From Candidatus Multivoradales bacterium (GTDB lineage Bacteria > Acidobacteriota > Thermoanaerobaculia > Multivoradales > J023), in NCBI GenBank assembly GCA_965248925.1, contig CBDFLE010000006.1, positions 1,216,001 to 1,280,000 of the forward strand: 64,000 nucleotides of DNA, in the 5' to 3' direction. Every line of letters begins with the position of its first letter. The first letter of the stretch is position 1. Of the stretch, positions 1-64,000 are shown piece after piece. A model generated the notes under the pieces. That model was not told the origin of the DNA. It ran no database searches and worked only from the letters and a program-made list of their open reading frames with translations. Both the position numbers and the translations under genes were made by a program.

Positions 1-9195: not shown

Positions 9196-9837
9196 TCAGA
9201 CCCGCCGGCCGAGCCAGTCGAGGACTGTGCGCAAGGCTTCAGGGCGGATCTCGTGCGCCATGGGAAACTCCTGGTAGGTGAGGTCGACCCCGATTTCTTC
9301 GAGCACTGAACGCGATTGGCGCCCCTTGTCGATACCCACCATCTGATCCTCGGTGCCGTGCAGCACCAACACCGGCAGGCTCTTCTGCGCTTCGAGCCGC
9401 GGCAGATTGCTGGCTAGAAGCTCCGGCAACCAGGTCGACAGAGCGACCACCCCGGCCCAAGATTGGGGATCGCGCAAGGCCAAATCGTAAGCCATCAAGC
9501 CACCCTGACTGAAGCCCAGCACCACCGCCCGCCGCGGATCGACCGGATAGTTCAGCCGAGCCGACTCGACGAAGGCTCGCAACGAGGTCGAGGCGCGGCG
9601 GAAAGCCCGCGCATCAGGCGGCTGGCCAGGAACCAAGGGAAACCAACCGTGGCCCACCGCCCCGGGACCAATCGGCACTTCGACCTGCCCTTCCGGGCAG
9701 ATCATCATCCACCCTGCGGGCAAATTCGGGGCCAGGCCGAGCAAGTCGTGGCCGCCGGCACCCCAGCCATGCAAGGCGAAAACGGTTGGAAACGGGCCGT
9801 CGCCGGCCGGCACGTGAACGGTGTGGAGCAACTCCAT
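9196..9837 (-). CDS. Phospholipase/carboxylesterase (alpha/beta hydrolase)
   Basis: LHGWG, GFSQG nucleophile elbow, HGTEDQMV, C-terminal His (MAHEI). Confidence 0.9.
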   Translation of the reverse strand: MELLHTVHVPAGDGPFPTVFALHGWGAGGHDLLGLAPNLPAGWMMICPEGQVEVPIGPGAVGHGWFPLVPGQPPDARAFRRASTSLRAFVESARLNYPVDPRRAVVLGFSQGGLMAYDLALRDPQSWAGVVALSTWLPELLASNLPRLEAQKSLPVLVLHGTEDQMVGIDKGRQSRSVLEEIGVDLTYQEFPMAHEIRPEALRTVLDWLGRRV

Positions 9838-9905
9838 GATCGATGTCCTCGGGGGTTCTTCTCAAGCTGAAAGGTAGCCTGGCCGGCTCAAGATAGCAGA
9901 CCTGC

Positions 9906-11420
9906 TCAGCGCTGCTCGATCGACTCGATGTAGAGCGAGCGAGCGGCCAGCAAATGCGGCGCCATCACCACCCGATCACTCTCCAGCACCACATCAAGGG
10001 CGGCGCCTGGCCGTAGGTCGCGAGGCAAATCGAGCGCGACAGACAGCGACTCGACACCACCGGCCGGCAGCTCGAAAACCCGCCGCTGGGAGTCCTCCGG
10101 CGATGGGATCGAAAGGGTCAGCCGCAGGGGGTAGAGAGCCGCGGCATTGGGCAGCCGCCGCAGTCTCAAGACCAACTGCCGCGCACCCTCCGCCCGCCGC
10201 ACCAAGACGGTCGTAGCCCTCCCCATCAGACCGTCTCGCAGCCCCAGCTGACCCGCGACTTGCGACCGCGAGTCAACTCCAGGACGGTAGCTCTGAGGAA
10301 TTTGCCGCGCGGTCGAACGCCGCAGTTGAACACCGTAACGCTCGGCCCAAGGCCCGGCCGGCGGACGCCGGTGGATGGCCACCTCGGGAGCCGCGGGATC
10401 CCGCAGCTCGGCTGGCAAGGCTGGCCAGCCCAGAACCTCGGCAACCAACCGGTAGACTATCCGGCCGTAGAGCCGATTGGCCTCCGCCGTGCCATGACCC
10501 AGGGGCATGGGATTGCGCCAACGCCCCAGAGTGTGAGACGCCGGCAGCACCGCGTAGGGTGCTTCGATGCCCCCCTGCTCGACCCAATGATGGACCCGTG
10601 GCTCCTGCCAGCGAGCGACGAAGAACAAAGCACTCGGTACTTCTAGACGGTCGAGCCTTTCGACACTGTCGCTCAAGGCTTCGAACACCTGCCACCAGCG
10701 TTGGTCGAAGCGATAGGAATCGAACCGCGAACCGCGATAGGTCACCGAGTGGGGCTCGCCGAATTGATCCGCCAACAAGCCTCCACGCCACGGCGAGCCG
10801 TTGGGCAAGATGGTGGCGGTGGAGTGGTGGTCGTTATCCGTCGGGCAGAAAATCACCGCATCGGGCTGCAAGCGATCCCAGAAAAACCACAAGGCCGCCA
10901 ACTGGTTGAAGGTGTTGTAGCCCGGCAAAGCCAGCGTCCAAGCCTCTATCGGCTGCCGCAAGCCGGCGTGCTGCGCCGCCAACCCCTCGAAGATCTTGGG
11001 AAAGCTGTCGGCCTCCGAGATCCCCATGCCATAAGTCCAGGAATCGCCGACAAACAGCACCCGAAGAGTACCAGCGGCCTTGCTGGCCGGGCCGCTGCGG
11101 AAACCGAGGTCATTGGCGCTAAAGGTGTCTTGCCAGACGGTCAGCTCAGTGTTGGGCTTCAAGGTGTAGCCGATGCGCGGCTCGTAGTAGGCCCAGACAT
11201 GCGCCCCAGGGCTGATGGCGCGCAACTCACCCACCAGCCGCTGACGGTCTTCGGCGGACAGCTCGGCGACATTCGGTGGCCGCCGAGCGGCCCGCCACCA
11301 GCCCCAGCCGCCGAGGGCGCTACCGCTCAGCCCCAGCGCCGCTAGCACCAAGAGCAAGGACACCACGCGCTCGGATACACCACCACCGGCGCCCTCAGAG
11401 GGACTATTGGACACAAACAT
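9906..11420 (-). CDS. Membrane-anchored SGNH/GDSL hydrolase-family protein (start uncertain)
   Basis: N-terminal TM, NDLGFRS, VLFVGDSWTYG, PGYNT. Confidence 0.75.
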   Translation of the reverse strand: MFVSNSPSEGAGGGVSERVVSLLLVLAALGLSGSALGGWGWWRAARRPPNVAELSAEDRQRLVGELRAISPGAHVWAYYEPRIGYTLKPNTELTVWQDTFSANDLGFRSGPASKAAGTLRVLFVGDSWTYGMGISEADSFPKIFEGLAAQHAGLRQPIEAWTLALPGYNTFNQLAALWFFWDRLQPDAVIFCPTDNDHHSTATILPNGSPWRGGLLADQFGEPHSVTYRGSRFDSYRFDQRWWQVFEALSDSVERLDRLEVPSALFFVARWQEPRVHHWVEQGGIEAPYAVLPASHTLGRWRNPMPLGHGTAEANRLYGRIVYRLVAEVLGWPALPAELRDPAAPEVAIHRRPPAGPWAERYGVQLRRSTARQIPQSYRPGVDSRSQVAGQLGLRDGLMGRATTVLVRRAEGARQLVLRLRRLPNAAALYPLRLTLSIPSPEDSQRRVFELPAGGVESLSVALDLPRDLRPGAALDVVLESDRVVMAPHLLAARSLYIESIEQR

Positions 11421-13110
11421 CGACCGCTGGCGGGAAGCCGAAATCTGCTCCCACATTCTGCGCGCAAGTTAGACCCGGGACACACTCCTGATCGCTATCA
11501 CAGTCTCCTTGGCCGGCGGCGCAAGGGCCGCAGTCGGTGCACAACCGCCCATGGCCCAACGGCCAAGGACACGAGGAATCCGGCGCGGTGCAAACGTCGA
11601 TATTGGCGGCAAAGCCGAAATCCGCTCCCACATTCTGGCTACAACCCAGCCCGGCAACACATTGCACGTTGCCATCGCAATCCCCCTCGCCATCAGCGCA
11701 GGGGCCGCAGTCGCGGCAGTATCGAGGGTCACCCAGCGGCCAGGGGCAGCCGCCGCTGTTGTCCGCGCGACACACATCGGTAGCAGCGGTGAAGCCGAAT
11801 TGGGCGCCAATGTTCTGCACACAGCGGGTGCCAGCGGCACACTCGCCATCGTTGTCACAATCGCCTTCGCCGTCGACACAGGGTCCGCACAGCTGACAGA
11901 AGCGCGGGTGGCCCAGCTCGACCGGACAGTCAGCACCTGCAGCCAGCAACCGCAGGATGGTGCCGGCAAAATAGTCGATGACGTAGAGTTCTCCAGCCTG
12001 ATCCTCACCGAAACTGCTGATGCTGAGCCCCGATTGCAACAGCAGTCGTCGCTGCCAAGAGCCGTCTGCCCGGGGAGTCGCTCCCCAGATGCGGCCGCTG
12101 CCGAAGTCACCGAACAAATAAACCCCAGCCAGCGCCGGCTGGGCACTGCCGCGATAGCGATAGCCACCGGTGACCGACAGACCCTCGTCACGGCCGTAGT
12201 CGATGACTGGCCGAACCAAGCTCGGGTCTTCACACCCAGTGCTGGGTTGGAAGCACTCGCCACCCTCCATCAGCCGCCAACCGTAGTTCTCACCGCCGCT
12301 GCTGCTCGCCGGCTGGAAGTCTATTTCTTCGCGGGCGTTCTGACCCACATCACCGATGAACAGATCTCCGGTCTGGCGATCAAAGCTGAACCGCCAAGGG
12401 TTGCGCAAGCCGAAAGCCCACACCTCATCACGCCCTTGAGAGTTGCCGACGAAGGGATTGTCGGCGGGGATGGCGTAGGCCAACCCGGTGGCGGCGCGGT
12501 CGATATCGAGCCGCAGCAAGGTGCCGAGTAGGGTGTTTGGGCGTTGGCCGTTGTTGTTGGGGTCACCGCCCGCGCCGCCGTCTCCCAGACCGAGATAGAG
12601 AAACCCGTCGGGACCGAAGGCCAAATGGCCGCCATTGTGATTAGTAAACGGCTGGCCGACGGTGAGCAGCACCTCGAGAGAACTCAGATCGACCACATCG
12701 GGGTCACTCGACAAGCGCAAACGAGAGACTACCGAGTTGCCATTGAGCCGGGTGTAACTGGCGTAGACCTCGCCATTGGTGGCAAACCTCGGATGGAAGG
12801 CCAAGCCGAGCAGACCCTGCTCGCCGCCACCCCTGGTGAGGTTAGAAATATCGAGAAATGGGGTCGCTCGCGGCGAACCGTCGGCATCGACAATCCGCAC
12901 CACCCCCCCCTGCTCGACCACGAACACCCGCCCCGAGTCGTCACCGGCGTGGGTCAAGAACAGCGGGCTGGAGAAGCCTTGGGCAAATGCATCAGTGCGC
13001 AGAGCCACCTCGGCCAGCTGCGCCGCGGCGGGAGTCATGGCGATCATGATCAGAGAAACCCCCGTCAGGATGCCAGGTAACAGCGGCCGGCGATGCCGAG
13101 AATCACTCAT
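11404..13110 (-). CDS. Secreted PQQ-dependent glucose/sorbosone dehydrogenase family protein with three C-terminal Cys-rich repeats
   Basis: GEQGLLGLAFHP, NHNGGHLAFGPDG, GLRNPWRFSFD, GDVGQNAREEID, SSFGEDQAGELY; ATG at 13110 overlaps the upstream stop (ATGA). Confidence 0.9.
   Translation of the reverse strand: MSDSRHRRPLLPGILTGVSLIMIAMTPAAAQLAEVALRTDAFAQGFSSPLFLTHAGDDSGRVFVVEQGGVVRIVDADGSPRATPFLDISNLTRGGGEQGLLGLAFHPRFATNGEVYASYTRLNGNSVVSRLRLSSDPDVVDLSSLEVLLTVGQPFTNHNGGHLAFGPDGFLYLGLGDGGAGGDPNNNGQRPNTLLGTLLRLDIDRAATGLAYAIPADNPFVGNSQGRDEVWAFGLRNPWRFSFDRQTGDLFIGDVGQNAREEIDFQPASSSGGENYGWRLMEGGECFQPSTGCEDPSLVRPVIDYGRDEGLSVTGGYRYRGSAQPALAGVYLFGDFGSGRIWGATPRADGSWQRRLLLQSGLSISSFGEDQAGELYVIDYFAGTILRLLAAGADCPVELGHPRFCQLCGPCVDGEGDCDNDGECAAGTRCVQNIGAQFGFTAATDVCRADNSGGCPWPLGDPRYCRDCGPCADGEGDCDGNVQCVAGLGCSQNVGADFGFAANIDVCTAPDSSCPWPLGHGRLCTDCGPCAAGQGDCDSDQECVPGLTCAQNVGADFGFPPAVDVCVQ
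11407..11928 (-). repeat. Three ~57-aa Cys-rich protein repeats (CPxxLG..C..CGPC..G[EQ]GDCD....C..G..C.QN.GA.FGF....DVC)
   Basis: Three units align directly in the translation. Confidence 0.9.
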
Positions 13111-13658
13111 CCCTCTACCTCTTCCACCACCAGGCCGGTGGGTAGCCCATCGATGCTGATCTGGTTCTTCTGGCGCTGATAGTCCGCCATCCCCTGCTCC
13201 CCTTTGGCCTCGCAAGAGCGGCGCAGAGTATCGCGCTCCCCCACCCAATCGAACAGCGGCACTCCGAAGCCACACGAGGTCTGCACCGAGTCGACCTCCT
13301 GAACAATGATCTGCCGCACTCCCGGCAGCAGCTCGAAAAGCGCCGCCAGCTCTGCCCAATCAGCGTCGTCGCGCTGTACGGTTCGGCCCTGGCCGTAAAG
13401 CCGCAAGATGTTCGGCTTGCTACCGAAACAGCAGAACATCACCGTCAAGCGGCCATCATCCAGCAGGTGGGCAGCGGTCTCGTTGCCGCTGCCGGTGAAG
13501 TCGAGATAAGCCACCCGATTCGGCGACAGGCAGCGAAAAGTGTCCATCCCTTTGGGCGAAAGACTGATCCGCCCTTGCCGCGGCGCGGTGGCAACGAAGA
13601 ACATCTTCTGCTCGGCGATGAAAGCTTGCAGGCGAAGATCGATCAAATCGAAAAACAT
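13107..13658 (-). CDS. Pyridoxamine 5'-phosphate oxidase-like FMN-binding protein
   Basis: FFVATAP, SPKG, YLDFTGSGNETAAH, RLYGQG, VQTSCGFGVP; start uncertain (13658 or 13676). Confidence 0.88.
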   Translation of the reverse strand: MFFDLIDLRLQAFIAEQKMFFVATAPRQGRISLSPKGMDTFRCLSPNRVAYLDFTGSGNETAAHLLDDGRLTVMFCCFGSKPNILRLYGQGRTVQRDDADWAELAALFELLPGVRQIIVQEVDSVQTSCGFGVPLFDWVGERDTLRRSCEAKGEQGMADYQRQKNQISIDGLPTGLVVEEVEG

Positions 13659-13841
13659 GGCAACCCAGGTCTCCATGCAGCTCACTCGGCACTCGGTGTA
13701 AGCGCGGTGGCTGGCACCGCTAGAGAATACACCCGGCCAGGTGCTCCCCAGAGGGTGCTTTGGACTCAACCTGTCAACAAAGTGTCAGACACCCGGGCAG
13801 GTGTCGGAGTTAGGTGTCCGACAGTGAAGGGTGGCGGCGAC

Positions 13842-14414
13842 TCAAACCGGGATACGTAGAGCCTGGCGTGCCGCTTGCAGCCGCAGGCCGAGCAGCGCTG
13901 AGCCGAGCAGATCACCCGCGCCCTCATACTCTGACTCGGCGAGGGCAATCCCCCAACTAATCGCCGGGTCAATCCACTGACCGCGAATCGATAGAGCCTG
14001 ACCGACGATACCGGCGATGCGACCGGCAGCGACTCGAGCTTGAGGCAGCTCGCCAACGTCATTTAGCGCCAGCGCCAACCGCCCTTGGCGCAATACCGCC
14101 ACGAGATCGCCAGGCCGCGCCGCCAACTCCAGGCGGCGGGCCAGGGCGGACATCAAAGCCGCCGCCGTGCGCCGCCCGAGACGCTGATCGAGGTCTTCGC
14201 TATCGCGCAGCTCAAGCACCAGCAACGCCACCGAAGAACAAGCAGCTGCGCCACCACGCTGCCGACCGTGGCCCGTATTTTGAGCTACACGACGGTCGAG
14301 CAAGGCCAGGAAAGAGCGGGAATTGAGCAGTCCAGTGCTAGAATCGTAACGTCTACGGGGACGTTCGCTAGCCGAAGTAGAGGTCAGGATCGAGGCGCTC
14401 ATGCGGACTGACAC
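13842..14414 (-). CDS. Stand-alone degenerate GGDEF-domain protein
   Basis: YDSSTGLLNSRSF (DxLTGLxN-like), RPGDLVAVLRQGRLAL in place of RxGGDEF, ISWGIA. Confidence 0.65.
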   Translation of the reverse strand: MSVRMSASILTSTSASERPRRRYDSSTGLLNSRSFLALLDRRVAQNTGHGRQRGGAAACSSVALLVLELRDSEDLDQRLGRRTAAALMSALARRLELAARPGDLVAVLRQGRLALALNDVGELPQARVAAGRIAGIVGQALSIRGQWIDPAISWGIALAESEYEGAGDLLGSALLGLRLQAARQALRIPV

Positions 14415-14461
14415 AGCAAGTGCTGTGCCAGCCCACTAGAGCGCTCTCAGCTAACCCACAG

Positions 14462-14536
14462 ATCAGCTAGCACGCTAATCAGCTAGCACGCTAATCAGCT
14501 AGCACGCTAATCAGCTAGCACGCTAATCAGCTAGCA
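14462..14536. repeat. Perfect 16-bp tandem repeat, ATCAGCTAGCACGCTA x4 plus 11 bp
   Basis: Units at 14462, 14478, 14494, 14510 and a partial unit at 14526 that contains the yceI stop codon. Confidence 0.97.
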
Positions 14537-15153
14537 GAGTGTAGGTCGAGCTTGATCAGCACATCGTCGCGGATCAAGTCGTCGGCCATGCCCGGATACT
14601 CGAGGCCAAAGTCGAAACGCTTGATGGCGAACTCGGCGTTGGCGGTGAAACCGCTGTCGCTGAGCTCGATGGTGGCCGGGAAGCTGATCTGCTTGGCAAC
14701 GCCGTGCAGGTCGAGAGTGCCGGTGACCTGATAGGTACCATCTTCGTTGGCGGCAATGCCAGTGGACATGAAGCTGGCGGACTCGAACTGCTCGACATCG
14801 AAGAATTCAGCACTCTTCAGGTGGCCGGTGAGCTTGTCGTTATCAGCCCACAGCGAAGCAGCGCTAATCAGCACTTCGATGGTCGAGCCCTCGATGGTGC
14901 CGTCGGTGGTGATGGTGCCTTCGAACTTCTCGAATCCACCCTCGTGCGAACCGGTGACTTTGGAGCCCACGAAGCCGACCTTCGACTCCGGCGACAGCTG
15001 ATAGACCGTACCCGCCGGCTCAGTCATCGACTCGGTTGCCGCAGGCGGCTCGGAAACCTCGGCTTGGGGAGCATCGGCGGCCGGGTTGGCGCAGCCAACG
15101 GCGAGCAGCAAGGCGAGAGTGGCGAGAAACAAACAAAATTTACTACGACTCAT
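14527..15153 (-). CDS. yceI: YceI-family lipoprotein
   Basis: Lipobox LAVGC, SKVGFVGSK, HLKSAEFFDVEQF, GTLDLHGVAK, RFDFGL. Confidence 0.88.
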   Translation of the reverse strand: MSRSKFCLFLATLALLLAVGCANPAADAPQAEVSEPPAATESMTEPAGTVYQLSPESKVGFVGSKVTGSHEGGFEKFEGTITTDGTIEGSTIEVLISAASLWADNDKLTGHLKSAEFFDVEQFESASFMSTGIAANEDGTYQVTGTLDLHGVAKQISFPATIELSDSGFTANAEFAIKRFDFGLEYPGMADDLIRDDVLIKLDLHSAS

Positions 15154-15289
15154 GGAAAGGTCTCCTCTCCTGAATTTTCTGGAGTACGCCGGCCGATAGC
15201 CAGCTGAGGGTTGAGCGGAATCGCCCTATTCTGGACCGCTGACTCTATCAGCTGATACAGGAATTAGGTCAGCTCCGAACTCAACGCCT

Positions 15290-18200
15290 TCAACGACCCC
15301 GATCGAGCAGGTGATAAACCGCCGGGATCACCAGCAGGGTGAGCAGGGTCGAGGTCAACAAGCCGCCGATCACCACAAAAGCCATCGGCTGACGCAATTC
15401 AGCACCCTCGCCAAGCCCTAGAGCCATCGGCAGTAGACCCAGGGCGGTGGTAGCGGTGGTCATCAAAATGGGCCGCAGCCGGACCTGGCCGGCGCGCCGC
15501 AGGGCCGCCAACTTGGCCATCCCTTCTTGGCGGCGAAAGCGATTGGTGGCGTCAACCAGCAGGATCGCGTTGTTGACCACCAGGCCGGCCAGTAGCACGC
15601 CGCCGATCAACACCACAACCGACAGAGCGACGTCGAACAGCCACAACGTTCCGAGCACACCGACCAACGCCAGCGGCACGCTGAGCAGAATGACAAATGG
15701 GTGCAGCAACGACTCGAACTGCGAAGCCATCACCAAATAGACCAGGAAGATCGCCAGCAGGATGGCCAAGCGCATGCCGGCGAAGGAAGTCTCCATCTCC
15801 TCTCGCTGCCCGCCCATGCGCCAGTCGAAACCGCGCGGCAGATCGAGATCAGCCATCACCTGAGCAATCTCCTCCGCCACCGAGCCCAGGTCGCGGCCCT
15901 GCAGATTAGCGGTGATGATCGCCACCCTTTCACCATCGGCGCGACGGATCTCGGCCGGGCCGACGGTCTCCGCCACCGTCGCCACCGCCGACAGCGGCAG
16001 GGCGGTCTTACCGTCTTGATAGACCACCAGATGCTCGAGATCAGCGGCGCTATTACGATACTCCTCACCGGCGCGTAGGCGGATGTCGATGGTGCGGTCG
16101 GCGCGCTGGATCTCACTGGCCACCTCGCCCTCGATTTTGGCCCGCACTGCAGAGGCCACCTGCCGCAAGCTGAGGCCCAAGGCGGCTAACCGCTGACGAT
16201 CAAAACGCACTTGCAGCTCAGGCCGGCCACCCTCGACCGACGATTCGATGTCGGTCACCCCCTCCATGCCTTGCATTCGCTCGACCAACTCGCCGGCCAA
16301 GCCGGTCAGCAAGTTGAGGTTGAAGCCGCGAATCTCGACCTCAACCGGGGTCTTGAAACTGAAATAGGAAGGGCGGCCAAAACGCTTGTCGAGTTCTTCG
16401 TCCGCCGCCAGCGCAGCTCGCAACTCGGCGATCAGCCGCTCCTCCCGCGGTCGCGAGAAAGGCTTCTGGACCACCACCGAAACCTGCCCGAGATTCTCCC
16501 GTCGATCGGCCGCCGAGCCCCCCTGGTGACTCGAAGCACCGACGATCGAGAACACCGCGGCGACTCCATCTAGCGCCATCGCCTTGCGTTCGGCTTGCGC
16601 CACCCGCCGCCGAGTGACCTCCAAGTGTGTTCCCGGTGGCAGTTCCAGATCGACATAGAACTCCCCCTGCACCAGCTCCGGAACTAGTTCACGGCCGAGC
16701 CGCGGATAAAGGGCCGAGGCGCCGGCCAGCAGCAGCAAGGCCACCCCCACGGTCAACCAAGGATGGGCCAGCACGCCGCCCAGCAGTTTGTCGTAGGCGC
16801 GCGCCAGCATCGCCAAGCCGCTTTGGAAGAGTCGCGCCGGCCCATCGGTCAGCCGCGCCACCACCCAAGCCACGACCCGCGCTAGACCCTTCAGCAAGCG
16901 GACCAGCAGCAACGCCGGCTTGGCCAGTAGACGGCCGAGCAGCCCCGGCGGCTCCTCGGCGTCTTGCGCGACGTGCTCAGCGCCGCGGGCGCGGCGTGAA
17001 GCCAGCATCGGGATCACCGTCAGCGCCACCAACAATGAGACCCCCAAGGAGAAGGTAACGGTCAATGCCTGATCGGCGAAAAGCTGCGCCGCCACTCCGT
17101 CGACAAAAACAATCGGCAGGAAAACGCAGATCGAAGTCAGAGTCGACGCGATGATCGCCGTCGCCACTTCCGAAGCTCCCTGGCGAGCTGCCTCGGCATC
17201 GTCGGGTGTGCCGGCGGCGGCCAGGCGGTCACGGCGACGCTGAATCGCCTCCAGCACAACGATGGCGTTGTCCACCAACAGACCGATGCCCAAGGTCAGG
17301 CCGCCGAGAGACATGATGTTGAGCGACACTCCGGCGACATACATCAAGAAGAACGTCGCCACCACAGAAATCGGTATAGACACGCCGATCACCAGCGTCG
17401 TCTTCCAGCTGCGCAGGAAGAGAAACAACATCAAGATGGCCAAGGCGCCGCCCACCATCGCGGTTTGCAATACCTGGCTAACCGAGCTGCGGATGTAGCG
17501 CGCTTGATCGGTGAGCACGGTCATGCGCAAGCGCGGATCGATCTTCTCCAGCTGATCACTGAGGGTCGCCAAGCGGTCGCGCACCGCTTCGGACACCCGC
17601 ACGGTGTTGCTGCCGCCGGCCTTGTAGACCGCTATTTCGACACTCTCCCGACCGCCGATGGTGGTGATCACATCGCGCTCACGGTGGCCCCGGCGCACCG
17701 CAGCAACATCGGCCAAACGCACCACCGCGCCACCGCGAGTGTCGAGCACCAGCTGTTCAAGATCTTCGGCGCGGAGGATCTCGTTGAGGGTGCGCACCAT
17801 GTATTCAGTCTGGCCGTCGCGCAGGCGACCACCGGTGAGATTGACGTTCTCATCCGCCACCCGGCGGATCACTTGCTCAATACTGAGCCCGAGATTGGCC
17901 ATCTGGCGCTCGTCGAGCGCGACTTGCAGCTCTTCCTCGAGACCCCCTTGCACCTGTGCCGCCGCCACCCCCTCGATGCGCTCTAGCACCCGCTGGACCT
18001 TCTCCTCGGCCACCCGTCGTAGGCGCACCAGATCGTCGTCGCCCGACAAACCGATGCGCAGGATCGGATCCAAAGAGGGGTCATAACGCAGCAGAACCGA
18101 GGGGCCAGCCTCATCGGGCAACTGCAAGCGGTCGAGGCGCTCACGCACATCGAGGGCCGCCAGGTCCATCGCCGTGCCCCAACTGAATTCGAGGGTCACC

Positions 18201-18469
18201 TCGCTGAGTTCGGCGCGCGAACTCGACGACACCCGCAGCAAATTATTGACCACCCCGACCGCGCCCTCGATCGGTCGTGACAACAAGCTCTCGACCTCCA
18301 CCGGCGCCGCGCCGGGAAGCTCGGTGCGCAGGGTCAGCGACGGATAGGTGATGTCGGGCAGCAGGTCGGTGGGCAGGCGGCTAAAAGCCACCCAGCCGAA
18401 CACCACCGCCGCCAACGCACAGATGAAGACGGTCACCGGACGGCGAGTAGAGGTTTCGATCAGGCGCAT
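15290..18469 (-). CDS. RND efflux permease (AcrB/AcrD/AcrF family)
   Basis: RRPVT, LLPDITYP, GLLVDNAIVVLE, RLRPILMTT; alternative start at 18526. Confidence 0.95.
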   Translation of the reverse strand: MRLIETSTRRPVTVFICALAAVVFGWVAFSRLPTDLLPDITYPSLTLRTELPGAAPVEVESLLSRPIEGAVGVVNNLLRVSSSSRAELSEVTLEFSWGTAMDLAALDVRERLDRLQLPDEAGPSVLLRYDPSLDPILRIGLSGDDDLVRLRRVAEEKVQRVLERIEGVAAAQVQGGLEEELQVALDERQMANLGLSIEQVIRRVADENVNLTGGRLRDGQTEYMVRTLNEILRAEDLEQLVLDTRGGAVVRLADVAAVRRGHRERDVITTIGGRESVEIAVYKAGGSNTVRVSEAVRDRLATLSDQLEKIDPRLRMTVLTDQARYIRSSVSQVLQTAMVGGALAILMLFLFLRSWKTTLVIGVSIPISVVATFFLMYVAGVSLNIMSLGGLTLGIGLLVDNAIVVLEAIQRRRDRLAAAGTPDDAEAARQGASEVATAIIASTLTSICVFLPIVFVDGVAAQLFADQALTVTFSLGVSLLVALTVIPMLASRRARGAEHVAQDAEEPPGLLGRLLAKPALLLVRLLKGLARVVAWVVARLTDGPARLFQSGLAMLARAYDKLLGGVLAHPWLTVGVALLLLAGASALYPRLGRELVPELVQGEFYVDLELPPGTHLEVTRRRVAQAERKAMALDGVAAVFSIVGASSHQGGSAADRRENLGQVSVVVQKPFSRPREERLIAELRAALAADEELDKRFGRPSYFSFKTPVEVEIRGFNLNLLTGLAGELVERMQGMEGVTDIESSVEGGRPELQVRFDRQRLAALGLSLRQVASAVRAKIEGEVASEIQRADRTIDIRLRAGEEYRNSAADLEHLVVYQDGKTALPLSAVATVAETVGPAEIRRADGERVAIITANLQGRDLGSVAEEIAQVMADLDLPRGFDWRMGGQREEMETSFAGMRLAILLAIFLVYLVMASQFESLLHPFVILLSVPLALVGVLGTLWLFDVALSVVVLIGGVLLAGLVVNNAILLVDATNRFRRQEGMAKLAALRRAGQVRLRPILMTTATTALGLLPMALGLGEGAELRQPMAFVVIGGLLTSTLLTLLVIPAVYHLLDRGR

Positions 18470-18512
18470 GGCGAGCTGCTTCGACAGTTGGGAAAAAAGA
18501 TCGGAGACGGAC

Positions 18513-19907
18513 TCACGAGCCGCCATCCGCGGCGCGTTGGCGGCGGCGCGCCAGGCGCTCTTCGATCTGCTGCTCGCTTAAGCCTCGCTCGCGCATCCGC
18601 GCTTTGATCGCTTCGATCTGCTCGGCGGACGGTCGTCCCGCCTCCCCCGGAGGGCCAGCGCCACGACCAACACCGCGGCCTTCCTCGCGGCCAGCTCGCT
18701 GCCGACCCGCCGCTGGCGCCGCAGCCTCCCCCGTGCTGGCGCTGGCGAGAACCTCCAGCGGCGTCCCTTCGCTGAGTCCATCTTGGCCCACCACCACCAC
18801 CGACTCGCCCTCGCTCAGACCGGCCAGCACCTCCACCCGGTCGTCACTGCGAAAGCCAAGTTCTACCGCCCGCCTGACGGCGACCCCATCCTCGGCGACA
18901 TAGACCGTGTCGCCCAGAGAATCGAGGGCCAGCGCCGCTTTGGGAATCACCAGGGCGTTGGGCCGGCTCTCCATCTCCAGGTAGACGCTAGCAAACATTC
19001 CCGGTCGTAGCTGCCCGCCACCCTCGACTTGCAGCGTCACCTTGACCGTCCCGGTGGCGGCATCGACCACCGGCGAGAGGCGCAAAACCTGGGCGGCGAA
19101 GCGCTGGCCGGCCCAGGCGACGACCTCCAATGAAGCCGTTTGGCCAACCCGCAGGCGGCGCAACTCGCGCTCTGGCACCTGGATCGGACACAGCAGCGGG
19201 TCGAAATCCGACAAGCGGAAGAGGGGCGTGCCGCCGCTGACGTGCTCGGCAAACTTGACATAGCGCGCCACCACCAGGCCCGAGAACGGCGCCTTGATCT
19301 CGGTGTAGTCGAGCTGTACCCGCAACCTCTCGACATCGCCCAGCGCGGCCTCGAAGCGAGTGCGAGACTGCTCGAAGGTCTCAGCGGAGATTAACTCGTC
19401 GTCGCGCAGCGCCTTGCCACGGTCGTAGGCCTGCCGCGCCTCGGCCAGCTGGATCTCCGCCACCGACAGTTGGGCGCGAGCCTCACGATCGTCGAGCCGC
19501 GCCAACAGCTGTCCCCGGCGCACCCGCTGCCCTTCCTCGGCCGCCAAGTGAGTGATCGGCCCACTGCTCCGGGCTACCAGGTCGATCTCATTCTCGGCCT
19601 CAAGGGTGCCGTTAGTTTCGAAGAACGAGCCGATCTCGCGCCGCTCGACTGGCGCCACTTCGACCGGCACTCCTCGCTCCGCCTGCGGTCCGCTCGGCGG
19701 CCCACCGTGGCCACCCGGCCGGCCACCGCCGGCTCGCCCCCCACCCTGCCCCGAACCGCCGCCGTGCGCGGCTGGCGCTCCACCAGCTTTTGCTCCGTCA
19801 GCGGCAGCATCGCCCTTGGCCTGGCCACAGCCGGCCAGTAGGGCCAGCAACAGCACTGCGACCGACCCCAAGGCCGGCCAGCTCCACCGCCAACGGGCCC
19901 CGTCCAC
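18513..19907 (-). CDS. RND periplasmic adaptor (MFP) lipoprotein; start uncertain
   Basis: LAGC lipobox, EEGQRVRRGQLLARLD, IKAPFSG, LRPGMFA. Confidence 0.92.
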   Translation of the reverse strand: MDGARWRWSWPALGSVAVLLLALLAGCGQAKGDAAADGAKAGGAPAAHGGGSGQGGGRAGGGRPGGHGGPPSGPQAERGVPVEVAPVERREIGSFFETNGTLEAENEIDLVARSSGPITHLAAEEGQRVRRGQLLARLDDREARAQLSVAEIQLAEARQAYDRGKALRDDELISAETFEQSRTRFEAALGDVERLRVQLDYTEIKAPFSGLVVARYVKFAEHVSGGTPLFRLSDFDPLLCPIQVPERELRRLRVGQTASLEVVAWAGQRFAAQVLRLSPVVDAATGTVKVTLQVEGGGQLRPGMFASVYLEMESRPNALVIPKAALALDSLGDTVYVAEDGVAVRRAVELGFRSDDRVEVLAGLSEGESVVVVGQDGLSEGTPLEVLASASTGEAAAPAAGRQRAGREEGRGVGRGAGPPGEAGRPSAEQIEAIKARMRERGLSEQQIEERLARRRQRAADGGS

Positions 19908-19963
19908 AGAATTCCACTTGCTCAAATCTTTGCTCCAACTAGCTGCAACCGAATGAGAGATCT

Positions 19964-22900
19964 TCAGGCCAGGCGTACCACCCGACGCCAGAATCGCCCG
20001 ATGTCGTCGACCACTGAATAGAGAGTCGGCACGATCATCAGGGTGAGGAAGGTCGAGGTGGTCAAGCCACCGAGAATCACCAAGCCGACGGGCGCCCAGG
20101 ACGCGGCACGGCCCTCGAGGGTGCCGAACCACTGCGGGAAGAGGAACGGCGCCACCATTGGCATCAATCCCAAGATAGTGGTCACGGCGGTCATCAAAAT
20201 CGCCCGCAGACGATGGCGGCCACCGTCCAAGATCGCTTGCTCGCGACTCAGGCCTTGTCGCCGCAAACGGTTGATGTGATCGACCAGCACGATGGCGTTG
20301 TTGACCACCACGCCGATCAGGATCAAGAAGCCGAGCTGAGTGTTGTTGTCCCGCGGCTGGCTGAAGATCTTCATCACCAGGCCCACGCCGATAAAGGCAA
20401 ACGGCACCGAAAACATAATCGCCAGCGGCTGAGTGAAGCTCTCGAAGAAGGCCGCCATCAGCATGTAGACCAGCAGCAGCGAGAACAGCAAGGCGAAATC
20501 GGCCCCCGCTTGATCGCGCTGATTCATCCGGCTCCAGCGCCCAAACGACCAGCTGTAGCCCGTCGGCAGCCGCAAGCCGGCAAGAGCCTGGCCGACCCCG
20601 CGCATCGCCATCATGGTCATCCGCGGCGAGGAAGTATTAGCGGTCAAAGTGATCTTCGCTTGGCGATTCTCCCGCGCCACCGCCGACGGCCCGGCCACCC
20701 TCACGAAGCTCGCCAGGCTGCCCAGCGGCAGATTCAACCCGGCAGTTCGCACCGGCATTTTCTGCAACTGCTCCAGGGTCTGGCGCTGATCGTCGCGATA
20801 GCGCATCACTAGCTCAATCTCTCGATCATCAGTCTTGAGATAGGCCGCCGCGCGATTCGACAGCGCCCCTTGGACGGTGGAAGCCACGTCCCGAGACGAC
20901 AAATCCGACTGCAAGGCCCGCTGCCGGTCGACCGACACCCGCACCTCGTCATCGCCACTTTCGAGGGAGGAATCCACGTCCTCGACACCGACGACCGCGG
21001 CCATCGACGCCGCTACTTGGTCGGCGAGCAACTCCAGCACCTGCTGGTCATCCCCCGACAGAGCCACTTCGACACCGGTGCTCGAACCATGGCGGCTGCG
21101 GGCCTGGCCGATGCGCAGCTCGACCCCAGCGTGGGTCGGCATCAGGGCACGCACCCGGTCGCGCACCTCCACCGTGCTCAGCCGACTGACGCTCTCGTCC
21201 TGCAGGTAGAGGTCGATCTTGCGTTGCCGGCCAAAGCCACCCCGCGATCGCCCACCCCCAGCGTGATACTCGTAGGAGAAGTCGGCAATGTCGAGTTCGC
21301 TGCGCTGCGCGGCGATAATCCCGCTGAGTTCGACGAACAGATCGCGGGTCTGCTGCAAGGTGTAATTGCGCGGTGTGTCGACATAGACCGTCACCTGGCG
21401 CTCGACCGTACGGCTCGAGAAGGTGCGCTCAATCGACGAGAACAACTGCCAAGAGCCCCACAGCAAGACGCAGGCAGCGACAAAGAAAGCCAGGCGAAAG
21501 CGCAGGGTGAAGCGCAGCATGCGGACATAGACCTGTCCCAGCCGATCGATCCACGGCGTCTGCCGCGGCACTTCGTGAGTCAAGAGTATCGCCGCCGCCA
21601 TCGGCACCACAGTCAGCGCCACCAGCAGCGACGCCACCATGACGATGCACACCGTCAAGCCAATCTCGAATAGATAGCGGGAGAAGAACCCACCCCCAGC
21701 GGTCAGAAAAACCACCGGAATGAAGACACACAACGTGGTGCCAGTGGAGGCGACAATCGGCAACGCCACTTCCGAAGCACCGTAGAGCGCCGCCATCTTG
21801 GCATCCTCACCCAGCTGGTGAGCATGGCGGAAAATCGACTCGATAACGACGATCGAATTGTCCACCAACATACCCAACGCCAACACCAGCCCCATCAGGC
21901 TGACCACATTCAGAGTCAGCTCAGCCCAGCCAGCCACCCGCACGAAGTACATCAGCACAAAAGTAAACACCACCGACACTGGGATGGCGATACCCACCAG
22001 CAACGTCGTCCGCACCCGGCGTAAGAAGAGAAACACCGCCAGCACTGCCAAACCACCGCCGATCAACCCCGCCGAGCGCAGCTGGCCGATGCCCTGGCGG
22101 ACATCGATAGACGCATCTCGGAAGATCCGGGTGTCGAGGCCGGCAGCGGCAGGCTCCCGCTTTATTTGAGCCAGCTCGGCCTTGACCCGATCAGCCACCG
22201 CCAGCAGATTGGCGGTCGAAGTCTTGTAGACCCTCAGCGTCAGCGCCTCATGACCATTGAAAACGTTGAACTCTTCCTGCTCCGGATAGCCGGCACCTAT
22301 GGTGGCAACATCGGCCAGCCGCAGGCCGCCCTTGATCGGCAGCCGACGCACATCCTCCAGGGTTTCGAGTTCACCCAGCAGCCGCACCTGGAGTTCGCGG
22401 TTGCCTTCGTCGATATGGCCGGCGGAGATATTCAGGTGATTATCGCGCAGCAGGGCGCTGAGTTCACGCAGACTGACCCCGTGGGCTTGCAGGCGATCAG
22501 GATCGAGCTGCACCGAGACTTGCCGGCTGCGCAGGCCGCGGAGCTCAATCTGCGCCACCCCGGCAAGGCGCTCCAGTCGCGGCTGCAACTCCTGCTCGGC
22601 AAACTCATAGAGCTGATCCTGAGACCAGGTAGAACTGATCAGCGCCCGCAGCACTGGTAAATCCGAAGTCTGGAAGCGGCGAATAGTGAGTTGCCGCAGA
22701 TCATCCGGCAGCAAGTGGCGCACCCGATCGACCCGATCGCGGACCTCGACATTGGCCAGATCCATGTCGGTATCGTCGACAAAAGTCAGATCGATCCGCG
22801 CCGCATCCGCCGAGGCACTGGAAGTCATCTGCTCGATCCCGTCGAGAGTGCCCAGCGAATCTTCCAGCGGCTGCACGATGCGGCGGGCGATCTCCTCCGG

Positions 22901-23083
22901 CGAAGCCGAGCGGTAACCCACCCGCACCGAGACATTGGACGAAGAAATCGTCGGCAGGAACTCCAGCGGCAGACGTTGCACCGACAACCAGCCGAGCACC
23001 AGCAGCGCCACCACCAACATGCCCATGGTCACCCGCCGCTCGACAGCAAAACGGACGATCGGGTGGATGCGTTGGTGGCTCAT
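19964..23083 (-). CDS. RND efflux permease (second paralogue)
   Basis: GMLVDNSIVVIESI, GVVVNNAIVLVD, RLRAILMT. Confidence 0.95.
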   Translation of the reverse strand: MSHQRIHPIVRFAVERRVTMGMLVVALLVLGWLSVQRLPLEFLPTISSSNVSVRVGYRSASPEEIARRIVQPLEDSLGTLDGIEQMTSSASADAARIDLTFVDDTDMDLANVEVRDRVDRVRHLLPDDLRQLTIRRFQTSDLPVLRALISSTWSQDQLYEFAEQELQPRLERLAGVAQIELRGLRSRQVSVQLDPDRLQAHGVSLRELSALLRDNHLNISAGHIDEGNRELQVRLLGELETLEDVRRLPIKGGLRLADVATIGAGYPEQEEFNVFNGHEALTLRVYKTSTANLLAVADRVKAELAQIKREPAAAGLDTRIFRDASIDVRQGIGQLRSAGLIGGGLAVLAVFLFLRRVRTTLLVGIAIPVSVVFTFVLMYFVRVAGWAELTLNVVSLMGLVLALGMLVDNSIVVIESIFRHAHQLGEDAKMAALYGASEVALPIVASTGTTLCVFIPVVFLTAGGGFFSRYLFEIGLTVCIVMVASLLVALTVVPMAAAILLTHEVPRQTPWIDRLGQVYVRMLRFTLRFRLAFFVAACVLLWGSWQLFSSIERTFSSRTVERQVTVYVDTPRNYTLQQTRDLFVELSGIIAAQRSELDIADFSYEYHAGGGRSRGGFGRQRKIDLYLQDESVSRLSTVEVRDRVRALMPTHAGVELRIGQARSRHGSSTGVEVALSGDDQQVLELLADQVAASMAAVVGVEDVDSSLESGDDEVRVSVDRQRALQSDLSSRDVASTVQGALSNRAAAYLKTDDREIELVMRYRDDQRQTLEQLQKMPVRTAGLNLPLGSLASFVRVAGPSAVARENRQAKITLTANTSSPRMTMMAMRGVGQALAGLRLPTGYSWSFGRWSRMNQRDQAGADFALLFSLLLVYMLMAAFFESFTQPLAIMFSVPFAFIGVGLVMKIFSQPRDNNTQLGFLILIGVVVNNAIVLVDHINRLRRQGLSREQAILDGGRHRLRAILMTAVTTILGLMPMVAPFLFPQWFGTLEGRAASWAPVGLVILGGLTTSTFLTLMIVPTLYSVVDDIGRFWRRVVRLA

Positions 23084-23331
23084 GGTCAGGTTCGCGAAAG
23101 GCCGGAGAGCTTGGAGATGTCGGGAATCCGCCCTGGGGTGCCCCGGCAGAAACTGGAGTCTACCTCGCTACGAGCTGGGGCCTTGCGCAAGTGGCCTCAT
23201 AGCTAGAACTTTTTACTTTTCTTACAACTGCGAAGCGACCGGGCCTTTCGCCACTGGCCGCCTTGGCAAGAACCCGCACTTGATTGGTGCGCCAAAGTGG
23301 TGCATCATAGTGGTTCACCATGGAGGTGTTC

Positions 23332-23538
23332 ATGAGCCGCATGTCCATAACCTTGAATGACCAATTGGCCAAAGAAGCACGAGAGCTGTTGCAGGTCAGC
23401 AGCCTTTCCGAAGCGATCCGCATCGCATTGAGCGAAGCTGTCCGCCGTCGACGCCTGGCCAAGGTCCTCGAGCACCGGGGAGCTATCGCCCTCGACGTAG
23501 ATCAGGCCGAACTCGCTCGCCTACGAGCTGAACAGTGA
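23332..23538 (+). CDS. vapB: VapB-family antitoxin
   Basis: GGAGG RBS; MSITLNDQLAKEA...SEAIRIAL; overlaps the PIN toxin gene by 4 bp. Confidence 0.85.
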   Translation: MSRMSITLNDQLAKEARELLQVSSLSEAIRIALSEAVRRRRLAKVLEHRGAIALDVDQAELARLRAEQ

Positions 23539-23942
23539 TCCTCGCAGACAGCTCGGCGCTGATCGAGTTCTACCGGCCGAATGGCAATCCGGCGGTCCAG
23601 GCGGCGGTCACCGAGGCCATCGGTGAAGATCGTTTGGCGACTAATGGAATCATCCAGGTCGAAGTTGTTGGATTTGCCGCCAACCAACAACAACGCCGCC
23701 GCCTCAGCGCAGATTTCTCCGCCTTCCATTGGCTCTCATTGGACATCAAGATCTTCGCCAAGGCGGCCCGCCTGGCTTTCGATTTGCGGCGTAGCGGACT
23801 GACGATCCCTTCGACAGACCTGATCATCGCTGCCAGTGCCATTGCCGCCGGTGCGGAGCTATTGCACGTCGACAATCACTTCTCATTAATCGCGGCGAAC
23901 AGCTCTCTTCGCTGCCGCGCTTTCATTCAATCCACAAGTTGA
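23535..23942 (+). CDS. vapC: VapC PIN-domain toxin
   Basis: MILADSSALIEF, EVV, TDLIIAASA, LLHVDNHF. Confidence 0.9.
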   Translation: MILADSSALIEFYRPNGNPAVQAAVTEAIGEDRLATNGIIQVEVVGFAANQQQRRRLSADFSAFHWLSLDIKIFAKAARLAFDLRRSGLTIPSTDLIIAASAIAAGAELLHVDNHFSLIAANSSLRCRAFIQSTS

Positions 23943-23957
23943 AGAGCGCATACAGCG

Positions 23958-24734
23958 ATGACCTCCGAGCAGATCTTCGCAGCCACCTTCAAGGTGCGCT
24001 TCGACGAGTGCGACCCTCAGGGCCAACTCGACCCCAGCAGCCTGATCAGCTATTTGCTGGAGACCGCCACCGGCGCTTCCGACGCCGTCGACCGCGGCCC
24101 CTCGGCGATGCGCCAACGAGGACTGGCCTGGTTTCTCCACCGGCTGCACCTGCAAATCGATGGCGACGCCGGGCATCGCGACCACCTCACCGTGCGCACC
24201 TGGCCCTTTGGCCTTGATCGCATCTTCGCGGTGCGGGAGATCCAAGCCTGGAATGCCGCCGGTAAGTCGGTCGCCCGTGCCACTAGCCGCTGGATGGTGG
24301 TCGATTTCGAACGCCGCCGCCTGATCCGCCTACCGGCCTGGGTACGCCAGGGCTACCGCCTTCGCAACCACCGGCTGATCGCCGACCTCTTCGATCCCCT
24401 GCCCCGGCCCGACCCGCCGGAACTGGCGCGTGAACTGACCATCTGGCGCCAGCAGCTGGATCCCAACGGCCACCTCAACGCCACCGTCTACGCCGCCGCC
24501 TGTCTGAATGCCATCCCGGAGGAGTTGGCAGGAAGCTCCCAGCTGCGAGCGCTCGAATTGGAATTCAAGAAAGAAGCCGGCTGGGGCGACCAGCTGATCG
24601 TCGAAAGCGCGACCGCTCCCGATATGGCAAGCGATCAGTTGCACGCCGTCAGACGCGCCAGCGATGGCGAGGTCAGCGCCCTCGGGCGCAGCCGCTGGCA
24701 GAGCAACGAGACCCAGACAAGAGAAACTGTGTAG
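23958..24734 (+). CDS. Acyl-ACP thioesterase (double hotdog)
   Basis: VRFDECD, VRTWP, ATSRWMVVD, LDPNGHLN, LEFKKEA. Confidence 0.88.
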   Translation: MTSEQIFAATFKVRFDECDPQGQLDPSSLISYLLETATGASDAVDRGPSAMRQRGLAWFLHRLHLQIDGDAGHRDHLTVRTWPFGLDRIFAVREIQAWNAAGKSVARATSRWMVVDFERRRLIRLPAWVRQGYRLRNHRLIADLFDPLPRPDPPELARELTIWRQQLDPNGHLNATVYAAACLNAIPEELAGSSQLRALELEFKKEAGWGDQLIVESATAPDMASDQLHAVRRASDGEVSALGRSRWQSNETQTRETV

Positions 24735-24797
24735 GGGCGCATGGCATGCGCCCGCTTTCGATGGCCGAACCAAAGGGCGCACGCCGTGCGCCCCTAC
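24731..24797. repeat. REP doublet (REPIN-like): two GTAG-headed palindromic REPs in inverted orientation
   Basis: GTAGGGGCGCATGGCATGCGCCC...GGGCGCACGCCGTGCGCCCCTAC. Confidence 0.8.
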
Positions 24798-24880
24798 AAG
24801 AAACCCCTTGTTGTCAATGGCCTGTGAATTTCCCGTCGAGGTAGCGGTCCTCAATTGGTTCTACCAATTCTATAGCTACC

Positions 24881-25267
24881 GACGAATACGCTCCCTACTA
24901 CGGGCTCTGCATCGACCAGGCTCCAGACAGCGACATCCTCGAGATTCTCGCCCAAGAGCTGGAAATCACCCACCAGGCTCTCAGCGACCTCAGCGAAACC
25001 CAGCAGCGATGGCGCTACGCCGAGGACAAGTGGAGCCGACGCGAGATCGTCGGTCACTTGATCGACACCGAATGGACCTTCGCCTACCGTGGCCAGTGTC
25101 TTGCTCGCGCCGATCCGGCGGAGCTACCTGGTTTCGACCAGGAACTCTGGGCACGAGCCTCGAACGCCGATGAACGGCCAATGGCCGAGCTGCTCGCCGA
25201 CGACGGCCAGCAGCGCTCCCGCGAAGACCTTCCCAGCTGCCCCGATTGGGTCCACGCCGACAGCTGA
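24881..25267 (+). pseudogene. DinB/YfiT-family (DinB_2) gene remnant
   Basis: In-frame DEYAPYY...WRYAEDKWSRREIVGHLIDTEWTFAYR...LPGFDQELW; no start codon and no C-terminal His helix. Confidence 0.7.
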
Positions 25268-25367
25268 ACCGCAAGGCCGCACCTACGAATCTGGCAACTC
25301 GGCGTCCGCCCCTTGGCGGACGTCATACATCAGCGAGGGATTTCAATCCCTCGCGATGGCTTCAACT

Positions 25368-25389
25368 GTAGATACTTTCAGTATATACT
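25368..25389 (+). promoter_or_regulatory. Putative vapBC operator (GTAGATAC and AGTATATACT palindromes)
   Basis: Two GTA[GT]ATAC boxes about 20-40 bp upstream of the vapB2 ATG, resembling the GTATAT-type operators of AbrB-type VapB. Confidence 0.55.
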
Positions 25390-25407
25390 CGACATGGAGG
25401 TCAACCC

Positions 25408-25644
25408 ATGCCGGATCACGCTAAACTGTTCAAGAGTGGAGGTAGCCAAGCGGTGCGGCTACCCAAGCAATACAGCTTCAAGAACCAGGACCAAGTCCTG
25501 ATCTACCGCCAAGGGCACCGTATCGTCCTTGAGAGTGAGCGCCCCTCCTGGAGTCCTGAATTCCTCGCCCTGGCCGGCTCGGCTACTGAGTTCCCATATC
25601 CTGAGGAACCACCCACCGCCGAGCCTGGGCCTGAATTCGAATGA
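25408..25644 (+). CDS. vapB: AbrB/MazE-type VapB antitoxin (VagC-like)
   Basis: AKLFKSGGSQAVRLPK; GGAGG RBS. Confidence 0.9.
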   Translation: MPDHAKLFKSGGSQAVRLPKQYSFKNQDQVLIYRQGHRIVLESERPSWSPEFLALAGSATEFPYPEEPPTAEPGPEFE

Positions 25645-26054
25645 GGTACCTGCTCGACACCAATGTCTGTGTCGACTACCTCAATGGGCACTATCCCAAC
25701 GTCATCCGCCGGATCCAGGCCACCGATCCTGGAGATCTGGTGCTCAGCACAGTGGTGGTCGCGGAACTTCGATTCGGCGCCGACAAGAGTCAGCAGGTCC
25801 GCCGCAACCACGCTCGCGTCGACATCTTGAGCGCCGAGTTTCCTCCCCTCGATTTCGACCTGACTGCCGCTTCGGCTTTCGGCCCTATCCGCACCTCGCT
25901 GGAGAGATCGGGCCAGGTTATCGGCCCCTACGACATGCTCATCGCGGCCCAGGCAGTTTCCCGTAGCCTGGTACTGGTCACCAACAACGTCGAGGAGTTT
26001 CGCCGCATCACGGCTCTCGACATCGAGAACTGGCGCCACGGCGATCGACACTGA
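25641..26054 (+). CDS. vapC: VapC PIN-domain toxin
   Basis: MRYLLDTNVC, ELRFGA, IGPYDMLIAAQA, LVTNNVEEFRRI. Confidence 0.93.
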   Translation: MRYLLDTNVCVDYLNGHYPNVIRRIQATDPGDLVLSTVVVAELRFGADKSQQVRRNHARVDILSAEFPPLDFDLTAASAFGPIRTSLERSGQVIGPYDMLIAAQAVSRSLVLVTNNVEEFRRITALDIENWRHGDRH

Positions 26055-26213
26055 TCGCCTCCCTGCCGCAATCCGCCGCTATGCTGTAAATCCTCTGGTC
26101 AAGTCTTTCGAGAATGCCACTTGAGGCATTCCCTTCGCCGCTTCGTTGTTATGCCTGTTGTTGTCTCACTCGCGGCGACCTAGATCCCGCCATACCAGAG
26201 GTGGTAGTTCAGC

Positions 26214-26585
26214 ATGCAGCAAGGCAACCCACAGCACCGATCGGCAACCGTGACAGCCAACGCGGCGCGGACCGCATGGCGCCACTGGCCAACCGTGGCA
26301 TGCATGGTCGCTCTGACCTGCGGCAGCCTCGCGGCCGCCACCCCCGGACAGGGCGCGCCACTCATCTTCAGTGGCGCGGTGGTCGACGACCCCGGCCAGC
26401 CGGTAGCCGGCGTCACGGTTCACCTGGCACCGGTGATGGCGACCACGGTTGCTGCTACAGATCTGATCATCGCCGCCTGCGCCATCGCCGCTGATGCCGA
26501 GCTGTTGCACGTCGACAACCACTTCACGCAGATCGCTGCTCAGAGCGCTCTCTGTTGCCGCGCTTTCACTCAATCCGCAGGCTGA
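26214..26585 (+). pseudogene. Chimeric ORF: signal peptide and start of a carboxypeptidase-regulatory-like domain fused to a copy of the vapC1 3' end
   Basis: FSGAVVDDPGQPVAGVTVHL, then TDLIIAACAIAADAELLHVDNHFTQIAAQSALCCRAFTQS, matching the vapC1 C-terminus. Confidence 0.7.
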
Positions 26586-26692
26586 GAAGTCCAGAGCGCG
26601 AGGAGTCCAGAGCAGATCTCCGGATCCGCCTTCCAGGTGCGTCTTGACGAGTGCGGCCCGTGGTCCAGCTTGATCCGACTCGCTTGATCAGC
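26457..26692 (+). repeat. Diverged direct repeat of about 23814-24050 (vapC1 3' end and thioesterase 5' start)
   Basis: ACAGATCTGATCATCGC...GCACGTCGACAAC...TGCCGCGCTTTCACTCAATCC...GAGCAGATCT...CCTTCCAGGTGCG...GACGAGTGCG...TGATCAGC aligns by eye; ends approximate. Confidence 0.8.
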
Positions 26693-27049
26693 CGGCGCCG
26701 TTCGGGGTGCGGTGGGCGAGGTAGATCAGCACGTCATATGCACCGGAATCTGTGCGTGGCAGGGCCAGCAGGGTGGTGGCGGTCTCGATCAGATCGGTGG
26801 GTATCTCCAGCAGCGGATTGCCATCCGCCGCATCGAGGCGCAGATCGGGCACTCCGAGCAACGCTCCGAGATGTCGTCCGGCTGGGTGAGTTCCGCCGGC
26901 GGCAGGCCGTGGGGGTTGACCTCGTCGCTGACGATCAGGATGCGCAGCGGCAGGTGCGGTGCCAGCAGCTGGGCAGAGGCGCTCAGCGGCAGCAAGCCAA
27001 ACCAGAGCACGAGCAGGAGATTCCGGCGGCAACTTGGAGCATCGAACAT
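26688..27049 (-). pseudogene. Frameshifted, truncated remnant of a secreted protein (possibly ThuA-like)
   Basis: Signal peptide and RILIVSDEVNPHGLPPAELTQPDDI in one frame continue as ALLGVPDL...YDVLIYLAHR in another frame, then stop at the duplicated segment. Confidence 0.55.
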
Positions 27050-27112
27050 AGCCATCCGGCTATTCTCGCTCAGCGGCGGTGCAGAGGCGAGGCTCAGAGC
27101 CTCACGGCAGGC

Positions 27113-27997
27113 TCAAGACAGGTCGGAGCCGCGCAGGGTACGCAGCTCGTGGCGTGTTCGGCGGCGTTTGAGCTCGATGACCGTGAAAACGCTGATTGGC
27201 CCCAGGATCACCGCGATCAACCCCAGGGGATGGATTACATAAAAGGGCTGGCCTTGCATCCAGGCGATTCCACAGCCGATCGCCAGGATCAGCGAGAGGA
27301 GCATCGCCAGGCGGCCGGCGGAGATCACCAGGCTGAAGAAACGTGGCTTCGTCGAAAGCACGCCGAGCAGAGCGCCCAGCACCCCGAGAGCGGCACCGAC
27401 CAGCCCGCCAACCCGGTTGCCGGTGGGCCGAGCCCACCATGCTCCGGCAGCCCCACCGCCGCCACCGGAAGCTGCCGAGTCGTGAAGGCGCAGGTTGCTC
27501 AGATAGACCGTGCCGCCGGCGGGCAGAAAAAGGTTGAGCTGCAGCCGAACCGGCCGCTGCTCGCCGCCGACCATCCTGAAGGGCAGCTGAAACTCCCGCC
27601 AGTCAGCAGAGCCGTTCAAATTCCCCATCGCCCCCCGCTCGGCCAGGGTGCGGGAGAAGTACTGCTGCTCGCCGGCAAAGACGCTGAACATCTCCAGATA
27701 GCCGATGCCCGTTACGTCCTGGTAGCGCACCCGGCCGCGAATCGAGAAGCGGTCGCCGACGATGGCGGGATCCCGCACCGTCAACAAGGGCAAAGTGACC
27801 GCCTCTCCCAGAGGGACGCTGAGCTCGAGAACCCTGCCCTCGCTGGGGTCAGTGGCCAGACGGCCCGCGCTCAGCTGCCCCGCGGCCGCCAGCTCAATCC
27901 ACGAGAAGGAGCGCTCGTCGGCCAGCGTCGAGGCGGCCATCAACAGGGCGAGCAAGGAGCAGGTTAACGGTGCGTTGGCGGCGGCTCGTTTCATCAT
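27113..27997 (-). CDS. Hypothetical protein with signal peptide, beta-rich periplasmic domain and three C-terminal TM helices
   Basis: 294-aa ORF coupled to the DUF2089 gene by a 4-bp overlap. Confidence 0.75.
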   Translation of the reverse strand: MMKRAAANAPLTCSLLALLMAASTLADERSFSWIELAAAGQLSAGRLATDPSEGRVLELSVPLGEAVTLPLLTVRDPAIVGDRFSIRGRVRYQDVTGIGYLEMFSVFAGEQQYFSRTLAERGAMGNLNGSADWREFQLPFRMVGGEQRPVRLQLNLFLPAGGTVYLSNLRLHDSAASGGGGGAAGAWWARPTGNRVGGLVGAALGVLGALLGVLSTKPRFFSLVISAGRLAMLLSLILAIGCGIAWMQGQPFYVIHPLGLIAVILGPISVFTVIELKRRRTRHELRTLRGSDLS

Positions 27998-28299
27998 TCG
28001 ATCTCCATCTCCTCGCGGTGGGCAGCGAGCAGAGCCTTCAGCGTCGCCAAGTCGATCGCCCGGTCGGCGTAACGCTTGCGCAGCTCACGCTCCAACGGCC
28101 CCATCCGCCGGTGTTCTTGCAGCAGCTCGATCTTCTGGATCAACCGATCGAGGCGTAGACGAACCGTCGGATAGCTGATGCCGTACAACTTGGCCGTCTC
28201 CTTGAGCGAGCCGGAACTCAGCACGAAGCGCTTGAGAAAGGCCAGATCCTCGTCACTGAGCTGATCCACCCACCGGCTACCTGCTGCCACTACTTCCAT
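27994..28299 (-). CDS. DUF2089-family HTH protein
   Basis: LSDEDLAFLKRFVLSSGSLKETAKLYGISYPTVRLRLDRLI. Confidence 0.85.
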   Translation of the reverse strand: MEVVAAGSRWVDQLSDEDLAFLKRFVLSSGSLKETAKLYGISYPTVRLRLDRLIQKIELLQEHRRMGPLERELRKRYADRAIDLATLKALLAAHREEMEIE

Positions 28300-28446
28300 C
28301 GCGGTCGTGTTCTCCTCTGCCGAGATATATCCTTCGAGCCCAAATCAGGCGATTCGTACAATATTTAACTATCTTACACTAGTTCTGAGTTTTTCTAAAC
28401 TCAAAACTAAAATCTATCTCAGTTTTTCTAAGAAAAGTGACACGCT

Positions 28447-30489
28447 CTACTCGCCCACCAACCCCGACAGCACCCGATTGAGACGCTCGGCGCTTCGCCC
28501 ACCACCGGCGGTGGGTGAACCGTCCAAAGTGTCGAGGTCGCTCTGGGTGAGGTCGACCCGAGGAGCAAAAGCCATGCGGTGCAACTCGGCGGCCAGCCGA
28601 CGAGGCAGCGAGTCGGCGGTGTCGCCAGCCCGGGGACGGACCTCGGCACAGCTCAACACCGAGTCCTCGGGTCCCAGCAGGCAGGCCCGCCCCCCTGCCC
28701 CGTCACTGTCGACCTCGACGGCGAAACCCGAATTTGCGCGACGAAAACGGGGAGAACCTCGCAGCAAAGCCACTGCTTTTCTAGCTAAGGGCGAGTCACT
28801 GCTGCGAAACACCGTCGGCAAGCGCAGGCCCAGGCGGCGCACGGTTCCCGGATCGGCTTGCATGGCCAGATCGAAGAGGGCCAGGGAGCGCTTGGCATCA
28901 CCGTCGCGGCGAGCCGCTTCCCCACCCACCGCCGCCACCCGCGCCCGCAGCAACAGCTCGCTACTGGGCAACTCGGCCAGTGCCAACTCGGCGGCGCGCC
29001 AGGCTGCCCGCCAACCGCCCTGGTGATAGGCGATCTCGGCGGCTTGAGCGTCGAAGTAACCGCTGGCACCTTCGAGGTCCTCCTCGCTCCGCGCTCGACT
29101 GAGAGCCGCCGCCACCACCCCCGCGCCCAGCACCCCCACCAACTCCGGCCCGAGCCATTCGGGGAGTTCCACCGCACCGGCCAGATAGGGTCGCAGAGTA
29201 GCCACCAACATCCGCTCATCGGCCAGTAGCGAAGCTGCCCGACGGGCTGAGGCCCAGGCCCGCAAACGATGATGCCAACCAGCCAGCCGGGCCTTCGCCG
29301 CCGGCCGGAATTCGGCCCAGGAAGCCTCTTCGGCGGCCAGTTCGGCCGCCAGGCGCTGGGCCAGGGCATCGAGCAGCGCCGCCGCCGCTTGCATCTGCTC
29401 AGTCTCCGAGCTGGTGAAACCGGTGCGGTCGGGACGCTGCAATGTGCGGGCGGTGATCTTGGCCGCGGCGTCGGCACGCCCCGCCACCAGCATGAAGATC
29501 GCAGAGGTCATTTCGGCCTCGGCACGGTTCTGCTCGTCCATGAACGCCGGCTGGCGGCGACGCCAACGTAACATCCGCCGGAACGAGTCGAGAGCCTCTG
29601 AGGTGCGCCCCTCGGCAAGGTATAGCTGGGTGAGATCCATCCACGGATTCGACACCGTGCCGCGAGCGAAGCGGCCGGTGCCTTCGAGAATGTAGCGTTC
29701 AGCAAGATCGAACCGCAGCACCCCGAGGGCGCTCTCGGCAGCGTTGGTGTAGACCGCCGGGCCACCAAAGCTCGATTGACGGTCGTAGTGCACGGCCTGG
29801 ATGCAGGCGTCGAAAGAAGCCTGACGATCGTGCAGTTCAGCTTCAATGGCGCATAGGGCAGTAAGGGCGGTGGCGACCTGGTCGGGTTGATCGAGCAGCA
29901 GCATTCCCTCGAGGACCGCCCGCCGGGCTTCCTCGTAATGCCGCAAACGCATCAGCGGCCAAGCGCGATCCGCTGGCCATTGAGGCTGGTAGGACTGATC
30001 GTGAAGGGCCAGAAAATGGATCTTCTGCTGATGCCGCCCCATCTCGCCACTGACCTGAGCCAGCTCTCCGAGCACCGCTCCATGCCAAAACCAAGGTGCC
30101 GAGGAGTCGGGGTTGGCGCCGTACTGCTCCTCGAACAGCTCCAGGCCCCGTTGCAGATGAAAGAAAGCGCGGGGCAGATTGCCCTCGCCTCGGTGTTGGG
30201 CCATGCCGAGCAGAACATGGCCGGTGAAGGCCTCGGGATCTTCGAGCAGGATCTCCTCGGCAATCTCCCGCGCCCGTACGTAGCCACCAGCACGCACCGT
30301 CTCGAATCCTGCTTGGGCGCGCAAATCAAGCCCCAGGCCAGCGGTCTGATCGAGCAGCTCGATCGACTCCAACTCATCTTGGGCGCTACCCTTGCTGAGC
30401 GCTAGTCCGGCGACCAGCACTAGCAGCAGCACCCGGCCGGCAGAGCGCCAAGATACCGCTGGGGCGGAAAGTTGCGCGGAAAGGAACAC
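28447..30489 (-). CDS. Secreted TPR-like helical-repeat protein
   Basis: Signal-like N-terminus, Ala/Leu-rich helical repeats; GTG start right after the MoxR stop. Confidence 0.75.
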   Translation of the reverse strand: MFLSAQLSAPAVSWRSAGRVLLLVLVAGLALSKGSAQDELESIELLDQTAGLGLDLRAQAGFETVRAGGYVRAREIAEEILLEDPEAFTGHVLLGMAQHRGEGNLPRAFFHLQRGLELFEEQYGANPDSSAPWFWHGAVLGELAQVSGEMGRHQQKIHFLALHDQSYQPQWPADRAWPLMRLRHYEEARRAVLEGMLLLDQPDQVATALTALCAIEAELHDRQASFDACIQAVHYDRQSSFGGPAVYTNAAESALGVLRFDLAERYILEGTGRFARGTVSNPWMDLTQLYLAEGRTSEALDSFRRMLRWRRRQPAFMDEQNRAEAEMTSAIFMLVAGRADAAAKITARTLQRPDRTGFTSSETEQMQAAAALLDALAQRLAAELAAEEASWAEFRPAAKARLAGWHHRLRAWASARRAASLLADERMLVATLRPYLAGAVELPEWLGPELVGVLGAGVVAAALSRARSEEDLEGASGYFDAQAAEIAYHQGGWRAAWRAAELALAELPSSELLLRARVAAVGGEAARRDGDAKRSLALFDLAMQADPGTVRRLGLRLPTVFRSSDSPLARKAVALLRGSPRFRRANSGFAVEVDSDGAGGRACLLGPEDSVLSCAEVRPRAGDTADSLPRRLAAELHRMAFAPRVDLTQSDLDTLDGSPTAGGGRSAERLNRVLSGLVGE

Positions 30490-30490
30490 C

Positions 30491-31723
30491 TCAGCGCCGC
30501 CGCAGCGTCCCGCGAGCGAGGCGCTCAAGCGGTTGCGCCATCGCGTCGGCCAACACTTCCTCCAGTTCGGTGACCCCCGGCGCCAGGTCGAGGCGATGGC
30601 CGAACACCCGCGGCGCCAGCAGCTGAATATCGTCACTGCTCACCCAATCGCGGCCGGCGAGTGCCGCCTGCGCCTGCAACGCCGGCATTAGCAGCACCAG
30701 GCTGCGGGTCGAGTTGCCAAGCAACACCCGCTCATCGGCGCGGATGTTGCGCGAAATATCCACCAAGCATTCCCGCAATGGATCGCCCAACGCCACCCCG
30801 TCTTCAATCGCCCGCCGCGCCGCCAACACCTCCAGCCGACTCACCCGCGGCAGATCGAGACGCGCCAGGTCGCGGCGCTGGCGGTAGGTGCGCAAGACCT
30901 CGATCTCGGGTTCGCGATCGATGTGGTCCATGCGAATCTTGAACAAGAAACGGTCGAGCTGCGGCGCCGGCAAGGGATAGGTGCCAGCCAAGTCGAGCGG
31001 ATTCTGGGTGGCGATGACAAAGAAGAGGTCGTCCAAGGGATGGGTCACGTTGTCGACCGTCACCTGCTTCTCGGCCATCGCCTCGAGCATCGCCGCCTGC
31101 ACCTTGGGCGAGGTGCGATTGATCTCGTCGGCCAGCACCACATGGGCGAAGATCGGCCCGCGACGAAACTCGAAGGTATGGCGCGTGGCGTCAAAGACCG
31201 AGACGCCGGTGACATCCGAAGGCAGCAGATCCGGAGTGAACTGAATGCGCCGGAAGTTGGCGATGACCTCGTCGTCGTTCTGCGGATCGACGATCGACAA
31301 ACCCAGCGCCTTGGCCAGCGTGGTCTTGCCCGATCCAGGGAAATCTTCAAGCAGCACATGGCCATCGCTGAGCAGCGCCACCAACACCAGATCGATCACC
31401 TCGTCGCGACCCAGAACCTGGGCTCGCAAGCGAGCGCGAAGACGATTGAGAACGTCCAGAGCGAGGTCAAAGTCCTGCTCTGCTGGCACTGCTGGCACTG
31501 CTGGCGAGGCGGTCGTCAGCAGCGGCACCAGCGGCACCAGCGGCACTAGCGGCACTAGCGGCACAACCGCAACATCAGCAAGCGCCCCGGAGCTGACTTC
31601 CGCGAGATCGATCTGCATCGTCTGGGTTTGGTCGTCAGGATCACCAACGGTCGAGGATGGCATGGTCGAGGGATCTTCTAGAGGTGCCGTGGGGAGGCCA
31701 TCTTCGGGTTCGAAAGGGCTCAT
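30491..31723 (-). CDS. moxR: MoxR-family AAA+ ATPase
   Basis: HVLLEDFPGSGKTTLA, RIQFTPDLLPSDVTG, LADEINRTSPKVQ, ATQNP, LDRF. Confidence 0.95.
   Translation of the reverse strand: MSPFEPEDGLPTAPLEDPSTMPSSTVGDPDDQTQTMQIDLAEVSSGALADVAVVPLVPLVPLVPLVPLLTTASPAVPAVPAEQDFDLALDVLNRLRARLRAQVLGRDEVIDLVLVALLSDGHVLLEDFPGSGKTTLAKALGLSIVDPQNDDEVIANFRRIQFTPDLLPSDVTGVSVFDATRHTFEFRRGPIFAHVVLADEINRTSPKVQAAMLEAMAEKQVTVDNVTHPLDDLFFVIATQNPLDLAGTYPLPAPQLDRFLFKIRMDHIDREPEIEVLRTYRQRRDLARLDLPRVSRLEVLAARRAIEDGVALGDPLRECLVDISRNIRADERVLLGNSTRSLVLLMPALQAQAALAGRDWVSSDDIQLLAPRVFGHRLDLAPGVTELEEVLADAMAQPLERLARGTLRRR
31481..31565 (-). repeat. In-frame 9-bp repeats in the moxR N-terminal extension (VPL x5, PAV x2)
   Basis: AGCGGCAC[CTA] x5 at 31521-31565; TGCTGGCAC repeats at 31481-31506. 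Confidence 0.85.
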
Positions 31724-31787
31724 CGGATCTCCAAGATGAAACAGATGAAAGGCGGACGAGAATCTATCGGCAGTGCTGCGGGGCTCA

Positions 31788-34031
31788 TCAGTGGACCCCC
31801 AACCAAGAGAATGGGTTGGCCAGGCCCAGTAGACGGCGCCAAGCCGGCACGCGATGGCGGAGTTGCTCACCCAACTTGCTCGACAATTGCCGCCAAGCAA
31901 CCTCAGATTCCACCCGACGGCTGCCGAAGGCGGCGGCTAAATGTCCGCCGGTCAGGTCGACAAAGGCCGGCGAAGTCGCCTCAACCCGACGGGCAAAGTG
32001 CTCGCGACTCTCGCCAAAACGCCGCCGCAAACCGATTTCAGCCAGCCGATCGAGGGCTGCCCGATAGGCTACCCGGTAGAGTTCTCCGGCGCCTACGAAG
32101 CGAGGTGCGACCCGGCGGTAGAGCTTGACCAAGGCCGCCGCCAACCCCAGCAGCAAGGCCAAAATCCCCAGCCAACGGGCCCAACGCCGCAGATTGAATG
32201 CCGCCGCCAACTGATCTTCTTCGAGCGGCCGCCGAGCCTGGCGCATCATCTCGCCAAGCATCCGCTGCAATGCCTGATCGGGGTCTTCGACCGCATCATC
32301 CAGAGTCCGCTCAGGAGCAAGGTCGACCACCACCCAACCAACTCCTTCGAGGTAGATCTCAGGCCAGGCATGGGCATCGGCTCCGCGGATCATCACCGCC
32401 GAGCCACCCCCACGCGCCGCTTCGGCAACGGCATAGCCCGAAGCCACTCGCGCCGGCACTCCCAAGGTGCGCAGCAGGTAGGTGGCGGCGTGAGCGAAGT
32501 GGACACAGTAGCCGGTGAGGTCGCCAAAGAGGAACGAGGCCGCTGGATCGGCGGCGCCGGCATGTTTGGAGTTCAGGCTGTAGATCCCCTCGCGATCGAG
32601 ATATGCCTTCACCGCCAACGCCTGTCCCAGCGGATCGTCGCGATAGTCCTCGTGCAAAATCGAGGTCATAGTCGCCGCCAGCTCGGCGTAACGCGGATCG
32701 TTCGGCGCCTCGGTGTAATGCCGCCAAACCTGCTCGTCCCAATCCGCCGCCCCCGGTCGCTGGCCAAGCATCTCCTGATAAGGCAAGACCTGGACATGCG
32801 ACACCGCCTCGAAAGCCCGCTGAAAACGCATCGTGCTCGGATTGCGACTCGGCCGCAGCTCGACCGGCGAATCGAGGGCAAACGGCTTGACGTGATCGAC
32901 CAACAAGCCCGTGCTGGTGTGCAAAGCGCGGCGCTGCTCAGAGAGAGGCGGTGCGTGATCGAGGCGCAAGACGGAACTGGGAAAATAATGCACCACATCC
33001 AGATCGACATCGTCGCGGGTGGCCTGCACCAGGCGTCGGCCGTTGTATTGCGAGAACACCGCCTGGCGGAAATAGTAGACCCCGGAAGGAGGTGCATAGT
33101 CGTCGTGTAGCACCACCACCGCCACCGGCGACTGCCGACCGTCGCTCTGATATTGATCCTTGAATTGCAGATCCCCTAGTTGCGGCAGGCTCTGGCCGCC
33201 GCGTTCGCGCCGTTGGCCGCGGCCCCCTTCCCCGGGCTCTGCCTCGGCCGGATCGCCGGTCAAGCCCAGACCACCGCCGGCACTCGGCCCCGGTAAGTCC
33301 TCCGGCCGCACCAGCAGAAGGAAAGCCAGCGCCACCAAAAGCAACGGAAGAAAATGCAACAGCAAACGGCGGCCTGAACTCGTCGTCTCCGAATCTTCAA
33401 GCTGCCGACCAGCGGCCACCCAAGGCAACGACCCGGCAAGAGTGCCGGCTTCGACGACCCCACCGCGTCGACCCCGCCGCAACAACAAGGCCGCCAATAC
33501 CAGGCTGCCGAGACCCCCCAAGGCCAAGAGTGGTAGTTCCGGTGACAGGCCACGGCTCCACGCCCAATCGCCGAGCCACAGCGGCCGATGCAATTTGAGA
33601 TCGCGGTGAGCGGCGACGCTGGCGACCAACGCCACCCCCACCAGAATCACCTCCAGCACCGCCATCGACGGTCGCCGCGCCGCCACCAGGCGCAACGCCA
33701 GCACCCCCGGCAGCAGCAAGGCTAGCCAGAGCATGGCCTCGCCCGCCGCCAGAGCCATCACCGGCCCGGCCAGCTCGGCCGGCCAGGAGGCACGAACCCA
33801 CCACCGCGCAACCACCACAGCGAACACCGCAGCGGCCAAGGCCAGGCTCAGCACCGAGGCGGTACGCAACCGACTACGACTCAGTCGGTCGCCGGCCAAG
33901 GCACCGATCAGCGCTCCGAGAACCGCCGCCATCACCCCCGCGCCAACGCTCAAAGGCCAGCTCATGACCCCCGCGGCCAGCCCCAGGATCGAAGCTCGCA
34001 GCAGCGACACCAGGCGCGGACGCCGGTTCAT
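31788..34031 (-). CDS. Membrane transglutaminase-domain protein (TgpA-like)
   Basis: Several N-terminal TMs; GYCVHFA (Cys), AHAWPEIY (His), VVDLAP (Asp). Confidence 0.9.
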   Translation of the reverse strand: MNRRPRLVSLLRASILGLAAGVMSWPLSVGAGVMAAVLGALIGALAGDRLSRSRLRTASVLSLALAAAVFAVVVARWWVRASWPAELAGPVMALAAGEAMLWLALLLPGVLALRLVAARRPSMAVLEVILVGVALVASVAAHRDLKLHRPLWLGDWAWSRGLSPELPLLALGGLGSLVLAALLLRRGRRGGVVEAGTLAGSLPWVAAGRQLEDSETTSSGRRLLLHFLPLLLVALAFLLLVRPEDLPGPSAGGGLGLTGDPAEAEPGEGGRGQRRERGGQSLPQLGDLQFKDQYQSDGRQSPVAVVVLHDDYAPPSGVYYFRQAVFSQYNGRRLVQATRDDVDLDVVHYFPSSVLRLDHAPPLSEQRRALHTSTGLLVDHVKPFALDSPVELRPSRNPSTMRFQRAFEAVSHVQVLPYQEMLGQRPGAADWDEQVWRHYTEAPNDPRYAELAATMTSILHEDYRDDPLGQALAVKAYLDREGIYSLNSKHAGAADPAASFLFGDLTGYCVHFAHAATYLLRTLGVPARVASGYAVAEAARGGGSAVMIRGADAHAWPEIYLEGVGWVVVDLAPERTLDDAVEDPDQALQRMLGEMMRQARRPLEEDQLAAAFNLRRWARWLGILALLLGLAAALVKLYRRVAPRFVGAGELYRVAYRAALDRLAEIGLRRRFGESREHFARRVEATSPAFVDLTGGHLAAAFGSRRVESEVAWRQLSSKLGEQLRHRVPAWRRLLGLANPFSWLGVH

Positions 34032-35407
34032 GCCAACACCCCCAGGGCACGGCGCCGATCCTCACCAAAAGAGCGGCCGGTCACCCGGTCGACCACCACC
34101 GCCGGGCAAGCCGCGCCGCTCAGCGGGCGCAGAACTTCGGTAATCTCTCGCACCGAGCTGCCGAGGCGTGGCGCGGCGGTCCACAGCAATCGCTGCCACA
34201 GGGCTCCTGGCCGATTCTGCAGCACTCCGTCAGTGCCGAGAACGAACGACAGTCTTCCCGGGCGCGCCCGCGCCGCCGCCAGCGCCGCCTCGGTCCAGGC
34301 GCCGCGACGGGCAGCGGCGAAGACAATGCAGTGAATCTCACCCCGAGCGGCAGTTTGTTCGAGAAAGCTAGCCAGCCCTTCCCCCCCATCACCACTCCAG
34401 CTCGCCGACCGGGCGAGCGCTTCGAGGGCCGGCTCAAGGCTGTCGATCACCGCCGACGTACCATCGGCACCGAACAGCCAGCCCTCGCCCAAAACACCGC
34501 TTTCGAGCGCCACTCTGGCGGCCGCGGCGGCGGCTTCATCGCCCTCGCCAGCAGCCAAATAGGCCACCGTGCGCCGCGACCGGGCAACGCTACGCTCGGG
34601 GGTGCGCACATGCAGCTGACGGGTTCGGGCGTAGGTCTTCCAGAGCACGAAACGCAGCGGATCGCCCGGTGCATAGCGGCGGAATTCCATACGGTCCCCT
34701 TCCGGCTCTCCTGCCGGATGAGGCAGCCCCTCGCCAGCGGCCATCGACTGGATCGTGTCGAGGCGCCGCAGCCGGCCCACATTGGGCAGCACGGTGAGCG
34801 GCTGACCAGAGACCACCTCGCGCGCCAGCCGGCAAAGTCCGAAAACATCGTAAATCTCGAGCCGGCGGCGTACCCCGGCGACCCGCCCCCGGCGATGCGC
34901 CACCACCTCTTCTCGCAGCAGCCGACCCCGGCGGCGGCGGCGCACCTCGACCCCGGCGGGAGCCAGCCACTGCCAATCCACCTCGATCATTGGCCAAGCC
35001 GCCAAAGTCGGCAAAGAAAAGCCGGTGGTCAGCGGCGAGCCAGCTTCCAGGAGGGTCGGCTGGCCACTCTGGGCGGCGGCCAAGCTGCGACCCAGCCACC
35101 AAGCCGCGACCGAGACCAGCAGCATCGCCAGCGCCATCGTCACCAAGCCAGCGATACCCATCACTAACAACACCCGATCGAGCTTGGAAAAGCCATAGAA
35201 CCACAGCGCCAGCACACAGACCGTGGTCAGCAACAGTCCGCGTCCAGTCGGCGGCAAGCGATCCGCCCAACGACCCCAGACGCGCCGCAGACGACGCCAA
35301 AAACTGGCGGCGCGGGGGCTGGTGATAGTCGGCAATCCCATATCGATAACTTCGGCCCATCGCCGCGGCTGGATCGCCGCGAGCGGTGGACGGTGCAATT
35401 CTCGCAT
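34028..35407 (-). CDS. DUF58-domain protein; start uncertain
   Basis: DVFGL, EFRRYAPGDPLRFVLWKTYART. Confidence 0.88.
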   Translation of the reverse strand: MRELHRPPLAAIQPRRWAEVIDMGLPTITSPRAASFWRRLRRVWGRWADRLPPTGRGLLLTTVCVLALWFYGFSKLDRVLLVMGIAGLVTMALAMLLVSVAAWWLGRSLAAAQSGQPTLLEAGSPLTTGFSLPTLAAWPMIEVDWQWLAPAGVEVRRRRRGRLLREEVVAHRRGRVAGVRRRLEIYDVFGLCRLAREVVSGQPLTVLPNVGRLRRLDTIQSMAAGEGLPHPAGEPEGDRMEFRRYAPGDPLRFVLWKTYARTRQLHVRTPERSVARSRRTVAYLAAGEGDEAAAAAARVALESGVLGEGWLFGADGTSAVIDSLEPALEALARSASWSGDGGEGLASFLEQTAARGEIHCIVFAAARRGAWTEAALAAARARPGRLSFVLGTDGVLQNRPGALWQRLLWTAAPRLGSSVREITEVLRPLSGAACPAVVVDRVTGRSFGEDRRRALGVLA

Positions 35408-35606
35408 GGTTCGGCTGCTGCTTCGCCAGCGTCCGCGACGCTTCCCTGGACCGTCCACTTTTTCTGACAGATTTCCTGATCACCTACCGCGAATGGGTCC
35501 CGCAGACCTACCTCTGCCGTACCGCCGGGTGGCACGTACTTTGCGACTCTGGGAGCAGGGTTCCGTGCATTCCTACTCTGCCCCGCCGTCTGGAGACTCT
35601 GTCGCT

Positions 35607-37019
35607 ATGACCCGACTTGGCTTCGATTCCACCCCCCGGTCCCTAGTCCATGCCCGCTGGCGGGGAGTGTTGGCCGTCATTCACTTCGTTGGCGTGCTGC
35701 TGCCAGGGCTGCTGGCCACCACCGCTCTTGCCCAACCAGTCGGCGAGGAAGAACCCCACTTCTTTATCGAACGTCTGCGGGTCGAGGGCTTGCAGCGGGT
35801 CTCCCCCGAGCTGATCATCGCTGAGACGCTGCTCGAATCTGAGCGGGTCTACAGCGAAGGGGACTTGCGCGCCGCGATCTACCGCCTGCAGCGGCTGCCC
35901 TTCGTACTCGACGCGGACTTCACCCTCGGCCGGGGTAGCCAGCGCGGTCGCTACGAGTTGCAAATCATGGTGCGCGAGACCCGTCCTTTCTTTTTCTCCA
36001 GCACTTGGGCCACGACCTTGTTCAACAACGGCGTGCGGGAATCGCGAGACAGTTCTGACACGGAATCTTCCACCCAACTCGGTTGGCGTTTCTTCGTCGG
36101 CCGCTCGGGGGTGCTGTTCGCCGCCTTCGGGGTCGACGGCGGCAGCCTCGGCGGCGGTGCGCAGCTGGGCTTCACTCAATACGATCTGCTCGGACGCGGC
36201 ATCTTTCTCAGCCTCACCTTGGCCAAGAACGGCTGTTGCGAGACCGCTTTCCCGCTCGGCCTCGACCCGACTTTCAGCGAGTGGGATACAGACGGCGCCT
36301 TCCGCACATCGATCACCCTCGGCGTGCCGCTGAACCGCAACCAATCAATACAGCTGGCCCTCTCCAACCTCGAGAGTTCCGATCAACAAGGGCGGCGCTT
36401 GCTGCAGACCGAGCTCGGCGCGATCCTGGCCTACAACACCCTGCGCCACCGCAACATCACCCTGTCGTGGAACCTCGACACCACCGACGATCCTCTGTTC
36501 CCAAGTCGCGGCTTGGAGCTCAGCGGCGGCATCGAATTGGGTCTGTTAGAGGCCAACCTGATCGCCCAAACCGACGTCGAAAGTGATGTGCTGGGTCCGC
36601 CGACAGACCTGGACAACCGCTTCTGGCGCGCCTTCGCCAGCGCCTCCCGGCACTTTCCGCTCAACCGCCGCACCACCGCCAGCCTGGGCGCCCGCCTGGC
36701 CGCTGGGCACTCAGAGATTCGCAACCTGCCGGCTGGCCTCGGCACGACCATTTCAGCTGAGGATCTAGAGGTCATCGAACTGGCGCTGAGCAGTCGGCTA
36801 TCGGTCGATCTACTGCCGCGGCGGCGCCACCGGCGCTGGGGCGAACTGCGCTGGGAAACCAATGGGGTTTACAGCTACTCCCACCTGTCGCCGGCTTGCT
36901 TGCTGCCGCTGAGCGAACTCGAACAAGCCACCCTGACTACTTCACTGGCGCTGCGCAACCGCTGGGGAGTACTGCGCTTGGGCTTCAGCTTCGTCAGCCT
37001 GGAGAATATTTTTATTTGA
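35607..37019 (+). CDS. Omp85/BamA-TamA-like outer-membrane protein with one POTRA domain
   Basis: Signal peptide, IERLRVEGLQRVSPELI (POTRA), DTTDDPLFPSRG, amphipathic beta strands. Confidence 0.75.
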   Translation: MTRLGFDSTPRSLVHARWRGVLAVIHFVGVLLPGLLATTALAQPVGEEEPHFFIERLRVEGLQRVSPELIIAETLLESERVYSEGDLRAAIYRLQRLPFVLDADFTLGRGSQRGRYELQIMVRETRPFFFSSTWATTLFNNGVRESRDSSDTESSTQLGWRFFVGRSGVLFAAFGVDGGSLGGGAQLGFTQYDLLGRGIFLSLTLAKNGCCETAFPLGLDPTFSEWDTDGAFRTSITLGVPLNRNQSIQLALSNLESSDQQGRRLLQTELGAILAYNTLRHRNITLSWNLDTTDDPLFPSRGLELSGGIELGLLEANLIAQTDVESDVLGPPTDLDNRFWRAFASASRHFPLNRRTTASLGARLAAGHSEIRNLPAGLGTTISAEDLEVIELALSSRLSVDLLPRRRHRRWGELRWETNGVYSYSHLSPACLLPLSELEQATLTTSLALRNRWGVLRLGFSFVSLENIFI

Positions 37020-37654
37020 ACCTTGGCCGGCCGCTAGCCGCGGCCCTTCTGCTGCTCGCTCTGGCCGCCGCCACGGTCAGCGCCGAGCCCTGTCCTGAGC
37101 CAGCCGAACCCGGTAGCCGACGGCAGATGGCCCTGCCCCAGGTGTTGAGCGAGCCCGAGGTGCGACGCAATCTCGACTCTGGCCTCACCACCACCTTCGT
37201 GCTGCGCTTGCAGCCTCGCGGTAAGGAGCCGGTGGGCGGAGCCCGCTTGGAAATACGCTACGAACCTTGGGATCAGGTCTACCACGTCCGCGCCCGGGGA
37301 AGCGATGGCGAGTCGCGCCGCCGCACCCTGCGCTCCTTCGACGAGTTACAGCTGTGGTGGCGAGCATTGCGCTTGCCGGTACTGGCGGCCGATGCCGAGA
37401 GCGAACGCCTACGCCTGGTGCTCGACGTCATTCCTTTCTCCGCCGCCGAGGAACGCGACGCCGAACGCTGGCTAGCCGGCAAACTGAGCAAGGCGGCCAG
37501 CGGCCGGCGCAACGCTGATGATGTGGGCCAGGGACGCGACGAAACCCCAGAAGCACTCAGCCAGACCCTGAATGCCCTGATCGCCACTTCGATTCGCCGC
37601 GATCCTCTACAGACCTTTCGCTGGGTCTGCGAGCCGGAGGAGGAGGGCCGATGA
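37016..37654 (+). CDS. DUF4390-like periplasmic protein
   Basis: Signal peptide, LDSGLTTTF, IRYEPWDQVY; lies upstream of an NtrY-like kinase. Confidence 0.6.
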   Translation: MNLGRPLAAALLLLALAAATVSAEPCPEPAEPGSRRQMALPQVLSEPEVRRNLDSGLTTTFVLRLQPRGKEPVGGARLEIRYEPWDQVYHVRARGSDGESRRRTLRSFDELQLWWRALRLPVLAADAESERLRLVLDVIPFSAAEERDAERWLAGKLSKAASGRRNADDVGQGRDETPEALSQTLNALIATSIRRDPLQTFRWVCEPEEEGR

Positions 37655-38907
37655 GATGGCCAGCGCGGCTGCGACGCCCCCTGCTGACGGCACTGGTGCT
37701 GGCCACCCTGGCGACCCTTGCCTTCGCTGCTTTTCAACGCCGTTTAAGCGGCGCCTGGCCGCGCCTCGACGTGCCTGACGAAGCCCTCGAACACCTCGCC
37801 GCGTCGATCGAAGACCAACGCCTGCTGGCGGAACTCGATGGCGACAACACGGCTACCTATCGTCAACGCTCGCAGGAGATCAACACCCTGAGCGGCCGGC
37901 TGCAGATCTTGGCGCGCAGCCGTGGCGAGCTAACCCGCAGTTATGACCTGACCCTGCTCGGGGTCTTCGTCATCACCTTGGCGGGGGTGGGAGCCCTCTG
38001 GGTGCTGCGCCAGGGCCGCCTCGAAGGGCGCCTCGAACACCTGGGTAACGCCCTCGAACAACTCGCCGCTGGCCGCACCGACCTCGAACTCGGAGAAAGC
38101 GGCGGTGGCACCCTAGGGCAGGTGGCACGAATGATCGAACGCACCTCGCGAGTAATGGCCAGCGACCGCCGGCGGCTGCGCTCGTTGCGCAATCTATCGG
38201 CATGGCAAGAGGCCGCCCGTCGCCATGCCCATGAGATGCGTACACCGCTGACCGCTGCCCGGTTGGAACTCATCCGCCTGCAAGAGCTGGCCGAGCAGGA
38301 TACCGGCGAGCGCGGAACAGAGGCCCGCCGAGCGGTATCGAGCGTGCTGCAAGAACTCAATCGCCTGGTCCGCTTCACCGAGCACTTCACCTCCTTCGCT
38401 CGGCTGCCGGAACCACAGACTCAGCGGGTCGACCTCGGGGCTCTGGTAGAGGAATTCAGCACTACCTTCGCTGCCGCGTGGCCTAATCTCGAGCTGCAGT
38501 TCGAGTCCCAGGACGATCTGCCAGAGAGCGGTTCCTTCACTGTCGAGGCCGACCGCGACATGTTGCGTCAGGTGTTGGTGAACCTCTGCGACAACAGCTC
38601 GCAGTCCCTCGGCCAAGACTCTGGCCGGGTCCAGCTGCGGCTCTCCCACGGCCCCTCGGACAGCATCTATCTGGAGCTTGGCGACAACGGCCCGGGCGTC
38701 GACCCGGCGGTGCGTGAAGACCTATTCGCGCCCTACACCACCACCCGCGGCATCGGCGAAGGCATGGGCCTGGGATTGGCAATTTGCAAGAAAATTCAAC
38801 TCGACCACGGCGGTGACCTGGAACTACTCGACTCCTCGGCCACCGGCACCACTTTCCGCCTCCGCTTTCCACCACCACCCTCAGCCAGCGATCAAGCCGC
38901 CAGCTGA
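37651..38907 (+). CDS. HAMP-type sensor histidine kinase (NtrY-like)
   Basis: AWQEAARRHAHEMRTPLT, NLCDNS, DNGPG, PYTTTR, GMGLGLAI. Confidence 0.92.
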   Translation: MRWPARLRRPLLTALVLATLATLAFAAFQRRLSGAWPRLDVPDEALEHLAASIEDQRLLAELDGDNTATYRQRSQEINTLSGRLQILARSRGELTRSYDLTLLGVFVITLAGVGALWVLRQGRLEGRLEHLGNALEQLAAGRTDLELGESGGGTLGQVARMIERTSRVMASDRRRLRSLRNLSAWQEAARRHAHEMRTPLTAARLELIRLQELAEQDTGERGTEARRAVSSVLQELNRLVRFTEHFTSFARLPEPQTQRVDLGALVEEFSTTFAAAWPNLELQFESQDDLPESGSFTVEADRDMLRQVLVNLCDNSSQSLGQDSGRVQLRLSHGPSDSIYLELGDNGPGVDPAVREDLFAPYTTTRGIGEGMGLGLAICKKIQLDHGGDLELLDSSATGTTFRLRFPPPPSASDQAAS

Positions 38908-38921
38908 GCAAGGAATCAACC

Positions 38922-40343
38922 ATGAGCCTCAACTCCACCAATAACCGCCTCAGATCCGTGTTGATCGTTGAAGACGACGACAAGATCCGCGCCAACCTGA
39001 TCTTTCAAGTCCGCGACGCCGGCTACCAGCCAACCGCTGTACCCAGCGCCGAGACGGCTTTTGTCCAGCTGCGCGACAAAGCCCATGAACTACCCGAGTT
39101 GCTGCTGCTCGATGTCCGCTTGCCGGGCCTCTCAGGGGTCGAGTTGGTGCGCAGCCTGGCTGGCATCGACCGCTTGCCAGCGACCATCATCGTCTCCGGC
39201 GAAGCCTCGATCACCGAAACCGTCACCGCCCTGAAGCTCGGCGTCCATGACTTCATCGAAAAACCTTTCTCCAAAGAGAGGCTGCTGCGCTCGATGCGCA
39301 ACACCTTGGAGACCGCCGCCCTCAAACTAGAGGTCGAAACCTTGCGCTCAGCCCTCGAACCCCGCATCTTGGGGACTTCATCGGTGATCGAAAAAATGCT
39401 CCAGCTGATCGAACGGGCCGCCCCCACCGATGCCCGAGTACTGATCTGTGGCGAATCGGGGACCGGCAAAGAACTGGTCGCCGACGCCCTGCACCGGCAG
39501 AGTCCGCGCCACGGCAAACCCTTTATCAAACTCAACTGCGCCGCCGTGCCCGAACAACTGATCGAAGACGAATTGTTCGGCCACGTCAAAGGAGCCTTCA
39601 CCGACGCCCGTGGCGCCAAACCGGGCCTGTTCGAGGAGGCCGACGGTGGCACCTTGTTCCTCGACGAGATCGGCGACATGGGCTACCAGCTCCAGGCCCG
39701 CCTGCTGCGGGTGCTCGAAGACGGCCGGGTGCGGCGGGTCGGCGACACCCAGGATCGGGCGGTCGATGTGCGGGTGCTGGCCGCCACGCACCGCGACCTG
39801 CTGCAGACCGTTGCGGATGGCGCTTTTCGCGAGGATCTATACTTCCGCCTCGCCGCTCTGCCCATCGACGTGCCCGCCCTGCGCGAGCGGGAAGGCGATC
39901 TCAGGCTGCTCTTTCTGCACTTCCTCGACCACTTCAGTCGCCATCACCGGATGCGCCCACGGCAAGTCGCCGAGCCGGTGTTCGGGGTGATCAAAAACTA
40001 CGCCTGGCCCGGCAACGTGCGCGAGCTACGCAATGTCTGCGAGCGCCTGGTGGTCTTCGGCTGCGACCCGGTGACCCTTGATCAACTACCGCCAGCCCTG
40101 TTCGCCGATGGCCGCCAAGGCGATGCCAACCTGCTGCGCCTCGAGCAGACCTTCCCGCCGATCCCCCTGCGCGAACTCAAGACCCGGGTCGAGAGGGAGT
40201 ACATCGAGAGCGTGCTGCAACGCGCCCGGTGGAACTTCACCGCCACCGCCAGGCAGCTCGGCATTCAGCGCACCTACCTACACCAGAAGGTGAACACGCT
40301 GGGGATCAGCCGACCTGAGAACGGTGTCGAGGCGGAGGGCTGA
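38922..40343 (+). CDS. Sigma-54-type response regulator (NtrC/NtrX family)
   Basis: Receiver (VEDD, LLDVRLP, KPF), [32 protein letters not shown]-terminal HTH. Confidence 0.95.
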
Positions 40344-40392
40344 ATCTACGACCGGTCGCCCTGATTCGACCGCCCGGCAGCGCCCCATCCTC

Positions 40393-40690
40393 AGGAGGTT
40401 TTCAACATGTTCAGGGCAACCAGACATGTTCAGGGCAAGCAGCAAACATCCCACGGGCTTATCCTAGCTGACCTTGGTCGGCACTCTATTGCTCGCCGGG
40501 TCGGCAGCGGGAGAGGAACTTAGCTCGAGCAACGGCGAGTTGCGCGCCGCCGCGACCGGCCATCGATCGTCGGCGTGGAGGTCTGGGCGATCGATGGCCG
40601 CGGCTAGGTCGAGCAACGCGCCTTAACCGACGACCACGGCCGCTACCAGCTCTCAGAACTCCCACCGACGGTCTTCTTCGTCCGCAGATT
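40393..40690 (+). pseudogene. Decayed remnant of a secreted carboxypeptidase-regulatory-like domain gene
   Basis: AGGAGG RBS, duplicated start ACATGTTCAGGGCAA (40405, 40424), fragments LTLVGTLLLAGSAAG and IVGVEVWAIDGRG*VEQRALTDDHGRYQLSELPP across frameshifts and a TAG. Confidence 0.55.
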
Positions 40691-40782
40691 CCAATATCTA
40701 ACAACAGATGACCCAGAAAACGGGATCAGGCCAAAAACTATGGGCAGATTCCTAGGGAGGGGCGGTTGCAATGCAACTTCTC

Positions 40783-41292
40783 TTAAGCACCCGCTTCAAT
40801 CGCTGAACGCTCTCGCTGCCGTTCATACTCTTGCAACGCCCGGTCAGCTCTAGGGCTCCACTCTTCGTAGATATCTTGCAGAAGATCGCTCCCCACACCT
40901 TCACCGACCTGGGAATCCACGTAGGCATTCGCAATCATCTGATTGACTTCTTCGATGGAGCTCTCCAAATCAATGACCACTTGTTGCCACCTAGACTCAG
41001 TGTTAGAAATCTTGCTCCTCTGTTCGGGAAACTGCCTCTTCAAATTCTCCAGTCGATACACTTCGGTTAGCGCGTCTAAGCGAGCCTCTTCAACCTCGCG
41101 AAACTTGGATGTTAGCAAGGCAGAATTCTGCGTCACCCAGCTTATAGCGCTTTCCTTGCCCGCATTCTTTGGGTCAGGCAACGAAGTGTAGGACTTGTCC
41201 TCTTGTTGGTTACTGCCTATTGCGAGCACGACGAAAGCAACTACGCCGACCAAAGTAAGAATCGATCGAGCTGGATATAGCATCTTGGTCAT
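40783..41292 (-). CDS. Hypothetical protein with N-terminal TM and helical domain
   Basis: 169-aa ORF; GGAGAGG-like RBS; abuts the upstream stop. Confidence 0.75.
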   Translation of the reverse strand: MTKMLYPARSILTLVGVVAFVVLAIGSNQQEDKSYTSLPDPKNAGKESAISWVTQNSALLTSKFREVEEARLDALTEVYRLENLKRQFPEQRSKISNTESRWQQVVIDLESSIEEVNQMIANAYVDSQVGEGVGSDLLQDIYEEWSPRADRALQEYERQRERSAIEAGA

Positions 41293-41766
41293 TTAACACC
41301 TCTCCAATTTCTTGACAATCTTGAAGGCCACTAGAGCAGCCGTCGCCGAAAGCCCCAGGTCAACAACATCGAAGGTTCCAGGAACCGCCCCAAACGCCTG
41401 CCCTGCTTCTCCCGCGATAGCGAGTACTGGACCTGTCAGCATGAGTGCAACAACAAGCTTGGGAGAGGCGACGTCACACCAAAGCAACCCAATGAACATC
41501 GAGAACGAGTAGACCCAGGCCGCGTCAGGAAAAGAGTACAGAAACCACCCAGGGAAAGACACTGAGTCGAGATTGGCGGCCATCCGTCGCGCAGCCGAGA
41601 CCCAGTCGGACAAGCCAGCCATCTCGAACCAACGGAACATCACCAGCGTCTCCGTCCTCCAGAGAACGTAGACTGCGCCGCCCAATAGGATAGGCGCGAT
41701 TACGTGATTTGCAAATCTTTCGAATCGGACCCTGAGTCTCATTCTCAACCTCATGCCGCAGCTCAA
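41293..41766 (-). CDS. Hypothetical multi-TM membrane protein
   Basis: LYSFPDAAWVYSF, PGTFDVVDL, about 4 TM segments; start uncertain. Confidence 0.75.
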   Translation of the reverse strand: MSCGMRLRMRLRVRFERFANHVIAPILLGGAVYVLWRTETLVMFRWFEMAGLSDWVSAARRMAANLDSVSFPGWFLYSFPDAAWVYSFSMFIGLLWCDVASPKLVVALMLTGPVLAIAGEAGQAFGAVPGTFDVVDLGLSATAALVAFKIVKKLERC

Positions 41767-41860
41767 CCGCCGATCTGCCGACCAAAGTCGACTAGGTCAT
41801 TGAACTAGAAAGCCCGACAAACGATCACGGCACTTCACAGGAAAACGAAGCAAAGACTCA

Positions 41861-41992
41861 TTAGAACCAGGTCTTTACGGATGCAATCAGCGAGTCACCG
41901 AGATTGAGAGCGGCTGCAACAATCAGGAGAGCAATCGAAATCAAGACACATCCGCAACCCACTTGCGTACAGCTATCGTTGCTATCGCTCAT
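41861..41992 (-). CDS. Small 43-aa membrane peptide (below the ORF-track cutoff)
   Basis: ATG overlaps the upstream TGA (ATGA); MSDSNDSCTQVGCGCVLISIALLIVAAALNLGDSLIASVKTWF. Confidence 0.55.
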   Translation of the reverse strand: MSDSNDSCTQVGCGCVLISIALLIVAAALNLGDSLIASVKTWF

Positions 41993-42384
41993 TCCCGAAT
42001 TTCTTTGTTACTTACATTGTTTCTAACAACAATTCGCCTGGCAGGACGGGCATTACCCTTGACCTTTTTTTGCGGTTGGTTGGTCGCCAAACCCAAAACC
42101 CCTCCTGCGAACGTGAATGCGGACGGCAACGCGGTGGGGATCGCAGTGACCATCCCGACTAGCGCTCCTTTTGCAATGGCCGCTCCCCATCTGTCTCCAT
42201 AGCTGTAGTGCTGGAGAGCCGCGGAAGGAATCGCCAACAGAAGCGCTGCTGGAATCGACAAGCACCACGCGGCGCCTCCCGTGGCGAGCGTGGCGCCAAA
42301 CAGCATCCAGTCAAACGCGAACATACCGAATCCAACCAGAGGATGAAGGCCAACAGCCTTACAGAACTTCTGCAATCCACTCAT
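41989..42384 (-). CDS. Hypothetical membrane protein
   Basis: GLHPLVGFG...LQHYSYGDRWGAAIAKG...TAIPTALP; hydrophobic. Confidence 0.75.
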   Translation of the reverse strand: MSGLQKFCKAVGLHPLVGFGMFAFDWMLFGATLATGGAAWCLSIPAALLLAIPSAALQHYSYGDRWGAAIAKGALVGMVTAIPTALPSAFTFAGGVLGLATNQPQKKVKGNARPARRIVVRNNVSNKEIRE

Positions 42385-42591
42385 TGTCTACGACACAGCT
42401 CCTCTTGCTGTCCCAGGCCGATTCGGACCGCCCGCCCTGGATCCGTGAATCAATTTCTCATTGCTGACAACACAAGCGAGATTCGCGCGGACCAGGGACC
42501 ATCCCAGCCCTCTTCTTGGAGCGCCGGAACTTGGCGCCAATCTGCTGCGGGCACAAGAGTCTCTGTAAGAGGTTTGCCGACCCTTGGTCCC

Positions 42592-43701
42592 TCAATCAGG
42601 CAGAGGGTTCCATCTGGCCCAGCGCGCACAGAGCTTCGACGGCGCAGGGCCGTCCCATGAAATCTCCAATAAGTACCTTCCGGCCGGTAGGCTGCGGAAG
42701 AGCTGAGAGTCGCTGACTTCAGTGGGCGAACGACTTTCTTCCGCTAGAAGGGCTCCATCTATCGAATAGATCCGGCCTACAAGCTCCTGGGGGCCTTCGA
42801 ACTCGACAACGATCACGCCGCCAACTTCGACCTCGAAAGTGAAGAAATCCCCCCTCGGCCCTTCGATGAGAGGCAGGGGTTCCTCACAGACCCAGGTAGA
42901 CTGTTGTAGCGCAGAGAGCGATTCAACCCCCGCCCCGCCCTGGCCACTCGACAGGTGCTTGTCGCCACTGTTCCTTCCACCCTCGTCGCTTTCTGATCCT
43001 TCGTCGTCCTCAACCGTCTCTGTCCCTGAGATCGTCTCAATTTCGGTCTCATCGACCGGGTCGTCAATGCTCTTGATCATCCGACAAGTTTCGACTGAAT
43101 TTCTCCCTTCGCCCGCCAAACGCTCTAGTTCAGCAGTCGCATCACTTTCGGCCCAGGAGGCGAACGCCAGATAAATTGCGCTACCGCCACTCGGCGGCAA
43201 AGCAGCGGCAAAGACCAGGTCTCCTGGCATAGCCACTTGCCCCATGAAGGCGCGGTAGCCTAGCTCGGAGGGCCCGCGCAGAGATCCGAGACTTCTGCCG
43301 CCAAACGCACCACCGTCTCGCAACCAACGCAATCCCGGAACAGGACTTCCTGCCTCCTTCTCGAGCAAGCGGATCTCCACCGTGCCGACTGCGACGTTTC
43401 GCACCGCAATCAGCGTCCGACAGTTGCTATTGAGATCGATTGCCCTCCGTTCACCTAGGTCGAGCTCGACCGGCTGTTCACAGTCGATGGCAGACTGGCT
43501 CTCTTCGAACTCTCCACCTGTCGACCTGGCGGCAGGCGCCAACGACATTAGGATTGCTAGCCCGATCGGCCAGACACTCCTTGCGGGAACAGAAGGGCCA
43601 TTCTTACATGCGCAATAGGTAGCGCCACCCCAAAGCGAGTTTCCAGACGAGTACATTGAAAACCTCCTAGTTTGGCATCTCAGCAGTGGACAGCCATCCA
43701 T
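42592..43701 (-). CDS. Putative secreted protein with two beta-rich (PPC-like) regions separated by an acidic linker; start uncertain
   Basis: Signal-like IGLAILMSLAPAA; linker SIDDPVDETEIETISGTETVEDDEGSESDEG; GDFFTFEV...LPAGRYLLEI. Confidence 0.6.
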   Translation of the reverse strand: MDGCPLLRCQTRRFSMYSSGNSLWGGATYCACKNGPSVPARSVWPIGLAILMSLAPAARSTGGEFEESQSAIDCEQPVELDLGERRAIDLNSNCRTLIAVRNVAVGTVEIRLLEKEAGSPVPGLRWLRDGGAFGGRSLGSLRGPSELGYRAFMGQVAMPGDLVFAAALPPSGGSAIYLAFASWAESDATAELERLAGEGRNSVETCRMIKSIDDPVDETEIETISGTETVEDDEGSESDEGGRNSGDKHLSSGQGGAGVESLSALQQSTWVCEEPLPLIEGPRGDFFTFEVEVGGVIVVEFEGPQELVGRIYSIDGALLAEESRSPTEVSDSQLFRSLPAGRYLLEISWDGPAPSKLCARWARWNPLPD

Positions 43702-43969
43702 CTGCTAGAGAGTTCCGGCAACCGTCGCCTTCTTTCTCGGGAGGCGCGCCAAGGACTAAGCACTTCGGCTTCTGATCGCGACATCCGCGTCAGCCACGGG
43801 CCTCCCAAACTGTTACAAGGGGTAACGACCGCCATTGCTAGATTGGCGGCAGTCGGAGTGTTGGTTGCGGGTAAACGGCTGCGGAAGACGAGATCCGTGA
43901 AGCTAGGGGGCGACCGAGCCTGCACAGCGCGGTGGCTGAAGGGCTACTCCTGATCTGATATCATTCAGG

Positions 43970-45133
43970 ATGCACATGAGACCTAGTAAGGAGTACCTAT
44001 TCACGCGCTACGTGCTGAGCGTCAAAGAGTCGGGAGATCCTCCGGATCGCCAGGCTTTCTTCAGAGTGCTGAAAGCTCTGAGACTCTGTCTCAAACGCGA
44101 GATTCAAAGACGCGGCTTGTGGCAATATCCGCCGACCTTCCTGGGGATCTTCGGCTGGCGACAGTGGGTGGAGGCGGGTGTGTCACCCCCTCAGGAGGAT
44201 GCTCTGGCCGAGCTTACATTCGACTGCTATGTCTATATCTTCCTTGATCGCCTGAGGAGTCTTCGGGCCCAACTCCGAGTCAAGCCCAATATTGACGGAC
44301 TGGTGGTCTTGAACATCCGACATTTCTTGCTCGAGCGGCAACGCCTTGCTGATCCTCTGGGAGCCAGACTGTTCAGAACCCTACGGGCCGCCCTGAGGTC
44401 TTCAATCGAGACCGGCGATCTCATTCTTCTTGCAGGAAATGCAAACGTCGGCCCAAACACGGTCTTGACGTTCTCGACCCCTGCGGCCGACTCTTGTCCA
44501 CCGCCGATTACGGCAGAGGATCTACTGTGTGCTGTCTCCGCTTGGCTCCCCACTGCAATGCCGGACTTGGTCACAGCGATGGGCGTTGCCCAGCGGCGTA
44601 TCATCCAAGTGCTCGCCAACCGCGTTCTCGATCTCAGGTGTCTGGGAGAGAGCTTTCGATTCGCGGATCTCAACCGTAGCCTGATCGGCGCTGTTCGCCA
44701 GCATTGGCTGTCGATCCTGCGGGATACGATCGGCGAGCGCAGCGGAACTGGGATCAGCCGAGAAACATCGCGAACGCTCTTTCGCCAATTGCAGCCAGAT
44801 ACCCGTTTCGAGGATCTGCAGAGCTTTCGTGCTCTCGATCGCTGCATTTTGAACCGCATCGAGGTGCGGCTCTGCCGCCATAGGACATTGGAATACCTCC
44901 TGCGCTTGTGGGGCTTCTGCCGAGCGTATGCCGCGGATCAACCGGAGACCGACGCTAGCACCAACTCGAAGGATGGTGCACAGCAGCAGGGGCTGCCGTC
45001 GGCTAGGAAGCTCGCCCGCTTGCTGCGGGTACCGCGAGATCGCGTCCCCGGCCTCCTGGAGGTTCTCCGCGAGCTGGTGTCGCAGTGTTGCCGACAGTTG
45101 GCGCACCCCCCAAGGTCCAAGGGTACGACTTGA
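43970..45133 (+). CDS. Hypothetical sigma-like/HTH protein heading locus B
   Basis: 387 aa; C-terminal HTH-like LPSARKLARLLRVPRDRVPGLLEVLR; same position as the ECF sigma in locus A. Confidence 0.6.
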   Translation: MHMRPSKEYLFTRYVLSVKESGDPPDRQAFFRVLKALRLCLKREIQRRGLWQYPPTFLGIFGWRQWVEAGVSPPQEDALAELTFDCYVYIFLDRLRSLRAQLRVKPNIDGLVVLNIRHFLLERQRLADPLGARLFRTLRAALRSSIETGDLILLAGNANVGPNTVLTFSTPAADSCPPPITAEDLLCAVSAWLPTAMPDLVTAMGVAQRRIIQVLANRVLDLRCLGESFRFADLNRSLIGAVRQHWLSILRDTIGERSGTGISRETSRTLFRQLQPDTRFEDLQSFRALDRCILNRIEVRLCRHRTLEYLLRLWGFCRAYAADQPETDASTNSKDGAQQQGLPSARKLARLLRVPRDRVPGLLEVLRELVSQCCRQLAHPPRSKGTT

Positions 45134-45146
45134 TCCGGAGGGCGGA

Positions 45147-46121
45147 ATGAACCTGGATGGAAAATTCGAAGACCTACAAGCGCGCACTTTGATGGCTACC
45201 AAAAAGGCCGAGAACGCCCAGCAGCCTCAGACCACCCGTCTTGCGTCAGGGACCCTCTGGGTCCTTCCTCCAACCGCCGCCCATCCGGTCGAGTGGCTGA
45301 TCGTTGACACGACGCCGGCCAAGCGGCTAACTGCTCTCTTGCTGGTCGTACCGGTTGACACTCATCCATTGCTCGGCGAAGGCGACTTCGAAGTGCCGGC
45401 AGACAAGCCGGGCGGCCCACTAAGCGTCCGCAGCCTTCTCGCCTTTTGGGTCGAAGAGGGAGCCTTTCGGCAGGCACGTTTCACGGGACAAGTGGAGGCC
45501 GACGCGGCGACATGGGTGCGGCAGGAACTCGTGGGATCGGACGCTCCGAGCCTCCTGCAGGAGGATGCGGAGAGCGACCCAGAGTATTTCGATTGGCGGC
45601 AGCAAATCGAGAAAGCGTGCGAGATCCTATCGCGATGGCGGGTGGCCGATCCCGTGGATTCAGCGGTGCCAGCGCGACGCCTTCCGCCGCGGCGACTCTG
45701 GATGATTGCAGCCGCTGTGCTGCTCAGCACCAGCGTGGCCACACTCTCTTGGTTCAACGTGGACATGAGCCGGGAACTACGGCAATTCTCAAATCCCACC
45801 CGCGAGCCTACGATAGGCGAGCTGGCCTTTAGCTCGTCCAATCGCTTCGGCACCGATCTGGAGCTCGCGGTGCCAGCATCTTGGTTTCAGCTGATTTTCC
45901 TGCTGCCCAAGGCAGAAGCAGGAAGCCAGAGGATCGAAATCCGGGACGGCCGAGGAGCCGTCCTCTGGAACAGCTCCGTCTTCAGCACCGAGCCCGAGCT
46001 GACCGTCAATCTGGCGCGAAGCAAGTTCCCACCCGGCGTCTATTCCGTCCGCCTCTATGCCGTCGATCCGACTGGATTCGAAGAACACCAAGAGAGCCGC
46101 CGCTTGGAAATCCGACAGTAA
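45147..46121 (+). CDS. Anti-sigma-like single-pass membrane protein
   Basis: Cytoplasmic N-domain, TM WMIAAAVLLSTSVATLSWF, C-terminal beta domain (FPPGVYSVRLY) like that of the locus A anti-sigma (LADGDYRLEL). Confidence 0.65.
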   Translation: MNLDGKFEDLQARTLMATKKAENAQQPQTTRLASGTLWVLPPTAAHPVEWLIVDTTPAKRLTALLLVVPVDTHPLLGEGDFEVPADKPGGPLSVRSLLAFWVEEGAFRQARFTGQVEADAATWVRQELVGSDAPSLLQEDAESDPEYFDWRQQIEKACEILSRWRVADPVDSAVPARRLPPRRLWMIAAAVLLSTSVATLSWFNVDMSRELRQFSNPTREPTIGELAFSSSNRFGTDLELAVPASWFQLIFLLPKAEAGSQRIEIRDGRGAVLWNSSVFSTEPELTVNLARSKFPPGVYSVRLYAVDPTGFEEHQESRRLEIRQ

Positions 46122-46270
46122 CCACCTTGACAAGGCCAACAGCGGAATCGGCACCACTATTTGGTCCCTGGATACAGGAAAAAACGCTTGTAGGAGTGAT
46201 TCGAAGCGAAGATCCCGCACGGCCACAATACGGAAGGGATCCTCTGTTTCGAGTGCAGCCGTTTCTAGTG

Positions 46271-49200
46271 ATGAACACCAGCCGATACTTGAGCGAGTCG
46301 GATCAACAAGTGCCCAAGAAAGGGTGTCTCGGGGAAGCCCGGAGACGCGGGGCCTTCCGTCATCGAATCCTGGATGCGCTCTATCGCTGCCTCCTCGTGC
46401 TCTGCCCGCTGAGCTTCGGGCTGGGGGGGCTCTGCGGCTGCCAACCCGCCGAAGATGAGCATCTGATTGGCAAACAAGGAGGCACCGTGGACACTACCGA
46501 TCTAAACGCTCCTGTGGACTGCGACGCTGACAGCGCCTTCTCCGATTCGTCGGAGCCGGCCGCTGCCAGAAATGCTCGCAAGAACTTCCCTAGCGGATAC
46601 TTGAATCTCGAGACCCCGACTCGCGGTGAACTCGCCGGCGGCGATAGTCGCGATCTGACGGTCGAACTGGCCCGCTGCGACTACGCCCACGTCCGGGTGG
46701 AGCAGCTCGGAGCTGACCTCCAATTGAATCTCTACGGACCCGATGGCGAGCTCCTGACGTCCGTCGACAGCCCGACGGGGAATCAAGGTTTCGAGGAAGT
46801 CTTTGTGGTCGCGCAGCGCGCCGGCAGGCACCGCCTAGAGTTGCGCTCGCTGGACCCACCCAGCCAGTCCGGCGACTTCGTGGCTCACCTTGCCACCGTC
46901 CACTCCGACGCCGACGAAACCGAGCGCCATCGGGTTAGCGGTACTTGGTCCTACGCCCGCGCCGAGGCTCGGCTGGCCGAGGGCAAGCACGCCGAGGCCC
47001 TCGCTTTGTACCAAGGCGCACGGGGCCACTTCCGGAAATCCTTCGACCCAGCCTGGGAGGGCAGGACCTGGCAACGATCAGCGCAGTTGGTACGCAACGA
47101 GGATCCGCTGGCCGCCGCCGATGCACTCAACCAGGCCCTGTCGCTCTTCCGCCAAGCCGGCGAAAAACGCCTGCAAGCGATCACGCTCGCCGAATTGGGT
47201 AGCGTGCGGTTCCGGCTTGGCGAGGTTGAGAGAGCCCGCACGTCCCATCAAGCCGCTCTGGAACTCTTCGAGTTGCTCGATGATCCTCTCGGCAAAGCCA
47301 CTGCACTGAACAACCTCGGGCTAGTCCACAAGCGAGCAGGGGAGATCTTGCAAGCGCTCGAGTGCTATCGCCGTGCGGTGGATCTCTGGCGGGAGCTGAA
47401 GCGCGCCGTGGACCAGCTCTCGACGGAAATCAACCTCGGCAAGCTGCTGCTATCCCTGGGCAAACTGCCGCAAGCTCAAGATCTGTTCGAGTCCTGTCTG
47501 GAAAGCGCCCGGGCGTCCGGCGACCGATCCGCAGAGGCTACTTGTTTGGGCAGCCTGGGCGACATCGAGCAGCGCCGCGGCCGCTATCCGGAGGCTCTCA
47601 AGGTTCTCAAGGACTCATTGAATATCTACCAAGAAGACGGCAGCGTGTCTGGCCAAGGCGTGATTCACAACAGTCTCGGTAACACCTACCTCAAACAAGG
47701 ACAACCGAAGCAGGCTGGTAAGCACTACCAACTGGCACTCGACCTCTTCGAGCAGCAGCAAGATGCCGCGAATCAGGCCGTCAGTCTGCTCAATCTGGGC
47801 CGGTACCATTTCGCCGAGCATCGGTTCATCGAAGCCGCTGCCCGCCACCGGGAGGCACTAGCGCTCTATCGCCAGGTCGGCAATCGATCCGGCGAAGCCG
47901 CGACCCTGTTGGGCGAAGCGCGGTCTGAATATCAGAGAGGCAGACTGCGGACCGCGGAGGCGCTCATCGGAGCTGCGCTCGCGACTGTCGAACTCCTGAG
48001 GCAGGACAGCGGTGGACCAGATCTTCGGGTAGCAGTGGTCGCGTCAAAGTCCGAGTATTGGGAACTCTATGTTCATGTGCTTATGGCGCTACATCGAGAG
48101 GAGCCTGACGCTGAGCATGACCAGCGTGCACTCGAGGTTTGCGAACGCTGGCGCGCACGCAGTTTGCTGGATCTCTTGCGCGAAGCTCGACTGGACTTGC
48201 AAAGCGAAGTGCCAAGCGCCCTCGCTGAAGAAGAACGAGCCCTGCGACAGCGGATCGCCGAGTTGTACCTACAGCGTTTGGAAGCGACCGAGCCGAGCCA
48301 GCATGCTGAGCAAGAAGGATTCGCCAGTCAACTGCGTAGCTTGCAACTCGATCTGGAGTTGCTGAACGCTCGCATCCACAGCCAGAGCCGGCGTTACGGT
48401 GACATCGCACAACTGAATCCGGTCGATACGAGGACGATCCAGCGCGAGTTACTTCGCTCCGACACCCAACTGGTGGAGTATTTCCTCGGCCAGGAACGAT
48501 CCTATGCCTGGCTGGTTTCCCGGCAGCAAGTGACCAGCGTCGAGCTTCCTCCGCGGCAAGAACTCGAGGCCGCAGGCGGTGAAGTCTCCCGGCTCCTCCA
48601 AACCCGTAGCACCGGACAGGAAAAGCGTCGCCAGCGGGCTCTGCAGCGTCTCAGCTCCCTTCTCCTAGAGCCGCTGGCCGACGCCTTGGGTGCAAGTGGG
48701 GCAAGCACGGCGAGTCAAACTCCCCGCCGGCTCCTTGTAGTTGGCGACGGTATTCTCAACACAATTCCCTTTTCCGTACTGCCACTTCCAGGAGATCGGC
48801 GCAACTTGTTGATCGACAAGTTCGAAGTCGTCCACCTACCCTCGGCATCTGTGCTAGCGGCCTTGCGCGACCGCCAGCGCAGGCGACCCATCCGGGATGA
48901 GTTGAGAATCGCGCTATTCGCGGATCCTATCTACCAGTCGGACGATGAGCGCCTGGCGGGCGCTCCTGGCGGTTCCGTCGATTCAGGTGCAGCCTGGCAC
49001 AAAGACCTCTCGACCGCCGCCCGAGACTTGGAGCTTGGCACCTTTCAACGACTTCCCCACACACGGGTCGAAGTCGAAGAGATCTCCAGGCTCTTCTCGG
49101 GTAACCGTCGAACGGTAGAGCTGGGTTTCGCGGCCACCCGCTCGCACCTGCTGGAAACCGACCTAAAGTCGTATTCACTGCTGCACTTCGCCACCCACGG

Positions 49201-51181
49201 TGTACTCAACCGGAGGCACCCCAGCCTCTCGGGTCTGGTTCTCTCTTTGATCGACGAGAACGGTGATCCGCAGGATGGCTTCCTACGCTTGCAGGACATC
49301 TACAACCTAAGGCTGGAAGCTGAGTTGGTCACACTCAGTGCCTGCCAGACCGGGCTAGGCGCGGAAGTTCGCGGCGAAGGGCTCATCGGACTGACCCGGG
49401 GTTTCATGTATGCGGGTTCACCTCGAGTTCTGGTCAGTCTGTGGCGGGTAGACGACGCGGCGACTGCCGAGCTCATGAAGCGCTTCTATCGAGAGCTTCT
49501 TGATCCCAAGCAAGACGATTCGCCCGGCGTCGCCGCCGCTCTTCGCCGCGCACAGCTATCAATGCGAGAGGAATCCGCTTGGACCGAGCCTTTCTACTGG
49601 GCTGGCTTTGTCTTGCAAGGCGAATGGCGCCAGTTTCAAGGCTTGTCACTGCCACCCAACGACATCGGCCAAGACCAGGCTGGCCCCGTCGACCGCGATC
49701 CGGATTCCGACCAAGACATGCCCACCCAGGGCGACCATCTTGGCAGCTCCGGCGGGGCGGCAAACCTACACTCCGTCGAAAACAACAGCCGCAACGCCAC
49801 AAGCGCCCGCAGGGCAACCCAGGAGAGAGAGAGCATCAAAACTGTCCGGCAGGCCAAGCCGGCCGGCGATTTCCTGGAGCGTTTCCTCGAGGCCGCGCTG
49901 GCGGCCGAATCTTACGATGAAACACGTCACGATCCCCCTGAAGGGATCGAGCCACGTAGCCTAGCTGAGACCGGCTGGGGGGTGATCTTCGCTGAGGACA
50001 CCCCGCCAGCCGTTCGCCACGCGCTCAATACTCTGCTTGACCACCGCCAGCGCCTAGCCGGGCGCCGCCATCCACACTACTACCAGACCTTTACTTACCG
50101 TCCAGGTACCAGTGCGGTGGAGTTTCTTAGTGATGCCCGGGTACCAGTGGGCGAAACCGGCCATCCAGACCGAATTCCCTACTATCTCCTGCTGGTGGGC
50201 AGTCCTTCACAGATCCCATTCCAATTCCAGTTTGATCTCGATCTCCAGTACGCCGTGGGCCGCCTAGATCTCGCCAACGCCGACCAATATCGTGAATACG
50301 CTCTCACCGTCGTCGAGGCTGAGGAGGGCCGCATCCGTCGCCCACGCCAAGTGTCGTTGTACGGAGCCCGAGGCGACCAGGCGAGCCGCACGACTGCTGA
50401 AGAACTGGTGGCAGCGCTTGCCGAACGACTCGGTAAGCAACTTGAGGGTTGGCAGATCCGAAACTTGTCTGATCCCAAAGTCGGCACCAAAGAACAGTTG
50501 GGCGAGCTACTCGGCGGTAGCGAAACGCCGGCGATCCTCTTCGCCTCGGCCCACGGCCTTCGCTTTACCTCAGGCCACGCTTTGCAGCGTGAACTGCAAG
50601 GATCTTTGGTCAGCTCGGCTTGGGCCAAGGTCAGGGGTGACCACATTGGCCACGATCACATCTTCTCCGCCGGAGATCTGAGTCCGGAAGCGGATCTGCA
50701 AGGTCTAATTGCCTTCTTCTTCACCTGCTACGGCGCCGGAACACCAAGGCAGGACACCTTCTTCAGAAACACTGGCGAATCGCCAGCAGAACCGCCCGTG
50801 ATAGCACCGGAGCCTTTCACTTCGCGCCTCGCCCAGAGCCTCCTCGGGCGGCCAGGTGGAGCTCTGGCAGTGGTCAGTCATGTCGAGCGCACTTGGACTT
50901 CGGCTTTTCAGAGCTATGACGATGACCAGCAGATCGAGAGCTTCCATAGCACCCTCCGCCGACTGATGGCAGGTCACCCGGTGGGTTCTGCCACCAGCCG
51001 TATCGATCTGCGCCGTGGTCAGATAGCGGCACATCTACGCTCCTTGAACGATTGGGATCGGCTCAGCCCGCTCGAGCAGAAGATCCACGACCGTTTGTGG
51101 CAGGAATACCTAGACGCCCGCAACTTTATCGTCCTCGGCGATCCCGCGGTCGCTCCCGCACTGGGCGGAACGCGATCATGA
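46271..51181 (+). CDS. PPC-like/TPR/CHAT protease fused to a C-terminal C25 (gingipain)/caspase-like protease domain; start uncertain
   Basis: Lipobox-like GLCGC; TPRs (ALNNLGLVH, IHNSLGNTY); CHAT LLHFATHG and LSACQTG; second domain PYYLLLVG, YAVGRL, SAHG, FTCYGAG, VLGDPA. Confidence 0.9.
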   Translation: MNTSRYLSESDQQVPKKGCLGEARRRGAFRHRILDALYRCLLVLCPLSFGLGGLCGCQPAEDEHLIGKQGGTVDTTDLNAPVDCDADSAFSDSSEPAAARNARKNFPSGYLNLETPTRGELAGGDSRDLTVELARCDYAHVRVEQLGADLQLNLYGPDGELLTSVDSPTGNQGFEEVFVVAQRAGRHRLELRSLDPPSQSGDFVAHLATVHSDADETERHRVSGTWSYARAEARLAEGKHAEALALYQGARGHFRKSFDPAWEGRTWQRSAQLVRNEDPLAAADALNQALSLFRQAGEKRLQAITLAELGSVRFRLGEVERARTSHQAALELFELLDDPLGKATALNNLGLVHKRAGEILQALECYRRAVDLWRELKRAVDQLSTEINLGKLLLSLGKLPQAQDLFESCLESARASGDRSAEATCLGSLGDIEQRRGRYPEALKVLKDSLNIYQEDGSVSGQGVIHNSLGNTYLKQGQPKQAGKHYQLALDLFEQQQDAANQAVSLLNLGRYHFAEHRFIEAAARHREALALYRQVGNRSGEAATLLGEARSEYQRGRLRTAEALIGAALATVELLRQDSGGPDLRVAVVASKSEYWELYVHVLMALHREEPDAEHDQRALEVCERWRARSLLDLLREARLDLQSEVPSALAEEERALRQRIAELYLQRLEATEPSQHAEQEGFASQLRSLQLDLELLNARIHSQSRRYGDIAQLNPVDTRTIQRELLRSDTQLVEYFLGQERSYAWLVSRQQVTSVELPPRQELEAAGGEVSRLLQTRSTGQEKRRQRALQRLSSLLLEPLADALGASGASTASQTPRRLLVVGDGILNTIPFSVLPLPGDRRNLLIDKFEVVHLPSASVLAALRDRQRRRPIRDELRIALFADPIYQSDDERLAGAPGGSVDSGAAWHKDLSTAARDLELGTFQRLPHTRVEVEEISRLFSGNRRTVELGFAATRSHLLETDLKSYSLLHFATHGVLNRRHPSLSGLVLSLIDENGDPQDGFLRLQDIYNLRLEAELVTLSACQTGLGAEVRGEGLIGLTRGFMYAGSPRVLVSLWRVDDAATAELMKRFYRELLDPKQDDSPGVAAALRRAQLSMREESAWTEPFYWAGFVLQGEWRQFQGLSLPPNDIGQDQAGPVDRDPDSDQDMPTQGDHLGSSGGAANLHSVENNSRNATSARRATQERESIKTVRQAKPAGDFLERFLEAALAAESYDETRHDPPEGIEPRSLAETGWGVIFAEDTPPAVRHALNTLLDHRQRLAGRRHPHYYQTFTYRPGTSAVEFLSDARVPVGETGHPDRIPYYLLLVGSPSQIPFQFQFDLDLQYAVGRLDLANADQYREYALTVVEAEEGRIRRPRQVSLYGARGDQASRTTAEELVAALAERLGKQLEGWQIRNLSDPKVGTKEQLGELLGGSETPAILFASAHGLRFTSGHALQRELQGSLVSSAWAKVRGDHIGHDHIFSAGDLSPEADLQGLIAFFFTCYGAGTPRQDTFFRNTGESPAEPPVIAPEPFTSRLAQSLLGRPGGALAVVSHVERTWTSAFQSYDDDQQIESFHSTLRRLMAGHPVGSATSRIDLRRGQIAAHLRSLNDWDRLSPLEQKIHDRLWQEYLDARNFIVLGDPAVAPALGGTRS

Positions 51182-54100
51182 GTTCCCCCGACTCAGATCG
51201 ACCCGATCTTGACAACGAGGGTGCGGCGGAGGACGAGGAATACCGGTCGATGTGGGACTCGCCGCGGAAAGCTGTCAACCGAGCTTTCCGATTGCGACGT
51301 GATCACGGCTCGGACTCAGCCCCGAATCCGTCAGCGGAGCCACCTGCAGATCCAGATAGCCGCAGATCACGCGGCGAGCCCAGTGACCGGAGTGGCGACC
51401 AATATCACGTCTATGTCGACAACCGCCCTCACTCGACGGGTGACATTGATGGACCGGCGGAGTTCTACCCTCTAGGGCTAGAGTCACTGGAACCATTCTC
51501 TGGTCTTGAACCGCCTCAGGCGGTCGTAGACCTGAGTAACCGCCTGCAGACCGAACACCTGTTGATCCTGGGTGGTGCCGACTTTGCCGAAAAACACAGT
51601 CTGGCCTGCCAGGTCATCTGGAACCTGCAAACTACCTGTCGGCCTGGCCCAGACCACGGTGTTGAACTGGCCGCCAAGGAGTGGCTGCGCGGATCGGATC
51701 GGCCCCGACTTGCGACGCTCCTACAAACGGGGTCCAAGCCGACGATCTATCTACTTGACCAAGCGCGGCCAATCCACCTCGAATTCGCGTCCCAGCGACT
51801 TCGCGAGCTGGCCCGCCGCAACGGCCACTTTGTCCTCATTACGACAGATTTCTCGGTAGACGAGTGGTCCCTACCCGAAGGGTTCTCCCAGTGCGTCTGG
51901 CAGAATCTGACAACGACCAAGATCTATACGCCGCGCTACCTCGCCCAGTGTCTACGCCAGACGTTGAAGGGTGTTGAAGTGGAGGGGATCTTTCCCGACG
52001 GGCCACCACCAAATCGAGATGAAGATGCCGTACTGAACGCACCGCTCATCCACAGCTTGACGCTTCTCGACGCCGCCACTCTGCTTCAGTCTCCCGACCG
52101 CATCCGCTCCTTCGCCGATTGGCTACGGCGCCACAGCGGACCCCTCGAGCTAGAGCAGATCACCCGTTTCATTCGTCGGCTGCAGGGCAACAAGGCGGCG
52201 ATCGAGGGGTGGTATCGGCAGCTCGATCCTCGCAAACGTCTGCTGATCACTTTCATCGCCCTGTTCGACGGCCTGCTCGACGACCAGCTTTTTGCGACTC
52301 TGGACATCATTCTCGATGCGGTATGGCGTGACAGGGACCCAAGCCAACCGGCTTATGACTACAACGACCTGAACGAACTCAGCAGCTACGTCCGCAAGAA
52401 CCCACTCGACCGCGGCGGCCTAACATTGTCCACCAACTCCCGATCGCAGCGGCAGGCACTACTGGAGGTGTCCTGGGAGCTTCACAGACGACAGATCCTG
52501 GCCGCCATCCCGGTGGTGGCGGAACTCGTCAATCGAGCGTCGCAGTGGCTCAACCAGAGTTTTCGCCATGCAGCAGCACCCCAGATCACTGCCCGGACCT
52601 CGCCGAACGCAGAGCAGCGCGACAGCGCTGAGGACAACGGCCAGGACAGCGGTATGGCCCAGCCGAGCGCGGTTCGAGAGGGTTACGTTTCGCGTTGGCA
52701 CGACTATGGCCCCGAGCGAGAACTCTATAGCACGGTGCCGCGCAAGGCCAAGCTGCTGCAAGCACTGGCCGACGCGCTGAGCGTGCTCGGCACATTCTCA
52801 CGCAATGCCGTTGAACGAGCACTTCACCAGATAGCCGCTAACCGAGAGTGGGAAGTGCGGCAGGTCACAGCGACCGCCATGGCGAGGTGGAAGGAGCATC
52901 CCGATCATCCCCAGCTGCTCTATGCAACTCTGCATGCTTGGCAGAATGAAGCCAGGCAGAAAGCCAGGGGGGCAGCACCGCAGGAGGATGCTCGAGGTTT
53001 GTCCCAAATTCGCGCCACTGTGATGGAAATCGTCGGCTACTCCGTCCTCTACGATCCGCCCAATCAGCTAGCAGAACCGCTCCTACGATTGATCGAGAAA
53101 GCACTTCCTGACCACAACCGCCTGGTGCAGACCGCACTGAGGTTTTTGACCATCCCACTGGCGGTTGCCCACCACCGCCGCCAGCTGGACGACTTCATCA
53201 TCGAACTGGTCACGGATTCGCAAATGATCCGAGCTGTTGCCATGGGTTGGGCCAAGTGCCTCGAGCTACGTCCCGAAGAAGGGAAAGAGTTGATACGAGA
53301 ATGGCACCGGCGCTTTCTTTCGGCGACCGCCAATCCCGAGGAGCCACCTGAACGCAATGAGAGATGCTTAGCGACGCTAGCAGCCACCTATGGCGAAATC
53401 GAGGTTGGAAGTTCCGCAGCCCTGGATTCCGACGAACTCCTCAGGCGCATCCATCAGCTGCTGCAAAACCACCACCCGTTCGTTCGAGATTGGGCGATTC
53501 GTGCCTTGACTCGGCGCATCGGCGTTCATGTGAAAGAGATTCCCAAACGCCTCCAACAAGTGTTGGCCGAACTGCGACTCGAAGAGAAGCCAAGAGTCGT
53601 CACCGCACTGCGGGGACTTTACTTGCGCCAGCGGGCGTCTCTCGAAGGTGGAGACTTCAAGGTCTCGATCAAGGGCACATCCTTCGTCCTTTGGTCGCGA
53701 CCCGGCCTACGCCCGCTGACAACGGTTGAGGTAACGCTTTATGACTGGTTCGCTGATGAATCTCAGCCCGAGACTCAGGAACTCGCCTTGGCCGCACTGG
53801 CCGAGATTCGGGCCACTGCGGTCGATGAAGAAGAGCGTCACTTACAGGAACTCGGACCTCCCGAAGTCCCCGCCGAATCCCCAACTCAAGCCAAAGAAAT
53901 CAAGACCATCGTAAGGGTCACAGATCCGCCCCGACGGCGTTTCCTTGATCGCGTGCAGAAGCTGCTGCTCAACCTGACCACATGGCAGGAACAGCGAATC
54001 CGCACCGGCTTGAGTGGTCTAACCCCGGAGCTGATCGTTCAGGATCGCCGGGATCTGCAGCGGATGAGACCCGTATTCGACTCCCTGCGCGCTCAGGGCG

Positions 54101-54222
54101 GCCGCACGGCGCTACTGGGTCGCTACCTGCGTCGATTCCAATACCTCTACCGGTGGCGAAAGCTGTTGTTCGCAGTCACCGGCCTTATACTACTAGTGAT
54201 GCTATTGCAGATGATCTTCTGA
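51178..54222 (+). CDS. Large protein with degenerate P-loop (inactive-STAND-like), HEAT/ARM-like helical repeats and C-terminal TM
   Basis: ATGA coupling; LLILGGADFAEKHSLA (Walker A-like), IYLLDQ (Walker B-like), WEVRQVTATAMA and HPFVRDWAIRAL (HEAT-like), LLFAVTGLILLVMLLQMIF. Confidence 0.7.
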   Translation: MSSPDSDRPDLDNEGAAEDEEYRSMWDSPRKAVNRAFRLRRDHGSDSAPNPSAEPPADPDSRRSRGEPSDRSGDQYHVYVDNRPHSTGDIDGPAEFYPLGLESLEPFSGLEPPQAVVDLSNRLQTEHLLILGGADFAEKHSLACQVIWNLQTTCRPGPDHGVELAAKEWLRGSDRPRLATLLQTGSKPTIYLLDQARPIHLEFASQRLRELARRNGHFVLITTDFSVDEWSLPEGFSQCVWQNLTTTKIYTPRYLAQCLRQTLKGVEVEGIFPDGPPPNRDEDAVLNAPLIHSLTLLDAATLLQSPDRIRSFADWLRRHSGPLELEQITRFIRRLQGNKAAIEGWYRQLDPRKRLLITFIALFDGLLDDQLFATLDIILDAVWRDRDPSQPAYDYNDLNELSSYVRKNPLDRGGLTLSTNSRSQRQALLEVSWELHRRQILAAIPVVAELVNRASQWLNQSFRHAAAPQITARTSPNAEQRDSAEDNGQDSGMAQPSAVREGYVSRWHDYGPERELYSTVPRKAKLLQALADALSVLGTFSRNAVERALHQIAANREWEVRQVTATAMARWKEHPDHPQLLYATLHAWQNEARQKARGAAPQEDARGLSQIRATVMEIVGYSVLYDPPNQLAEPLLRLIEKALPDHNRLVQTALRFLTIPLAVAHHRRQLDDFIIELVTDSQMIRAVAMGWAKCLELRPEEGKELIREWHRRFLSATANPEEPPERNERCLATLAATYGEIEVGSSAALDSDELLRRIHQLLQNHHPFVRDWAIRALTRRIGVHVKEIPKRLQQVLAELRLEEKPRVVTALRGLYLRQRASLEGGDFKVSIKGTSFVLWSRPGLRPLTTVEVTLYDWFADESQPETQELALAALAEIRATAVDEEERHLQELGPPEVPAESPTQAKEIKTIVRVTDPPRRRFLDRVQKLLLNLTTWQEQRIRTGLSGLTPELIVQDRRDLQRMRPVFDSLRAQGGRTALLGRYLRRFQYLYRWRKLLFAVTGLILLVMLLQMIF

Positions 54223-54234
54223 GGCCGATCAACA

Positions 54235-55812
54235 ATGGACCAAGCTCTGAAAGCCTTGCGCGCCTATTGGCGCAATAAGAATCACGGCCTGACAGAAGAA
54301 CTCGAGAACGCCTGCCGCCAGGTGTCAGAGCGACTCCGCACAGCAGCAAAAGCCAACAATTATGAGGCTCAGAACTCCCTGAGTGACGGCGAGCTGAGGA
54401 CTCAACTAGAGAGCCTAGGGAAGGGAGGAGATGGAGTCATCCGCCGCTTTTTGGAGAGGACTCAGGTGTCGAAGAAAGGCACTTCTGAGCGGCCAGAGGT
54501 TCAACTGCCGTCTCCAAAGTCAACCGGAGACAGTTACCGTAACAGCTTTGGAACGGTCCACGGTGGACTCCGGTTCGGCCCGCAGAATTACTACGGGCCC
54601 ACCGAACTCGCCCCATCTGTAGATGCGGAGCCAGACTCCGAAAGAGCCAAGACCGAAAGCAGCTGGTTCAATGCTCCAGAGCCCCTGCTCACCCCCCCAG
54701 GCGACCTGGAACTGAGAGTCCACCGCGTACCTAGCACTACAAGTGAATGGCAAATCGAGCTGGCGTTGCAAGGGGCGCCAGTAGATCCCGGACCAAGATC
54801 ATTCGAGCCTTTTACCCTTCATCCTAGGACTGGCGAGAAAATTAGAGGTTTCTTGGCGCAGATCGACCGCGCGCGCGTACCCATCGGAGAATGGGGGTCC
54901 GTTCCTCTCGTAGTCCAAAACTTCGGTTCAATGCTCTTCGACAAGATTCTCCGAAAACCGTTGGGCGAAGCTCTGTGGGTCTCACGCGATGTCCGCGGTG
55001 CTCTGCTGGTAGTGTCTGAGGAACCTTGGATCCCATGGGAGATCGTACAATTGCAGCAGCCGCACCAGAGGAATGGAAGCGAGCGTCGCGGCCCTTTCCT
55101 CTGCGAAGCCTTCAACCTCCTACGATGGCCGCCGTCCGCCGGGCATGAGGACAAGGAGGGTCGGCTACATCTCTCGCCGCCCATGACTCTACCGACGAAG
55201 CGTATCGCCGTGGTGGCACCGCAATCGGCCGAATTGCGAGCGCAAAAGCCCGAGGTTGAGTTCCTCCTCTCCCTGAGTCCCGAGCGACAAGTCAAGATGA
55301 TTCCCGCCAAGGAGGAAACGATCCGTGAACACATTTGCAGTGGCAATTTCGACGCTTGGCACTTCTGCGGTCACGGCTCGCTGGGCGACGACCCACATTT
55401 AGCAGGATTCCCACTCGATGATGGCAAGTTCCTAACGCCGCAGATCCTAGCGGGCAACTGCGGCTCCTTCGGAGACCCGCAACCATTGGTGTTCATGAAC
55501 GGGTGCTACAGCGGCCGCGCCGGGGATTCTCTGGTCGATATAGGCGGCTGGCCATCGGCTTTCCTTCGCGCCGGTGCCGGTGCCTTTATCGGCAGTCTGT
55601 GGCAGATCAGTAGCGAGCAAGCCTTCGACTACATGCGTGAGTTCTACACTCAATGGTTGACGGGTGCGACCCTGGCAAGCGCCCTTCACCACGCCCGAGA
55701 GCAAGCCAGTGGGCTAGCCGACCCCACCCGGTTGGCCTACACCGCGTACGGTCATCCCGCCGCGAGCTGCACCGGCCGAGGCAAAGGAACCGAAGCTACC
55801 ACCTACTACTGA
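54235..55812 (+). CDS. Cytoplasmic CHAT-domain protease with N-terminal helical domain and G/N/aromatic-rich motif
   Basis: EPWIPWEIV, AWHFCGHG (His), LVFMNGCYSG (Cys), AFIGSLW, LAYTAYGHP. Confidence 0.9.
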   Translation: MDQALKALRAYWRNKNHGLTEELENACRQVSERLRTAAKANNYEAQNSLSDGELRTQLESLGKGGDGVIRRFLERTQVSKKGTSERPEVQLPSPKSTGDSYRNSFGTVHGGLRFGPQNYYGPTELAPSVDAEPDSERAKTESSWFNAPEPLLTPPGDLELRVHRVPSTTSEWQIELALQGAPVDPGPRSFEPFTLHPRTGEKIRGFLAQIDRARVPIGEWGSVPLVVQNFGSMLFDKILRKPLGEALWVSRDVRGALLVVSEEPWIPWEIVQLQQPHQRNGSERRGPFLCEAFNLLRWPPSAGHEDKEGRLHLSPPMTLPTKRIAVVAPQSAELRAQKPEVEFLLSLSPERQVKMIPAKEETIREHICSGNFDAWHFCGHGSLGDDPHLAGFPLDDGKFLTPQILAGNCGSFGDPQPLVFMNGCYSGRAGDSLVDIGGWPSAFLRAGAGAFIGSLWQISSEQAFDYMREFYTQWLTGATLASALHHAREQASGLADPTRLAYTAYGHPAASCTGRGKGTEATTYY

Positions 55813-55843
55813 TCGCCAGCGGCTCGCCGCCGGGGAAAGTCCC

Positions 55844-56836
55844 TCAATCCCGCCCCGCCTTGGGAAAGACGATCACTACCAAGAACGTGCTCTGCCAGAA
55901 CAGCACCGGGTCGACGATCTCTAGAATGCCGTCCTGCTGTCGCAGCGAGTAGGAAGCGGGAGGCCGCAAGGGCAACAACTCGATCTTGCGCCAAGCCGTT
56001 CCCACAACAATTTCTAGCATTGAGTTCCGCTCCGCCTCCAGAAAATGATCGCGCACCAGATCCGGGGTAGAATTAAGAAAGCGACGCTTGCGCAAGCCAA
56101 ACATCCTCTTCTCTTCCTGCAGAATGCCTTGCTTGAGAAGCTCTTGCCGAGTGCCAAGTGTCCAGTACACAAGCAGTTTGCGGTGCTCCTCCCGAGACAG
56201 CTCTAGTTGCCGCTGGGCCAAGGTTTCGTCTTGCTCCCCGATCACTTCCGATTGCTCGGTGATGAACTCACCCTGTTCGGCGACTTCAGTTTGCAACTCC
56301 TCGACCGTCCCTTGCAGGTGCTCCACGCGCCGGCTCAGATAGACAATCCTCTTCAGCAACCGTGCAGCGTCCTCTTCCAGTTCGCTGTTCCGATCCCGCA
56401 GGCGGTGCGCCATAGCCTCCAGGTCGACAAGATTTCCGCCGGCAAGGCTTAGCAGTGATTGCAAACGATCAATCTGCTCGTCGTTGATCCGCGCATCGTC
56501 GCTGAGACTCTGCAAACGCTGGAGCAGGGTCTTCTCCCGCAGTAGCTGACGATTCTCAAGATCGCTGGCCAAGATCTGGCTCGAGAGATCGAACTTCTCC
56601 TCCTGCATCCCTTCGACCCTCTCACCTACCTCGTTCAATACCTGAGTGATGATCGCCACATAGACATCCTTCGACCGCGAGGACGCCTTCTCCCACTCAA
56701 CCCGCTTCAGCAGGCGCTCGTTCTCAGCTTCAACTCGCCTGAGTGTCCGCACATGCGACCAGCTCCAGAAGCCGAGCGCCATGCAAACCAACGACAAGAC
56801 CGCTGCCGACAGGTAGCTGATTCTCCCGGCCTTCAT
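55844..56836 (-). CDS. Membrane-anchored coiled-coil protein
   Basis: N-terminal TM, long heptad pattern, C-terminal VYWTLGTRQELLKQGIL domain. Confidence 0.75.
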   Translation of the reverse strand: MKAGRISYLSAAVLSLVCMALGFWSWSHVRTLRRVEAENERLLKRVEWEKASSRSKDVYVAIITQVLNEVGERVEGMQEEKFDLSSQILASDLENRQLLREKTLLQRLQSLSDDARINDEQIDRLQSLLSLAGGNLVDLEAMAHRLRDRNSELEEDAARLLKRIVYLSRRVEHLQGTVEELQTEVAEQGEFITEQSEVIGEQDETLAQRQLELSREEHRKLLVYWTLGTRQELLKQGILQEEKRMFGLRKRRFLNSTPDLVRDHFLEAERNSMLEIVVGTAWRKIELLPLRPPASYSLRQQDGILEIVDPVLFWQSTFLVVIVFPKAGRD

Positions 56837-57411
56837 CGTGTTGGCAACTCCAAAGAGGTCAACCCCTCAGCAGATGTTCCCGACATGCCAAGGTCACCCA
56901 AACGCACAACCTCCCATGCCGACGGCGAATCCTCGTCCAGATCGGAAACGAGGCGAAAACCCCGCTCCGAATCTGCTAAGAGCCAGCCGCAGATCTGCCC
57001 GGAGAAGCAGATCTGGTAGTGACCAGCTTCCGGCTCGAAGCGGAGTCTCGCAATTCCCTCTTCCCGTAGATCGGGAAGGTTTAGGCGATAGCCCACTGCC
57101 CAGTCTCTCTTCTGAGGTACCATCGCCAGAATCTCTAGAACCACTGTTTGGTGACCGTCCCCTGTGAACATAGTGCCAACCCAACTGCCAGCCAACTGCT
57201 CAGCCGTTGGGGGTCGACATGGCGCCGTCAGCGCCACCTCGGTATACTGGGGAGGGATCGACTCACCGCAAGCCAGCAAACCGACTCCGACCAACAGTGA
57301 TATGCTATGAACGCAGTTACCCCTCCGCAAGGAGCTAGCGAAAGTACAGTGGCGAAGTGTCTCAGCAGCCGCATAAACTGACCCCCAGACTAACTTGCCA
57401 AATCTACCCAT
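56833..57411 (-). CDS. Hypothetical lipoprotein; start uncertain
   Basis: LLVGVGLLAC lipobox; LAGSWVG; 4-bp overlap with the downstream gene. Confidence 0.6.
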   Translation of the reverse strand: MGRFGKLVWGSVYAAAETLRHCTFASSLRRGNCVHSISLLVGVGLLACGESIPPQYTEVALTAPCRPPTAEQLAGSWVGTMFTGDGHQTVVLEILAMVPQKRDWAVGYRLNLPDLREEGIARLRFEPEAGHYQICFSGQICGWLLADSERGFRLVSDLDEDSPSAWEVVRLGDLGMSGTSAEGLTSLELPTR

Positions 57412-57466
57412 CCGCCTACCAAAGCCTTGTTGTCACAAAGAATTGCGAACGAACCTCCAACCTGAT

Positions 57467-58201
57467 CTAATCTCGACGAAAACGCCATCGCTGATCACCA
57501 CTTTTTACAACTGCTCGAAGTTCCGCGTCCCTCTTGCCGTCGTCCCACATAGTACTGTTGATGCCAAACCAACTTGTGAACTCCGAGTGATAGTGCCGAG
57601 ACTTTGGATTAACCGTAAGCTGCCCCTCCCGCTCATCATAACTCTCAACTATCAGAGGTGCCTCTCGATCCGAACATTCCGAGAAACACTCACGCTTGCT
57701 GCTCGACGCCCCCTCCGAACGGATTTCGACGAAGACTCTCTGAGGCCTACGGCCAACGGAATGTTCGTGCATTCCAACGTCATCCGAACTGTCGATTGCC
57801 CCTGGATCGTCGGACCGTTCCACGAGTGAATCGCTGGCGGAAGGCCGTGGTTCTTCAGAGCAGAATATCTCGGCAATCTCACCCAGCAGAGGACGCCACT
57901 CTTCAATATCCGCGGATTCTGCCGAAAATTGAACACGGAGAGGCTTCGCATGGGTATCCATCGAAATCTGAACACGACGCAGAGCATTCTCCAACGCGCT
58001 CTCGATATCTCTTGCCAACCGGTTCCTTGCTTCTTTCGAGAGGGAACTTTCTCGCGGTGACACCGATATAGTTACCCCAGCTGCCTTCCATAACTTCCGC
58101 ATCCCCCATACTAGAATCGAGACCAACGCCAAGGCCAACAGCGCCTGAATCCAGTACAACTTGATCAATTCAACCTGTTTGTGCCACTGGAGTATGTTCA
58201 C
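57467..58201 (-). CDS. Hypothetical single-pass membrane protein
   Basis: TM IQALLALALVSILVWG; AGGAG RBS. Confidence 0.7.
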   Translation of the reverse strand: MNILQWHKQVELIKLYWIQALLALALVSILVWGMRKLWKAAGVTISVSPRESSLSKEARNRLARDIESALENALRRVQISMDTHAKPLRVQFSAESADIEEWRPLLGEIAEIFCSEEPRPSASDSLVERSDDPGAIDSSDDVGMHEHSVGRRPQRVFVEIRSEGASSSKRECFSECSDREAPLIVESYDEREGQLTVNPKSRHYHSEFTSWFGINSTMWDDGKRDAELRAVVKSGDQRWRFRRD

Positions 58202-58212
58202 CCTGAACTCCT

Positions 58213-64000: not shown

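Follow-up and report, generated by a model that had tools for sequence, protein, structure and literature searches.

In a 525-aa CHAT effector from Candidatus Multivoradales, we identified a short glycine-, asparagine-, and aromatic-rich island that we interpret, with moderate confidence, as the effector's diverged coupling motif, belonging to a variant form of amyloid-type signalling pair. The effector is encoded by the last gene of a three-gene operon (locus B), preceded by genes for a TPR-CHAT giant and a sensor/scaffold. A second, well-matched pair of this kind (locus A) lies at the other end of the window, the 64,000-nucleotide stretch of DNA analysed here. Feature coordinates are collected in Table 1.

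Table 1 Features of loci A and B in the window.
Feature	Coordinates	Strand	Basis or remark
Locus A partner (sensor), N-terminal 267 aa in window	1..801	-	988 aa in genome
F..VHGDVNF of locus A partner	331-360	-	matches caspase tail
Locus A caspase (Peptidase_C14)	810..1784	-	Pfam
Locus A caspase tail motif	813-911	-	effector C-terminus
Gene 1 of locus B operon	45881..51181	+	TPR_12 1.2e-41, CHAT 3.7e-75; true start uncertain
Locus B sensor/scaffold gene	51178..54222	+	1014 aa from ATG; database form also 1014 aa
Originally predicted partner candidate in sensor	51394..51468	+	GDQY element, insertion, FYP strand
NB-ARC-like nucleotide-binding/oligomerisation module	51460..52557	+	AF2, pLDDT mostly 84-97
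C-terminal hydrophobic helix of sensor (predicted membrane anchor)	54163..54219	+	read from sequence
Locus B CHAT effector gene	54235..55812	+	ORF, 525 aa
Four-helix N-domain of CHAT effector, adaptor-like	54235..54480	+	residues 1-82, AF2 model
Linker island of CHAT effector	54526..54600	+	residues 98-122, 25 aa, G/N/aromatic-rich
CHAT (caspase-like) protease domain of effector	54928..55707	+	PF12770, residues 232-491, E 3.3e-17

Organisation of locus B

The three genes of locus B are tightly packed. The sensor start codon overlaps the stop codon of gene 1 as ATGA, and the sensor and CHAT genes are adjacent and collinear on the same strand with a gap of 12 bp. The gene 1 product ends in a C-terminal domain of ~490 aa without a Pfam match. 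In the CHAT effector the PF12770 match scores 63 bits (cut-off 24), and the predicted catalytic dyad is present as His380 (GHG, 379–381) and Cys424 (NGC, 422–424). The N-domain is modelled by AF2 as helices at residues 2–12, 21–41, 51–63, and 67–81 (pLDDT 75–87), and residues 81–149 fall below a pLDDT of 50 in the same model. The original prediction had placed a segment of interest in a disordered linker between a helical N-domain and the CHAT domain, and AF2 and Pfam agree with this placement. Translation of 54529–54600 on the plus strand returns the letters of that segment minus its first G; the full GD...YYGP stretch, which includes that G, is the island of Table 1. It contains neither K nor E, has six G and five aromatic residues, and is flanked on both sides by charged, Pro-rich sequence.

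The locus B sensor begins with a disordered stretch, followed by an NB-ARC-like module and helical repeats, and ends in a transmembrane helix. This C-terminal helix also occurs in the sensor homologues P0073–P0076 and P0079, among which P0073–P0075 are the closest (35–43% identity). In the AF2 model, built from 24 sequences, the module has an NBD-helical-winged-helix fold of NB-ARC/STAND-like type. Its best Foldseek matches are ZAR1, NRC2, Apaf-1, CED-4, Orc1/Cdc6, and MalT (E 1.8e-6 to 2e-4), with E 1.8e-6 to 1e-4 and TM 0.2–0.4 for the first four. Searches of Pfam, NCBIfam, and PADLOC returned no NTPase match (NB-ARC, NACHT, or other STAND). The Walker A motif is degenerate, reading GGADFAEKHS here and LGG....DK in the family consensus rather than the canonical GxxxxGK[ST], and nucleotide hydrolysis by this sensor is unlikely.

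Matched motifs in the sensor family

A search of 5.8 billion proteins returned seven homologues of the sensor, and the family is represented by 15 genome loci and 30 metagenome loci and in 8 of 121 relatives when the window's genome is counted. Encoded next to these sensors are Bell-like, TIR, CHAT, alpha/beta-hydrolase-like, PNP_UDP, and EAD7 proteins. In 13 of 23 foreign systems a short effector motif significantly matches the N-terminus of the sensor (p ≤ 0.002). Two relatives from the same order, L083 and L082, share the sequence N-domain, motif, and CHAT with the window's effector, and their effector and sensor motifs match with z 7.8 (0/2000 shuffles, p<0.0005) and z 4.3 (p 0.0015), respectively. 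The L082 effector is 34% identical to the window's CHAT over residues 27–514, and comparisons of the island with relatives are bounded by the sample, in which no orthologue exceeds ~34% identity.

In a MAFFT alignment the window's island falls in the same columns as the motifs of both relatives' effectors. It shares an initial GD and V.GG.R.G with L082; with L083 it has GD, N, and H.GL in common. Linker-to-linker scores are weak (p 0.0375 against L083, 0.14 against L082), and despite its aligned position the island does not carry the motif core of the relatives. Its positional homologues in these two closest full-architecture relatives are of GRD[IL] type or GDGNLN type; a GRD[IL]-type profile (19 instances) recovered neither the island nor the N-terminus of the window's sensor among 2,890 matches. 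Among the nine other effectors with an N-domain, a matched motif is found in four (L029, L039, L082, and L083) and is missing from L025, L027, L030, L051, and L085; since only four of nine have one, the motif is dispensable in the N-domain subfamily.

On the sensor side, a partner segment had been predicted just ahead of the degenerate P-loop. The segment lies exactly at 51394–51468, but it is conserved across the family rather than being a variable motif. Homologous sensors also have GDQY, placed after their motif block, and FYP begins the folded nucleotide-binding module as its first strand; the F (F96) does not vary in alignments A1 and A2. Between the two, the window's sensor has a lineage-specific insertion of ~10–14 residues; it has also gained an N-terminal extension of ~50 aa, and the motif block of its homologues is absent. 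The CHAT segment does not significantly match the sensor of its own locus (shuffle p about 0.08–0.096), and the best local alignment between the CHAT linker and that sensor falls in the acidic, Pro-rich flank outside the island. When the candidate segment of the sensor served as a short BLAST query against the genome, no match was better than E 2.4.

The N-domain of the CHAT effector

The N-domain is common to effectors encoded 3′ of homologous sensors and can precede CHAT, PNP_UDP, or EAD7 modules. An HMM built from four foreign effectors, without the window's own sequence, returned the CHAT N-domain as top match among 73,914 ORFs (E 0.0054), and the domain was found independently by HMM in L083 (E 7.8e-10). 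It has no match in Pfam, EAD models included, even at E 10. The original prediction had suggested a comparison with Death-like, EAD, and Bell domains; Foldseek returned nothing at E ≤ 0.001, the best VIA Z of the model was 6.4, to an unrelated chain, and neither search gave a clear fold relative or a Death-like match. An ESM Atlas search with effector residues 1–135 produced no usable match. Comparison with the whole sensor (p 0.43) and with the 1766-aa gene 1 protein (p 0.28) revealed no second copy of the N-domain, and the CHAT linker matched neither complete protein significantly.

A phmmer search with residues 1–140 against 1.84 billion representatives returned only the query and one marginal 24-residue match, which reflects sensitivity and not absence because homologues were found by the other searches. 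When the whole CHAT effector was compared with 61 relatives, all 150 matches listed, apart from its own, began at query residue 147 or later. A complex prediction for sensor residues 60–465 with effector residues 1–135 scored 0.00, which speaks neither for nor against binding.

We propose that the N-terminal 150 residues of the effector act as a coupling region, made up of the family-specific four-helix domain followed by the disordered linker. The island would occupy the site at which homologous effectors carry a ~20-aa beta-prone motif copying the N-terminus of their own sensor. By analogy with the amyloid-signalling (BASS/NLR) paradigm, activation and oligomerisation of the sensor would bring its N-terminal motifs together, the clustered motifs would template the motif of the effector or zipper with it, and the CHAT protease, once clustered, would become active by proximity. 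The window's locus B pair appears to have been caught in the course of drift, the effector motif being retained and the sensor motif gone: the effector would have kept a recognisable but diverged island, and the sensor would have lost its canonical motif block and gained the N-terminal extension and the post-GDQY insertion. What couples the two today is therefore probably the N-domain together with a weak GD.Y/aromatic match. Thus, the pair may offer a natural test of the degree of sequence matching that coupling requires, and of whether orphan motifs are re-wired to other sensors.

Likeness of the island to locus A

Locus A has the makeup of a BASS-type pair, with adjacent, collinear genes separated by 8 bp and a motif shared between the effector C-terminus and the sensor's N-terminal region. 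The match is significant across tests (z 4.4–6.0, p ≤ 0.002), with z 4.8 and p 0.001 in broad windows, and z 6.0 and 0/5000 shuffles in narrow ones. The sensor-side copy is at residues 148–157, behind ~147 disordered residues. No kinship between the locus A sensor and the locus B sensor family could be detected (BLASTP best E 1.0; hhalign probability 0.2%), and a word-based search found no relatives of the locus A sensor. Its Atlas features give a weak pointer to nSTAND3-like clusters, which we note as a lead. In homologues of the locus A caspase the tail is replaced by EAD7, EAD1, or EAD10. Assignment of this caspase to the 'EACC1-associated' caspases was rejected (96 bits against a cut-off of 140).

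As originally predicted, the CHAT segment and the caspase tail have SYRN, FG.V.G, and VHG in common. In a BLASTP comparison of the whole CHAT with the whole caspase, the island stretch ranked first (9/18 identities, E 0.39). Smith–Waterman comparison of 90 aa of linker with 70 aa of tail, windows fixed beforehand, gave z 2.8 and p 0.015 (2000 shuffles); narrow windows, picked after the match had been seen, gave z 3.6 and p 0.003 (5000 shuffles). These values make the likeness marginal by shuffling, and it lies within the range that unrelated pairs span: the island–tail score of 37 is equalled or exceeded by 21 of 227 between-group effector–effector pairs of related systems, and 28 of 454 unrelated pairs score 33 or more.

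Genome-wide searches did not single out the island. In a short-query BLAST of the caspase tail against the six-frame ORFs of the genome, the CHAT was not among the 15 best matches. An HMM of the locus A core gave the CHAT segment −0.2 bits, ranking it 1014 of 33,063 matches genome-wide and 251 of 6,193 in ORFs of at least 150 aa, such that about one match as good is expected per 64-kb window. The expression [VIL]HG[DGN][VIL][NHRQ]F, written post hoc, has three sites only in 73,914 ORFs. The motifs of the two closest full-architecture relatives have no likeness to locus A (p 0.2–0.8). The proposal that one motif is attached to interchangeable effectors is supported in its general form, in which short matched motifs link varied effectors to sensors. 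That the island carries the locus A motif is not supported: its homologues in relatives are of another type and the two sensors have no detectable kinship. We favour, with moderate confidence, the view that the likeness between island and tail stems from the composition and grammar common to this motif class rather than from common descent or dedicated cross-talk.

Alternative interpretations

The island might be a decayed relic, or a plain linker without function, with the N-domain alone docking the effector to the sensor. The lack of a matched motif in five of the nine other N-domain effectors, the loss of the motif block from the window's sensor, the non-significant match of the pair, and the failure of the motif-family profile to detect the island are all consistent with this. 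We nevertheless consider it rather unlikely given the distinct composition of the island within charged flanks and the anchor residues it still has in common with the L082 and L083 motifs in the same alignment columns.

The original prediction took the island for a member of the locus A motif family and suggested that the two loci could cross-talk; on such a view the locus A sensor would template the island, possibly because the locus B sensor lost its own motif. Scored against 24 sensor N-termini, the CHAT linker ranks its own sensor first (38) and that of locus A second (33), the locus A tail is the best of 23 other effector segments (37), shuffle p values are 0.015 and 0.046 in broad and 0.003 and 0.017 in narrow windows, and F..VHG.[LV].F is common to the three sites. 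The likeness is limited to this genome's CHAT and not family-wide, as re-wiring would predict. The scores of 37 and 33 fall among those of unrelated pairs, however, and the match is inflated by selection because it was spotted by eye within one window. The core-profile score, the identity of the island to the locus A sensor core (5/10, against 8/10 for the cognate locus A pair), and an ancestry of the island in a different motif type also make cross-talk improbable. It is likewise doubtful in the extended form in which the locus B sensor motif was lost and the island drifted toward the locus A sensor's F..VHG.[LV].F...YG, leaving one sensor to serve two proteases; we think this quite unlikely. 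Were the island re-wired in this way, two immune loci of one genome would be networked at the level of their motifs, and a single sensor would fire both caspase and CHAT through a shared templating motif. To read S-Y-R-N as an Arg-specific processing site in both loci is very improbable. Arg (Lys in L030) stands directly before, to ~4 residues ahead of, the effector motif in 7/7 GRD-type instances listed, which represent five distinct systems; Arg precedes the motif in several caspase tails as well, and in the relatives L043, L044, and L047 the motif is directly at the effector N-terminus. Yet only four residues are shared, S, G, and R are abundant in such linkers anyway, the Arg count is uncontrolled, and the cleavage specificity of these proteases is putative. 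We give very little credence to the accompanying scenario, in which cleavage would free the locus A caspase from its tail and, in locus B, would strip off the N-domain and leave the motif exposed at a new N-terminus.

Comparison with known systems

A diverged coupling motif, our preferred reading of the island, is best set against the BASS pairs. As described in the text of the preprint by Dyrka et al. (bioRxiv 10.1101/2020.01.06.895854), these are adjacent, collinear genes sharing a ~20–25 aa motif between effector and NLR-like N-terminus, the motifs being G/N/Q/V-rich with pseudorepeats on the effector side; the effectors are Bell, TIR, CHAT, and alpha/beta-hydrolase, and the screen required Pfam NB-ARC or NACHT. 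Locus A and most locus B relatives fit the pattern so described. The sensors studied here differ in having no Pfam NB-ARC/NACHT match and in their degenerate Walker A; the effector gene of locus B, like those of its closest relatives, is downstream, with a motif that is internal or N-terminal rather than C-terminal and can follow a four-helix domain (the island is at 98–122 of 525). The window's own locus B pair also departs from it in not being significantly matched. Coupling of sensor and cell-death effector through a templating motif is already established where the NLR is recognisable by Pfam and the effector motif is C-terminal. Our results would extend it to a sensor family missed by domain-based screens, which combines an NB-ARC-like fold and a membrane anchor with a degenerate P-loop; to effectors of downstream genes whose motif is internal or N-terminal; and to a previously unnamed four-helix adaptor ahead of CHAT, PNP_UDP, or EAD7. 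Keyword searches of the open-access literature, covering the BASS preprint in its text, turned up BASS, EAD, and review papers but no prior description of the sensor family or the N-domain.

In the Apaf-1/CED-4 apoptosome, caspase-9 or CED-3 is activated by induced proximity. The sensor module is structurally closest to the Apaf-1/CED-4 class, the effector is caspase-like, and its activation may likewise be by proximity. The differences are that the locus B adaptor has no recognised CARD or Death-fold match, that the sensor is predicted to be membrane-anchored, and that nucleotide hydrolysis is improbable.

Two further bacterial systems offer partial parallels. The text of Ibarlosa et al. describes Bab/Agp BASS11, an antiphage system of E. 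coli, in which an amyloid motif couples a non-canonical sensor to a neighbouring effector (bioRxiv 10.1101/2024.11.07.622273); unlike locus B, it has a TPR-GreA/B-C-PIN sensor, a small pore-forming effector, and a C-terminal motif. EAD systems, as outlined in Kaur et al. (eLife 2020, PMC7159879), duplicate small adaptor modules on a core component and a neighbouring effector, and the inactive-STAND systems of the same source combine inactive STAND cores with caspase-like, TIR, and PNP effectors. In contrast to EAD modules as portrayed there, the N-domain matches no EAD model and occurs on the effector without a second copy on the sensor, and no MoxR-vWA pair is beside locus A or B. A likeness is seen in L039, the locus B relative that joins N-domain, motif, and EAD7. 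The sole MoxR gene in the window is ~20 kb away, in a DUF58/transglutaminase operon.

Effector, sensor and operon of locus B

The island lies in the linker of a 525-aa CHAT effector, and the DNA encodes the peptide first read there, so the observation itself is real. Pfam places the CHAT domain at residues 232–491 (E 3.3e-17) with the catalytic His (GHG 379–381) and Cys (NGC 422–424) both retained. An AlphaFold2 model of residues 1–150, resting on a six-sequence alignment, contains helices at 2–12, 21–41, 51–63 and 67–81 (pLDDT 75–87) and is otherwise disordered, so the Pfam and model results bear out the proposed order of helical N-terminal domain (N-domain), disordered linker and CHAT.

The effector gene begins 12 bp past the sensor gene, whose ATG at 51178 overlaps the stop of a 1766-aa TPR-CHAT ORF as ATGA. 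The start of that ORF is uncertain because its first ~130 codons look non-coding, and its C-terminal domain had no Pfam hit. The same domain has a second His...Cys pair whose surroundings resemble those of caspases (SAHG, TCYGAG). From its ATG the sensor spans 1014 aa, the form stored in the protein database, and scans with Pfam, NCBIfam and PADLOC gave it no NTPase match. Modeled with 24 homologues, its first 500 residues fold confidently over residues 95–460, and the top Foldseek matches of this model are ZAR1, NRC2, Apaf-1, CED-4, Orc1/Cdc6 and MalT (E 1.8e-6 to 2e-4). The Walker A motif is degenerate (GGADFAEKHS in the window; family consensus LGG....DK) and a hydrophobic helix closes the C-terminus. 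These features suggest a membrane-anchored NLR-like sensor or scaffold that is probably hydrolysis-dead. Locus B borders mobile DNA, as a transposase and an integrase sit a few kb beyond it.

Coordinates of features at loci A and B in the window
Feature	Position	Strand	Remarks
Locus A caspase (Peptidase_C14)	810–1784	−	324 aa; tail 813–911
TPR-CHAT protein, first gene of locus B operon	45881–51181	+	TPR repeats, CHAT (residues 918–1248), ~490-aa C-terminal domain
Partner candidate in sensor	51394–51468		GDQY element, 10–14-residue insertion, first strand of folded module
CHAT effector	54235–55812		525 aa; island with leading G is residues 98–122
Island peptide	54529–54600		Translation gives the peptide originally quoted
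Three smaller ORFs	55844–58201		No assigned function; beside locus B
832-aa ORF	58213–60711	−	No family match; after locus B on opposite strand
DDE transposase	61006–62397	+	DUF772 and DDE_Tnp_1
rve-type integrase	63012–64000	+	

Motif pairing in the sensor family

Homologues of the locus B sensor numbered 7 in a large protein search, with 15 loci in species genomes and a further 30 in metagenomes. By record titles, hosts of the 15 genome loci are cyanobacteria, Acidobacteriota, Anaerolineaceae, Myxococcaceae, Longimicrobium, Bacteroidetes and a Methanotrichaceae archaeon. Reading and Pfam-scanning the sensors' neighbors revealed two arrangements. Upstream neighbors, some of them ~150-aa proteins called Bell-like only for their hydrophobic N-terminal helix and acidic second residue, the remainder TIR, CHAT or alpha/beta-hydrolase-like proteins, repeat the sensor N-terminus in their last 20–30 residues. 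In downstream neighbors (CHAT, PNP_UDP, EAD7) the repeat is close to the N-terminus, with or without a helical domain in front of it. The effector-sensor match reached p ≤ 0.002 in 13 of the 23 loci tested and p 0.03–0.06 in three more (1000 shuffles), counts that overstate the number of separate events because related systems are not independent. These 23 were drawn from 45 fetched loci after setting aside duplicates and near-duplicates (L048, L050, L053, L055, L058, L059, L067, L068 and similar), loci cut by contig ends and, through the picking of ORFs, loci without an adjacent same-strand neighbor.

At one locus (L046:4356–5909 and 5995–9207) an upstream CHAT ends in ~30 residues that are almost the same as the sensor start (score 154, z 24). 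In a raw tally, 7/7 printed instances (effectors of L029, L030, L039, L043, L044, L047 and L048; five distinct systems) have an Arg (Lys in L030) in front of the effector-side motif, either immediately preceding it or up to about four residues away. The SYR of both window proteins (54538–54546; 900–911) parallels this residue, which may be a processing site or mere linker composition.

In an alignment of nine sensor N-termini, the homologues' motif block comes immediately ahead of GDQY / EQNV, a semi-conserved element, and of the ..FFEP.. strand with its invariant F. The window sensor has ~50 additional residues at its N-terminus and after them, in place of this block, a charged, Pro-rich stretch. 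It is F96 that is invariant in the alignments, and in the model the folded module opens with a strand at residues 96–98. Given this layout, the sensor segment offered in the original prediction as a weaker partner motif is not the usual variable coupling motif, being the conserved GDQY followed by an insertion and the first module strand. The insertion (YHVYV...) may represent a strand that has moved.

Ancestry of the island

A family alignment matched eight genomes, the window's own included, among 121 relatives searched. In L083 (genome G454) the sensor overlaps by 4 bp a 530-aa protein comprising N-domain, linker and CHAT, and the linker motif matches the sensor N-terminus (z 7.8, 0/2000 shuffles). 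In L082 (G459) a CHAT of 530 aa begins at the stop codon of the sensor, shares 34% identity with the window CHAT over residues 27–514 (E 8e-64), and has a linker matching its own sensor (z 4.3, p 0.0015). L085 (G053) keeps the gene order without a significant effector-sensor match (p 0.15).

MAFFT aligns the island with the motifs of L083 (sharing the initial GD, an N and H.GL) and L082 (GD and V.GG.R.G). Pairwise linker scores are weak (p 0.0375 for L083, 0.14 for L082), and a profile of 19 GRD[IL]-type motif instances does not detect the island. From this placement, the weak scores and the profile result, we infer that the island is a positional homologue of genuine effector-side motifs whose core has been lost. 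The coupling motif of locus B appears to have drifted and is possibly half-orphaned.

Two loci from the same family as the window's genome, L084 (G010) and L087 (G021), have a sensor followed by a short CHAT-like protein in whose helical N-terminal region no G/N-rich motif occurs (GC-rich DNA, gene starts provisional). Their sensor N-termini have a short R.F.[YL]RRD-like stretch in common with the window sensor extension.

Resemblance to locus A

The matched pair described at locus A is present in the window: a 988-aa sensor starts 8 bases downstream of the caspase, and the end of the caspase tail recurs at its residues 148–157. Tail and sensor score z 4.8 (p 0.001), or z 6.0 (0/5000 shuffles) with narrow windows, and locus A reads clearly as a matched pair. 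The island had been taken for this same motif, implying cross-talk between the loci. BLASTP of the two proteases does rank the motif alignment first, yet with 9/18 identities and E 0.39. In Smith–Waterman comparisons with 2000 composition-preserving shuffles and windows set beforehand, the CHAT linker scored z 2.8 (p 0.015) against the caspase tail and z 2.1 (p 0.046) against the locus A sensor; post-hoc narrow windows and softer gap costs gave p 0.003 and 0.017 (5000 shuffles). When the null was drawn empirically from genuine motif-bearing segments of 24 systems, the first score was reached by 21/227 between-group effector pairs and the second by 28/454 effector-versus-sensor pairs. A genome-wide query with the caspase tail did not return the CHAT among its 15 best matches. 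The locus A core HMM, run over the genome, gave the CHAT −0.2 bits and only rank 1014 of 33,063 hits (251 of 6,193 among ORFs of at least 150 aa, 4.65 million residues), and about one match as good is expected per protein content of a 64-kb window. By these sequence scores the likeness exceeds chance only marginally, leaving a shared motif and cross-talk unsupported beyond that margin.

The locus B orthologues have linkers with no resemblance to locus A (p 0.2–0.8), so any likeness is peculiar to the window's genome. It reflects either chance or, less likely, drift of the island in the direction of the locus A pattern once the locus B sensor had lost the motif. The two sensors show no detectable kinship, the locus A sensor scoring at best E 1.0 by BLASTP and 0.2% hhalign probability against the locus B family. 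A word-based search for relatives of the locus A sensor returned none; Atlas features hint, as a lead only, at nSTAND3-like proteins.

That coupling elements are interchangeable is supported by the locus A caspase's homologues. In the corresponding C-terminal position some bear N/Q/G-rich tails (22/65 hits read) and others adaptor domains, counted from a precomputed Pfam column as EAD7 (11/65), TIR_2 (10/65), EAD1 (1/65) and EAD10 (1/65). A short beta-type tail in one cyanobacterial homologue (P0043, residues 299–327) matches Pfam EAD10 (E 1.7e-5), so at least some of the sequence filed under EAD10 may be tail motifs resembling bacterial amyloid signalling sequences (BASS).

Locus A belongs to a cluster of related genes (window 2209–6238 and L002:3605–4909, both minus strand). 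Besides an ECF sigma factor and a 253-aa ORF, the cluster contains an upstream 898-aa TPR-CHAT protein, an 828-aa protein without assigned function and, downstream of the sensor, a second caspase (434 aa).

The N-domain and a possible mechanism

A profile built from four foreign downstream effectors (N-termini of L025, L027, L029 and L030) puts the window CHAT first among 73,914 six-frame ORFs (E 0.0054, residues 2–35). A six-sequence version detects L083, which comes from a relative in the same taxonomic order and lies outside the training set (E 7.8e-10), and weakly L051 (2.6e-4). The domain has no match to EAD or other Pfam models even at E 10, structure searches gave no convincing relative, and no copy was found on the sensor. 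A Death-like, EAD or Bell assignment is accordingly unsupported, and we regard the domain as family-specific and adaptor-like, with inconclusive fold searches.

By analogy with BASS/NLR pairs (Dyrka et al., bioRxiv 10.1101/2020.01.06.895854) and the Bab/Agp system (Ibarlosa et al., bioRxiv 10.1101/2024.11.07.622273), sensor oligomerization would cluster the N-terminal motifs, which would template the effector motif and turn on the CHAT protease through proximity. The four-helix domain would give extra or alternative docking in its subfamily. Effector-associated domains with inactive STAND cores follow a parallel logic in the account of Kaur et al. (PMC7159879); the systems described there comprise a MoxR-vWA pair, whereas this pair is absent beside both loci A and B.

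A 220-aa protein at L039:8269–8931 runs from the four-helix N-domain through a sensor-matched motif to EAD7 (E 8.8e-22), an architecture that suggests a pure adaptor recruiting further EAD7 effectors.
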